From Girardia tigrina (Eukaryota), in contig MQRK01188858.1 of the NCBI GenBank assembly GCA_001938485.1, forward strand, positions 75,177 to 139,176: a DNA stretch of 64,000 bases, given 5' to 3'. Below, piece by piece: positions 1 through 64,000 of this stretch (its first letter is position 1; each line of letters opens with the position of its first letter). A model generated the notes under the pieces. That model saw nothing but the letters and a program-made list of their open reading frames with translations, was not told the origin of the DNA and made no database searches. The position numbers and the translations under genes were made by a program.

Positions 1-32
<32 letters not shown>

Positions 33-158
33 GGTGTATTTTTAAATCATACCTTTATTTACATGTAAAAAGATTAATGGAATAAAAATAGAAGTCTTAA
101 ATACATAAAATTTAAATACATAATCACAATTTTTAAATATAAAAAACCTCATAATCAT

Positions 159-200
159 TGATCTGATGTTGACGGGGAAACCACCGAAATATGTTATTAT
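159..200 (+). ncRNA. Possible highly degenerate PLE-type hammerhead
   Basis: tgat-CTGATGttGA-c-gggg(aaa)ccacc-GAAAT-at-GTT-atta. Core has an insertion; it lies just downstream of a TA tract. Confidence 0.35.
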
Positions 201-1768
201 AAAACATATGTTAACTTTGCGTTCATATTATTTTATTAAAAAATGCTATTATTTTTAAAATTTATTTACATTTCTTTTAAATTTAATATAATATTTAATA
301 TCTGAAAATAAAATAATTATAATCAGTAAAAATATTAAAAATTAATATTATTTGAATAAATTTATTGTTTATATTACTCTACAAAATTTAAGAAAAATAA
401 GCTCGTTTTCCTAACAAAAAATAATTCTATTTGAGAAGTAACGAAAGGAAATATAATCAAGACTTTATTCCCACAGTTCTGCTGGAACTTGACTTGGCCA
501 GGCCCTAAAGGATTTGGATTGTAAACTGAAAAAAAGATAAACAAACTAGTTTACAAATAAATTTTAATTAATGGTAATTACACAAATCATTCTCCTTTAT
601 AATAATAATAAAAATCTAAAGTAACTTAACACGCTCCCTTTCCAAAACATAAAAAGCAAAATTAAGCCTGAAGTTCAATAGCTTTTTTCTAGCATATTCA
701 CTACATAATCATCCTGGCACATCCCATGTAAATCTAGGACTGTATCAGCGCGACCTGTAGACATTCGCGATTGAAATTGTATGTGTTCCTGATACACATG
801 TGGCTCAGGAACTTATTAGTGCTTTCTAAACGCAAGTTTCCTGAGCTCTATGCGATTCAGCGGACAAGAAACGTGTAAAGCCATGAGAATGTAAAAAGAT
901 AGGTCTAGTGAATTTTATTTTACTTCTTTGGTTTGTAATAATTTTATCAGTTATGAATTAATAAAATTTATTCTAATCAATGATTTCTAAAATAATAAGA
1001 GATTATTTTTACAAGACTACGAATAAAATTGAAAGCTTCACTTAAGGTTGCATTTATAGATATATTTTCTAGCGGGTACATTTGAAGTTCCATTATGTTA
1101 TGTTATGATAATTTGCAGAATCTTTTTGACCTATTTAAATAATTAAATCATGCCTAACTCAGCTTAGAATCATCTTGTTGATGGCCTAAAGAGTTATACA
1201 GTAAAATGAGCTTTTCAAATTTTTTGATGTAAAATGATCCAACAATAAATAACCTGCCTGATTATTTACAGATTCGTTTTCTAATCATTCTTATATCCGA
1301 AGAACATCCTTTCTACTCTTAAAAAATAATGTTTAATCATAGTTTATTTTATACGTATCATTTTTGACCCTGAAATGAAAGAAAGATTTGATGCAAAATA
1401 TACTTTATAATAGTATGGTGATCCAAAAAGTTGAAAACTAATTTAGATCAAAGAATGCTTAAATGATATTACTAAAATACTTTTTAATATTATTAAAATT
1501 TATTCCAATATTATCTAAACATAATTTAAATGAAATTATTATCTGACGTAAATTTTAATTTTCTAAAATTTTAAGTGGCATTTGTGTTCAATTACACTTT
1601 ATCAATAATCTTCTTTAATGTATCCATTAACAATCAATGTTAGGGGAAGCAGTATTCTATTTTTATAATCGAATATTTTATAAATCGAATAAACTATTTT
1701 TATTGAAAAATATTAATAATTTAAGAATTATTTCATGTAAAGTCAGTGTAATTTAAATAAAATTTTTT

Positions 1769-1807
<39 letters not shown>

Positions 1808-1811
<4 letters not shown>

Positions 1812-2258
1812 AGTCTACAAATGTAATCAACAAATTTAGTCTACCAGTATAAATGTCACAAGTGTGAATCATTGTACATTGGAGAGATAAATCGTCACCT
1901 CTGTACTAGAATTGCTGAACATACCCAATCAAGTAGAAAGAGCTCTATTTTAGATCACATTAAGAGCTATCATGGAACTCACCTGAGGGTAAAGGAGAGT
2001 GATTTTTGGGTTTTGATTAGTAATTTTGACTGTAACTATGAAATGATAATTACTCAAGCTCGGTTAATTAAGTTTCATAAACCTTGTTTAAACGTACAAA
2101 GTGATTTGTCCAATCATATCAGAGTTCTGATGTAAGATATGGTGACGTAATGGTCTTGAGACTTAAAATACAACAACGATTTACTTTAGTACAGAACTAA
2201 CGATGCCACAAAAGTGGTGAAACATGTTTTCAAATAAAATTTTAAATTAAAATGACTT

Positions 2259-2262
<4 letters not shown>
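1808..2262 (+). mobile_element. 5'-truncated Penelope-like element (GIY-YIG endonuclease 3' end, degenerate hammerhead, AATAAA) inside a (TA)n tract
   Basis: Frame ..VYQYKCHKCESLYIGEINRHLCTRIAEH..SSILDH..HKPCLNVQ is a PLE GIY-YIG signature. TA microsatellite on both sides. Confidence 0.85.
2194..2231 (+). ncRNA. Degenerate type I hammerhead ribozyme (G5A core mutation)
   Basis: gaa-CTAACGA-t-gccac(aaaa)gtggt-GAAAC-at-GTT-ttc. Stems I, II and III are recognisable; core CUGANGA is changed to CUAACGA. Confidence 0.7.
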
Positions 2263-2292
<30 letters not shown>

Positions 2293-2324
2293 ATAATCAG
2301 TATATAACTAAATTATATTTTTAG

Positions 2325-2845
2325 ACACCAACAGTTCCCGTTACTTCTAAACTTCCAAAAGCATCATCACAGTTAACATTTGAAATATCCTTAAATCCAA
2401 AACATAAAGAAAATCAACAACTGGGCCTTAATATCCTTTATCGAAATGAAAATGATTCTCCATCATTAGGTGTTGGAATATATATTCATTCTATTCTTAA
2501 CAACAGTCTTGCTGCGGAACAAGCCAATCTTTTAGTGCACGATAAATTAATTGGAATCAATGGCCAAAGTCTTGCTAATATGAATGTTTCAGATACAATC
2601 AATCTTCTGAAAACGGCTATGTCAACCAGTTCTGTTCTCAGTATAACAGTTATGCGAGAAAAGACTCTCGATCAGTTGGATGGGCCAACTGATAACACTT
2701 CAAAATCCATACCAAATTTAAATTATCAAGAATCTAATGTAAAACCTGATTTAAGTCATTGCCTTCTTCCAAATAAAATTACATTGGAACCTAAGCCTAG
2801 ACTGTCCAAACTTCGTCCAGAAAGCAAAACGTCCATCAATAATAA
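2325..2845 (+). CDS. PARD3: Par-3/Bazooka-like polarity protein, internal exon encoding PDZ3
   Basis: Acceptor ttttag|ACA at 2325, donor AA|gtaat at 2846. Translation ...QLTFEISLN...LGLNILYRNEND...GVGIYIHSILNNSLAAEQANLLVHDKLIGINGQSLANMNVSDTINLLKTAMST... follows the Par-3 PDZ3 pattern (LTFEVPLN...LGIFVKSII.GGAA..DGRL.VNDQLIAVNGESLL). Upstream exons lie outside the window. Confidence 0.9.
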
Positions 2846-3047
2846 GTAATATTTTTTTAATTAAAAGATTATTTTCTTGTTTGCTTTTATATGGCAATTA
2901 CTGTTTATTATATTTACAAAGATCTCAATTTTTCATTTGCAATGCGTTTCATATTTCTCAGAACAGTGATAAAAATGCATGCTTATTACTGAAAAAGTAG
3001 TATATTGAGAATAAACAGAAAGCAGTAAACAGAATAAATACACATAA

Positions 3048-3400
3048 TCAGTAACTATGTACAGCAGCACCACGATTGCGAATACAGGCCTGTAGTCTAC
3101 GTGGCATGGATTCTACGAGGGTTTTACAGTGAGTCTGAAAATAGGCATTAGTGTTCTAAATGGGCTTAATGCGTGCAATGAGTTCCTCTGTATTTGCAAT
3201 TGGCCTCTCATAAACTGGTCACTTCAAATGTGTCCAGAAGTTTTCTATGGGGTTCATGTCGCATGAATTGGGTGGCCATTCCATGCAATGAATGCCGTAG
3301 TTGTCGAGGTGCTGACGTGTCTTTATGGATACGTGATAGGGGGCGTTGTCCTGTTAGAAGGTGCACTGCGCCTGGGGGAATAACAAATCAGCCGTCTTTC
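3048..3400 (-). mobile_element. Tc1 (DD34E) transposase C-terminal relic
   Basis: Minus frame F*QDNAPYH...CMEWPPNSCDMNPIENFWTHLK*...LVESMPRRLQACIRNRG, with internal stops. Confidence 0.85.
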
Positions 3401-3416
3401 ATTCCGGCAGTGTTAC

Positions 3417-3938
3417 TATTAAGAACACCAATATGGGTTTTTTCAACTTTATTTTCATCACAATTTGAATTGTCTTTTAAACAATTCTCAGCAAAACTTT
3501 CATAATTTGACATCTTGCTAAATTGATAAATTTTTGTTAATGTCTTGTTAATAAACAATTATTCGAACAAATTTTCATTTTAAATGATTTTCAGATTTTA
3601 TTTTTAAAGTTCTAATTTTATAATTTTGGTTATAATTTTAACTAAATATTAATTCAATTGCAAAAATTATTTTATTTGAAAATATTAATTTAATCAATTT
3701 AAAAATTGGTTAAAAGTTATTTACTTTATTTAAATTTTTGATATTAAAGTTTGAAACGATTTAATATTTTAAAAGTTTTTAAATATCTTATACTGTATTT
3801 TAAAATGTAAATTATGGTCAAATAATTCATCGCGAACATCCAAAATATCAATTTTCCATCTGCGTTGGGAGAAACACATTTTCAAATACTAAACTCAACA
3901 TACAAATTTCAACATACCAAATTTAAAATATTCCTCAC
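3417..3938. repeat. Interspersed DNA-transposon-like repeat, copy 1
   Basis: Colinear and similar to 24603-25135, with a shared end ttcaacataccaaatttaaaatattcctcac and repeated subterminal motifs. Confidence 0.75.
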
Positions 3939-4094
3939 AGTTACAAAATACTGAACAAACAAAATATTAAACAGGCAAGTAAGATCGCACTCATGCAACA
4001 GACTCGGAAAGGCAACTGTTCTTAGTAATACGAATAATTAATTATTAATAAGTTTTGTTTCATTCCATTCTTTTTATTAGCTTACCTTCTACAT

Positions 4095-4134
<40 letters not shown>

Positions 4135-5012
4135 ATGGAATTTATAAACCTGGTTTTGAAGGCTTTTTACTCAGTCGATTTTCTTCAAACTTTGCACACT
4201 TACTCATTCTCGATGACAATAAATGATTTTGTAAAAATTTGATAGAAAAAAACCCTTTAATATCCCAAAATGGGAAAAAACGGAAAATTCGGAGTTCCCA
4301 AACAATATTAATTGCAAGATATCTACTTATAAATTATAAGTAGTTTATATTAATTTTTAATTTGTTTTTTTAATTAAAATTTTTTAAATTTTAAAAATTT
4401 TGTTGACAAAGTAGAGTTCTGTCTGCATAAAGAATGTATATAAAAAATTTAATTTTTTGATTTACTACTTTTTCTTCTAAAAATATTTCTTTAGAAATAG
4501 ATAAACAGGATAGGTTTCGTTGTTAATTCGGTTAATTATATAACAAATAGAATAGAATAGGTAACACATATTCTCATTTTCAGTACCAAGACTTCTACCC
4601 AAACATCCTCCAAGTGTTTAGTTACAATGTCACTCTGTCTTATAAACAACCTGCATTTGTGCAATTATTTCTTGGCTACTAGTTGTCCTTAAGAACAAAA
4701 ACTTTATAACGCTTTTAAATTCAATGTTATCTGACATTTTCTGATGAAATAATGAAATAGCGCAGTTTCTTTGATAAGTAACTTAGAAAAAAACAAAACC
4801 AATTTTCTTTACCTACAGATGTTTAAATATAATAAGAAATATCTATTTTATAAAGTAATTATTTCTTTTCGAATCTAAGTACTTATTGGGTGTAGCACGT
4901 ATTTTATGTCTTACTCTGTAACTTTACCGTGTACTCTAGCACACCTGCTAGCTTAACATTTAAAAAAATATTGTTTTGTTATATTTTTTTATAAATATTC
5001 CTTTATTATCAG

Positions 5013-5194
5013 TCGGTATTCTTCGAGTGATAGTGGATTACAAAACGAAAATGAAGAAATCTATCCTTATGGTTTTAATGCTTTTGAAAGAGAGGGCAAA
5101 GGTCGACGAAGTATGTCGGAGAAAGGTAAGGTGCATGATGATGCCACTCAATTCCAAATGTACAAAAATCGAAACAATCCTGAAGTTAATACAG
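5013..5194 (+). CDS. PARD3: Par-3 exon with aPKC-binding CR3 motif
   Basis: Acceptor ttatcag| is phase-compatible with the previous exon (aa+t). Translation RYSSSDSGLQNENEEIYPYGFNAFEREGKGRRSMSEKGKVHDDATQFQMYK matches Par-3 CR3 (AFQREGFGRQSMSEKR...DASQL). Donor G|gtaaaa. The ORF track does not show this frame. Confidence 0.9.
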
Positions 5195-5583
5195 GTAAAA
5201 CAATTTTTGTCTTTCCTTACACTTGATATCAATAATTTTTATCTATAATGATTATTATTACTTTATTATAGAATTGTTATTTTTATTTGTACATTTTTCG
5301 TGTAACATATGATGATTATGAGATAAGAAACATCTAGAGTAGGGTATCATTTACAAATAATTTAAGATTTTTCGTTTCGCTCTTTTTTGAATTATAGATT
5401 TACCAAATGTATCATTTCGTTTATTAATTCATCAAAATCTATCTCATTTTTATTTTTTCAACAGAACATCTTTTGATGCTTCCAAAAATAAAACAAAAAT
5501 CATTTTTTTAAAAATATTTTTGACAATGAAAATCTTTAAATCAATTATAATTAAAAATTCTTAATTTTATATTCCAAATAAAG

Positions 5584-5808
5584 ATCGTCAATATTCGACA
5601 TTGCCAACAACGTCTCATAGAAAGAAAATGATGAAACAAAATGACCAGTCTCCTCCTCCACTTCCTAACAAAACCCCTATGAAACCATCTCAGATAAAAA
5701 TCAAAAGCGCTCAAGAGTCTGGAACCAAATCATCTAACGGAACACCAAGTCGGATTCCAAACCGATCTTCGTCTTTACGTGATTCTTCAAGTACATCAAA
5801 TACAGAAC
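5584..5808 (+). CDS. PARD3: Par-3 exon, Ser/Pro-rich region (PPPLPNK)
   Basis: aag|at acceptor in phase 1 (g+at=D), open frame DRQYSTLPTTSHRKK...PPPLPNKTP...SNTE, donor C|gtaaaa followed by a 54-nt intron. Confidence 0.85.
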
Positions 5809-5862
5809 GTAAAATTTGTTGATTATTGGTTCACTTTATTTTTTATACCTTTCATTATTCAG

Positions 5863-6205
5863 AGAAATCACGCAGTTCCAAACCATATAGTCAAACCCCT
5901 ACCCATGAATTACCTGTTTTTAATCGTGCAATGAACAACAGCTTTAAGAAGGCTGTACAAAGATCTCTTCCCGACGCAAATGAACAGATAAAGACTAATC
6001 CTGCTAACTATTCAGTATCTCACAGCTCCAACAAGCATTATACAAATCCAGATCCTGTTACTCCGCATTCAGAAAAAGAATATCAAAACATTAAACAATC
6101 GTCATTATTTTCAAATAAAAATCAACAAAAAGAGAAAATGCCCAGATCAAATTCGGTCAAAAACGCCGAGAAAAAGAAATCTTTTAATATTAAAGATTTT
6201 TTAGC
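5863..6205 (+). CDS. PARD3: Par-3 exon with 14-3-3/Par-1-site-like motif (NNSFKKAVQRS)
   Basis: ttcag|ag acceptor is phase-compatible. FNRAMNNSFKKAVQRS resembles the conserved Par-3 R.RGCNESFRAAIDKS motif. Strong donor GC|gtaagt at 6206. Confidence 0.85.
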
Positions 6206-6342
6206 GTAAGTTATTATTATTATTATTGTATAAATATACTAATATTTATTTTAATTATATTTAATAATATTATTCTTGAGTCCTGTGAACTCTAATGTGA
6301 TATTTTTGAAAAATAATATATGTAAGGCTTGCTTTAGAAAAT

Positions 6343-6385
6343 GATTATTGTACATGTTTCATGCGTTATCATCAGTAATTATAAT
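6343..6385 (-). ncRNA. Possible degenerate PLE-type hammerhead (stem II eroded)
   Basis: Minus strand reads aatta-CTGATGA-taacgcat-GAAAC-at-GTA-caataat. Core and ACATGT palindrome are intact; stem II does not pair. Confidence 0.35.
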
Positions 6386-6568
6386 TTGTTACGAAAAATA
6401 ATTGGATCTTAATTGATGCTGAAGTAACAAACCATAGAAAGGTTACAGTGGTCCAAGATAATAAGCAGATGTGATAATCCTCTTAAACTGGATGTTTTCC
6501 AATGAATTTATCTTTTATAACTATTCCACAATATTTTAATCATCAAAAATATGACAATTTAACGAGGC

Positions 6569-6909
6569 GGGGCCATTGACTACAGGTCAGGTCAGGCAAT
6601 CTGTCTGATACAGGTACCATGTAAACCTGTAATACCTGTCCCATGGTCGAATAGTTGGCGACTAAACCGGTTGCCTCACCCAGAGCAACCTGGGTGAAGA
6701 GATGTGTGACTACCTAGTGTGGATGAAAAACAAAACCTAGCAAAGGGCGGATGAGCTCCTTGGAGCTAACGGCCATCTATACCTGGAGAGGAGATAGGCG
6801 CCACCAGGTTCCTTGTCTACTGAGACACTTAAATATATATGCAAACCCAAGCCATATGCTTGTGCATAATTGAGTGCACCCACGGCCAAAAGGCTACGGT
6901 ACCAAAAAA
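6569..6909 (+). mobile_element. SINE-like non-autonomous retroelement, GC-rich and structured
   Basis: Flanked by an imperfect TSD aacgaggc/aacaaggc, ends in an A-run, contains several hairpins, and has no credible ORF. Confidence 0.6.
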
Positions 6910-8281
6910 AACAAGGCAATAATAAAATAAAATAAAATATTTCTCAAAATAAAAATATGAATAGTTAAAATATGAAATAAATCAATTAGTATTTAATTAA
7001 ATGTTAATAATTATCAAGAAATAGACAAGTATTGAGAAGCTAAAGTATATAATCATGAGATACAAGAAGCATCTAACGATCCGAGAATCGTCGAAGGTCA
7101 CCGTAAATGGCCGATGAAAAGAGAAACTCTAACAAACAAATAAAATAAGAAAATAAAAAAGGTGTTTCTCGACTTGAATTGTACAGTGATAATTATAAGA
7201 AAACACTTGATTATTTCGAAAATAAAAGATTCTTATTCAGTTTCTTAACTTTCGAACTATCGGTAATCCATAATTTTTGAATCAAAAGACTAGATCCAAG
7301 CAAATACCCCTAAAATAACAATAACCATATCCTAACTATTTGACCACCATGATAGACTGTTTGTAACGGTTTATATTTGTTTATTTGATACTATTTTATT
7401 TGAGACATTAAGTTTTATTTGTCATTGAAGTGCGGGTCGGTCTAGTCGATCCACAAGTGTGATACCGGCGAGCCCAACGGGGTCATGCATCGTCCGCAAA
7501 TTGGCCGTTGTACTGGAAGAGAGAAAAGGCGATCGTAACATAAACTAAAGTTTATTTATAAAAATCACCAGATTTAAATTTGTTACACTCAATTTATTTT
7601 CGTTGGAAGATTCAAACAATTGTCATTTTTACAATATTTTTTTCGACGCAAACACCTCAGTCATTGGCACAATCGCGGTCAGTACGACTATAAACATCAA
7701 TGCTGCTTCTCCTTTGTAGGTAATTATAACAAATAATTTCAAAAATAGTTTTTGTACCTGTTTTGTACTCTTTTCATAATTTAAAGTAAGGAGGTGGGCC
7801 AAATTAGTCATGTTATTGACTTTTCATTTTACTTTCAATATATAATTTTTCTTGTCAGGTACAGAAAATTGATATTGGAAACCTAAATACTACTGAAAAG
7901 AAACTTTTATTTTTTTAATATTTGAATATCATGTAATCATTGATTTTTGTTCATTTGATTCGTATTTTAAATATGTGAACAAATTATTGTTTATGTAACC
8001 CAGAAAATTTTTGGAATAACAAGACAAAGGTTCTATAAAAACGGCCCATATTGGGAAATATGCATTCTTAATCCTTTGCGAATGAATATATTCTATACCA
8101 TGAGAAACAACAATATGGCTGACATACTGGAAATGTTTTTAAAAATGGGGTAAATTCGTCATTTATCTTGTTTGCAAATTTGTCACTATAATCGTCATGA
8201 TAAGAATGTGGTGTAAACTTTCGCTCTTTATTTTTATTGAATATTATTTTTATTATTAATATTTTTGAAAATAATTTAATA

Positions 8282-9058
8282 GGGGGGGGGTGGGGAAAAT
8301 TCGTCATGTCATTCTAGAAAAAAATCTCAGAATGTTCAAGCGTCTTCCTCTCCAGAAACCACAACCTAATGATTTTTTTGTGGTGAAATTCATTCCCTCA
8401 TTTCCCTCGTCGGAAAGAGTCCATATCCACTTTATTATGTTAGTTAAGTTGTTCGATGTATAAGGGAACCAGAACAAGATTGTACATTTAATGCGTGCAA
8501 AAACATGACAATAGTATGAACCAATTTGTTTACCCTCCAAGGGTCGACATATCATTTTATAGCAGCAATGACATTGTCCGTATTCTTACTCAACTTAAAA
8601 TGGTGCATTTAATTTATTACTTCTCGGATGATTTGACTGAATTCTCTACTCATTTGAGATAATTATTTCGCAGTCTTTTATCTTGTTAATAAATATTCTT
8701 GTTTATTGTTTTTTTATCACGTTTTGTACTATTAATTCCATAGGATACATAAGAATTGATGTGAAAAATATAATATTAGATAAGCAAGCGTCTTGACCAT
8801 TTTTATTTAAATGACAGTTATGTAATATGACGAATTTGCCCCAAGGCTGACGAATTTACCCAAGGGTGGGGCAAATTCATCGTGGTTAGATTTTTTGCAA
8901 TTTAATTGGTCATAAAAAATTCATTCCAAGAATGACCAGAGGTGTTTGTAAAGCTTGTCTATGCCGGCAAAAGTAGCACTTAATATGGAAGATCATAACT
9001 ATGTGGAAATTTTTACATTAAAAAATGTAAAAAACTGAAGACTTTGCCCCACCCACCC
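8282..9058 (-). mobile_element. pogo-like internally deleted DNA transposon
   Basis: TA-flanked TIRs gggggggggtggggaaaattcgtca / gaagactttgccccacccaccc. Internal repeats gacgaattt(g/a)ccc(c)aagg. Decayed coding-like sequence. Confidence 0.6.
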
Positions 9059-10908
9059 TATGTATTTTCTATGAATATTTAACAAAATAAAAACTGATGA
9101 TCTTAATCCACTCCACACTCTCAAAATAAAACCGTGTATTTGTAAGTGTAACATTTGCTAAGTCTAAATTAGCTTGCTTACATATTCCCTATTATTTTTT
9201 CGAACAATTTCTAGTTCGTTATCTTTACTAAATATATAATAAAATTAAGTTGACGATTTTATAGTTTCCTGCGTAACTTACAGTTGAAGGGATACCCTTC
9301 CGGCCCTTGAGTAGCAAAAATAAAGATTAGGTCGATATAATACGTTATGTGTGTAAATAAGGGTATTTTTTGCATTATTATTATTTTATTAAATGTTTTC
9401 CAAGTTATTTTTTCAATTATTTATTGATCAATTTGTAATTTCATTGTCATACGTGTTTACCTCTTCAAATTAAAATCGATAAACACGAATCAATTAATTA
9501 TTCAATAAGTTCTAATTAATTATTATTGATCGAATTGATAATATAAAAACGTCTACTCTGTCTCATCAGTCACTGAGACGTGTGTATGCGCGAGTGTGTG
9601 TAGACATATGGATGTGTGTACATTCATACTGGCTCGAGTGTGTGTGGCATTGGGGAATGGCATTACAAGAATACTAATTACAGATTTATTTGCATAATTG
9701 TAGACATGTCTTAATACTTTTTGAATAATGAAACTTACAATTTACAATAAATTCATTTCAATATATAATAGAAAAGTAATTCTAAAATGTGTCTCGTTTT
9801 CATTTCGAAATTGCCCTTAAATAATTTTTGGTTATTAAAATTTGGTATTTTTTTGATTGACAATGACGATCGCAAATGAAAATATATTAAATATTTCTAA
9901 ATTCTCCGGATTAATAAAATCCTATGGCTTAATATTTGTTTCGTCAAATTTATATAAAATCAACATCTCAAATAGATCAATAATTATTATGTGAACCACA
10001 ACCCTTATTTGAGCCGTTTATTTTGACAAATTTGTCAATTATTTTCGGGTGCCGATGATTATATATACGACTTCAAGTTATTTATCAATAAAATATTTTA
10101 GGTTACTTATATATCGGATAGATGCGATAATTCTGGACACAAGCTTATAGAGTACTTATATTTTTAATTGCATTGAAACACAAACCTTTAAATATCTCAA
10201 TTTAAGTAAAAATCAGGTCACTTTCAAAATAAACGGCTCATATAACTGTTCCAAAGCTGAGACGCTGCCATTCGTCGTTTATTTGATTTTCCGAAAAAAT
10301 ACCACAAAGGTCCTGGTCTACTCATCCCAGTGGTACATACATTTTCTGTACAATGACTTTCCATTATCATATAGAAGAGTCCCATCGTAAGGGTTATGAA
10401 TCAGCATTTCTTTTATAAGTGTTATGTTTAATTTGTCTAATTTTTAATAATATCAATGAATAATACGCACTTAAAAATATCGAATTCTTTCAATTCCATC
10501 AACTACGAAAAGATGTACGAAGATTATTTTCAGGTATTTCAGTAATATTCGCTTTTTTCATACTTAAGCATTGATTATAAGCTTTGTGTATCGTTATGAT
10601 TCATTGACTTTATCACAGATGAAAATATTGGACCAAGAAATATCTTTTTATTATTAATAGCAGCACAAGTGATAGATGAGCATTTATCAGCAGTTTCTTA
10701 TCACACTTGACATGTGAATAAACAGAAGTCAAGTACTGTTTATACATACTATAAACGAATATCGACTAATCATAACTTACATAGCAACTTTGGGACCTTT
10801 CAGTAGTATTTGTGGGTTAATAGTTATTGTTTGATTAGAAAGATTCAAATATATGTTTTAGAATTATTTCGATTACGTAATTATAAATAATCCATATTAT
10901 TTGAAAGC

Positions 10909-11357
10909 AGTAGCGTGCATAAAGGGGGGCGGCAGGGAGGCCCTGGCCATCCCAGAGACTTCCAAATAATACTTTTTTATTCTCTGTACATTTCTGAAAT
11001 GTTATCTTTTGTCATAAAAGTCGTATTCTTATAGCATTTCATTTTGGATTTAATTATTAATTGTGGCATTGTTTAATAATAAAATAAGTAATTGAAAGCG
11101 GTGTTTTAATTTAATATTAATTAAAATTCATTGGTTTTGCCGAATTTTCAAAGGAAGAAGTGTACATCTGAGTATCGTAAAATCAATGCTTTTTTCGAAA
11201 AAGTCAAAGCAATCAATTGAAGAAGAACCAGTTGAACTCATTGAAACAATTGCTAGCACTTCAAGGTCATGTTTTATAATTACTAGCAAAGTAGCGTACA
11301 TAAGGGGGGGGGCAGGAGGACCGTGCCCCGAGAACGAAATCGTATGCACGCCCTACT
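10909..11357. mobile_element. hAT-like non-autonomous element
   Basis: Left end cagtagcgtgcataaagggggggc, right end tatgcacgccctact, and an internal second copy of the left terminus at about 11290. Confidence 0.5.
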
Positions 11358-12480
11358 TTGAAAGAGATTTCATTTTTGAAATTAATAATTTAAGACATAA
11401 AGAATCTAAGTATTTGTAACACGAAAAAAAGTAAAATTAGTGTCAATGATTTGAAAGATTAAACTGAAAGGTCCAAAAATTATGAATATGCTTATGAATA
11501 AAAGGAATAAGAATTACGAATAATTTAGGTGAGAATTTCAAGGAAAATTTGCTTGAATTTTTCGAAACTTTTATCGCCTCCTATTTTTCAAAAAGTTTCT
11601 TGTGGGTCAGGCTGAGAACCCCATTTTTGAATTATTGATAAAATTTTTTGTGCAATAAATTCAAATAATTGATACAAAAATACGAAACTGCCGAAATTGA
11701 TACATGAACCGATGCACTGATGATCAGATCTGATCTGATATATTGATATCAATGAATTATTTAAAGTTACAAACAACTTGAAAATGAAATATTAGAGTAT
11801 TACACTGAAGGTCAAAAATGTAATCTAGATTGTGATGGTATATGGAGTACCGATTAATCCAATTGACATTTGAATAATTCGTCGAAGAGTTATTCTTTTT
11901 CATCAAAAATTGCATATATTTTACATAAATTTACCTTACAAAGTACTTTACTATTAAAGTGAAGCTGATTGTCGAGACTTGAATAGACTTGAACCAGGAG
12001 TCTTGTTTCTGTAATCAAATATTTATACTACTGTCTCCATAAATAAAATCAACTATTTCAACTTTGTTGAATTCTATTCTTTTCAATTACGTTTTGTAAA
12101 TACTTTTAAAATGTGACTTTTTTTCTCTTGACAAAAAAATCAAATGTTTTTTTTTTATTTTTTTGGGTAAATAAAATGACATTTGACATATCTTATGTCT
12201 TTAATAAATAACAGTAATTGGTTTTCTTTTTTGATATTGAGAAACATTTGCCATGTTTATCTTGTCAAAATAAGGAATTTAAATTTTAATTGAAAAAATA
12301 AAATTCATTTTAAAAATAAAAGATTTAAATTATGCTTTAATTTTTATCCGAATTAATTAATGGTGTAATTTAAAAGTCATACTTCAACTAAAAGTTAAAT
12401 AATATGCATTATCAAATAACTTTAAATAATATTTAAAATATTTATTAAAAAAATATTTATTGAGTTCAAATTATGTTTAA

Positions 12481-12666
12481 CATGCTGAGTGTGATATAAC
12501 CCACCGGTGGGTCGTTGCTGATTTCCATCTGCAAAAATGGTAATTATATCAACTTTTAGAGTTCTTTTAAATATTCTGTATTATTTTTATAAATGACCCA
12601 TGGGTCGTTTCGCAGCAGATGTAAATCAGCAACGACCCACCGATGGGTCGTATCGCACTCAACGTG
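12481..12666. mobile_element. piggyBac-like palindromic MITE
   Basis: TTAA on both sides and about 50-bp TIRs (catgctgagtgtgat..acccaccggtgggtcgttgctgattt / aaatcagcaacgacccac..atcgcactcaacgtg). Confidence 0.8.
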
Positions 12667-12853
12667 TTAAAGGAAGTCTTTCAAACAACAAAAACATTAA
12701 TCAATCCTAAATTTTCCACGTTTTTATTTGTTAAAAGTTGCAAAAAAACTAAATATATTTTCCATTATTATAACATAATTTCATCAATTTATCTACTATC
12801 ATTAGATTTAATTAAGGTTGAAAAGAAGGTTATAAGGTTTCCAACCTTATATT

Positions 12854-13636
12854 CAGCGGTGGATTTAGCATGGACGGGACCCCTGGCGGTCATAGTGAAT
12901 GGGGGCCCCATAAAAAAATAAAAACCTACATACTTGAAAAAAAATTTATTTTACATGTGTCGTAACCTCGTATGGGGGAACCAGACTTGATGTATCGTTG
13001 GTAGATTGACAATGGCGTATTGGTAACAGATTTAGTATATTGAATAAAAGATGGTTTATAACTATTCCTTTTTCATTTACCTTTATATACTTTTATAATA
13101 ACCCAAAGAGGTAAGTGATCAATATAAAATAAATTATGTATTGAGTAAATTATTCTTTAAAAGGTTACCTCTTTAGGTTAAGACACTAATGTATACTTTA
13201 AGGAATAATTTAAGACTAATTAACCTAATGTGGTATTACTACAACATACAATATAAAATTTATTTCATTGTCATTTTCTTTTATTTCATACAATGTTGTA
13301 AAAAACATTTTTTTTTAAACAAAAAAACTCATTTTTACTGGCTATTTATAGCTACAATAAACCAGGTCCATTGGTTCGTAGCATGCTATAAAAATTGCTT
13401 AAATATTAATTCATAAATATTTTATCTCGATTATCTTTAACCCGAGATTCAAAACACAACAAAAAATATTTCTTATTTACTAATCATCCTTACTAAATTC
13501 TAAGAAATTAGATATACATTTTCCAAGTAAAACAAAAGGTTTATAATAGGTGATCTTTTAAAAAAAAATTTTATTTTTAAACAATCTCGTGGCCCCTGGC
13601 GACAGCCAGGTTTGACACCCGTTAAATCCGCCCCTG
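12854..13636. mobile_element. hAT non-autonomous element
   Basis: Exact 8-bp TSD cttatatt; TIR cagcggtggattta / taaatccgcccctg. Confidence 0.85.
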
Positions 13637-14179
13637 CTTATATTGATAATTTAATTTTGACACGGTAAAATTTATATCCACAAATATAAAAGACAGCAAA
13701 CATTTTTTTTTCAATCCATTCGATTTATGAAGGCGAATACAATTGCATGTCAGCATTGCTTTGTAAAATATTAAAATAACGTTAACGATCGAGTGGTGTT
13801 AATCGTTATGCAGTTAGCGATTGCATAATCACTGCATAACCGGAGTTTTATTTAAACCCGCTTAGCACACTCATTCTTCAGGACGTGTGTTCCGAGCAAG
13901 ACTGTTTGAGTGGGTAGCAACGAGTTACTAGTCATCATATGTGCCGCAATTGATTTCTTGGAACCATATGCATGTTCCAACCAGTTTTCAGTTTGATGTC
14001 TTCATATGAAGATGTCATTCATAATTGCTATCCAGCATATAATACCTATCTCAGAGCTGCAACGTTGAACGTGTTAATGATATTTTCAAAATACTCGTTG
14101 TGTATTAATTTCACATGTTACTCTCGACAATCCTTCTTAAATTGATACTGTTTAAATGTTTTTACATATTGATTACATA

Positions 14180-15102
14180 CATGGTGTGCTCAATAAGTAC
14201 CCGGCTTGACAAAGAAAACGAATTCCAAAAATAGCTACTTTAATAACACAACAAGCTTAACGTAAATAGGCATCATTTTCAACATAATTTAAATTTCTCA
14301 CCACATCCGCCAACAAATAATCAACTCAAGAAACGCCTTATCGAAAAATTCTAGGGAACTGTGGTGAATAAATCCTTCATGAATACCTTCAAATCGTCTC
14401 AGGATTCAACCTGTTTGCCTTTTAAATGCTTCTTTAGGTGTCTAAAGAGGTAAAAATCGCTCGGTACAAAAACTGGGCTATACGGCCGATGATCCACAAG
14501 CACCTTCAATTGTGACCTGAGAAATATCCGTTATATGCACTGGCACAACATAAGTTCAAGTTGTTGAGCTTCGTGCACAGTATTTTCATGGTAATTCTGC
14601 GCTCTTCTTGGACCATCTTCAATTTTTTATCAACTGTGTCAAAAATTTCTTGTGGTCGACCTGATTGCTCTTAATCATAAACGGAGGTGCAACCACCTTT
14701 AAACTCATTACCGTAATATTTAACAGGTTTCAGAGATGGGTTTTAATATCAGTAATTGTTTTAGTTTATGAAAAACATTAAAATTTTTATTGGTGACATT
14801 TTGAATATGAATACTCGGTATATGAATATATATACTGCTTAAAAGCTTACTGCAAAAGATCGTAAATTTCACTGCACGTCTCCTGCAGCACAAAGAACTT
14901 GTTAACACTGTGATATTTGACCTCTGAAATCATCCACCTGATGAAAATTCAAAATTTCATCAATAAAAATTTTAATGTTTTTCATAAAATAAAACAATTA
15001 CTGAAATTAAAACCTATATTAATTTATTTAACAACACAAAAAAACTAAAATTTGCTATGACATTTTTTTAGCTTAGGTCTGGTACTTATTTCACTCACTA
15101 CA
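14180..15102 (-). mobile_element. Degenerate mariner (DD34D) element
   Basis: TA-flanked TIRs catggtgtgctcaataagtacccgg / ctggtacttatttcactcactaca. Minus frame DHRPYSPVFVPSDFYLFRHLKKHLKGK (YSPDLAPSD motif). Confidence 0.8.
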
Positions 15103-16599
15103 TAGTCTGAATTTACATCATTTAGCATTAAATTTTTTGTTAATTTTTTTTACTTATTTTTAATAACATTCTACCTTAGCTCAAGCATTAAGTTCATGTA
15201 ATCACAATTTATGATAACAAAAGCTACTTAATATAATAAATATATCAACATATTTCGATTTACTTCATTTTGAGATTGGACATCCATCAAATTTATGGAT
15301 TCCGTTAAACAAGTGTTGCGTAACTTTCCCCCAGTTTCCGTTATGTCTAGAATAATATTTAATGTTGAATATATTTTATTTAATAATGTACCCAGATTTT
15401 CAAATTTCTTTCTTTTTAATTTTTATTATAGAATTGATAATTTGTTCATGTGATTTTAATTAAGACAAACCTATACAATAATTATAACCACTTAGTGTTA
15501 AATAAGTAAATATTGTAAATTTGAACCCCTATTCAATGTTTTCAACGGATTATTAGTCAATCTGACTTAAAAATGTCAAAAAAACAAATATTTTTGACAG
15601 GCTAACAGTCAGATATCTTTATCTTTGGTGAGAATTACTGTTTTGATTAATATGCAGATAAATAATTTCATTGGGTCGTCTTCACTATTATAAAGTCCAA
15701 TGTAATCTCATCCGATTGGATAAAACGATAAGGACAATTATACACTCTCGATGAAGACATCTTTTTTATATGATGAAGTGAAATTAAACTATCAGCCAAA
15801 CGATTCTCACTCAATGTAATTGTATCTTAACTGGGCAGCATCGTCCATCGTAGCAACTCTGCTCCAAGGAACTAGATTTTACTTTTCATCCTCCTGAAGA
15901 TCATAATATAAACATAGCGCCTGGAAGACATAACTTCCACCTTATCACAATCACTTTTGTCATAACCAGTTGTTTGTCATTTATTTCAAGAAAAATATTT
16001 ATTCTTTCTTTGTGGAATTGTATAAAGGAATACATGATCAAATTCACTGTAACAATAAATTATGTACTTAACAATTTTTTGACTCAATTTTAGTCACATA
16101 ATTTTAATATAGGACATTCATTCGTTTCTCTTACAAACAATTTAATAAATCATTCGTTTGATTTTTTTTCCATTGCTAATGGCTTTTTAAATCACAATGT
16201 TTTATTTTCAATATATTTTTAATATATTATTACATTTAACAAAGTAATAAAATAATGAAAATATATTTCCATGCACCAATACTAATATATTTTTAGGGCT
16301 ATAATAAATACTCATAAGTTTCAAGATTTTATTAAATTTCTCAATGGTTGTCGAATCTTGGGAATTTTAGTTAATATTTACGTAAAAAGTAACGAATAAA
16401 AGTATTATTTTGAAAAAATAATTTTGTTAAAGGTTTCTTAAGAAATTGATTATCGTACATGTTTCAGGATTCTCTATTTCATCATCAAAAATTATAATTT
16501 AATATTTGTTAGTTTTAATGTGGGATTTAGGGAATAATTTTTTTAATATATTTTAATTATTGAAAATATTGTTGGATAATAATGACAAAATGTTTTTAA

Positions 16600-17625
16600 A
16601 TTTAATTAAAAATTTTAAGATTTGAAACGGCTTTAATTTTTCAATTTTGAATGTTTATTAATGGATTTTAGTGTCTATCGCTCATTATGGGAATCAAACC
16701 ATTCTATAAAGAGAACACTCATCCTTTGACAGAAGAGATTCTATTTTCACAAAGTAATCAACGATTAGGAATCTTACTCGATCGACTTGATTATGAATGC
16801 TCACTAGAAGGGGTTTTGAAATGACGATTTATCTATCCAATGTAAACCTCGTTCCTTCTTTCAGGTATTAAGTCTATAGACTTTTTAAGAAAATCCGGGA
16901 CGCTGACGGTGCCTTTATATCACTCCACCTATGAAGTTAATGACATGGTACTTCTACGCCGGATAACTGGCATCATTGCAACACTGCTTTTCAAGTAACA
17001 TCGCCTTTATAGGACGTTATAGCCGTTATACCACAGCCGTTTCGTTATCAGCATGTAATAACTTGCAACTAATTCCAGTATTTAAACTTTTTAATTCACG
17101 TAACAAAATTCAAATATGCCTTCATTTGTTAATAAATTCGCGTCTTGTCTTCCTAAGGCCTCAACTGCTAAACATATTGGTCCTAAAGCTTTAAGAAGCT
17201 CTACAATAATACTATATTCTGCTTCATGTACATTCCACATGTGAGAAGCATTGATATCATTCAGAGCTAAAATAACACATTGTTTTAAATGTACAAATCT
17301 TTCTATCATAGCTTCTAAACTATTTCACCTTGTTTGACAGTCATGATTGCAAACAATAATAATTCCAAACATTGTGAGCTAAAAATAAATGTTTCACATG
17401 ATAATATATAATGAAAAAAATACAATAAGATAGTCCAAATTCAAATTGTGTATATAATCAATATCATTTAAACAATAATAAATTTAATAATTTTATATAA
17501 TTTTCAAAATTTTTCATAAAATTTTCAATATTTTGGACAAAATTCTTTCTTAAATTAATATTATCATTGATAATTAAAATTTTATTATAAACTAAAAGAC
17601 CGGTTTTCAAAAACCGACAAACCCT
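16600..17625 (-). mobile_element. hAT transposase relic
   Basis: Minus frames TR*NSLEAMIERFVHLK...LLKALGPICLAVEALGRQDANLL. Terminal tagggtttgtcggtttttgaaaaccgg at about 17600-17625. Left boundary is approximate. Confidence 0.65.
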
Positions 17626-18517
17626 AATAACGACTACTTATGGTACAGGTACAATTAAAGGGTATTGATAAAACTTTGACAAACTATCTTTGGATTCTGT
17701 AATAACTCTCACAACTTCTTCGATGCTTAATAGATTTCCTATTTAGGGTTTTTTGCCATTTTAGATTTTTGGAATAATACTTGTTGGATGATTATTTCAT
17801 AATATTTAAATGTTTATTTATTAAACATATTAACACAAATGTTTAAATAAACAACATTTTTATAATGAACCTATAATCATCTTTATTGTGTAGGTCTAAT
17901 GATTAATCTGTGTAACGTTTATGGTATATTTCGGATTAATTGTAATTTTTCACCTGTTTCAATGCCAAGTTAAAAAAAGAATTAATATATCTTTTAAAAT
18001 GGTTAAACATATACAAAATGTATAGGAATGTTACTAGTCTAACAAAGATTAAAAATAAGGAAGATTTAAGATTTATGAAAATTTTCCTAAATTCCTAAAG
18101 AAAAGATTTTATAAAAGAAATGTTTTAACTGTTTATTTATTTGTTGTTCATCCGTTCCTTCTGGAAGACCATTCGTTATTTGGTCATTCGAGTGGGTGGA
18201 CGAACAGTTTCAAATGTCTTAACAATAATTATTATAAGATTCAATTTGTAATAATGAAAAATGATACAGTTTCCGTTAACTTACTTTCGTAGTACATCGT
18301 GTAAAGTGTTTAAAATATTTTATTTTTTATGATTGTATAAAATATTACGATTAGTTGGAAATATTTAAGCTATAGCATTAAATATTTAAATATTAATAAA
18401 ATGTATTATGTTATAGCGAGTTTGGTAAGAATGACTTCTGGCAATTTAGTATGAATCGATAATAATTACTGGTTAAAATATGAATAACAAGTGAGTTTTG
18501 ACAGAATTTGTTAAATA

Positions 18518-19230
18518 CGGATCCACGTCAATTGGTCATGGAAAATTCGTCGGGACACAATTCGTCGGGGTGACAATTCGTTGGGACGACAATTCGTCGG
18601 ATATTTTTTGTCGGGGCAACAATTCGTCGGGGATTTATGGAATTTTTTGCATGAAAATTTTTTTGACAAAACATGGAATCTCAATTGAATTAATACCATA
18701 AAAAGTGATGCCCCGACAAAATAACGCTATGAAAATGAAAAACTCGGGTAAATTTCAGAAAAAATGAAAAATTCAAGTAAAATTTAGAGAAAATGAAAAC
18801 TTCAATTTTAAAGTATTATTTAAAATATTTAACGTAAAGTTTTTAATTTGATTTTAATCTTAAATAATAGTTAATTATTTAAATTTCAATCAAGGAAGTG
18901 AAAATTAACTAATTCTCCGTAGCCAAAAAAATATATTTAGATATTTTTTATATCGTCCAGTGATTATATATTTATTTTGGAAAAAGAATATATATATGTT
19001 TATATTTTATTCTATTATTTTATATTTTATTATATACAGAATTTTGTTCTAAAATTTACTTGAATCTTAAAATTAAAAATCGAAAGTCAATTAAAATTGT
19101 TTATTAATTTCGACGGATTAACTGTCATCTTCAGAACAAATAAAAAAATCAGTTGTTCTGAAGATAATATCATAAATCCCGACGAATTGTCGTCTCGACA
19201 AAAAATCCCCGACCAATTGACGCGTTCCCG
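18518..19230. mobile_element. Non-autonomous DNA transposon (MULE-like) with subterminal 15-16 bp tandem repeats
   Basis: TIR cggatccacgtcaattggtc / gaccaattgacgcgttcccg, arrays of acaattcgtcggg inverted at the two ends, and flanking ttaaata duplicated. Confidence 0.75.
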
Positions 19231-20539
19231 TTAAATATAAGGGGTAGTCACTAAATAGTTGACCTAGGCAAGGAATTGCACCATTACAAATTTCAGTGTG
19301 TTTAAACCATAAACTTAAAGCAAACAACTTTTTAATTAAAAAAATAACTAATTATCATCAAATATCGTCCAGTGATTATATATTTATTTTGGAAAAAGAA
19401 AACAAACTATGAGATGAACACCAAATTGAAGTGAAGTACACCCTTAGTATCAAGTATTATTTATTGACAACTAAATATAAAACGGCTGTGCAAGCATTTG
19501 AAGGATGAGTGTCTAGTCGTACAAATTATGCCACCAGACCAGAAATGGTCAATGATCAATTATTACTTAGCACGAAATATTTGAGATTGTGGGAATTTTA
19601 ACTACACCGTTACTGATCATTTACATGATTATATGGAAACTCTCTACCAGATTGGTTCCATATTTGCTTTTTCTCAAAATAAAACTTGATTGTCTGATCT
19701 TTTCGAATAAATGGTTTTGTGGCTAAGAGATGTAATTCATATGAAGAAGTCATCGGTAATTTATTTTGAGAACTTCAATAAATCGCATTGTTTTGAGGGT
19801 CTTAAATAGGAGATTATGAAAAAGTAAATATGAGATTAAAGTAAAATAGTTTTGTTTTCTTGTCTAGGTTGATGACTTTTCAACCGCCACGCATACCAAT
19901 CATGATATTTAGAATTTCTTAGAAATAATTTAATTCGATGGATATTTTTAAAAATATTTATTTATGATGTCTTCTCAATGGAGTTTTTCCATTTCATATG
20001 TTGTTTTCAATTTATCTTTGCATTATTTTTTATTTCTATTCCACTTTATTTCGATATTTTATCTTAGTTTTCCTTTTCAAGTATTCGATTATTATTCATA
20101 CTTTACTGTTTTATTATATCCTGAAAAATTCGTGTTATTTTTAGGCAAACAAGAAGTTATGACATAAATGCATCTGAAATGAAACGAGAAACGTTCTGTA
20201 TTCTTCAATAAATTATTTGCGCTTTGAATTTTTATGTTTTCTATCGTTGCAAAAACCATCATATTATGCATTCTTATTTTGTGGTTCTTAAAACAAAATC
20301 AGGAATTTTCGTAGAATAAATATTTTGTCAGACTTTTTTTTACTTTTGTCATTTGTCAAGATTGTTCCTACTTGAAAGATTAATTAGATTCTTTAACCTT
20401 TTCCTGTGCTACTTTGATCAGATCAGTTTTACTTAATACGTACTTCACGCATTTGTATGTTGTTTATGACATCCTTTGTCAATACCAAGTTACGTGTGTA
20501 ACAGATATTAAGATATGAGCTTATATAAAGTTTTTATTA

Positions 20540-20756
20540 CCGTATTTTCGCGCATATAACCCGCAAGTCATGTGTGATTTTATCTACGCTCCACGCTACT
20601 CGCAGGGTATAAAAATAGGCGGTGTATCCTAAAAATAATTTACATGATAACAACTAACATTTCAGGATGATAAACAGCGGATAAAATGTGTTTTTACATA
20701 CTCCAAATGTCCCTGGTGATGAAAAAATTATGCGGGTTATATGCGCGAAAATACGG
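20540..20756. mobile_element. pogo/Tigger-type MITE
   Basis: Perfect TIR ccgtattttcgcgcatataacccgca with TA duplication. Confidence 0.9.
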
Positions 20757-21502
20757 TAGTTTTGTTTATTTTGTCAGAATATTGGTACACGTATGTCATC
20801 GTTTTGATTCTACCCTATACTTATGTTTGGTTCACAAGGTATTTAAAATTATTTAAAATTTTTGTAACAAATTAATTGACAATTTTAACAAAGGCATTTT
20901 ATCGAGAATAAGTGTACCGGGATTTTCTATAAATAAGTGTATGCTCTTGTATTTAGTTTTTAGGTTTTTAGGTGTTCCACAAAATAGGCACATGTCTTAT
21001 TTTTGGAAACTGCCATTTTTAACTTGAAATTGACCAATTATTTTTTTGATCAATTCATATGAAAGCAAAAGAATCCACGCAGGTGCGCTTATGTTCGCAA
21101 AATTATAGATACGGTTAATTTTTCTTCAAGTTTGCCTGACTTTTTATTTTCTATTTCATAAACAAATTGGCATATTGTGATTCTATTTTTCTAGTTATCT
21201 CAAAGAAGATCGCTTTATATTATGTAACTAAGTCCAATAAAGTGTTAAAATATGTATTTGACACCGTTTGTAATGTATAAACAGTTTAATAAATATTATA
21301 TTCTATTATATTAACATTTTTTTAATAATTATACTTTATATAAATCATATTTTAGGGGTACTTTATTTTCGAATTTGTCAAAAACTGATTTGGTGAACCT
21401 ATATCGATCATAATAAACTACAATGATTTCATAGATCCGTTCTAAAATTAAAATATAATTGAACAATTAGGATTATTTATACAATTTGTTTTATTTATTT
21501 AG

Positions 21503-21824
21503 ATTTACACCGAGTGCTGCCCATGCAGCTAGATATAAAAGTCCCGGTAAATCAGACACGTTTCCCCCTGATAAACACGCGGATCCTCAGTTACCGAATT
21601 ATCAATCCATCAATACCCCTGATTCCAAGCATCAGACTTACACTCCAGCAGAATCCCAAATGGAATTCCCTTACTGCAATGATCAGGCTATTATTGATTC
21701 TACAAAACGTGTTATAGAATGGCAGAAAAAGAACGCTGATGTTATATCAAAAGAAAGTAAACAAAATGAAAAAATCTATCAACCAATTCATCCACAAGTC
21801 AATAATGATGCTCGAATTCAAAAA
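21503..21824 (+). CDS. PARD3: Probable Par-3 C-terminal-region exon (may instead read through to the stop at 21866)
   Basis: Acceptor tttag|a is phase-compatible with the 6205 donor (gc+a). Open hydrophilic frame FTPSAAHAARYKSPG...KRVIEWQKKN...RIQK. Candidate donor AAA|gtaaat. Confidence 0.7.
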
Positions 21825-23470
21825 GTAAATTATTACAGACAATTCCGTATTTTATTTTGTTATTAATTAATATTTAAACTTCTATTTTCGTATGATATTT
21901 AGTAAATAAAAAAAATGATTCTAGGACATTTCATCACATTTTTTTATTTTTTTCGTGGATAATTCATCTCACCTGCTTTAATATTGAACTAAACCCCAAA
22001 TTATTATTCATTTAATTTAAAAAAAAATTCAAAATTATTCGAACAATCTTTTTATAAACAATTATAATGAACTAAATGAAAGATAAATATTAAACAGTAA
22101 TCAAACTTTATATCATAAAAATTAAAATATTTTCAAACTGTAGATCTGAAATCAAGGGAGGATTAAAAAGATCAATCGATTTGATCTCCTGTAGTTTTCA
22201 ACCTTACACCTGATCTGCTTTTAAAGTTGTGTATATTTTTTCACTGTCTTCTTTGACTGATAAGTGTGGCCTTTGAAACGTTCGCAGTTTGCATGACCGT
22301 TTAATTTATTTTTCCTTGAAACAAAATCCGCATTGATAGATAGTTTCATAAGAGCAATTGTAGAAGGCTGGGATGTCATTCTTGAATTGAGCTTGTAGAT
22401 GTTGTTGTCAATTGCTAATTCATTTTGACTACAAACACCTTAAGAAATAAAGCAGGTCTGTAGCTTTTTCTGAGGCCAGGTATTCGTCTCAAATAAACAA
22501 TTAGGTACTCTTGTTGGGACATATTTGCAGCTAATTCCTAAAATGATTCCGGAATGTTGGTATGTGTAGGTAGAAAGAACGTCAGTCGTAGTTTTTTTTA
22601 ATTTTTTGCTGATTTCGACTTAAGTGACGAAAAATAAAAAAACCTTGTTCGGAACATTACACGACTTCGTTTGCGATTATTTTATCTTTTACTTTTTAAT
22701 GATAAATTGAGCTTTAGCTATTAGGGCATTTCCATTATGAGAATGCTTTATTACCCTATTCCCAGTAGTCTTAATTAAGACCTTGCATTTCAATTATTGA
22801 TATTGGCAACATCCCAATTATATTTGCATGGATAAATTTTCCCTGTGTTTCCAATATTCAAAGTCGCAACTTATAAGGTTCGCCACACATAGTAAATCTT
22901 TATTCAAATTCTTCTATACCTGTACTATCAAAAATGGTTGAATTTGAATTTAAACTAATTCAGTTTTTTTTATTAATTGAATTCATTATAATAATACTTG
23001 TATTATTCAAAGGAAAAATTATTTGATATCAAATTATCATGAATCATCCAAAAGAAAAATAAAAGTGTGATCACTAATCCTGTAATGAAACATGAAATAA
23101 ATTAAGAGCAGTTAATTGATCTTAAATTGGTTTTAGAATTACATTATTTTAATAACTATTTAAATCGTAGTAGAATAAGAAGCTTTAAGACAATAAAATA
23201 AGTATAACGTCTCCGAAACGGAAGTAATGGAAGTTCCTAATTCCAATACTTGTTCATTATACACTCTATGAGAACGGAAATTTGTATGAAACGCTGAATT
23301 TAATAATTTTGTAACTTCTGTGGTTTAAGGGTTGATCCCCTTTGGTTGACTTTTGAGTCCAAACAAAATGCACATACCATTTTAGATAAGCATAAAAAAT
23401 AAGAATCTACAATTCGATCCTCGTTTTCTATTTTGTAAATACATGTTGCTTTAGAGACTAAAATTTAGAT

Positions 23471-23850
23471 CAGTGGTTTTCAACCAACTATGAAAGATGA
23501 GCCCTCCCGTCCTCATAATATCTTGCCGTGACCCCCACCAATGTACTTCAGAAAACGTTACACCAAAGTGATACATTTGCTTTATTTTTAGTTGGTTCAC
23601 AACATGTCAATGTGGGGTAATGTCTTGCTCAGTGTATAGCATAACTCACTGTCAAGATCAGCTAATTGGCTTCTGAACGTCGTTTTGAATTACCAAAAGG
23701 CTAGAGAAACCTAGTTCGGTATGACTGTATAATGAATCAAAAAACTGATAAGATGCATAACGTTTTGAATTAAAATAATGACCTCGCGACCCCCTAACAA
23801 TCCTGCTTGTGACCCAATGGAGGTGGCGACCCACTGTTTGAGAACCGCTA
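23471..23850. mobile_element. hAT (Charlie-like) MITE
   Basis: Exact 8-bp TSD atttagat; TIR cagtggttttcaacc / tttgagaaccgcta; gacccc subterminal motifs. Confidence 0.85.
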
Positions 23851-24602
23851 ATTTAGATCTTTTAGATTAAGCCGTACTGTACAAAATATAAAACGAGCAT
23901 AAAATTGTAGATTTTAGTTTTCGTATTCGTTTAGTCTAAACTTTTAACTGTAATTTGAAGTAAAATTTGCTTAAAATATCGCAATATTTATTTTTGTAGA
24001 TTTTAAAATAAAATAATTATAATAATTATCTTTTTCTAGAGTACTTTTGCAGCTTTTTCGGAACGAAAGCCTAAAATGATATAATTATTTGTCATTATTA
24101 TTATCAACACATTTGCGTACGCTATGAATCTCATACAGAATATTTATACAAAAAATTGTTCCATTTAGTGCTGTTTCATCTTCCTTGTTTTCTATTAATG
24201 GCGTCGGCTACTGTTATTTTTTATAAACAGCGATGACCTAGCAGAACAAATTGAAAATACTGTCATTTACAGTTTTTGTCAAAAAATGTTCTCTAAATTC
24301 ATTTTTAATTGTGTGGTTTGATGGTCAGTCAAAGATTGTAAAACGTAGAAAGTAATATCATAAGGATATCCATCAATTAAAAATAAAAAATCAAATGTCA
24401 TAATGTTTAGGATATGAATATTTTCTATTTATCAAGAATTTATGTTGAATAAAGTTTAAAAAAATATAATTTTATACTATTGGAGGTATATAGTACAATA
24501 AATTACTTTTAATTATCTTGAAACTACTTGTATAAGGATTGCTCTTTAGATAACCATCGACAATATAACTGATCAAAAATATTTTACCTTGTAATAATAC
24601 CT

Positions 24603-25135
24603 GTTATTAAGAATACCAACATGGCTTTTCGAACTTTTATTTTCAATACAATTAGAATTGTCTTTTGGAGAACTCTCAGCAAAGCTTTCGTAATTCGACA
24701 TCGTTCTAAATTGATGAATTTTAGTTTATGTTTTTTAATAAACAATTATTCGAACAAATTTTACATTATTTTCAAATTTTATTTTTAAAGTTCAAATTTT
24801 GTAATTTTAGTAATAATTTATCTACATATTAATTTTATTTAAAAAAGATTTTATGTAACGAAAGAACATTAATTTTATTTAAAACTTAGTTAAAAGTTAT
24901 TTACTTTATTTAAATTTTTAATATGAAAATTTTAAACGATTTAATATTTTTAAAGTTTTTTAAATATCTTATTCTGTACTTTAAAATGCAAATTATGCTC
25001 GAATAATTATTTATCGTGAACATCCAAAATATCAATTTTCCATCTGGGTGGGAAAAACACATTTCCAAATACTAAACTCAACATACAAATTTCAACAAAC
25101 CAATTTCAACATACCAAATTTAAAATATTCCTCAC
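24603..25135. repeat. Interspersed DNA-transposon-like repeat, copy 2
   Basis: Direct-orientation homologue of 3417-3938. Confidence 0.75.
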
Positions 25136-25592
25136 CTGTGATTCATAGTTTTATTATCTATAAATTTTTCAGATAATTATTAATCCCTTTAGTGGCCAAA
25201 ATATGTAATCATATAATATTTGAAGAGAAACCCTTTAAACGTTCTTTTAGTTCATTATTGAAATCAGTCTATACCTAACATATTTTTAAAATTAATAACA
25301 GATGTCGAGCCTCGTAAATTTGCTTATACTTGAATGACGTAGTGTTTAGAATCAGTTCATCCGGATATAATAGTGAAAACAAAGTCCTATCAAGCCGCCT
25401 GTCTGCTGGTTGATTTTAGAATTTGGTGTTAAGAATCTATGATTTTTCTAATCTAAATCCTACCTGTTTCAATGATGTATAATCTTTTTTTATAAAAATA
25501 ATAATAATAAACAATATGTACAATCTAATATTTTATTGACAAATAAAGTTTCGTAACATTTTTTTGCAATATAACGATGGCTACTATATATA

Positions 25593-26755
25593 CGTGGCTC
25601 ATTCCAAAATGACTCGGACTAGATAGAAAAAAGGAATACTAGTTCATTGATTTTGTGGTATTGGTAACACTAATACAAAAAGTTGATTGAACTCACTATT
25701 TATATTTCACATAGCAGATATGTCTATGTTTGTTTTTATTTTTTATTTAAATTTTTGTAGAATACAGACCTTTCTGAATGAGAACATTGAAGAAATATTT
25801 TGTGATGTGACGTATACTTATAAAGACAACTGTCCTTCGAAATTAACAATATACAAATGGATCTAAAAATGTAAAAATCTGAGTTAGTCTGTAGAAAGAT
25901 TTTTCAAATTTAGGTCGACCTGTGAAAATTTACGATTACAAAATTTCCAAATGTGAATCCTAGATTCGACAGGACAAGTGTATTAAAGTTTCAGAGTTTT
26001 TTTTGAAAAGTTGTGCATTTCTGTTAATTCATTTTACAACATTACTTCTAACTTGGGTCATGGAAAGTTGAAGTCTTTATTTGTGAAAAAATTCTTAAAC
26101 CAAAAACGAGAGTATGCAATTCACAACTCCCAACTTAGAAATTTTCGACCGTTTAGTGAACAATTCATTTCAAACTAATTTCTGAGGATGAATATCGTCG
26201 TTCAAATTTTTACCAGAGACCAAGCGTGGTTTAAGTTGCAAAAGATTTGTAAAAAAAACCTCCGTTTAAATTAAAATCCGGACTCTTGCATTGCAAATTG
26301 TTTGTGGTTGCCTGTGTTCTGGGATCAAACAGGTATTATCCATACTAGTTGCGTATTATTGATGATCATTATTATTATATTACCGTTCCAGTATATGCAG
26401 CAATATTAAATAAATGCAGGAAAAGGCTGTTTTTGCATTTTTCTAATGTTACCATTTCAGCTATCCACGACTGCAGCTTCATATCCCTATCATCCATCTT
26501 ACAGCCACTTTATGATGTCTTCAGTCTTTTATTTATTTAAGCACTTGGAAAATGACATGTGTGGGATGTATTTTTGTTATATTAAAGACGTATATTATTA
26601 TATTAAAGACGAAAGCTAATAGTGGTTGATTGTGTTTGCATAGAAAAGTGATTGGTATGTATTCTTAGCTACTATTTATTAACTGTTAAATGTAATTTTA
26701 TTGCTTTAAGTTTTTTCTATCACTTACAGTTCAAGTCATTTTTATATGAATCACG
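25593..26755 (+). mobile_element. Highly degenerate mariner element
   Basis: TA-flanked TIRs cgtggctcattccaaaatgactcggact / agttcaagtcatttttatatgaatcacg, about 1.16 kb, with traces of IYKW..GRP and LFLHFDN-like motifs. Confidence 0.65.
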
Positions 26756-27567
26756 TATACAATTTAATAAAAAATAATGGAATCCCAATTAGTGTAGAAT
26801 TTATTGTAATAGTTTTAACTTGTTAAATTTAATGAAATTCTTAAAATCAACAAGACTTTTCTCTGTAATTTATAAATATATTACGAAAATATAATTAACG
26901 AATGTGCACTGAAGAATCTATGACCGGGATTTTCAACTATTTTGTATATCACTTTACTACAATATTATAAATACACATTAATCACATTATTGTGTATTTA
27001 TTATAGTTTTATAACAATCAGTAGTATAGGTTTTTATTACCTTTGTATATTTCATGGGGGTCTTATTTTAAAGGTTTTCTTTTAAGAGACTCGGTATTTA
27101 TAATCATTATTAATAAATAAAGAATTTTATTTAGAGAGAAAGTTTGTTTAATTAATGTTTAAACATGGTGTAATCTGGTAAAATACATAAACTGATCATC
27201 AATACAAAATTATTAAGAATAATTCCTTAAGCGTCCGAGTTGTATAAATATTTATTATATTATAGAAACTTGCCAAACATAAAATTTATATTTTATGACG
27301 TATTTTATTGTTGTAATGAGAATGTAAAATAGAAATTAAATAATTATATTGTGTGATATGTATGAATTAAACTGGTTTTCAAAGTATAAATATAATTTTA
27401 ACTAATAATATTCAGTCTTAATCTTTGAAATATCTGATTATATTTAATTATTCAATTATTATATTTGTATTCATAAAAAAATGAAAAAATAAACAAATAT
27501 AAATAGGTTTTTTTGAAAAATTTAATGTTTAAAATACACTGTTTATATTTAAATCTTTTGCATCATT

Positions 27568-28554
27568 CGTGGTGCTCGCAATTAGTAGTCAGTCTAATAC
27601 AGTAATCAATGGACAATTCCAAAACAATTTTTTTATTTATAACAACCAAACTATATAGGTTATTATTTTTCAGAAAAATCCTTAAACGACCATACACACC
27701 TTTGCCAACGCTTAACTAACTCAATGAAAACATTTTCAAAGAAAATTGGCGATTTTTCGCCAGGAAATTCACTGACTGCATGCTGCAAATCTTCATGGGA
27801 GGAGAAATGACGCTTCTTAGGGCTTACTTGAGATGGTTGAATAAGAAAAAATCAGAGGGGGACAGGTCAAGGCTATCAATATATGTGTACTATAAGACCA
27901 CAACTCTTTATTACTGACATTGATTGGCCACTGGTGTGAATTGGAGCATTGTCATTCAGGTAGTACAAATCATACACTCTGCTTTTTCTTCTAAGTTTCC
28001 GAGTCTGTTGTACAAGATTGGTGTAGTACGCACTATTTATATAAACACCAGATTCCGCAAAATCTAAGAGAATTACACCACTTGCATCCAAAAAATTGAA
28101 AGCACCAAGGCTGTTTTGTGTGATGTTGATGCTTGCATCTTCCTTGGACTGGTCTTCTTTCATTTTGAATAATTTTCTCCAATTTTTCCTTTATTTTTTC
28201 ATTGATTTAACTAGGCCTTCCACACTTTTCCAGGTTCACCACTCTAATTCTTCTAGCTTTAAATTCATTGTAGCCGTAGAAGAACTTTCATCACCATAAA
28301 CGCCATTCATTTCCATCTGGATTTTATCACGACATTTACTTTTCAAAAACAAGAAGCGAATAACGCTACGGTATCGAATACTTTCTACGTTGTCATTTTA
28401 AAAATAACGCAATAAATCTAATAAGAAACAATGTCAGACTAAGACAAAATTGACAAAAGTTACCTATATATATTTTGTACTTTACTTCTTTAAAATATTA
28501 TTTATTTTAATTCAGATTTTTATATTAGGTTCACTTCTTGTTGAGCGCACCATG
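27568..28554 (-). mobile_element. Degenerate mariner element
   Basis: ORF fragment GVILLDFAESGVYINSAYY...DNAPIH followed by SLDLSPSDFFLF. TIR catggtgcgctcaacaagaagt with TA. Confidence 0.8.
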
Positions 28555-30082
28555 TATATAAAATACGAATTATTAGTTTATATATTTATTATTTTGTATT
28601 TACACCATTGAATTATCTTTTATTATAAAATGTTTAAAAGTTGAAAAATAAATTGTTATACTTTTTACCTCGTACAATTTAATAATTATTCTCAAAAATT
28701 GAACCATAATATTTTTAATCCTATTTTGAACATCAGTTTTAAAATTTACTATTATACTTATAAAATGTTTTGTTAAAAAATTAAAATCGAGAAATGTATT
28801 TTTTCTATAGAATTTATACACTTTGTATAATGCATTATAAATTTATGAAGAATTATAAATATATAATTCAAAACTAATTATACTATTATTTTTAAAAATT
28901 AAAAAGAATTTATTAAATTTCTTAATTTTTAAGAATTTTTTAATTGTGTTTCAGTCAGACTAAACGATAATTCATAGAACTATTTATACAAAAATTGCTA
29001 AATCTGATTTTGAATATTATATTTGAATTCCTCATTTTAATTTTTAAATAATTTATGTTTTTCATACTTTTCGTTTCGGAGATTGTCATTTTTGATCTGA
29101 TATTTGACGTACCATGGTTATATAGATCAAATTTTTTAATTTACTGTAAATCAGGCATCAAACACCGTAACGGAGTCTGACTCTTTCTCAACCTTTTTTT
29201 AATGAATTTATAGAAATAAATTTTAATTTACAATAACTTATCGTAAAATATTGAAATCTATCAATTTGATTAATTGATGATAATAATTGCACTTGCAATC
29301 AGAAATTTATTTAATGATTTATAATTGATTTATTTATATTCTTTATTGTTGCATTATCACAATTAATATATTATTCTTCACTGCCAGCGAAATTTCTCAT
29401 CATAAGAGATGCTTGCAGAATGATTTATGATTATATGAAAAGCTAACTAATCATTATTATATTTTATGATAATGATGGAAGACGAATTCGTGTTTTTATG
29501 GCTGGCTTCATTAATTTACTTGTGTTTTTGTTTGATTCGTTTAGTAAAACTCCAGTCACTGTTTCATTGATCTTTCAGAGAAGGAAATCGAAACCATTCA
29601 AAATATCCCTGTTAGCGTGTTGCTCTACGACTAGAAAAGTAGGAATAAGTTTTTTAAAACCAATAATAATTTACAAATTTTCTTTTTTTTCAATTTGCTT
29701 TTTCTATTTTGCAACAGTTTATTCTTTTTAGATATTCTTTTTCTATCTTTATTATTATTACTTTACTGTAAATGCATAAGTCTATTTTCAAAACATCGTC
29801 ATCTGTGTTTGTTAATAAAACTTGAATTCCATAATTTTTGATGTTAAATTGTCTTTTAACTTAGGTGGATATGAATCTGCGGAACACAAGTCAGAAGAAA
29901 AGTGCAAACCAATATCAGTGAGGATTTTGTTAATTGTTTGAATATTAATGTCGTGCAAATGCTTTGCTCTAATAGAAGACAAGTCTGTTGTTTATGATAC
30001 TTACTAAGCTAAGTCATGACTAGATTTGGATGGTAACCAGACAGTTGCGAATATGAACAATTGTGTAGAGATTATTAAATTA

Positions 30083-30827
30083 TTATTGTTGGTGTGAGAG
30101 CGGGCGCAGCGCGGTCGCGGGGTCCCGGGGTTGGGTGCTCGGTGTTTCCGGGACGAGGGGGGACGGAACACAACAAATTTCACCGTTTAAGTAATCATAT
30201 ACCACTTCTGCCAATAAGGTTTCTTGGAATTCTTTGCGTTCACCAAACCTGAGTTGAATAGAAAATTTCTTTTCCAACGGAAATTCAATCAATGGATTGG
30301 GAATATCAATCAAAACATATATCAAGCTCAAATAAAACTCATCGCTAACCATCTCATTTCCGATAAATGTTTGAGAAGGAAAATTCTGGAAAGAATCAAC
30401 AAAATATTGGCGATTCATCAAATCGTCATTCCAAAATTCGCTTTTAAATTCTTTGAATAAGGCTTTGAGACTGTGCATTTCCCGATCGTCACACCCAACA
30501 TCATTGAAAAAAACATTTAAATAAATGTCTTCCGACATCTTTTGAAGAGATTTCAAAATTAATTTTAACAGTCAGATCGTGACCACATGGTTCTTTGTGT
30601 TTCAATAAGTTGAAATAGGAATGTAACTTTGGCAGGAAACAAGTGAGCAGACGAGATTGTTTTGATTTCTTTGAACATTTTTCTTTGTTTCGACAGATAA
30701 TTGAAGTTTTGATTAATTTATATGGATGACTATTTTCGTCATTATTAGACGTTACATAATTTAAATCGCTTCTAGAACTTTTAGTTTGATTCGACTTGTT
30801 TACATTGAACTGTTTGGAGAGGATCAT
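30083..30827 (-). CDS. Orphan ORF pair nested antisense in a Par-3 intron (gene or pseudogene, unknown function)
   Basis: ATG-initiated 108-aa ORF overlapping a 157-aa ORF. They can be joined in frame by a 31-nt GT-AG intron (30539-30569) or by a single frameshift. No family recognised. Confidence 0.4.
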
Positions 30828-32539
30828 TTGCTTGTCCCCCCGGGTAAATCAAACAATTACTACTAATGATTATTAAATTATGGATGGTTTTGAATGAAAT
30901 GATGACACCTATATACAATTCCAATATTTCACAAATTCTGTTTTATAAACAGTTAATTATATTTTTAAAATAACAAGCTAAAAATCCAAAGAAATAAAAA
31001 GATTCATAAATCATTTATAGAAAATTATTGATAAAATTAATTTTATTAAAAATTTTGATAAAATTATTTTTCAAATTATTCGCCGATCTCCTCAGATACT
31101 TGAGTTTGTCCCCCTCAATATTGCATTCATTGACTTCAATCTGTAATGGATTAAGGTTAGAGTTAAAGTTAGGGTTAGGGTTATAAATTATAGCTACGGT
31201 TTATTTAATGATATAAAATAATTCATTTTTTAAGTTATAAATTTGTATGTACGCAATTGTCCCTTACGCCATTGTTCATGTACGCAATAGTCATGGAACC
31301 CATTGGGATTTGTTAGTGTTATAAGAAGATTTTATCTAATTTCAATTTGTATTGCATGCAAAACTGGATTTTATTATTATTATTATATAATTGATATATT
31401 TCAAAGATCATTCGGTTTTGACCGTTAGACAATACAGATTTTACAGCATGATGTTTGCTTTGCATCTTGTATTATAACTAATATTGACTGATGTATTGTT
31501 TCTTGATTTTCTAATTTTACCTAGTGGTTATCTTATAAGATACGTAGTTCCCATGGATTTTTGGGTGTAATACAAATTTATGTCTTGATAATTTATTTCG
31601 TTTAGTTGATACAATGGTCGTCTAGAATTGAACTTGTTCATCATTGAACACCTTTTTCTCCTTGGAAAAGTAAAATGAAATTCTCCTGAGATGAGGTCCA
31701 ATAAATTCATTTGCTATTTTGTGATATGATCGTTTTTTTGCATTGATTGAGAAGAACCAGTTCAATTATTTCTTCTGTCGGAAAAAATATTTTTAATGAG
31801 ATTTTCTATCTGTTTCTATCAACGTTTACAAATAATAAAAATCATAGTGATTACGTTATTTAATATCCCGATTGAATAAAATGTTTATTTAAATCATTAA
31901 AGCTTGGATTAAAAAATTACGATCAAAAACAATCGACAGAGGGTCACTGTTTCATTCACGTTTGGTTGATCAGTTCTCTTGAACGATTATTTTGTATGAA
32001 ATAAAACATCAATTTCTTTCTTGCTTTTTCTTAATAATGCCTTTTGTCGGTGTTAAGATCTTTTTTTACTTCAAAAATTAAACTATGTCTTATTTGAAAC
32101 TTTGAAATTGAAGTTTGCGTATCATGACGGCTTTAACAAAACGTTAAAGAATTTATTTGTGTTCAAATATTTACACATATTTTAACGTTAACCCACTTTT
32201 ATTCAAATACAATTATACCGTCATCTTTTAGAATATCTTCATTATTTTAAAAATATTTTCATCCAGATTTAAATATTCACTTATTTTACGTTTCTGAATA
32301 TATATTTATTTTTTGGTTAGTGCTTATATTTCTGGACTTTGTTAAAATCAAGCTAGAATCAGTGTTTCCGATAAACACTGTAGTTAAATTTATTGAATAA
32401 ATAATTTAAATAATTTTTAAAAAATTATATTGGTAATAATATAATGTGCCAGCTAAATTCGGAATTAATAATATAAATAGTAAAAGGTTTTTAAACAGCA
32501 GCATATGCAGGTAGGTACATGTACAATTAAGATTATTTA

Positions 32540-33110
32540 TTTTAAAAATCTGCCATTCGCAGAATGGATTTTCTCTTTGAGGACTTGAGAAGTTTAGTCA
32601 TTGTCCACGATTACCTTCCTGAAGAGGTGACCCATGACATTCATGATGACCTCTTTAGGAAGTCTGTGTTAATTTGACCTTGGAGTTAATTTTCCATGTA
32701 AACTCATCCCAGAAATAGTAGTCAAAGAGATTGCAGTAATGCCTCAGTTTACTTGTCAGTGCCGAGTACTAGTAAAGTATACATAATCTGTCATCAGTAT
32801 CATTAAACAGCGGACTCATCAACTTCCTAGGGTTTTCTTCAACGGGGGCCTTGTTTCTTGCGATAAACTCGTCGTCTCTTAAGATATTGGATGATGTGCT
32901 TCTTGTCCTCGGTAATGTAACTGTTCATATCCTAGTCCATCTGAAAGTAATATGTTTGAGGTTCTTAAAGAAGTCAATGATGATTTTTGCGTCATGCTCA
33001 GTACACAGGGCGCTACTATAGCGGCACAAGGGTTATATTCTCGAGATATTGTTAAGTTAGTCGCCGAAATCTGTGTATCATTTTCAAGATCTACAAATAC
33101 ATATTTCAGA
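32540..33110 (-). mobile_element. Tc1/mariner-superfamily (maT/DD37D-like) deleted relic
   Basis: Minus frames CNLFDYYFWDEF (PDLNPLDY.W-like), KEVIMNVM..., and terminal ANGRFLK* (ANGG.IE-like). Confidence 0.5.
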
Positions 33111-33546
33111 GATAAAATAATCTTTGATTTCCTACTGATTAATTAGTTTAATGTAATTACTGTGATATGACTATTTCAATATCTAAATACATAGAAAACA
33201 TAACTTTTTTAATAAGCGATGTAACTTTAATAACATTTCTTTTTTATTTTAAATTTTAACATTCTGTAAACTCTAAATTTAATCTGAATTATTAACTTTC
33301 CCTGACGCTAATTGAACAAAAGAATTCTGTTTGTTTATTGCTACGTTATTAATTCTTTTCGATTATTCTGCACTAATTTTGTACTGCCACACCTTGACAA
33401 AAGTGACTCTTAGTTTTGAATATTTCAATTATTGTTTTTTTAAAGAATTTTTGTGTTAAATACTATTGTTCCAAGTTAGATTACTTATTCAAAGTATTAT
33501 ATTTTTTATGAAATGAATATTTTGTGCGTTACCATAACCTTTAAAC

Positions 33547-33927
33547 CAGTGTCGGGGAACCAGTCCACCGCGAACATTTTTGTAAAATATTTAAAATCGT
33601 TAAACTTATTGAACTTGTTACTGAAGTATTGCTGTAGAAATATTATTCGTATTTTTGCATCGTTGTAAAACACAGTAAAATCTGTTGGTTAAAAAACAGT
33701 GGAAAATAATTTGTTGTGGCGCAAGAATCCTGTGGTTATAATTTATTCTTAGCGAGAATCTCATTCTCTTTTTACTCAAAGTAATTTTAATTAAACATTA
33801 TTAAGAAATGCTCTTATATTATGTACTCTAAATACTCTCAAAATTAATGGAGAGTCCCATACGTACGCTGCGAAAAATAAGTTTTAAGCTTAGTGCGCCG
33901 CAACTCGAAAAAGGTTTCCCGACTCTG
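33547..33927. mobile_element. hAT MITE
   Basis: 8-bp TSD ctttaaac/ctttaagc; TIR cagtgtcggggaacc / ggtttcccgactctg. Confidence 0.8.
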
Positions 33928-33999
33928 CTTTAAGCATTCAAAAAGATTATCATAATTCAATATAATCTAAAAGGCTATTTAAAAATGTTTATCTTTTAG

Positions 34000-34309
34000 C
34001 TATGAAACCGATCCTTATGATACGATAGACGCAACATTGTCATCTCCTTCTGGTCAATCAAAATACAAAAGTAGTCGCGTACAAAGTCGGTCAGCAAACA
34101 ATACATATGACATATCTGGAGCTACTTCAAAAAATGGTGGTACGCCCCGTGCAAACAGCATAACTCCGTTCCAAAGCAATCACCCTAGAAAGACAACAAC
34201 GATTGGTAATGATGTTTATGCAACGGTAAATAAATCTGCTAAAAAAGAATCAAACAACAAAAAGTCAACAAACATATCTCAATCTCAAAAGAATGTATAT
34301 CAATTTTAA
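34000..34309 (+). CDS. PARD3: Probable Par-3 terminal exon
   Basis: Acceptor cttttag|c. Frame YETDPYDTIDATLSSPSG...NDVYATVNKS...KNVYQF*. VYATVNK resembles the vertebrate Par-3 C-terminal LYAQVKK tyrosine motif. Confidence 0.65.
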
Positions 34310-34402
34310 TGTTAAAACTGGTGTGATTTACTTATTTATCATATCTGAATGTGTCACAAACATGATTTAATCGCAAATTTTTGATCTTTTCTGGATGCAT
34401 AT

Positions 34403-34494
34403 TGTTATGATCATTAATCAAAGGACAATTTATTTACTTATACATAAATATAAATATAAAAATGACCATTGTCCTTTAATTAATGGTCATAACA
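34403..34494. repeat. 92-bp hairpin / mini TG..CA element in the presumed Par-3 3' UTR
   Basis: Arms tgttatgatcattaatcaaaggacaat / attgtcctttaattaatggtcataaca; flanks catat/caaat. Confidence 0.7.
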
Positions 34495-35108
34495 CAAATA
34501 TTTGTAAGTATTGTGATTATTTTTCTAAATAATTTGTAAATCCTGGCATTTCCATTAAAAATATAATACGAAATTCAGTTATGTTTATTTTTTGAAAATT
34601 ATTTATGGTCTGAAATATTTTACTGAAACAAAAAACTTTAACCTTTTAAAAATGAATGTATTTGGAAAGTAGTATTTGATGTGTCTCTTACAAATAATTG
34701 CAAAATTGGTGAATTTATACAAGTTAAATCAGTTTGATTTAAGCTAATGAAACTGTAGATAATAGTAATTTCATGACAATTTTTGGAAAAAAATGCAAAA
34801 GTGATGGATTGATTATGCCGAAATAAATAGCTGTCTTAAAATTGTTATATAAATGTACTTTTCTGTTAATAAAATAAAATTCCTAATCTTTACATTATAC
34901 CATGTTCACCTATGTACTGTAATCATCTGCAATACAAATTACAAACTTAGAGCACAATGTTAGACAGAAATATGTGTTGAACCCAAAAAGAAAGAAAAGT
35001 AATGGACGTCAATATATTTCGTATTTATAATACACAAGTCCGATAAGAAACATTAACACATTGGGTACAGTCAACGAGAAATTGTTACATTGTCAGCTCA
35101 TTCGGGCC

Positions 35109-36840
35109 TCAATTTTTGTCCAAACTCTCATATTGAAATTTTCTCTCAGACTTCTCCCATTCTACGGTACACGTATTCATCACATTCATAAGTTCCTTCA
35201 TTTTATTCTCGTAATCCTTTATTGACATGTCACTGTTTTTCGGAAGCCAATCAGTTGTTTCCCGGACGGTTTTAATAATTTTTGAATCGAAATAATTTAT
35301 GTAATATTGCAAAAAAATTTTTAGATTCGTATTTTCTTTTTCTGACGATTTCCTCTTCTTTTAAATTTGAGGCCTTCTTGGCCTATATTTCGATATTTTT
35401 TTTCAAAAACTGACCTTCCGGGATAGTATCTTCTTTAAATTGTCTACTGAAACTTTTGAAATTCCATTTATATCAATGACGAATGACACGTCAAGTTTAT
35501 CAACTCTTGAGTCATAATTTTCGTCGGTCAAATCGAAATTGAACAAGAGCTTCTCAATATTTCGGTTTTTCTCAGTCTCGTAAACCTGAATTGAAACTTC
35601 GCTCGGTCATTCCATGACTATCGTTGTTGGAATTATTGTATTCCACTCGATTTATTAACGCTTAGTGTAAAAGGAGCAACGTCAACAAGTTCTAAATTTT
35701 GCACCTTTCCCAACAATTTCCCCGTCAGTAACGTCGCACCATATGTGTCCGCCTCTGAATGGAGCAACTGAGGTTCATAACCGAATAGCATACCGAGCTA
35801 ATGTTTAATTTTCGACATTTCACTGGATCCGCCAATCAATAAAACATTATCAAGCATACTCGGGTTTAAATTAGAATCGTTCATATCATTTGTCACTAGA
35901 TCTAGTGAATAATTGAACAGATCGCAATTTATGTCTTCAAAGTCCATCCGAGTAAACATCTGATTGAATTGGATTCCATTATCAAATATGACATTGATTT
36001 TGGTAGTATTAATCGAACTGAGCGTCCGTTTTACTCGCTCGGCAGCCCTCCACAAATTCAACATATTCCACTTATTATTTCTGATGTTCATATCATGTTT
36101 CTCATTTATCTGTTTGATGAAATAATACACAATATTATTGACAAAAGCGTCCCCTCCAAATTGTGTGGATCCGGCTATGGCTTTCACATTAAAGACGTTG
36201 TCTTGAACTGACACAAGCGAAACGTTGCAAGTGCCTCCTCTCATATCAAATAAGAGTACATTTCTCTCTTCTTCGATGTGTTTGTCGTAGCCATATGTGA
36301 TTGTCGCCACCGTGCTGCAATTGATGAGCTGCAGTACATGTAACCCGCATATCACAGCAGAATCTTTGATCGCCTGTCTTTGGCGATTATTGAAAGACGT
36401 GGGTACAGTAATCATCACGTCTTTCACGGAGTATTTTCACAAGTATTGATCATGTGTGGACCGGGCTCATTGAAAGTATTGAATGGTTAAATTCTCTACC
36501 AAATAAAATCTTCACATCTAAGAGAAAGATGAAAAATAAATCAGTATGAAATAATAAATTACTGCAGATGATTTGTAATGGTTTATGGCCGCTAGAAACT
36601 CGGCATCTTCTCCAATTCATCTATAGGTGTTTGTGAATTTAACAATACTTGGGGTTCTTTGTTTATGCGTGTTTCTGTATATTATTTCCACTTTCCCATT
36701 TCTAAAAACACCTACAGATGTGTTCATAGTTCCCAAGTCGATTCCAATAGCGTTTGCCTAAGAAATTAAAATGGTTATTAATAATCTTCAAATTTTGTTA
36801 ACATACTTTATTTTTCTTGGAGCTATAATTTTACAATGAG
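35109..36840 (-). pseudogene. HSP70: Divergent intron-containing HSP70 pseudogene
   Basis: [73 protein letters not shown] motifs. In-frame stops, frameshifts and deletions. Short GT-AG introns at 36758-36806 and 36518-36562. Confidence 0.9.
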
Positions 36841-37467
36841 TCTTTTCTAGAATTTTCTTCCGATAAATTTAATAAATTAAATTTAACTTATGTAATTTTT
36901 ACTTATATTAATAATATTATATTTTTAATAATATTAACCGCTTAGTGATCGGATTATTTTTAAAAAATTGCAATAGCTTTAAAAATAAATTCAATTAAAT
37001 AATATTTAATATTGTCTTGAAAACAAATAAATCCAAGTTCAAAAAAGGCAAGCGAACGTTGTACCTTTATGGATTATGTACATGTAAACAAAAAAACTCA
37101 CAAGCATAGTTTAGGTTAGCGCTATGCGATAGGTAAAAAGCACGCGAGGGTCACTCTTTCAAAACAATGAAGTGGTTAACAACCAGCTTTAATTAAATTT
37201 TTAATTCCATAATTTACTACATAACTATTATAAAATATTTTAAAGTATTAAAATTAAAATTATTTAATAGAAATATTAATTAATATCTTGAAATTAAAAA
37301 ATATCAATCTGTTTTTAAAATTCTGTTTCAATTATTGAGTAGTTATTTTTTTAATTTAAACGGTCTTTAAGTTATTTCTAATAATGCATTTTATGTCCAT
37401 TTGTTTGATTTATTTAAATTATTCAGACACGAGTTTTGATTATTCAATCAACTGTAACTTGAATTTT

Positions 37468-37515
<48 letters not shown>

Positions 37516-37565
37516 TATTAAAATCGATGTATGATCGTTCTCCTTCGGACGTTAATCGCTGTTCA

Positions 37566-38177
37566 GCTCAAGAAGTACTACGAGATAGACATCTCACCTA
37601 AAAAGTAGTATCAATAGATTAGGTACAAGAATTCCTGGGAAATCAACCCGCAATTTTTTTCGAAAATACATTTTTGGAGCTCATAAGACCCTGTTGTTAT
37701 TTCAAAGCGAGACCACATCTAAGATAGTGCTGGCGACGTGTCCTTTGTTGACGGGGATACTTCATTGATATGAAGTCAATTTCGATTTAATCTCTTAAAT
37801 CTTACCCCATGATTCCAAACAAATCTCGGCATACCGCGAGATCATTATGCTGATTAAGAAAGATGGACGGAAACCACAATGGCTCAAAACTGACTTCGAT
37901 CCATGGAAGGCCAAAGACGATTCGGACAACACGAGGACACTGATCTAGCATGCGGATCACCTGCATATTACTGTAAACAATTAAGCTCCCCCTATCCACC
38001 AAGGATACTTCACCAACATTATTAGATGTGGTCTCGCTTTGGAATAACAACGGCGTCTTACGAGCTCCAAAAAGGAATTTCCTTAGAAAATGGCGGGCTG
38101 ATTCTTCAGGAATTCTTGTACCACCTCTATTAATTTTACTTTTTAGGTGAAATTTCTATCTCGTAGTGTTTCTTGAG
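37566..38177. repeat. Foldback element with about 200-bp imperfect inverted arms
   Basis: 37566-37762 is the reverse complement of 37983-38177 (for example aaagcgagaccacatctaa / ttagatgtggtctcgcttt). Confidence 0.8.
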
Positions 38178-40199
38178 ATGCATGAATAAATAAAAATCAC
38201 TCGGCCCAAGGTCCGATTATTTTGGTAGGGTGTAGAAGGCTGTGAAAAACCACCTTTTCGATTTCGCATGTAGAGAATGCAATTTTATGTATTGTATTAT
38301 GTGCTCGGATTATTTTTAAAAAACTGCAATAGCTTTAAAAATAAAGTCAATTAAATAATATTTAATCTTGCAGAAAATAGAGATTATATTTGTAAGTCTG
38401 GACTTCCTGGTCGAGTCTGTTTTCACACATTTCACACATTTCATTCGTTAAGAAGTGTGTAAGGAACCGTGAAGAAAGTTGTCTCAGATCCATAAACTTT
38501 GTTACTGAATCCAAATCCCTTTACTCAAAATCAAACTGCCAGAGAATCTTTTTTATAATGCGTCTGTCAATTTGATTAATATTCTGTAATTTATTTTTAA
38601 TGTTTTGGCCAATTTGCTAAGGTCTTCTGGTACTATTCTCATCAAAAATAGTCTGTTTTTCATGCTTAAATTGTGCAATCTAGTTAAAATTATTAGTTTG
38701 AGATGAGCTTTCATCATGGTATACGTTTCTGAACTCTACATTAATTTCCTTTGCCGCAAACTTCAAAACAAGAAAATTTAATATTCTACGAAACTCCTCG
38801 GGAGAATATATGATTATGGCGAAACATTGAATGTCCGCAAAACTTAGACCACATGAAGATACTACAGTAAAAATAATTATACTTCATTTACTTATAATAC
38901 TCAAGGAAGACATAACAAAATCAATTAAATGGATATATTATAGACCTTCATTAAGGATATTTAATGGACAAACTATGTAATTGAGTAAATTAATAACAAT
39001 TATTTAAAATTAATCGAAAATCATATAAAATATAGTAATTTATTCTAATTCTTGAAATAATTTTTACAATGATATTGTAAAATTGTAGTAAAATATTTCT
39101 GTAAATCCTATATATTAAAAAACATGTATATTTATCTGTTCGCTATACGATCGGAGACCCAATGTAACCAAACTTTCAACAAACCTTCACCAACCAACCC
39201 AAATGTCAGTGTCAACTTCTCCAAAAAAAGAATCAACCTTGCCTATGATACTGGTAAATGATTGTAGTATTTCAAAATATGAAGGGATAACGCTAATGAG
39301 GGTAGCCAAAGGTCATCTGAGTCCTCATCTACTATCATAAGCACGTTCGGTATACTTTTAGATCATTTTAAATTTATCTATAGTTATTTTCTTTTAAAGT
39401 TATTTTATAGTTATCTACGAACTATAAGATTGTCTGAATGTACGGTGAGTACTTTCACCCCTAATTTGTAATTTTACTAACTATTTTTTTAAAGAATAGT
39501 AATTGATATTCTTTTAAATACAATTTACGAAATTCTAAATCAAATTATTTTATATTAATTGCTATTTTAGTAACATCTTATATGAATTAATAAGTAAATT
39601 TAAGAATAAATTCTTTGGTATCTTCACTTTACAACTTTAATTTTGATATTAAGTTTCAGAATTTTAATTATTTTCTGGTGGTTTGATGGGATTAGAAAAG
39701 AATGTTTATCGTGACAAAAACAATAGATTCAAACTGATCAAGTTTCAGTAGTCTTTTTCGACTTGATCATAAACATAATCCTTTTGATATATACTTTTAC
39801 ATGTTAAACACTGTTATTCTGAGATTTATAAATAAAAAATATTCGTTTTCAAACTTTGTTGATAGTAATTTTCAAAATTTCTAAATTTTTGTCTATTGTT
39901 AATGTGAAAACCCATTTATTATTTTGTATTTATAATGAAATATTAACAAATGATAATATTTTCTGACTTAAATATACAATTTGAACATAATGTTATTTTT
40001 TATTTTGAATAAATGTCATTCTTACAACATCATTTTTTACAACATTTATTAAAATCATTTATCCATTTTCTTTTCTTAAAAAACAATTACCATTGCTTCC
40101 AGAAAAACTATTTAGGCTGAATTAGAAAAAAAGACTCATTTAAGAAATTAATATTTAAATTCAAAACATATAGTGTTTGTATATTAAAATATTCTACAT

Positions 40200-40870
40200 A
40201 GTAATGAATATCAAATGGTAAAAAGTCAGAGATTGATGAAACAGAAGATTTATCAAGAGTCATAATGTAGATTTTGGAGCATCATAAAATGGTAAAGTTA
40301 TGGGATTCTAAAATGTTTGAATCAGTAATCGATGTTACATTTTAGATTAATATTAGATTGTCTATATAAATATAATGAAACATTAAATTGATGAATATTT
40401 TTACACCAGCTGACGAAGTCTATGGAAATATAATTTACAATTATCATAAAATTCAGAAACTAAAATGATTGAAGTTTATGTATTGGTGAAAATCATACAT
40501 GAGTAAATTAAGAATCAAGCTAAAAGAAGTACTTATAATTGAAACTAGTAATTCGTTCGAGCAAATTGATAATCAACGCCGAATAAAAACAGCTTTACAA
40601 TTATTCCCTCTTGAAATGATGTAAAACTATGGAAATATTTTTACTCTTTTCACATTTTACTTGTGGCAAAATGAAATAAATCTTTTCAAAGCAACTAGTG
40701 CTACGATTGCTTTAAATCTAATGCAATTATCAATACTATTGGAGAAATATGTGGATAAGTAAATACGTAAATGGTGGAAGAATGATATATAAAAATCGTT
40801 CCAAAAGCAATGATATTTTCCAATGGTAGCTGTTTGGGAATATGAGAAAAACATTCTAATAATAAAATCA
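40200..40870 (+). mobile_element. MULE transposase relic
   Basis: Fragments FESVIDVTFRL (DGTF-like), EVYVLVK, KTALQLFP and ..FH..LWQ-like motifs in broken frames. Confidence 0.45.
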
Positions 40871-43450
40871 GTTAAAAATGTATATATATATATATATTCA
40901 CTTTCGATTCGCGAACATTCCAGTAGACCGAATCCGCCCTTCTCAATAAAGAATTAACAAATATGAGTTGTGATTCGGTCCTCGTTAGGACCTTACATGT
41001 TGATTGTGAACTTGTAAAAACTGAACCGATATCTGCAAGTTATAAATACTTCGATAAATGGAAACAGAGATCAAAACAGGAGTTGATGAGGGTGGCTATC
41101 ACGCTCAATCTGCCACTCTGCGATCAGTAGATAATTTGGTTAACAAAATTATTCACGCTTCCAGTACCAAATATTTAAGATAAATTTGTTACTTTTACAT
41201 CCATTGATTTAGGATATGCATATTCTCAAGTGTAATTACCATAATAATCAAATCTTGAATAAGTCAAGAAAGTCATTTAGTCTCCAATTTCAGACCTGGT
41301 TGGAATACTTTTCCTCTCTTTATTTTGATTTCAGATACTGAAAAGGATTCAAGATTTTTCAAAAATTTGTCATCAGATTTTCAGTTTACATGGAGTGCAT
41401 TTTAAAATTTTATTTCGTTTTTATTTTATTTAATATATTTCTTTTATTTGCAAGTATATTTTTAAAAGCTACATTTTTATTCGGATTAAAAAGACTACAT
41501 TAAATTTAGTCCTATGAAATAATACCGGAATACATTTGCTAATAACTATAAATATGGGCACATTTAACTGATTTAGTTATGGTTACATCCTTAGAAATAT
41601 GTACAATAAGGCATCAAATCCTGATAACTTAATCTTCTCATAATTGAAAGGTACTCCACTTTAGGTGTATGTTTTTTTCTTTTATTAATATATTACGGTT
41701 GAATATTTTTCAATAATTACATCAGTAAAAATTTTAATGTTACGTAAGGAAAGTATTTACATTTTATTTTTTGATTATATTTATTAATTTTACATTATTA
41801 TAACTTTGTTAATTGATTTAGTAAAATTTATTTTTTGTTAATTAAAATAATGTTTTAACGCAAAAAATATTTTTAAGAGTAAATTTCTGCTTTTAAAATA
41901 CTCAAAATTGTTTATATTTTAGGATATAAGTTCTTTTTTGAAAATAAATTAAAATTTCCATATTTTATAAATAAATCTTTGTAGTTATTTATAAACAATC
42001 AGAATTGTGAGGAAAAAATATTCTGTGTTTGATACAGATTGTCATTTGGTTTCAAATGTTTAAAATGTGTTTTCTCTATTTGGACGATCTCTGATAATGT
42101 TAAGGATGAAACACATCGTGAATTTAAGTGATATAATAAATGGTTACTTAAAAGATGCTTCTTCGTTTTTCACTTCGTATACTGTGGTGTCCATTTATTA
42201 ACAACGAATCACAAATCTATAAAATTTATTTTTCACTAACAAATACTTTTTAAATAGATATTATTTAAACAAATAATTATCTATATTTTTTCATGTTAAA
42301 TATTTCATTTAAGAAATAAATTTAACATGTAACATATCAAAAATCCATTCGATAATAGAAAACCAGGATTTTTATGCTGATGTTTTTTGATTTTTGGAAT
42401 CTAATTGAAGGTAAATATTTTTTTTTGATATCTATTAATTTAAATATAATAATAATAATTTTTTTCAACATTTGTTAATTTAAATATAATAAATTTTAAG
42501 GAAAAATTGAAAGATATTCAATTTTCCATTCACTAATATTATGTATTCATTTGTTAATGAAAATGGATATTGAAATTATGGAAATAAACAATTTTAATAC
42601 ATTTTTTATTCATTTACTGTTTTCCCATTAAATTATTTAAATTATGATTCATATTTATAATTATAAGATTAATGAAATTTTTGAAATATTTTTTCAGTGT
42701 AGAACTTTTTTTAATTTGAAACAAAAATTCAATTTTTAAAAATATTTATTTATTTTTATTAATTTTTTAATAAAATTAATTTTATTTTTTACTTATGTAA
42801 TTATTAAAAGAAAATTTTTTTGAAAAAAATGTGATTTTTGTATTTTAAATTTGATTAATTAAAATATTTTGATTAAATACTTTGAATAATTGAAAAATTT
42901 ATGAAAAAACATACAAAATTTTTATATTGTTAAATGGACATTATATTAACAAATGGTCCTAATATTATGTGTGCATGTCTGTGTGTTAAGGGATAGGAAA
43001 TACTATTTCAAATATTTTCTATTCTCAAATGGACATTTGAGTATGTTTTTTTAAATTAACATTTTGATTGGTTTAATTTTATTTTTCTTTCATTTTTAAA
43101 CATGGATTTATTATCAAATGGATTCATGTTATAATTAAATGGACCTCACTGTATTTATTATACAGTCAAATTGTTAGTTACTTTTAAGATGATAGAATGT
43201 CTACCGAAATATATTGCAAAAATAAATTTTACTTTAGTGAACGTTGTTATAGAATTTCAAACAAAAGTATTTAAAATATTGTTATTCTTTACACTTTTTT
43301 TGCACGAAACATGATAAAACATAATAGAAAATGTGTCAAATGTATCATAAATAAACCGACACCAAGGATTCTAACTCGCACAAACAAACACAAATTTATT
43401 AGGAATTAAAATAAATTATCTCGTATCCATAGCACCCACTCGTATCTCAT

Positions 43451-43963
43451 TTATTTGTATTTCTCCACCGACTTGACGCCCGGTCGATTATCATCTGTGT
43501 CCTGGGGAAACACGGCTGCCTTCGTGAACTGATAGAAATAATACGCCTCGTGACCTTTCACTATTTCTGGCTCCAATTGCGTCGTGTAGAAGTGGAATAT
43601 GTTCCCATCGGTGTTCGCAAGCTCGGGGAACTCGTGTTTATTGTTCGGTTCTCGGCACAAGAACTCCTTATCTTTTGGCTTCTTCATTACGCATTTGCAT
43701 GAACAGTGATCGCAACAGAATTGTTTCATGCAATTCTTGTCGCATTTGGCACTCGCGTTCTCTTGATTGTCACAACCGAAGTTATCGATACAAATTGTGC
43801 ATATATCTTTGTTTTCTGTCACGTTCAATCGGGGTATCGTTTTTTTATCTCCGAATTCCTTTGCAAAAACGAAATTGCAAATTTTATCTTGAAGAATCGG
43901 CTTAAACAAGAGACATGATTGTAAAATAATATATTAACAAATGAATCAATTCAAACAAACCAT
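43451..43963 (-). CDS. Small Cys-rich RING-like protein, possibly a truncated Deltex-family E3 ligase; exon 1 is ATG only (43961-43963), 60-nt intron, exon 2 is 43900-43451
   Basis: ATG|gtttgt...tttaag|CCG gives an in-frame splice. CTIC-x15-C...FCCDHC...LC spacing is RING-like, followed by a segment loosely resembling the start of the Deltex C-terminal domain. Confidence 0.5.
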
Positions 43964-44801
43964 TTGTTTATTTAGCGACTCAAGGAATTATTTGAAGCGA
44001 TAAAACAAATGGAAATGTTTAATTAAAAAAAACGAATTATGTTGTTTTATTATAAATTTTATCTACATTTTGTTTTTACTCACTTCGTCACTGTTTTTTT
44101 ATTTGCACATTTTCTATAAATATTTTGTATAATTTTTCACTAAATTCTGCATGAATTATTTAAAACATTTAAAATACAAACTAATTATTAGTCTTTTTTC
44201 GCTAAAGAAAACGATTTTTTAGATAATTCTACTTTATGATTATAGTTGCGCATGTCGCAATGCATCATTCTATTGGCAACCCGTTCGTGGTAGATTGAAT
44301 CGGTCGTTAGTGATAGCGGAATTCAGTCGTGCATTGGTTTCAACGGACAAAACTCAGAAGAAATCGAGATACATGCAAGAGCGAAACACCATTTTTGACA
44401 TTCAAATTTTTTATTTTATTTTTTTTTGTTTATCACTAATATGGAAAGAATTCATGAAAAAATTATGATAAGTTTAATTTTCCTGTTCTTTCAAAATAAA
44501 AAGTCTCTGTAAAGATTTTATCCTGATTTTATTTGTTTGGAATGTTCGAATACCTCTACTTCTCGTCACAAGTAACAATTCTGCTGATAATATTGTCATT
44601 AAACAGACTTTCCAACTATTTTCAACATGTTTCTACATATTATTGAGCATGAATTTCATTTATAACATTCAATTAACATTCAAAGAACGTTTTGCCCATT
44701 CCAATATTTTTCAAAGTTCATCAATCGACACATCAGATAAAAGGAAATTTTGTACAATAAATTAGTCTCTAGTGAAATGATGACGTCCATCAGTCATAAC
44801 A

Positions 44802-46045
44802 TTAGGTCTAGTAATAATTAATGTCGTTTATTTCATCTTCACATAAATGCATGAATATAACCTATAAACCTGCGGTAAATACTAAAAGTGTGGTATATCC
44901 AAAATTGTAAAACTTAATTAACAAAGTTTGTTGAAAAATTTTTGTATTGTAATTGTTGATTTTTTTTCAAAGTAGGTGGTAAAGTATGTTAGATGAAGAG
45001 CATATAAGACATTGTTGCTTTCCGAATTCCACTTGGGAAGAAAAGCACATGAGGCCACTAAAAACATATGCAGTGCTAGGGGTCAAGATACAGTTTGTGT
45101 CAGAAAATGCCAGCGTTGATTTAAGAAATTTCGCGATGGAAATTTTTCGCTGAATGACGAGAATGATCGAGGCCGTGTGTCTGATTTTGGACCAGGAAGC
45201 ACTTGAGGCTCTTGTGGTTACAAATCCTAAAATTACACAATAAGAGCTTGTGACAGCTTTAAACTGTTAGCAAAAACTATTCTCAATCAATTGCTGTCAC
45301 CTTGTAAGGTTCACAAGTTTGAAAAGTAGGTCCACATGAGTTAACCGAAAACAGTTCGCTCCTCTCTCGTCAAGACCGATTGCCGTTTTTAGAGCAAATT
45401 GTTACCGGAAATGAAAAATGGGTGCTTCATGTTAATTGGTAGAGACGACCACAATAGTTGAACAAAAGCGAAGAGTCAAAACCCACTCCAAAGCCTGACT
45501 TGCATGCGAAAAAGAGGATGTCGAGTGTTTGGTGGAATTTTAAAGGTATTCTTCATTTTGAACTCTTACCAAACCATAACAAGTGGAGTGTATAGTGCAC
45601 AATTAGAAAGGTTAGACCAAGCTTTGAGAAAAAAGGAACCCGCGCTGATTAATCGAAACGGGCGTATTTCTTCATCATGATAATGCACGACCACATACTG
45701 CAAGATTCACCGCGGATAAAATACGCCAGTTGGGATGGGAGGTTTTACCACAACTTGCATATTCTCCAGATATTGCACCATCCGATTATCATTTGTTTCT
45801 TTCATTGCAAAATTTTCCTAGTGGAAAAGATTTCATAGATGATTGGTGCCTCAAAAACACCTTGATCGAATTTTGGAATCTAAATCACATGAATTTTACA
45901 ACAGAGGTATTAAGAGGTACCCTGAACGTTGGGTACAAGTAGTTAAAAACAACAATGACTATATTGTTGATATAATTCTTTTGTTTGTTTAAATAAATTT
46001 GTTTCAAAATTTTTTTAAAACGACATTAATTATTACTAGACCTAA
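44802..46045 (+). mobile_element. Full-length inactive mariner (DD34D) element, about 1.24 kb
   Basis: TIR ttaggtctagtaataattaatgtcgttt at both ends with TA on the right. Transposase motifs IVTGNEKWV, HHDNARPH and YSPDIAPSDYHLF, with stops and frameshifts. Confidence 0.95.
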
Positions 46046-46186
46046 TATATTAAATATTTTTTTTCAAAACAATTATATCTAATGATATTTTTTAATAAAA
46101 TTATTATTCTGCTTTTAATGTCTTTTATATAAAAATATACTTTGTACATATAAGAATTTTCCATAATAAAAATCAAAAATAATAAA

Positions 46187-46463
46187 TAAAAAGTTTTAAA
46201 AACCACGTTTTCATATGGACTAAAAAGAGGAAAATAATTTTTTTCTAGACATGTGAGAAATTTTATACCTAACCAAAAACGTGGGGCGCATTTCTGAATT
46301 ACTGCTATTAGTAACTGCTTTTTCCTCTTTACTGCTTTTTAGTAACAATCGATTATTTCTATGCCCCACGTTTTTGGTTAGGTATAAAATTTCTCACATG
46401 TCTAGAAAAAATTATTTTCCTCTTTTTAGTCTATATGAAAACGTGGTTTTTAAAACTTTTTTA
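46187..46463. repeat. Near-perfect inverted repeat, about 100-bp arms and 75-bp spacer
   Basis: 46187-46287 reverse-complements 46363-46463 with very few mismatches. Confidence 0.9.
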
Positions 46464-46809
46464 TATATTATTATTTTCTTATTTTTTAGTAGTATTATTA
46501 TACTACTTAGTATTATTATACTACTTATTATTATAAGTAGTATACCAAGATTTAATTTTATAATTTATAAATTTTTTATATTTTAATTTAGTNNNNNNNN
46601 NNNNNNNNNNNNNNNNNNNNNNNNNNNNNNNNNNNNNNNNNNNNNNNNNNNNNNNNNNNNNNNNNNNNNNNNNNNNNNNNNNNNNNNNNNNNNNNNNNTT
46701 CAGAACGATCGGATGAGTGGAAGTGGTCTAAAAAAGCGTGTGAAAAGTGAAACATCACAAACAAACAGAAAGACAGACAGAACCCAAAGCAAGTTAAGTA
46801 AAACGTGGT

Positions 46810-47139
46810 AAAAAATAGATAATGTTTATTTTTATGACACAATCAAATAATTCGCGTCTAAAATTAATTACACTGATTGATTTAAACAATCTCAGGAGTT
46901 TTTATATATTCAGGATCCTTTGATATAANNNNNNNNNNNNNNNNNNNNNNNNNNNNNNNNNNNNNNNNNNNNNNNNNNATGACACAATCAAATAATTCGC
47001 GTCTAAAATTAATTACACTGATTGATTTAAACAATCTCAGGAGTTTTTATATATTCAGGATCCTTTGATATAATATGATATTGCTATAAATAATTATTTA
47101 TTTTAATTTATAAATATATAGTTATTAATTATTCTCACA
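46810..47139 (-). repeat. 3' LTR of the Gypsy element (interrupted by a gap; about 94 bp duplicated across the gap)
   Basis: Starts TGTGAGAAT right after the PPT. The match to the 5' LTR stops at aaaaaatagat, about 46810. Confidence 0.85.
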
Positions 47140-48416
47140 CCCCCTGCTTTAAAAGACTTTAGCCATTCTATATTTCTATAGATTACTCGCCCGGTTTTAT
47201 TTTTCAGTTCGAAGCTTCTATCATATATTCTGCGACTAATTTGTAATGGTCCTTCATATCTATCAGATCCTTTCTGACGATTTTCAACTTTAACTAACAC
47301 TAAATCTCCTTCCTTAAATTCACGTTTCTGTGCTTCCACTGGTAATGCGTTTGACTCAAGCATTTTAACTTGTTCAATAATTTTCCTGTTATTCAATTCA
47401 TAGTGACGTGATCCATCTAATGTTATACGCTTCCCGATAATAACTTCGGCCGGACTAAACCCAGTTGAACTTTGTCTTGAAGCGTTTATGCTAAATTCAA
47501 TCTCTGGTAAAATATCTACCCAATTATTTCTTCCTTCAACCTTTAATGATGCATTCAAGAAATCCCGGATGGTGCGGAATTGGCGCTCTATCATGCCATT
47601 TGTATTGTGATAGTAAGGACTTGAATATTGTATATCAATTAACATGGATTTTGTAAATTCAAGAAACGAGCGCGACTCGAAAACCTTTCCTCGGTCCACA
47701 TGAATGCAAACCGGAGCTCTGAACCTAAATATCCATTGTCGTAATATTGTCTGTATTGTTGTGGTCTCATCTTGATTACTGACAGCCGTTAAACTAATAT
47801 ATCTACTAAATCTATCTATGATTCCTAAGATATATTTCTTTCCTTTTATTATCGGCATCGGTCCGCAAAAATCAATATAAATGTCATCAAACGGTCTTTT
47901 CAATGTAAGAGTCTTTGTTTCTTCTTTAGTTATTCCTGTGTAAGTTTTCGCTGTCTGACAAGCAATGCAGCTTTCTATTTCTATTTTAACTTGTTCCATG
48001 AAATCTTCCATATCATATTCATTTCGCATAAATGAATACGTTTTTATATATCCCGCATGACATAAGTATCTATGGAAAAAGATTATACAAGCATGTCGTT
48101 CATTTTTTGGAATCCAAATCTTGTCATTTAGGGTTCTGACACATCCTTTGGATAATTTGAATGTTTGACAAGTATTGTTCTTTATTTGTTCAATAATTTC
48201 CATAATTTCCGTGCTCTTCTGTTGCCATGGTATGGGAGATCTCTCTTCATCTATTGCTAACATTCTCACTTTCTGTTTTGATAATTTTGGCTGCTCGTGT
48301 TGAATCATACACTGTGAACATACTGTACATTCATTCCGAGACAACGCATCTGCATTTTGATGTATTCCTCCTTTTCTATATTCTAATTTCATATCTAGAC
48401 TGCTTAAATAATTCAT
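47103..48416 (-). CDS. pol: Gypsy integrase region (open frame)
   Basis: H-H-C-C zinc finger, IDFCGP, VDRGKVF, NGMIER and RYEGP (GPY/F) motifs. Confidence 0.95.
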   Translation of the reverse strand: MNYLSSLDMKLEYRKGGIHQNADALSRNECTVCSQCMIQHEQPKLSKQKVRMLAIDEERSPIPWQQKSTEIMEIIEQIKNNTCQTFKLSKGCVRTLNDKIWIPKNERHACIIFFHRYLCHAGYIKTYSFMRNEYDMEDFMEQVKIEIESCIACQTAKTYTGITKEETKTLTLKRPFDDIYIDFCGPMPIIKGKKYILGIIDRFSRYISLTAVSNQDETTTIQTILRQWIFRFRAPVCIHVDRGKVFESRSFLEFTKSMLIDIQYSSPYYHNTNGMIERQFRTIRDFLNASLKVEGRNNWVDILPEIEFSINASRQSSTGFSPAEVIIGKRITLDGSRHYELNNRKIIEQVKMLESNALPVEAQKREFKEGDLVLVKVENRQKGSDRYEGPLQISRRIYDRSFELKNKTGRVIYRNIEWLKSFKAGGVRIINNYIFIN

Positions 48417-48419
48417 CCA

Positions 48420-50208
48420 GTTTTGAAATTATGGAGTAATTGCTTTTCTTGTTGTCATCATAAAAACAATTGCCTTGTGATCCGTTCTCAGTTTAAAATG
48501 TGCAACGTAAAGATAATGTTTAAAATATTGAGTAAAATGAAATATTGCTAACAATTCTTTCCTTGTTATACAATAACCTATTTCATGTTTCGACATCGAC
48601 CTTGATCCATACGCGATGACTCGCTCTTCACCTTTGTCATCTAACTGAGACAGAACCGCACCAATTGTATCGAAAGATGCATCTGTATCTAAAATAAACT
48701 TCTTTTTAAAATTTGGATAGCATAATACAGGGCAGTTGTCATGGCTGTTTTTAACTTTTTAAAAGCCTCTGAATCAGATACCTTCCAATAAAGTCTATTT
48801 TTAGAACTTCCACACATTGCTTCCAACGGTTTTGCTAGTTTTGAATAATCTACAATGAACTTCCTATAATAATTACACAGTCCTAAAAAATTGCGCAATT
48901 TTTTAACACATTTTGGTTGTTCAAAATCTACTATTGTCTGGATTTTCTCAGGATCCGTTTTGATTTCTTCTCTATTTACAATATGTCCAAGAAAACGCAT
49001 CTCCTTCTGGAAAAATTAACATTTTTCTGGGTTAATTCTTAGGCCTACTGATTGAATTCTCGAAAATAACCGGTCCAATCTTTTTAAATGCTCGTCTTCT
49101 GTTTCTGAAAAAAATCAACACGTCATCGAGATATACCACTGCCTCTTTCCATAGCATATCCTTCAATATTTTATTCATTAATTTTTGGAAAGTAGGCAGT
49201 GCTGCTGCTATGCCGAATGGCATTCTTGTAAAACAAAATTGTCCGGTCCTTGTAGAAAAAGCCGTTTTCATCTTTGAAGATTTTTCCAACTCCACCTGGA
49301 AATATGCATTACCCAGATCTATGGAACTAAACCACTTCCATTCCAATTAAAGAATCCAACATCTCATCAACATTTGGAATAGGGAAAGCTGGTCTTTCAG
49401 TTACTTGATTTAGGAGCCGAAAATCTAAACACAAACGGATTTCCTTTTTCTCCTTTTTCCACATACAAACCATTGGTGTGTTCCAAGGGGAAGAACATTT
49501 TTCTATTATTCCATGTCTTTCTAAATTAAATATTGCTTTCTCGATGTGATGTTCCAAATGTGCTGGCTGTCTACGAGGCTTCTGTAAAATTGGCTCACTA
49601 AATGTTTTTATTTCATGTCTGGTTAATGTAGTTTTCCCGATATCCCATTTTCCAGCCATAAAAATGTTCTTGTACTTATCTATACATCTATATAAATTTG
49701 TACCATTACGTAGATTTAATGTTTCTTTGGCTTTCAAAAATCTGTCTTTGTCTGTATATATAAGTTTATCGATATATGGATCTAAAGCATATATTTCCGC
49801 ACACACTATATCAGGTGTAAATGATTCTTGTTTTATATTTTTGGCATCAAATCACCACCTTAAATCGAGACCTAAAGATCAAATTAATTCAATTCCGAAG
49901 ATTATAGATGGAAAAACTGTTTTCGCAATATAAAAGACTGGATATAGTGTTAAATTTTAAAATTTTACCTTTTTACATGTACCACTCATCTCCATCCCAC
50001 AGCCATTTGCACATACTACTGATGTTACAGTGTGCTTACTCATCGGTACTTGTAATTGTTTAATAGTATTTTCATCTATTACATTAATAGGGGCCCCGGT
50101 GTACAATAAACAATTCATTTTGATACACCCTATAACTGTCAACATACTCGGTCTTCCATTAAAAATCTCATTGTCTATTTTACCTTCTGCATCCATAACA
50201 AAATCCAT
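48420..50208 (-). pseudogene. pol: Gypsy protease, reverse transcriptase and RNase H (frameshifted)
   Basis: LLYTGA (decayed DTGA), SPWNTP, RLCLDFRLLN, MPFG, YLDD, FLGH, DTDASFDTIGAVLSQ. Confidence 0.95.
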
Positions 50209-50591
50209 TGTCTCCTCAATATAATATTCATTCTGTGTTCTATTACCTATATACTCTTTTGAATTTATTATATTATGACTACTATTTACACTACAAATAT
50301 TATTTTGATAATTAATATTATTATTAACATTACTATTATTATAAATATGATTATTAAAATTATTATTACTACATTTACAATTATATATATTACAAAAATA
50401 AGGATCCTGAATATTATTACCTTTTAATGTATGGCCCCAATCATCTCCTGACCTGACGGAGCCTCGAAGTTTGACACCTTCTCTTCATCATATCCCGTCG
50501 ATCGTGTTTCATCAGTTTCGTCAATTCCGGCCATTGGATGTCGATATTGATTTTCTCGTCGGTTATACTGGATCTTGTTTTGGTGACTGGG

Positions 50592-51490
50592 TTATCTTTT
50601 TTCGTCTTTCTTGAAGCATTGATATCCGAGGTGACCTTGAGCTCCACACACTGAACATTTTAAATATGGACACTCACTTCTAACGTGTCCAGACCCTCTA
50701 CATCCAAAACAACTTTTCGAATTTTCCGGACATGTACGACAAATATGTCCCAACTTTTTGCATCCATAACACATCACATTTGAATAATCCATGTTTCCTG
50801 TTTGTTGTCTCGAATATCCCGTCATTGTCCGTCTGTTATAGTCAATGGTTTGAATATTTCTTCGTTGATGTTGTTGTTGAAAATTATTTGTGAATGCCGT
50901 TCGTTCTTTCAATGTATCGGCATATGTTTTTCGTCTGTAGATATTGGCNACTTCAACTGCTTGGATTTCTGTTTTAATAATATCCATCTTCTCTATAACT
51001 GCTTTGATTGAATCTTGAGATTTAGCTTCTTGAAGATAAATTTGAGTTTTGACACTGACATCTTCTATACAGTGAGTTAAAAATTTGCCATTAGCTCCGG
51101 TTTATTCCATTTGTGGCATAAAACTTTATCTACCATCTTCTCAATTTTGTTGACATATGAATTTGCTGTTTCGGTTCCTTTTCAGTAATTCATGAGCTTC
51201 TGCAAATCTTGAATTAATGATGTTGGACGTTTGAATGCCTTCCGTAACCGATCCGCGAAATTCATGAATTTCTCATCTACTGCTTCATAAGTAGATATTA
51301 AATCTTTATTGATGAATGCTTTGACGAATAACGATTGAATTCCTTCCTGAATTTGCGAAACTTGAAAGAACCTGTTGCAGTCGGCAATGAACTGCTCCAA
51401 ATCATTGTGTCCATCGAATATTGTTGGCGCCAAATTGTTGATAACATTTGGCATGGTCGCCATATAAGAATTTTCCATAATAAAAGTCAA
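50592..51490 (-). pseudogene. gag: Gypsy gag with three CCHC zinc knuckles (interrupted)
   Basis: PTIFDGHNDLEQFI N-terminus; CYGCKKLGHICRTC, CFGCRGSGHVRSEC, CSVCGAQGHLGYQC. Confidence 0.9.
51452..51462 (-). promoter_or_regulatory. Primer-binding site (probably tRNA-Arg)
   Basis: TGGCGACCATG immediately inside the 5' LTR. The tRNA identity is inferred from typical tRNA-Arg 3' ends. Confidence 0.7.
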
Positions 51491-51676
51491 AAAAATAGAT
51501 AATGTTTATTTTTATGACACAATCAAATAATTCGCGTCTAAAATTAATTACACTGATTGATTTAAACAATCTCAGGAGTTTTTATATATTCAGGATCCTT
51601 TGATATAATATGATATTGCTATAAATAATTATATGTATTTTAATTTATAAATATATAGTTATTAATTATTCTCACA
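51464..51676 (-). repeat. 5' LTR of the Gypsy element
   Basis: Nearly identical to 46810-47139 over the shared length; followed by the PBS. Confidence 0.9.
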
Positions 51677-52123
51677 GTACAAAAAATAAATTTGTTTTTT
51701 ATTACAAATAAAATTATATTTTAATATAGAAAACTTAATTTTCTTACCAAGTTTAAACAAATATATCAATTTATTTAAAATTATTTTTTGAAATTAATTG
51801 AGTATAATATTTTAGTAAAATATTGTAGAAAACTAAAATTTAATATAAGTGCACTTATACAACTGCTGTAAGAGAAATCAAGTTTGATTTATTTTTTTCT
51901 AAATTTACAAATAATTATTTCTTAATTATTTAACGAAAAACAGTTATTTATATTATAAAAAAATAATCCTTCCCCTAATTATTTACTTTTTGTAAGTTAT
52001 TAAGTTTTATTTATTTAATTTCACTTATTTACGATTTATCGTAGTTTGACATCAATCAAGTTTGCTGTTACTTCAGCATATCTTAGAAAAAAGATGAAAC
52101 TTTTAAAAACGATTAATAAGTTC

Positions 52124-52263
52124 AACTATTCATTACAATGCAGTTGAAATGATACTAGACATGTTGGGTTCGTTATCAATAATTGAATTTATAAACTATT
52201 CATTACAATGCAGTTGAAATGATACTAGACATGTTGGGTTCGTTATCAATAATTGAATTTATA
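52124..52263. repeat. Perfect 70-bp tandem duplication
   Basis: aactattcattacaatgcag...aattgaatttata is repeated twice exactly. Confidence 0.95.
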
Positions 52264-55200
52264 AGAACGCAAAGCTTTATTTTTATAACAATCAACAATT
52301 GTTCAAAAAATGTTCGCCGAGGAGCTTTTCTTTTGTTTTCTTTTTGACCAGATTGATATACGTAAAAATAATGATTTATAAATACTGATATGTTATTTAT
52401 TAAAAATGTTAGTTTTACGAATTGAATTTTTTTTAATTACAATAATTTTGCAGAATTACATTTCAATATTTTATCTGATTTAGTTTAAAAACAAACTTCA
52501 ACACTTACATAATTATTTTACTACAAATTTATAATTCGCAATATCTCAAATTTATTCACATTTTAAATTATCATTATCATGCTAATTTTACCAATCTATT
52601 TTTTTAAAATGTTTTTAATGAGTATTTATATAATTTAAACTTCCTGGATTTTTTTCATTTGGATCTAATTCCTAAACTTGAATTAATTCAATTTGAATTT
52701 ATTAAACTTGAACTTCGAAATGTGTCACAGTTATTTAAATAATATTTAATATCGAATATATTCTGATTACCATAATTTATGTTTTAAACCATTTTAATTT
52801 CAATTTTAAAACTTAAAAATTTATATAATTATGTTTGAAAATAGTGTTTCCACGTAATTTTATTTCACATTAATTCCTATAATCATTTAATTGTACTTAG
52901 TATTTTTAATTCAGTTAATTTTATAAAATAGCTTTAATTATACTTTTTGTTTTGTATTCGATTATTAGTTGCTCCTATTTATATGAATAAATCTGAATTT
53001 TAAATAGTTGTAAATTCTTGAAATTTAAAATAAATATTATAAAGTTTTTATACATAATTTTTAATTATTTTAATATATTTTTTATTAAAAATTTATAATT
53101 AAGTTTACAAAAAATGTGATCATAAAACTATAAATTTCTTTCTATTTTTTTAAATTTTGCTGATTAAAAAGTTTCACTTAAAATTAAAAAAAATGTTTTA
53201 ACAATTTCTAAAATATTTAATAGTTTTACATAATTAAATTAATAATTTACTTAATTGGACAATTTATAATTAATTTAATTAATAATCCATAAACCACTTA
53301 AATAATAATTCGTAATTCACTTAAGGTTTTTGTCAGTATTGATTTCCTATTTTAAATTAACTTCAAAATTTAACAGCGATTATTAATTGATAATTAATTT
53401 AATTCAAAATTCACTGAATTACGTTTTTAGAAAATTTTAGATAATTAGTTTCTGTGAATTAATACGTAATGAAATTAACATATTTCAAAATATTTGAGAT
53501 TTATGGTAACTGCCACATAGTGTAGTAAAAAAAGTCGATTAGCATTTCTAGTTTTCAAATTATATATATTTTTGAAAAGCGCTGTTTTTGGAATCGCTGT
53601 TTTGGTGTATAACCTTGGTGTATAACCGACCTCATGGTGGTTGGTTGCCAAGCTGGTTGCCAAAAAGAAGATTCATTTTATTCTTACAACTTAACCAAGA
53701 ACAAATGTTCACTGATTAAAACAAAAAATAGACTTGAGAAAAGTTCAGATATGCTCAAGTTAGCCGTAACTCCGAGTTGGTAATGTATTCTGTTTTCCGT
53801 TGAAAAATTATTGTCCATTGAGCAAAGCTACAATAGAAAATGATGTAATTTGAATAAAAAACTCTCTCAATAAAGATTGCATTGACATGGGAGGGAATTT
53901 TCCAAACTTTCGAAATTCTTTTTTTTTCATTGATTCTTTGGTAAATATTAATATTCAAAGAATATTTTCATATTTAAGTCTAGAATTATATAATCAAATA
54001 TGATCACGATGAGCTGAGTAAACTGTAATTATCTTTCAAATATAAACTTTAAAATGTTATTGAAATAATCCACAAGTTAAAAAAAATCTCCAATATAAGT
54101 AAAAATATCTAAAAAAAGCTGAATTTTTAATTTATTAGCATTGAATTAATCTTTTGACAGAACATTATTTATAGTTTTCAGATTTAAATATAAAATAAAT
54201 ATTTTTTTGCAAAATTAGTTTCACCTTTTAATCAGACTGAGAATGAACGCTGCAAAAGGGATATATTTACCATTAAGAAACCTTAGAACTATTATTATTA
54301 TGATAATGATAAAAAAATATTTTCATTGAAAAAAATGTAACAAATATAATTTACATGAAAAATAATATTATAATTAAATGATAAAATAATATTGAGAATT
54401 TATTTTTATATACAAAAGTGCATCTATAATTTCTTAGTTCATGATAAATGCAATAAATTAAAGTATTATTTTTGTTTTTATACAATAACTGATCAGTTAT
54501 TTTATTAATAATAAATAACAAAGTAATAAGATATGTGGTTATTTATATTTGCAAGAATAAATTATTATATGTATTATATAACATAAATAAATAAGAAGAA
54601 ACAATTAAAAATGGTACAAATGAAGATAAAAAGAATGTGTAAAAAGTACCTCTTTATCATCAATATAGACAGAGACAAAATGAGTACGTATTTCATTCAG
54701 TAAACTCTCATTTACTCCCCTTTAACTGGAATACTAAGGTGGTAGGGAAATTTAATACAGCTTCACCAAGAGAAATAAGATTTTCATAAATGGCTCTAGC
54801 CTCCTTTCATCATTTCCTTGCTTTCAACAGGAAAGAATAATCATATTTTTCTTGTGAAATCAGTCTTATCTAATTTTCTTGCAATTGTTGATTAGGAAAG
54901 ATGAACAATATAGCTAAATTAACGACTATTCTTTCCTACTGAACAAATTCCTCCATGGAGAATTGCAACGAATTTAGACGTGCGATGAGGAGTGGGTTGT
55001 CTACGATAATTGGACTAACAAAACCAATCAATTTGGTTTCCAGATCACTTTGGGAAACAACCACATTGAATTAATTCGCATTAAAAAAAAGGCGATGTTG
55101 TGCGTTTCTTGGATGACATCAGACCTTTTTTCCCAGAGACTTCCTTCTGCGCAGTTAAACCATCACTTATAAATTTTACTGCACCCAATTAGACCTCATT

Positions 55201-56297
55201 CTTCCTCATTCTGATGTAGCACATTCAGAAACTTCATTTATTATGTCCAATGATATGTGCTTCATGACAAGAAATTTTAGATATTCCTCAGGCTGGCGTA
55301 TGTACACTTAATTCTAATAATGACTTTTCAACTGACAAGGTAAACGTAAATATTTTTGAATCAAATGATCACAATAAAAATACATTGGTTCGCGGAAGTT
55401 TGCATAACGCAACCAACACCATACAAGCAGAGGAAGAAAATCAATTTAAAAAAGAAATAAACAATACCAGTGTTAGGGACAAAGTAGGCACCGTTAGTGG
55501 AAACGAAGAATCAAATAAAAACATTTATGCCGATCTTTTGGCATTAGTTAGAAATAACATAAGCTATTCTTTTGAGGGCCGATATAAAATCATTGACCAA
55601 CAGAAGCATTCTTTCGACTTAAACATAAGGGGTACAAACACTTTAGTAAACCAGAAAAGAATAAGATTCTGGTCAGAGAAATCACTAGACGAATTGGAGC
55701 TACTTTATATCAATAACAAGTTACTAGAGAATATAAAAAGAAAATTCGATCATTAACAAGCAGAAAACAACAGACAGTTATTAAAAATCCAACGTTCCAC
55801 TTTTTAATAGGGGAGCTAATATCGTGATCTACATTGAAGTGGGTTAAACATATATAACATTTAATTATATATTTTAATATATATATATATATATATAATA
55901 TATATATATATAATATGTTGTGATAATTAAATTGACATCGATTGAATAATTAATAAAAAATTTAGTTTGTTGATAAAATAAATTTCTTAAATTTTCTTTT
56001 GGAATTATTTCTTTTAACTAAAGACAATCTATCGTCTTTAATAGTGCCAAAAAATTATTGACTACAAATATCGAAAATGATATCAACTCAACTAACATAC
56101 ACAATGCTACAATGTCAACCATCAACAACTTTTGTCGAAAGTAGTTTTTCAATGCTGAATATTCTTACAAATGAAAGAAATTTCATAAAAGAAAATATTA
56201 AAGAATTTATTATTATTATTATAAATACGATGATCAATTATAATTAATAATTTTGTTTTCTGTTTCTTATTTGATTTGTCTAAAATTTGTATGATTG

Positions 56298-57135
56298 TTG
56301 GGTTCGTGATTGTTGTCTAATGAAAATTAAGAACAAGACATTTTTGAAATTATTATTTATAACAACAATAAACATATTATTTAAACAAGATTTTGCCTAA
56401 GTAAATTTCTGAGGAACAATTTTTTAATTTTCTGGCACAAAACAATAATATCAATATAATTGTAAATATAAATATATGTAAATTTATTTTTTTCAAAATT
56501 TTGTATTCTATTTGTTTTCTAAGACTGTTTTTCAAATTTAGAACTATTTAACTTATAAAAATAAATTATTTTCTATATTAAGTGTGTATTTAGTTTAAAT
56601 AAATATTTTTTTAAATATTGTATTATCTTTTGAATAAAAATTTTATTAAACTTCGTTAAAATTTAATATTTATTGTGATATTTAGATTTTTTTCATATTG
56701 TATTTACTTCTTAAAATGTATTAAATTCGGTTGAAATATTTTTAAGATCTTATATTTAATTTGTTTTCAAATCTATTTTATTTACTAATATTATTATTTT
56801 AAATTTAATTCATTTTTTAAATCTATTTAATCACAATTTTCTATACTTTCAATTTTATCTCAAACATTTATTTTTAATTATTATTAATATTGTAACATAA
56901 AACAATAGGTATTGCCTATATGCAATTCGTCTATACGCAATTATTGCATATATGCAACTTTTCCTGAAACATATAGACGAATTGCATACTGTAAAGATTT
57001 GCGTATATGCATTTTTTGAGGCACCAAGCGACTTGCATATAGACAATATCTACAGTACCATATTTTATCGCCTTCACTTATTTTACAATAAATTTCTATT
57101 TTACTTTTATAATTTAAAATTAATTTAAAATGTTT
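56298..57135. repeat. Left copy of a long diverged inverted repeat (partner 60660-61455)
   Basis: Shared blocks such as ttgcctaagtaaatttctgagg / cctcagaaatttacttaggcaa and ttttattaaacttcgttaaaatttaata / tattaaattttaacgaagtttaataaaa. Confidence 0.8.
56908..57050. mobile_element. Small MITE with repeated tatatgcaatt motifs
   Basis: TIR ggtattgcctatatgcaa / ttgcatatagacaatatc; absent from the inverted partner copy. Confidence 0.65.
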
Positions 57136-57849
57136 TTTATCTTTAATTCAAAAATGTAAAAGTCTACCAAAACCCTCACAATGATTGTTTAAAAATGAAA
57201 GAAAAAGATAGAAGTCAGTTTTTTATTGACAATATATAAATTATTCAAGTTGACTTAAAAAGTGAACAAAATTTGATTTAGTTATGTTATTAAAAGCCTT
57301 AAAAAGCCTTAAACATATTTTTCATTTGCTGGTATAATGACATTGTAATGTAGACTTAAAATGATAACGCTAGAAACAAAGTTTTTCGAAGGGGTTTATT
57401 ATACAGACTAGAGTGTAGGTTTGTCCGAAAATATACTCAGAAGAAAAGACCTATTCAAAGTGTGTGGAAAAGTGAGAAGATAATTGTCAAATCTTCTTTC
57501 GTAAGTTCTGTTCTACACCTAGGTAATTTTGATAGTGAGCTATGTACCTATCATTTGATTTGTAGCAAAGAATTTGTGTTTGGATTGCAATTATTTTTTA
57601 TGTTTTATTATTGTTATTTTTATTCTTTTTATTATGTCATTAAATTTTAATGATTGAATTTTAATTATAATATGAAATTTATACTATGAACTATAATTAC
57701 AGACCAAGTTCAATAAATGTTCATATGTGTACATACAGTATTTAACATACAGTGAATCAATATGTCGCAAATTATGTCATTTTTTTCATTCATCCTTTTG
57801 AGTTCCGTAGTATATTCATTAGGACCCGCAGATTATTGACCTAGAATTT

Positions 57850-58480
57850 TGATAAATTGACTTTTAAACATTAAAATTTTAAGAGTGTCTCTTTCATTTT
57901 TAGTTCTGAAATTATTTAGTCCTCATCAATGACACTCACCAAATTACTTGCAAACATTAAATTGTTTGACTTTAAAGATAGTAAACTATGTTATTTGAAT
58001 TTATTGTTCTCTTATAAATTATTCTTTGTTACAAAAATATTCCAAATGCAGATTCAAAATCATTAACTGTTGTACAAACGTCCAAATAGTCTATTCAATC
58101 AAATTTTTCACGTTAGCAAAGCACCTCAACGGATAAACATTAAGGCTTCAGCCCATGAGAAACGTTTGAAATAACTTTGAAGTATTGTTTAATGAAAGCA
58201 TCCAGAGATTTCAGTCTTTTTCAAAAACTGGTTTAACTAAACGAAGTCGGTTTAGCATATCTAATAAGATATTCTAGTTGATTTTAAAATTCAAAATGAG
58301 GTTGTGCTCCCTGAAAGTGACCGAGATTACATGTATTTCTAACATATCATGTTTTAAAGAAGGGTGTCTGAACATTATCAGAATGCTTCTAACTTTCTAA
58401 TTAACTTCCCAATTTTTTTCAGAGAACTACGTAGAATCACCAAACGAGTTTCAGATATATGTGAACACCGTCATTAACAC
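57850..58480 (+). mobile_element. Very decayed LINE reverse transcriptase fragment
   Basis: Traces of ..SPHQ..SC.T.L.., FQ.A.DS..LLYK motifs in broken frames. Confidence 0.3.
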
Positions 58481-59533
58481 TATTCTAGTCAAATCCCGAT
58501 GTTTCTTTACCTTATTGTTAAATCATCAGACTTAAATCGCTGATTAAAATGTTTTAATATTATTATATTTTGTTTTTATATCATTAAATTATTTAATTAA
58601 TTCTTTCAACAAATTTTTATTTTTAAAAATTGATTTATTATTATTTTAAGGACAAAAATATCAAAACGGTAAAATTCCAGAAATTAAAGCTTATTTAATC
58701 AGTTAAAATAATATATTAAATTAATTTTTTTCACAAAAAAATGTTTAAAATTTCATTTACAAATTATAACTTTTCGCTTTAATAAACTCGCTTAAAATAT
58801 ACTTCTAAAAAAAATAAATAAATAATTGTATAACATTATAAAAATTTCAATAATTCTTTAAATGTTTAATCATTTAACGTTTAACATTTCAATTAATATT
58901 TTCATTAAAGGTATATTTTATCAAAATGGAAAAATAATAAATATTATTTATATTTTTATGAACAGAAATGGGAATTCTATTAACGTACAAGAAACTGTTT
59001 CAATCAATTTTCTTCTTTCAAAAATTCTTTTTATCATGAAGAAAGTGATGGAAGAAAAGCGTTTTGTTGTGAAAGACATTTTAACCTTCTGCTGTGTATT
59101 CTCTATGTGAATTAATGGAAAGATAAACTCACTCAAAATAGAAAATTTGCTAAAGAAAATAGATTTATTCTCGATGTAAATCATTAATGATAATTATACA
59201 TTTTTGATTTCTATTACGTTTATCTTAAAATAATTTTAATTAACAATTTTTGATGCAATCTTTCCTCTTCTAATTTTCATAAATTAAGTGATAATTAAAT
59301 CAAATAATTTAAGAAATGTATGTCGTATTTTCCATCAAGGCAGATTAATTAAAATAATTAAAGGTTTTTGAACTGTAAAGATGACAAAAAAAGCTGAAAA
59401 TGGAATGTAAAATATGTTTCTTTAATAATACTTCCAATTATATTATCTTCAAATAGCAAAACATAATTAATATTGTTAGTTCTTTTATAAAAGAAAATTC
59501 GGTTTTATAATGCAAAAATTATATATATATATA

Positions 59534-60271
59534 NNNNNNNNNNNNNNNNNNNNNNNNNNNNNNNNNNNNNNNNNNNNNNNNNNNNNNNNNNNNNNNNNNN
59601 NNNNNNNNNNNNNNNNNNNNNNNNNNNNNNNNNNNNNNNNNNNNNNNNNNNNNNNNNNNNNNNNNNNNNNNNNNNNNNNNNNNNNNNNNNNNNNNNNNNN
59701 NNNNNNNNNNNNNNNNNNNNNNNNNNNNNNNNNNNNNNNNNNNNNNNNNNNNNNNNNNNNNNNNNNNNNNNNNNNNNNNNNNNNNNNNNNNNNNNNNNNN
59801 NNNNNNNNNNNNNNNNNNNNNNNNNNNNNNNNNNNNNNNNNNNNNNNNNNNNNNNNNNNNNNNNNNNNNNNNNNNNNNNNNNNNNNNNNNNNNNNNNNNN
59901 NNNNNNNNNNNNNNNNNNNNNNNNNNNNNNNNNNNNNNNNNNNNNNNNNNNNNNNNNNNNNNNNNNNNNNNNNNNNNNNNNNNNNNNNNNNNNNNNNNNN
60001 NNNNNNNNNNNNNNNNNNNNNNNNNNNNNNNNNNNNNNNNNNNNNNNNNNNNNNNNNNNNNNNNNNNNNNNNNNNNNNNNNNNNNNNNNNNNNNNNNNNN
60101 NNNNNNNNNNNNNNNNNNNNNNNNNNNNNNNNNNNNNNNNNNNNNNNNNNNNNNNNNNNNNNNNNNNNNNNNNNNNNNNNNNNNNNNNNNNNNNNNNNNN
60201 NNNNNNNNNNNNNNNNNNNNNNNNNNNNNNNNNNNNNNNNNNNNNNNNNNNNNNNNNNNNNNNNNNNNNNN
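59534..60271. other. Assembly gap (others at 46593-46698 and 46929-46978)
   Basis: Runs of N. Confidence 1.
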
Positions 60272-60460
60272 CATGCTTAAATGTTCAAAGTGAATTATCC
60301 AATCATATTAAAATCTTTTAATATTAAAAAAAAAAAAAAATTAATTGCGTAATAGTCAATGTGCCATATAAATGACTTGTAATTTGAAATCTTCTTCACA
60401 ACTGATGATGCCGTAATGGCGAAACATGTTTTGGGAAATAAAAAACTTTTAAAATGGCGT

Positions 60461-60490
<30 letters not shown>
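60272..60490 (+). mobile_element. 3' end of a second Penelope-like element of the same family (5' part lost in the assembly gap)
   Basis: Translates CLNVQSELSNHIKIF*, matching CLNVQSDLSNHIRVLM* of the 1872 ORF. Same downstream order: hammerhead, AATAAA, ttaaaatg.c.tta, (TA)n. A TA tract also precedes the gap at 59520. Confidence 0.85.
60395..60437 (+). ncRNA. Minimal type I hammerhead ribozyme with intact catalytic core
   Basis: ttcacaa-CTGATGA-t-gcc(gtaat)ggc-GAAAC-at-GTT-ttgggaa. Stem I pairs 6/7, stem II is 3 bp, stem III is the palindrome AACATGTT, cleavage triplet is GUU. Confidence 0.85.
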
Positions 60491-60494
<4 letters not shown>

Positions 60495-60659
60495 TCAGAT
60501 CAATCAGCCCCATATAAACTCACGCACGAATTAAAAAAAAGATTTTTCCCATAAAAATTGGATTAAAAAGAATTTATTTTTTTTCTTAAAAAATAAGCTA
60601 AAATATTCGAAACACTATCAATTCCATTCGCGCAAACTGCGAGGATTTTAAAAGTCTCA

Positions 60660-61455
60660 TTTAACATTTTAAATTAATATTAAACTATAAAATTAAAAAA
60701 ATAGAAATTGAATTTAAAATACGTGAAGACGATTAAGTTTCAATATTAATAATATCTAAAAATAAATGTTTAAGATAAAATTTTTAATAATGAAACTTGT
60801 AATTAAATAGATTTAAAACAAAAGGAATTAAATTTAAAATAATAAAATTAGTAAATAAAATAGATTTAAAAACGAATTAAATATAGTTTAACATAATTTA
60901 TTAAACTTAAAAAAGTAAATTAAATATGAAAAAACTAAATATTATAATAAATATTAAATTTTAACGAAGTTTAATAAAATGTTTATACAAAAGAAAATAC
61001 AATATTTACTACTTATAATTTATAAGTAGATCCTTTTGAATTAAGATTGTTGAGGAACTCCGACGGAACCGAGTTTTCCTCATTCTGATACCTTAAAAAG
61101 TTTTTTTGATCAAATTTTCACATAATCATTTATTATCATCGAAAATGACTGAGTAACAGGCCTTCAAATATATATTTCTAAATTGCACTGATACATACAT
61201 ACCTATACACCTAGAAGGTAAGCTAATACAAAGAATAGAATTAAATACAATACAAAATTTCAAAAATAATTAATTCACATACATATATTTACAATTATTT
61301 AATATTATTGGTTTGTGCAAGAAAAATTAAAAATCATTCCTCAGAAATTTACTTAGGCAAAGATTGTTTAAATAATATGTTTATTGTTGTTATTAAATAA
61401 AAGTTTGAAAAATGTCTTTTTCTGAATTTTCACTTGAACACAACCTCGAACCTAA
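60660..61455. repeat. Right copy of a long diverged inverted repeat
   Basis: Reverse complement of 56298-57135, with a private insertion at about 61030-61240. Confidence 0.8.
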
Positions 61456-63389
61456 TACAAACTATTGGCGGCTATCAAATTGACATTTGAAAAAACGATA
61501 TATTGACTCTATCATTCCATACTTTTTGTATATACCTTCTCTTTTGATCATTTATCAGTGTTTTCAAAAATCCTGTTTCATTTAGGAACTGTATCACAAA
61601 AGTCTGATCAATCCAGTTTTTGGTTACTGTTGAAATTATTTTCTAAAATAAGTTAATCATTTCAAAAGTGAATATTAAGTCTATACGTAACAGACGCAGT
61701 TTGCTGAAAATGCTTTGCATCGCCACTAATATTCAATGACAAACCCTATCTTCTTCCAATTATCAAAGAAAATTTTTAATGGAAAGTTTATTACTCTAAA
61801 ATTCTTATATTCTAAATACCGTCTTGACTTTCTAGAATCTAATTCTCAAAGGTAACTCAGATGGGTTTTCATAGGAATAAAATTAAGCAGTCTTAATGAA
61901 TACTTATTCTACTATGTTTTATTTTTCAATGAAATTCTCATTCATATCTGCAAAATATATCCAGATTTCCTTTATGGGTTTGAATTTTATTTCGATGAGA
62001 TCCGAATTCTTCTTCAAGAGAAAACTTCCACTAATTTCCTACAGATCTCCTTTTAATTTGAATCTTTGATCATATAAATGTGTTTTAGAATAATTTAACA
62101 TCCACAGTTTTCTGGGTTCAATATTTGAGTTCGTATATCAGTACGAATCCTATTTTTATAACTTATGTCGAAGTTCCCCGACTTCTTTAACTAGGAGGAT
62201 TTAGTATTCAGAATAGATGATTTCTCTCCTACTTTTGAATCCAAAATAGAATACTCAAAATTGCCCATATTTGATTCTTACTCATACAAAGAACCTATTC
62301 TTTTAATTTTTAATCAAACAGGGAATATAGAGACTTCATTGCGTCTCAAATTTAGGTGCAACATTTGCAATTAAAGTAGCAGATCAAATCTATTCGTATA
62401 GTTGTAGATTGTTTTTGAATGTTGTTTGTTTTTGTCTATCATTTCCATCAAAAGGACTGTAGGGATAATTCGTAGGCATGTTTGAGGGGAAAATCTGGTA
62501 GATTCGAAAAACAACACGACGCCTCTTTCATGTCACATGGTTCCTTTTACAATCTTTTCATCTTGGTTGCAACATAAAAGCAGTCAAAATTTAGACAGAA
62601 AGACATCGCTATTTATATTTATTAGCTTTTGACACTTTTGGATTTATTATTATCAAAAAGTTTGAGTGCGACAAATCTTACTATTTCCGTATTTTCCAAG
62701 CTATTTCAGATGACATGGTTCACATTGAAGTGTTTGACTAACCTTACTTTTGTTAAATTTTAATATTTTTCAACAATTGTCAAAATTGCTAAGTCTGGTT
62801 TAAACTTCTTCAACTTAGCTTTCGTTGATTGTCCTTCTCCAGAAGGTTTCTTGAAATCACGAAATGACCGTGCTGCATTCCAAAATTTCTCGAAATCGTA
62901 GAACATAATATAATGAATATGGATATGATTTTTAATATACACGTTCAGTAACTGAAAATAATAATATTTAGAAAAATAGAAACGTCAATTTTAAAAGAAA
63001 GAAAGGGAAAAAATAAAATATTTTTACACAAAATTAACATGACAATCAGCAGAGGTGTCAAAATTTTTATAATATCTTCTTTCAAATTTTATTGCAAATA
63101 AAAGAGAGCTTCATTTTTGATTTTATAAATAAAATTATTTTTTTGAAATTACATCCTGAAAAAAAGAGAATCTCAGCACTTATAATTTCCATTTTTGTAT
63201 TTAATCTTTTTTCAGACGACGGATAATAGCATTACTGTTAGACAGTTTTAGTTCTACATTTGATTTAATTAAAATATTAAAAACAATGAAAAATAATTAA
63301 AATTATTAGAAATATTTTCTTCAGCATAAATAAATAATTTTAGTTAATAATATTTTATATATAATATTTATCAATATTAATTAATATTA

Positions 63390-64000
63390 CAGTGTTATTA
63401 CGAAATATAATATGTAAGTTTTTTTATTACAAAATATAAGTGTTTTGATAACGAAATATAAATTGCATGAGTCGTGAAAATTTTTTATCAACTGATCTTA
63501 TATCAATTTAAATTAAGAATCAAATTTTAAAATTTAATAAATAAATGTCTGCTTTGAGATTCCAATAATCAAAAACTCTCTCATCCTATTAAACATAGGT
63601 GCTAGTGATAGTCTTTCACCGACCATCACTCAACCGATATATTTCTATCCATATATATTTATATATGACTTCAGCTTGAGTAGTAGGTCTTGTCTTAATT
63701 GCTTTATAATAAGCCTTTACTGAACTAAAAAAAATCTTCAATGGGATTCAACTGGGGTGAATAAGGTGGAAGGAATTTAAATGTAATGTTTTTGTCATTC
63801 AGAAGCCTCAATACATCATTTCTATAATGAAACCTACAATTGTTCATCACTAATATCCAGTCCCTATGCTCCTCGAAACAGGGAAAAATCTTCTGCGTAA
63901 TGAAATCTTTGAATTTATCGTCTTTATATGTATTTGCAATGATCTCAAATCCAATTACTCCATTAATATCGATTGCGCACATGAGGCTTTCATTAAGTCC
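63390..64000 (-). mobile_element. IS630/Tc1-like (DD34E) transposase 3' part, continuing beyond the window
   Basis: ILVMNNCRFH...FKFLPPYSPQLNPIEDFF; candidate TIR ta|cagtgttattacgaaatataa at 63390. Confidence 0.85.

Follow-up and report, generated by a model that had tools for sequence, protein, structure and literature searches.

The 64,000-nucleotide stretch of the Girardia tigrina genome analysed here (the window) contains at 60395-60437 a short motif that a first-pass annotation had described as a complete minimal hammerhead ribozyme in a TA-associated Penelope family, with GUU as its cleavage triplet. GUU is cleaved several-fold more slowly than GUC. The locus raises the question of whether the U preceding the predicted cut (position 17) is decay, a slow site fixed as a tuned feature, as had been proposed, or simply one of several permitted bases. 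The evidence points with good confidence to the last answer: the motif is a minimal type I hammerhead of a Penelope-like element (PLE), likely of the Penelope/Poseidon clade, predicted to cleave weakly after GUU, likely only as a dimer or helped by the element's protein, and its U17 likely descends from the family's master copy as one of three mutually replaceable bases (A, C, U), rather than being a tuned brake.

The hammerhead, its element and its relatives

The core of the motif (Table 1) is intact, with C3-A9 at 60402-60408 and G12-A15.1 at 60421-60424, and the core pattern has three matches in the window, against 0.11 expected. Stem I pairs 60395-60401 with 60431-60437 (6/7 pairs, one A.G mismatch at 60398/60434) and gives a type I closure at the RNA ends; three of its pairs are constant among copies of the family, here called A, and past these 3 bp the stem is variable. 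Stem II has 3 bp (60410-60412 with 60418-60420), follows an extra U after A9 at 60409, and includes the G10.1-C11.1 pair (G 60410 with C 60420). Stem III is a 6-nt palindrome (60424-60429) with a 2-nt loop, so that no stable helix III is possible in a monomer; the palindrome reported initially is thus present, although its 8-nt version counted A14 and U17, neither of which pairs in the active fold. The GUU at 60428-60430 is an NUH triplet. A scan of the window with Rfam covariance models gave no hammerhead among four weak matches (E up to 1). The described anatomy, a complete minimal hammerhead with GUU in a TA-associated Penelope family, is confirmed at this position, and the motif is a genuine hammerhead-type RNA motif, at the 3′ end of a very abundant retrotransposon, for which weak self-cleavage is predicted.

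Table 1. Features of the window that bear on the two hammerhead copies
Feature	Position	Strand	Basis
Minimal type I hammerhead, family A	60395-60437	+	Sequence, core-pattern scan, fold prediction
GUU triplet (U17 = 60430), predicted cut 60430/60431	60428-60430	+	Sequence, standard hammerhead numbering
10-nt self-complementary stretch, formed only when position 17 is U, reaching into core and stem I	60422-60431	+	Fold prediction
Last 15 codons and stop (60319-60321) of GIY-YIG endonuclease frame	60272-60321	+	Translation; same C-terminus in family copies L035 and L023
AATAAA, 6 nt past predicted cut, candidate poly(A) signal in AT-rich context	60437-60442	+	Sequence
(TA)n run at 3′ junction, 39 nt past U17	60470-60493	+	Sequence, family copies
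(TA)n run before gap, likely 5′ flank of same insertion	59520-59533	.	Deduced; junction hidden by gap
Family B hammerhead copy, A for G5 at 2199, 5-bp stem II, U17 at 2228, likely inactive	2194-2231	+	Sequence; other family B copies keep G5
5′-truncated GIY-YIG frame, 102 aa, family B	1827-2135	+	Translation; between (TA)n runs 1772-1807 and 2262-2287

The hammerhead had been placed directly after the endonuclease stop codon, which actually lies 80 nt upstream of C3. The remainder of the endonuclease frame is hidden by an assembly gap (59534-60271). The endonuclease end of family A (copy L035) is homologous to that of family B, and AATAAA is found at the equivalent place in families B-F too. 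The window has a GC content of 28%, and the genome searched comprises 1.43 Gb in 255,254 contigs. In this fragmented assembly, the nine genomic stretches that were fetched yielded no full-length element, nor any family A element flanked by a repeat on both sides; long open frames near copies of the motif are mostly assembly gaps, and inverted pairs and short tandems of copies are present. An intron and a frame start downstream of the hammerhead, considered for two copies (L183 and L041), were dropped, as the shared sequence may be a flanking repeat. Four of 15 listed sequencing runs, all of contig type, were compared with the window: pieces of the family occur in X1, X11 and X13, not in X5 (contigs cannot reveal RNA ends or prove transcription), and none of these four runs lists an alternative letter at 60430.

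The copy at 2194-2231 had been regarded as a sister of the first. It does carry GUU; it belongs, however, to a separate family (B), and its core is damaged (G5 to A), which is why the core-pattern scan missed it. It sits 3′ of the endonuclease fragment. Its stem II had suggested covariation with that of the 60395 copy. There is no compensatory change between the two, because the first three pairs are the same in A and B, with two more added in B; at 2218 the C of family B has been replaced by U on one side of the stem only. The other copies of that family retain G5, and all five pairs of their stem II are formed. Judged from the aligned stems, the difference is extension plus decay. A longer family B copy (L084) has a 400-aa frame with matches to RVT_1 (E 1e-08) and then GIY-YIG (E 0.00015; its 22.4 bits are slightly below the curated cut-off of 22.6).

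Several further features of the window can be mentioned. A PDZ-domain frame (2325-2849, + strand, Pfam E 7.3e-11) begins about 40 nt past the TA run of the family B copy, which likely lies in an intron of a PDZ-domain gene. On the minus strand there are an Hsp70 fragment of 212 aa (35798-36436, Pfam E 2.2e-55) and a broken element of LTR-retrotransposon type, with an integrase core and zinc-binding domain (47103-48428) and a zinc knuckle (50592-51101). Hammerhead-like core matches with poor stems occur at 6356-6375 (-), near 16465 (-), and at 21564 (-) and 22275 (+), and are possibly decayed copies of other families or chance. An inverted repeat at 12507-12640, with arms of about 26 nt and a weak, sub-threshold match to a microRNA model in the Rfam scan, is possibly a small DNA transposon.

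The order of reverse transcriptase (RT) and C-terminal GIY-YIG in one frame is seen in family B (L084), whereas family A is represented by its endonuclease end. Both L084 and the family A copy L035 have two cysteines between GIY and YIG and lack the cysteine linker (CX2-5CxxC). By the definitions of PMC8557442, these protein sequences likely place the element in the Penelope/Poseidon clade, and not in Neptune, Nematis, Hydra or Naiad; Hydra is excluded because the cysteine pair is present inside GIY-YIG and the linker is absent. In the absence of a full-length family A copy, the assignment of that family is based on its endonuclease end together with family B. With this family, Hydra-clade PLEs (Craig et al. 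2021, PMC8557442) share (TA)n targets, a 3′ hammerhead and GUU, but they differ from it in that a CxCX5C linker is present in their endonucleases and the CCHH motif is missing. Strong (TA)n association has been described mainly for linker-bearing clades, and the linker has been proposed to direct microsatellite targeting (PMC8557442). Families A and B are strongly (TA)n-associated despite their linker-less endonuclease, and copies of different families can adjoin each other tail to tail or at a shared TA run (L018, L032).

The likeness to the metazoan PLE minimal type I hammerheads of PMC4209133 is extensive: the core, the extra base after A9, G10.1-C11.1, the short stem I, the small palindromic helix III and the NUH site (GUU included) are the same, as are the terminal-repeat place after the endonuclease and the thousands of mostly solitary truncated copies. 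The 3-bp stem II of family A is as in the Caenorhabditis briggsae representative, most published ones being longer (PMC4209133). PAc of Anolis carolinensis, a Penelope/Poseidon element, likewise has RT then GIY-YIG with two cysteines and without linker, and shares inverted and partial-tandem insertions, two 3′-end classes about 35 nt apart and copies including the uncut hammerhead; its reading frame starts inside stem II (PMC11167929). Across the planarian families, different but paired stems I and II can be made out by eye, and other families keep the palindrome with other loop bases (three different loop dinucleotides, by eye). Stem I is not paired in register in two family C copies with C17 (L036 and L048). 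These may be small deletion derivatives, which makes their position 17 uncertain.

Position 17 in the family, the genome and the literature

The tally of position 17 in the family, a test set beforehand, gives GUU as the consensus, not GUC or GUA. Among the 1090 genome copies of the exact family A motif (29-nt core part), 1080 have U17; the other ten have A (eight, two of which are junctions with a TA run), C (one) and G (one). Because U17 is shared by 1080 of 1090 copies, the U at 60430 is not decay, and GUU is the state of family A. A wider pattern covering families A-D gives U17 in 2580 of 2628 matches (48 others), with none in reversed controls, and in families A and B some 98-99% of copies have U17. 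Post-insertion decay of a GUC, or a chance match, would thus be an extremely improbable account of this site. C-to-T decay does seem to account for some GUU matches in families that mostly have C17, but a single exact family A copy has C, and the controls are empty.

A general hammerhead pattern has 19309 raw matches in the whole genome, a few counted twice, with U17 in 6256 and another base in 13053 (reversed controls 126 and 315, respectively). About 46 of the U17 matches listed (100 of 6256) come from families A or B, and the non-U17 matches listed (100 of 13053) have about 79 C, 18 A and 3 G. With a 2-nt loop, G17 has 202 genome matches and 31 in the reversed control. Its scarcity is partly expected from the low GC content, though C17 is the commonest state. 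The roughly 19,000 minimal hammerhead matches of this genome fall into at least nine families and exceed the totals reported for coelacanth (4,000) and Xenopus (9,000), which were obtained with different search patterns (PMC4209133).

The view that GUC and GUA are the usual triplets of PLEs is not upheld by published alignments. These two triplets are the textbook choice in engineered and viroid-type hammerheads and have the highest intrinsic rates (PMC3138052). In the PLE hammerheads of PMC4209133, however, the stated consensus is NUH, and a hand count of the 56 representative metazoan motifs of its Supplementary Fig. S3 gives C17 25, U17 24, A17 6 and G17 1, GUU being the commonest triplet (GUU 15, GUC 14, GUA 3). 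Likewise, of the 25 distinct Hydra-clade families in File S2 of PMC8557442, 10 have GUU (hand count, one duplicate row dropped). Among the papers listed in literature searches, none is devoted to GUU in PLE hammerheads; the data are in the supplements of PMC4209133 and PMC8557442.

Sister families E and F, which carry the same endonuclease end, provide the closest comparison. With the other motif bases fixed, position 17 in family E is U in 51, A in 35 and C in 14 of the matches listed (100 of 1211), and in family F it is A in 60, C in 34 and U in 6 of the matches listed (100 of 654); G is absent from both (0/200 among the matches listed). The tallies of these listings, like those of the genome-wide ones, were made by hand. 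Minimal hammerheads are strongly impaired by G17 (PMC3884650). Flanks were compared by eye in 43 copies of E and 42 of F, a non-random set picked so that every position-17 state was represented: position 17 partly tracks flanking sub-lineages, with C and U each on more than one background, and U17 of family E is tied to one background in 14 of 17 fetched copies. This pattern fits selection for NUH, not for U, and near-neutral repeated switching among permitted bases with G excluded would give it. The 98-99% U17 of families A and B, in contrast to the mixed E and F, is allowed by drift and not predicted by it. GUU is therefore hardly a special tuned choice, since it is common in print and since A, C or U occur within successful sister families.

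Randomisation of position 17 at every insertion was also considered, and is unsupported given the near-uniform families A and B and the mostly single background of U17 in family E. Neighbouring copies of the same family are sometimes discordant at position 17 (U/C, A/C, A/U, C/A and C/U), namely inverted pairs (C17216, C28267, C42933, C50900) and a tandem (C29599), at loci L123-L127, whereas other neighbouring pairs agree (C2104, C1088, C33869, C27028, C47139). The discordant pairs could have arisen from an insertion that used two different template RNAs, or from independent insertions at a shared TA run.

Copy ends, predicted folds and the presumed place of cleavage

In 16 listed family A copies, the TA run starts 33-49 nt past position 17 in six, 74-77 nt in three and 19 nt in one; the other six meet a contig end, divergence or a junction with other sequence. 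The idea that copies end at the cut site is rejected, as this holds for only 2 of the 32 loci with a TA run within 20 nt among the matches listed (100 of 185, redundant). Inserted copies contain the uncut hammerhead, and because they continue 33-77 nt beyond the cut site, uncleaved RNA is the likely template. The two 3′-end classes match the 30-40 nt "tail" of the anole element, which has been explained by two internal reverse-transcription starts (PMC11167929). In that system the hammerhead requires the protein, and the main insertion substrate is unprocessed RNA (PMC11167929).

In fold predictions, the minimum is -7.3 for the monomer, against -2.8 for stems I and II, and -22.6 for the dimer, against -11.8 for the double hammerhead. 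The active fold thus lies above the predicted minimum, in keeping with activity that is low or needs assistance. Dimer cleavage of PLE hammerheads is reportedly the subject of Lunse et al. (RNA Biol). Dimer pairing has been proposed, and weakly shown, for a Schistosoma motif, and minimal PLE hammerheads have low activity in vitro (PMC4209133). Since the 2-nt loop bars helix III in a monomer, two hammerheads of one tandem transcript would here pair their 6-nt palindromes, building two active sites. As the RNA would be cut only slowly or under certain conditions, reverse transcription would mostly begin 33-77 nt downstream on uncut RNA, and an occasional cut may process tandem or read-through transcripts, parting the coding region from AATAAA.

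Alternatives for U17 and what the families offer

Selection might instead have made U17 a brake in families A and B. The slower triplet and a palindrome lengthened from 6 to 10 nt would together keep the RNA locked in an inactive duplex until downstream reverse transcription has started. The near-fixation of U17 in two large related families would agree with this, as would the origin of copies from RNA uncut at its 3′ hammerhead, the higher intrinsic rates of GUC and GUA (PMC3138052) and the predicted self-duplex of a 13-nt stretch (-12.2 kcal/mol with U17, -6.0 with C17 and -6.6 with A17). However, U17 and C17 have equal energies when the whole 43-nt motif is folded as a dimer, and family F, in which the same stem I start would create the same 10-nt palindrome, has U17 in only 6 of 100 among the matches listed. 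C17 families are more numerous and likewise end past the cut site, and A and B may share U17 through one ancestral event. A selected brake is thus unlikely. To about the same small degree, position 17 might be a dial set differently by co-existing families, U17 in A and B parking the ribozyme in the inactive 10-nt duplex until the element's protein remodels it, so as to time cleavage after the start of reverse transcription.

Somewhat less probable still is that the motif no longer cleaves and is a relic or is kept for another role (a protein-binding or dimerisation signal, or part of a promoter), position 17 being then irrelevant. The low in vitro activity of minimal PLE hammerheads (PMC4209133) and the unfavourable predicted fold could be read this way, and for the anole element core mutants are described as without effect on insertion in vitro, with no RNA ends found at the cut site (PMC11167929). 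Against it, families whose stems differ still retain, by eye, the core, the palindrome and a paired stem I, and G17 is absent from the 200 matches listed for E and F, where C17 is common, as the NUH rule predicts (PMC3884650).

A hammerhead predicted to cleave weakly, with an interchangeable A, C or U at position 17, is the preferred reading. The class to which it belongs, known since 2014, gains one more family, and GUU sites are already present in its published alignment (PMC4209133). What this genome contributes is population evidence from a single genome, with about 19,000 pattern matches that have A, C or U at position 17, and G in about 1%. The distribution suggests that active lineages are under selection to stay able to cleave, even though it is uncut RNA that gives rise to inserted copies. 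With their matched natural variants, families E and F would allow the function of PLE hammerheads to be probed, and, if position 17 were indeed a dial, they would be a natural allelic series for testing the roles of the Penelope hammerhead.
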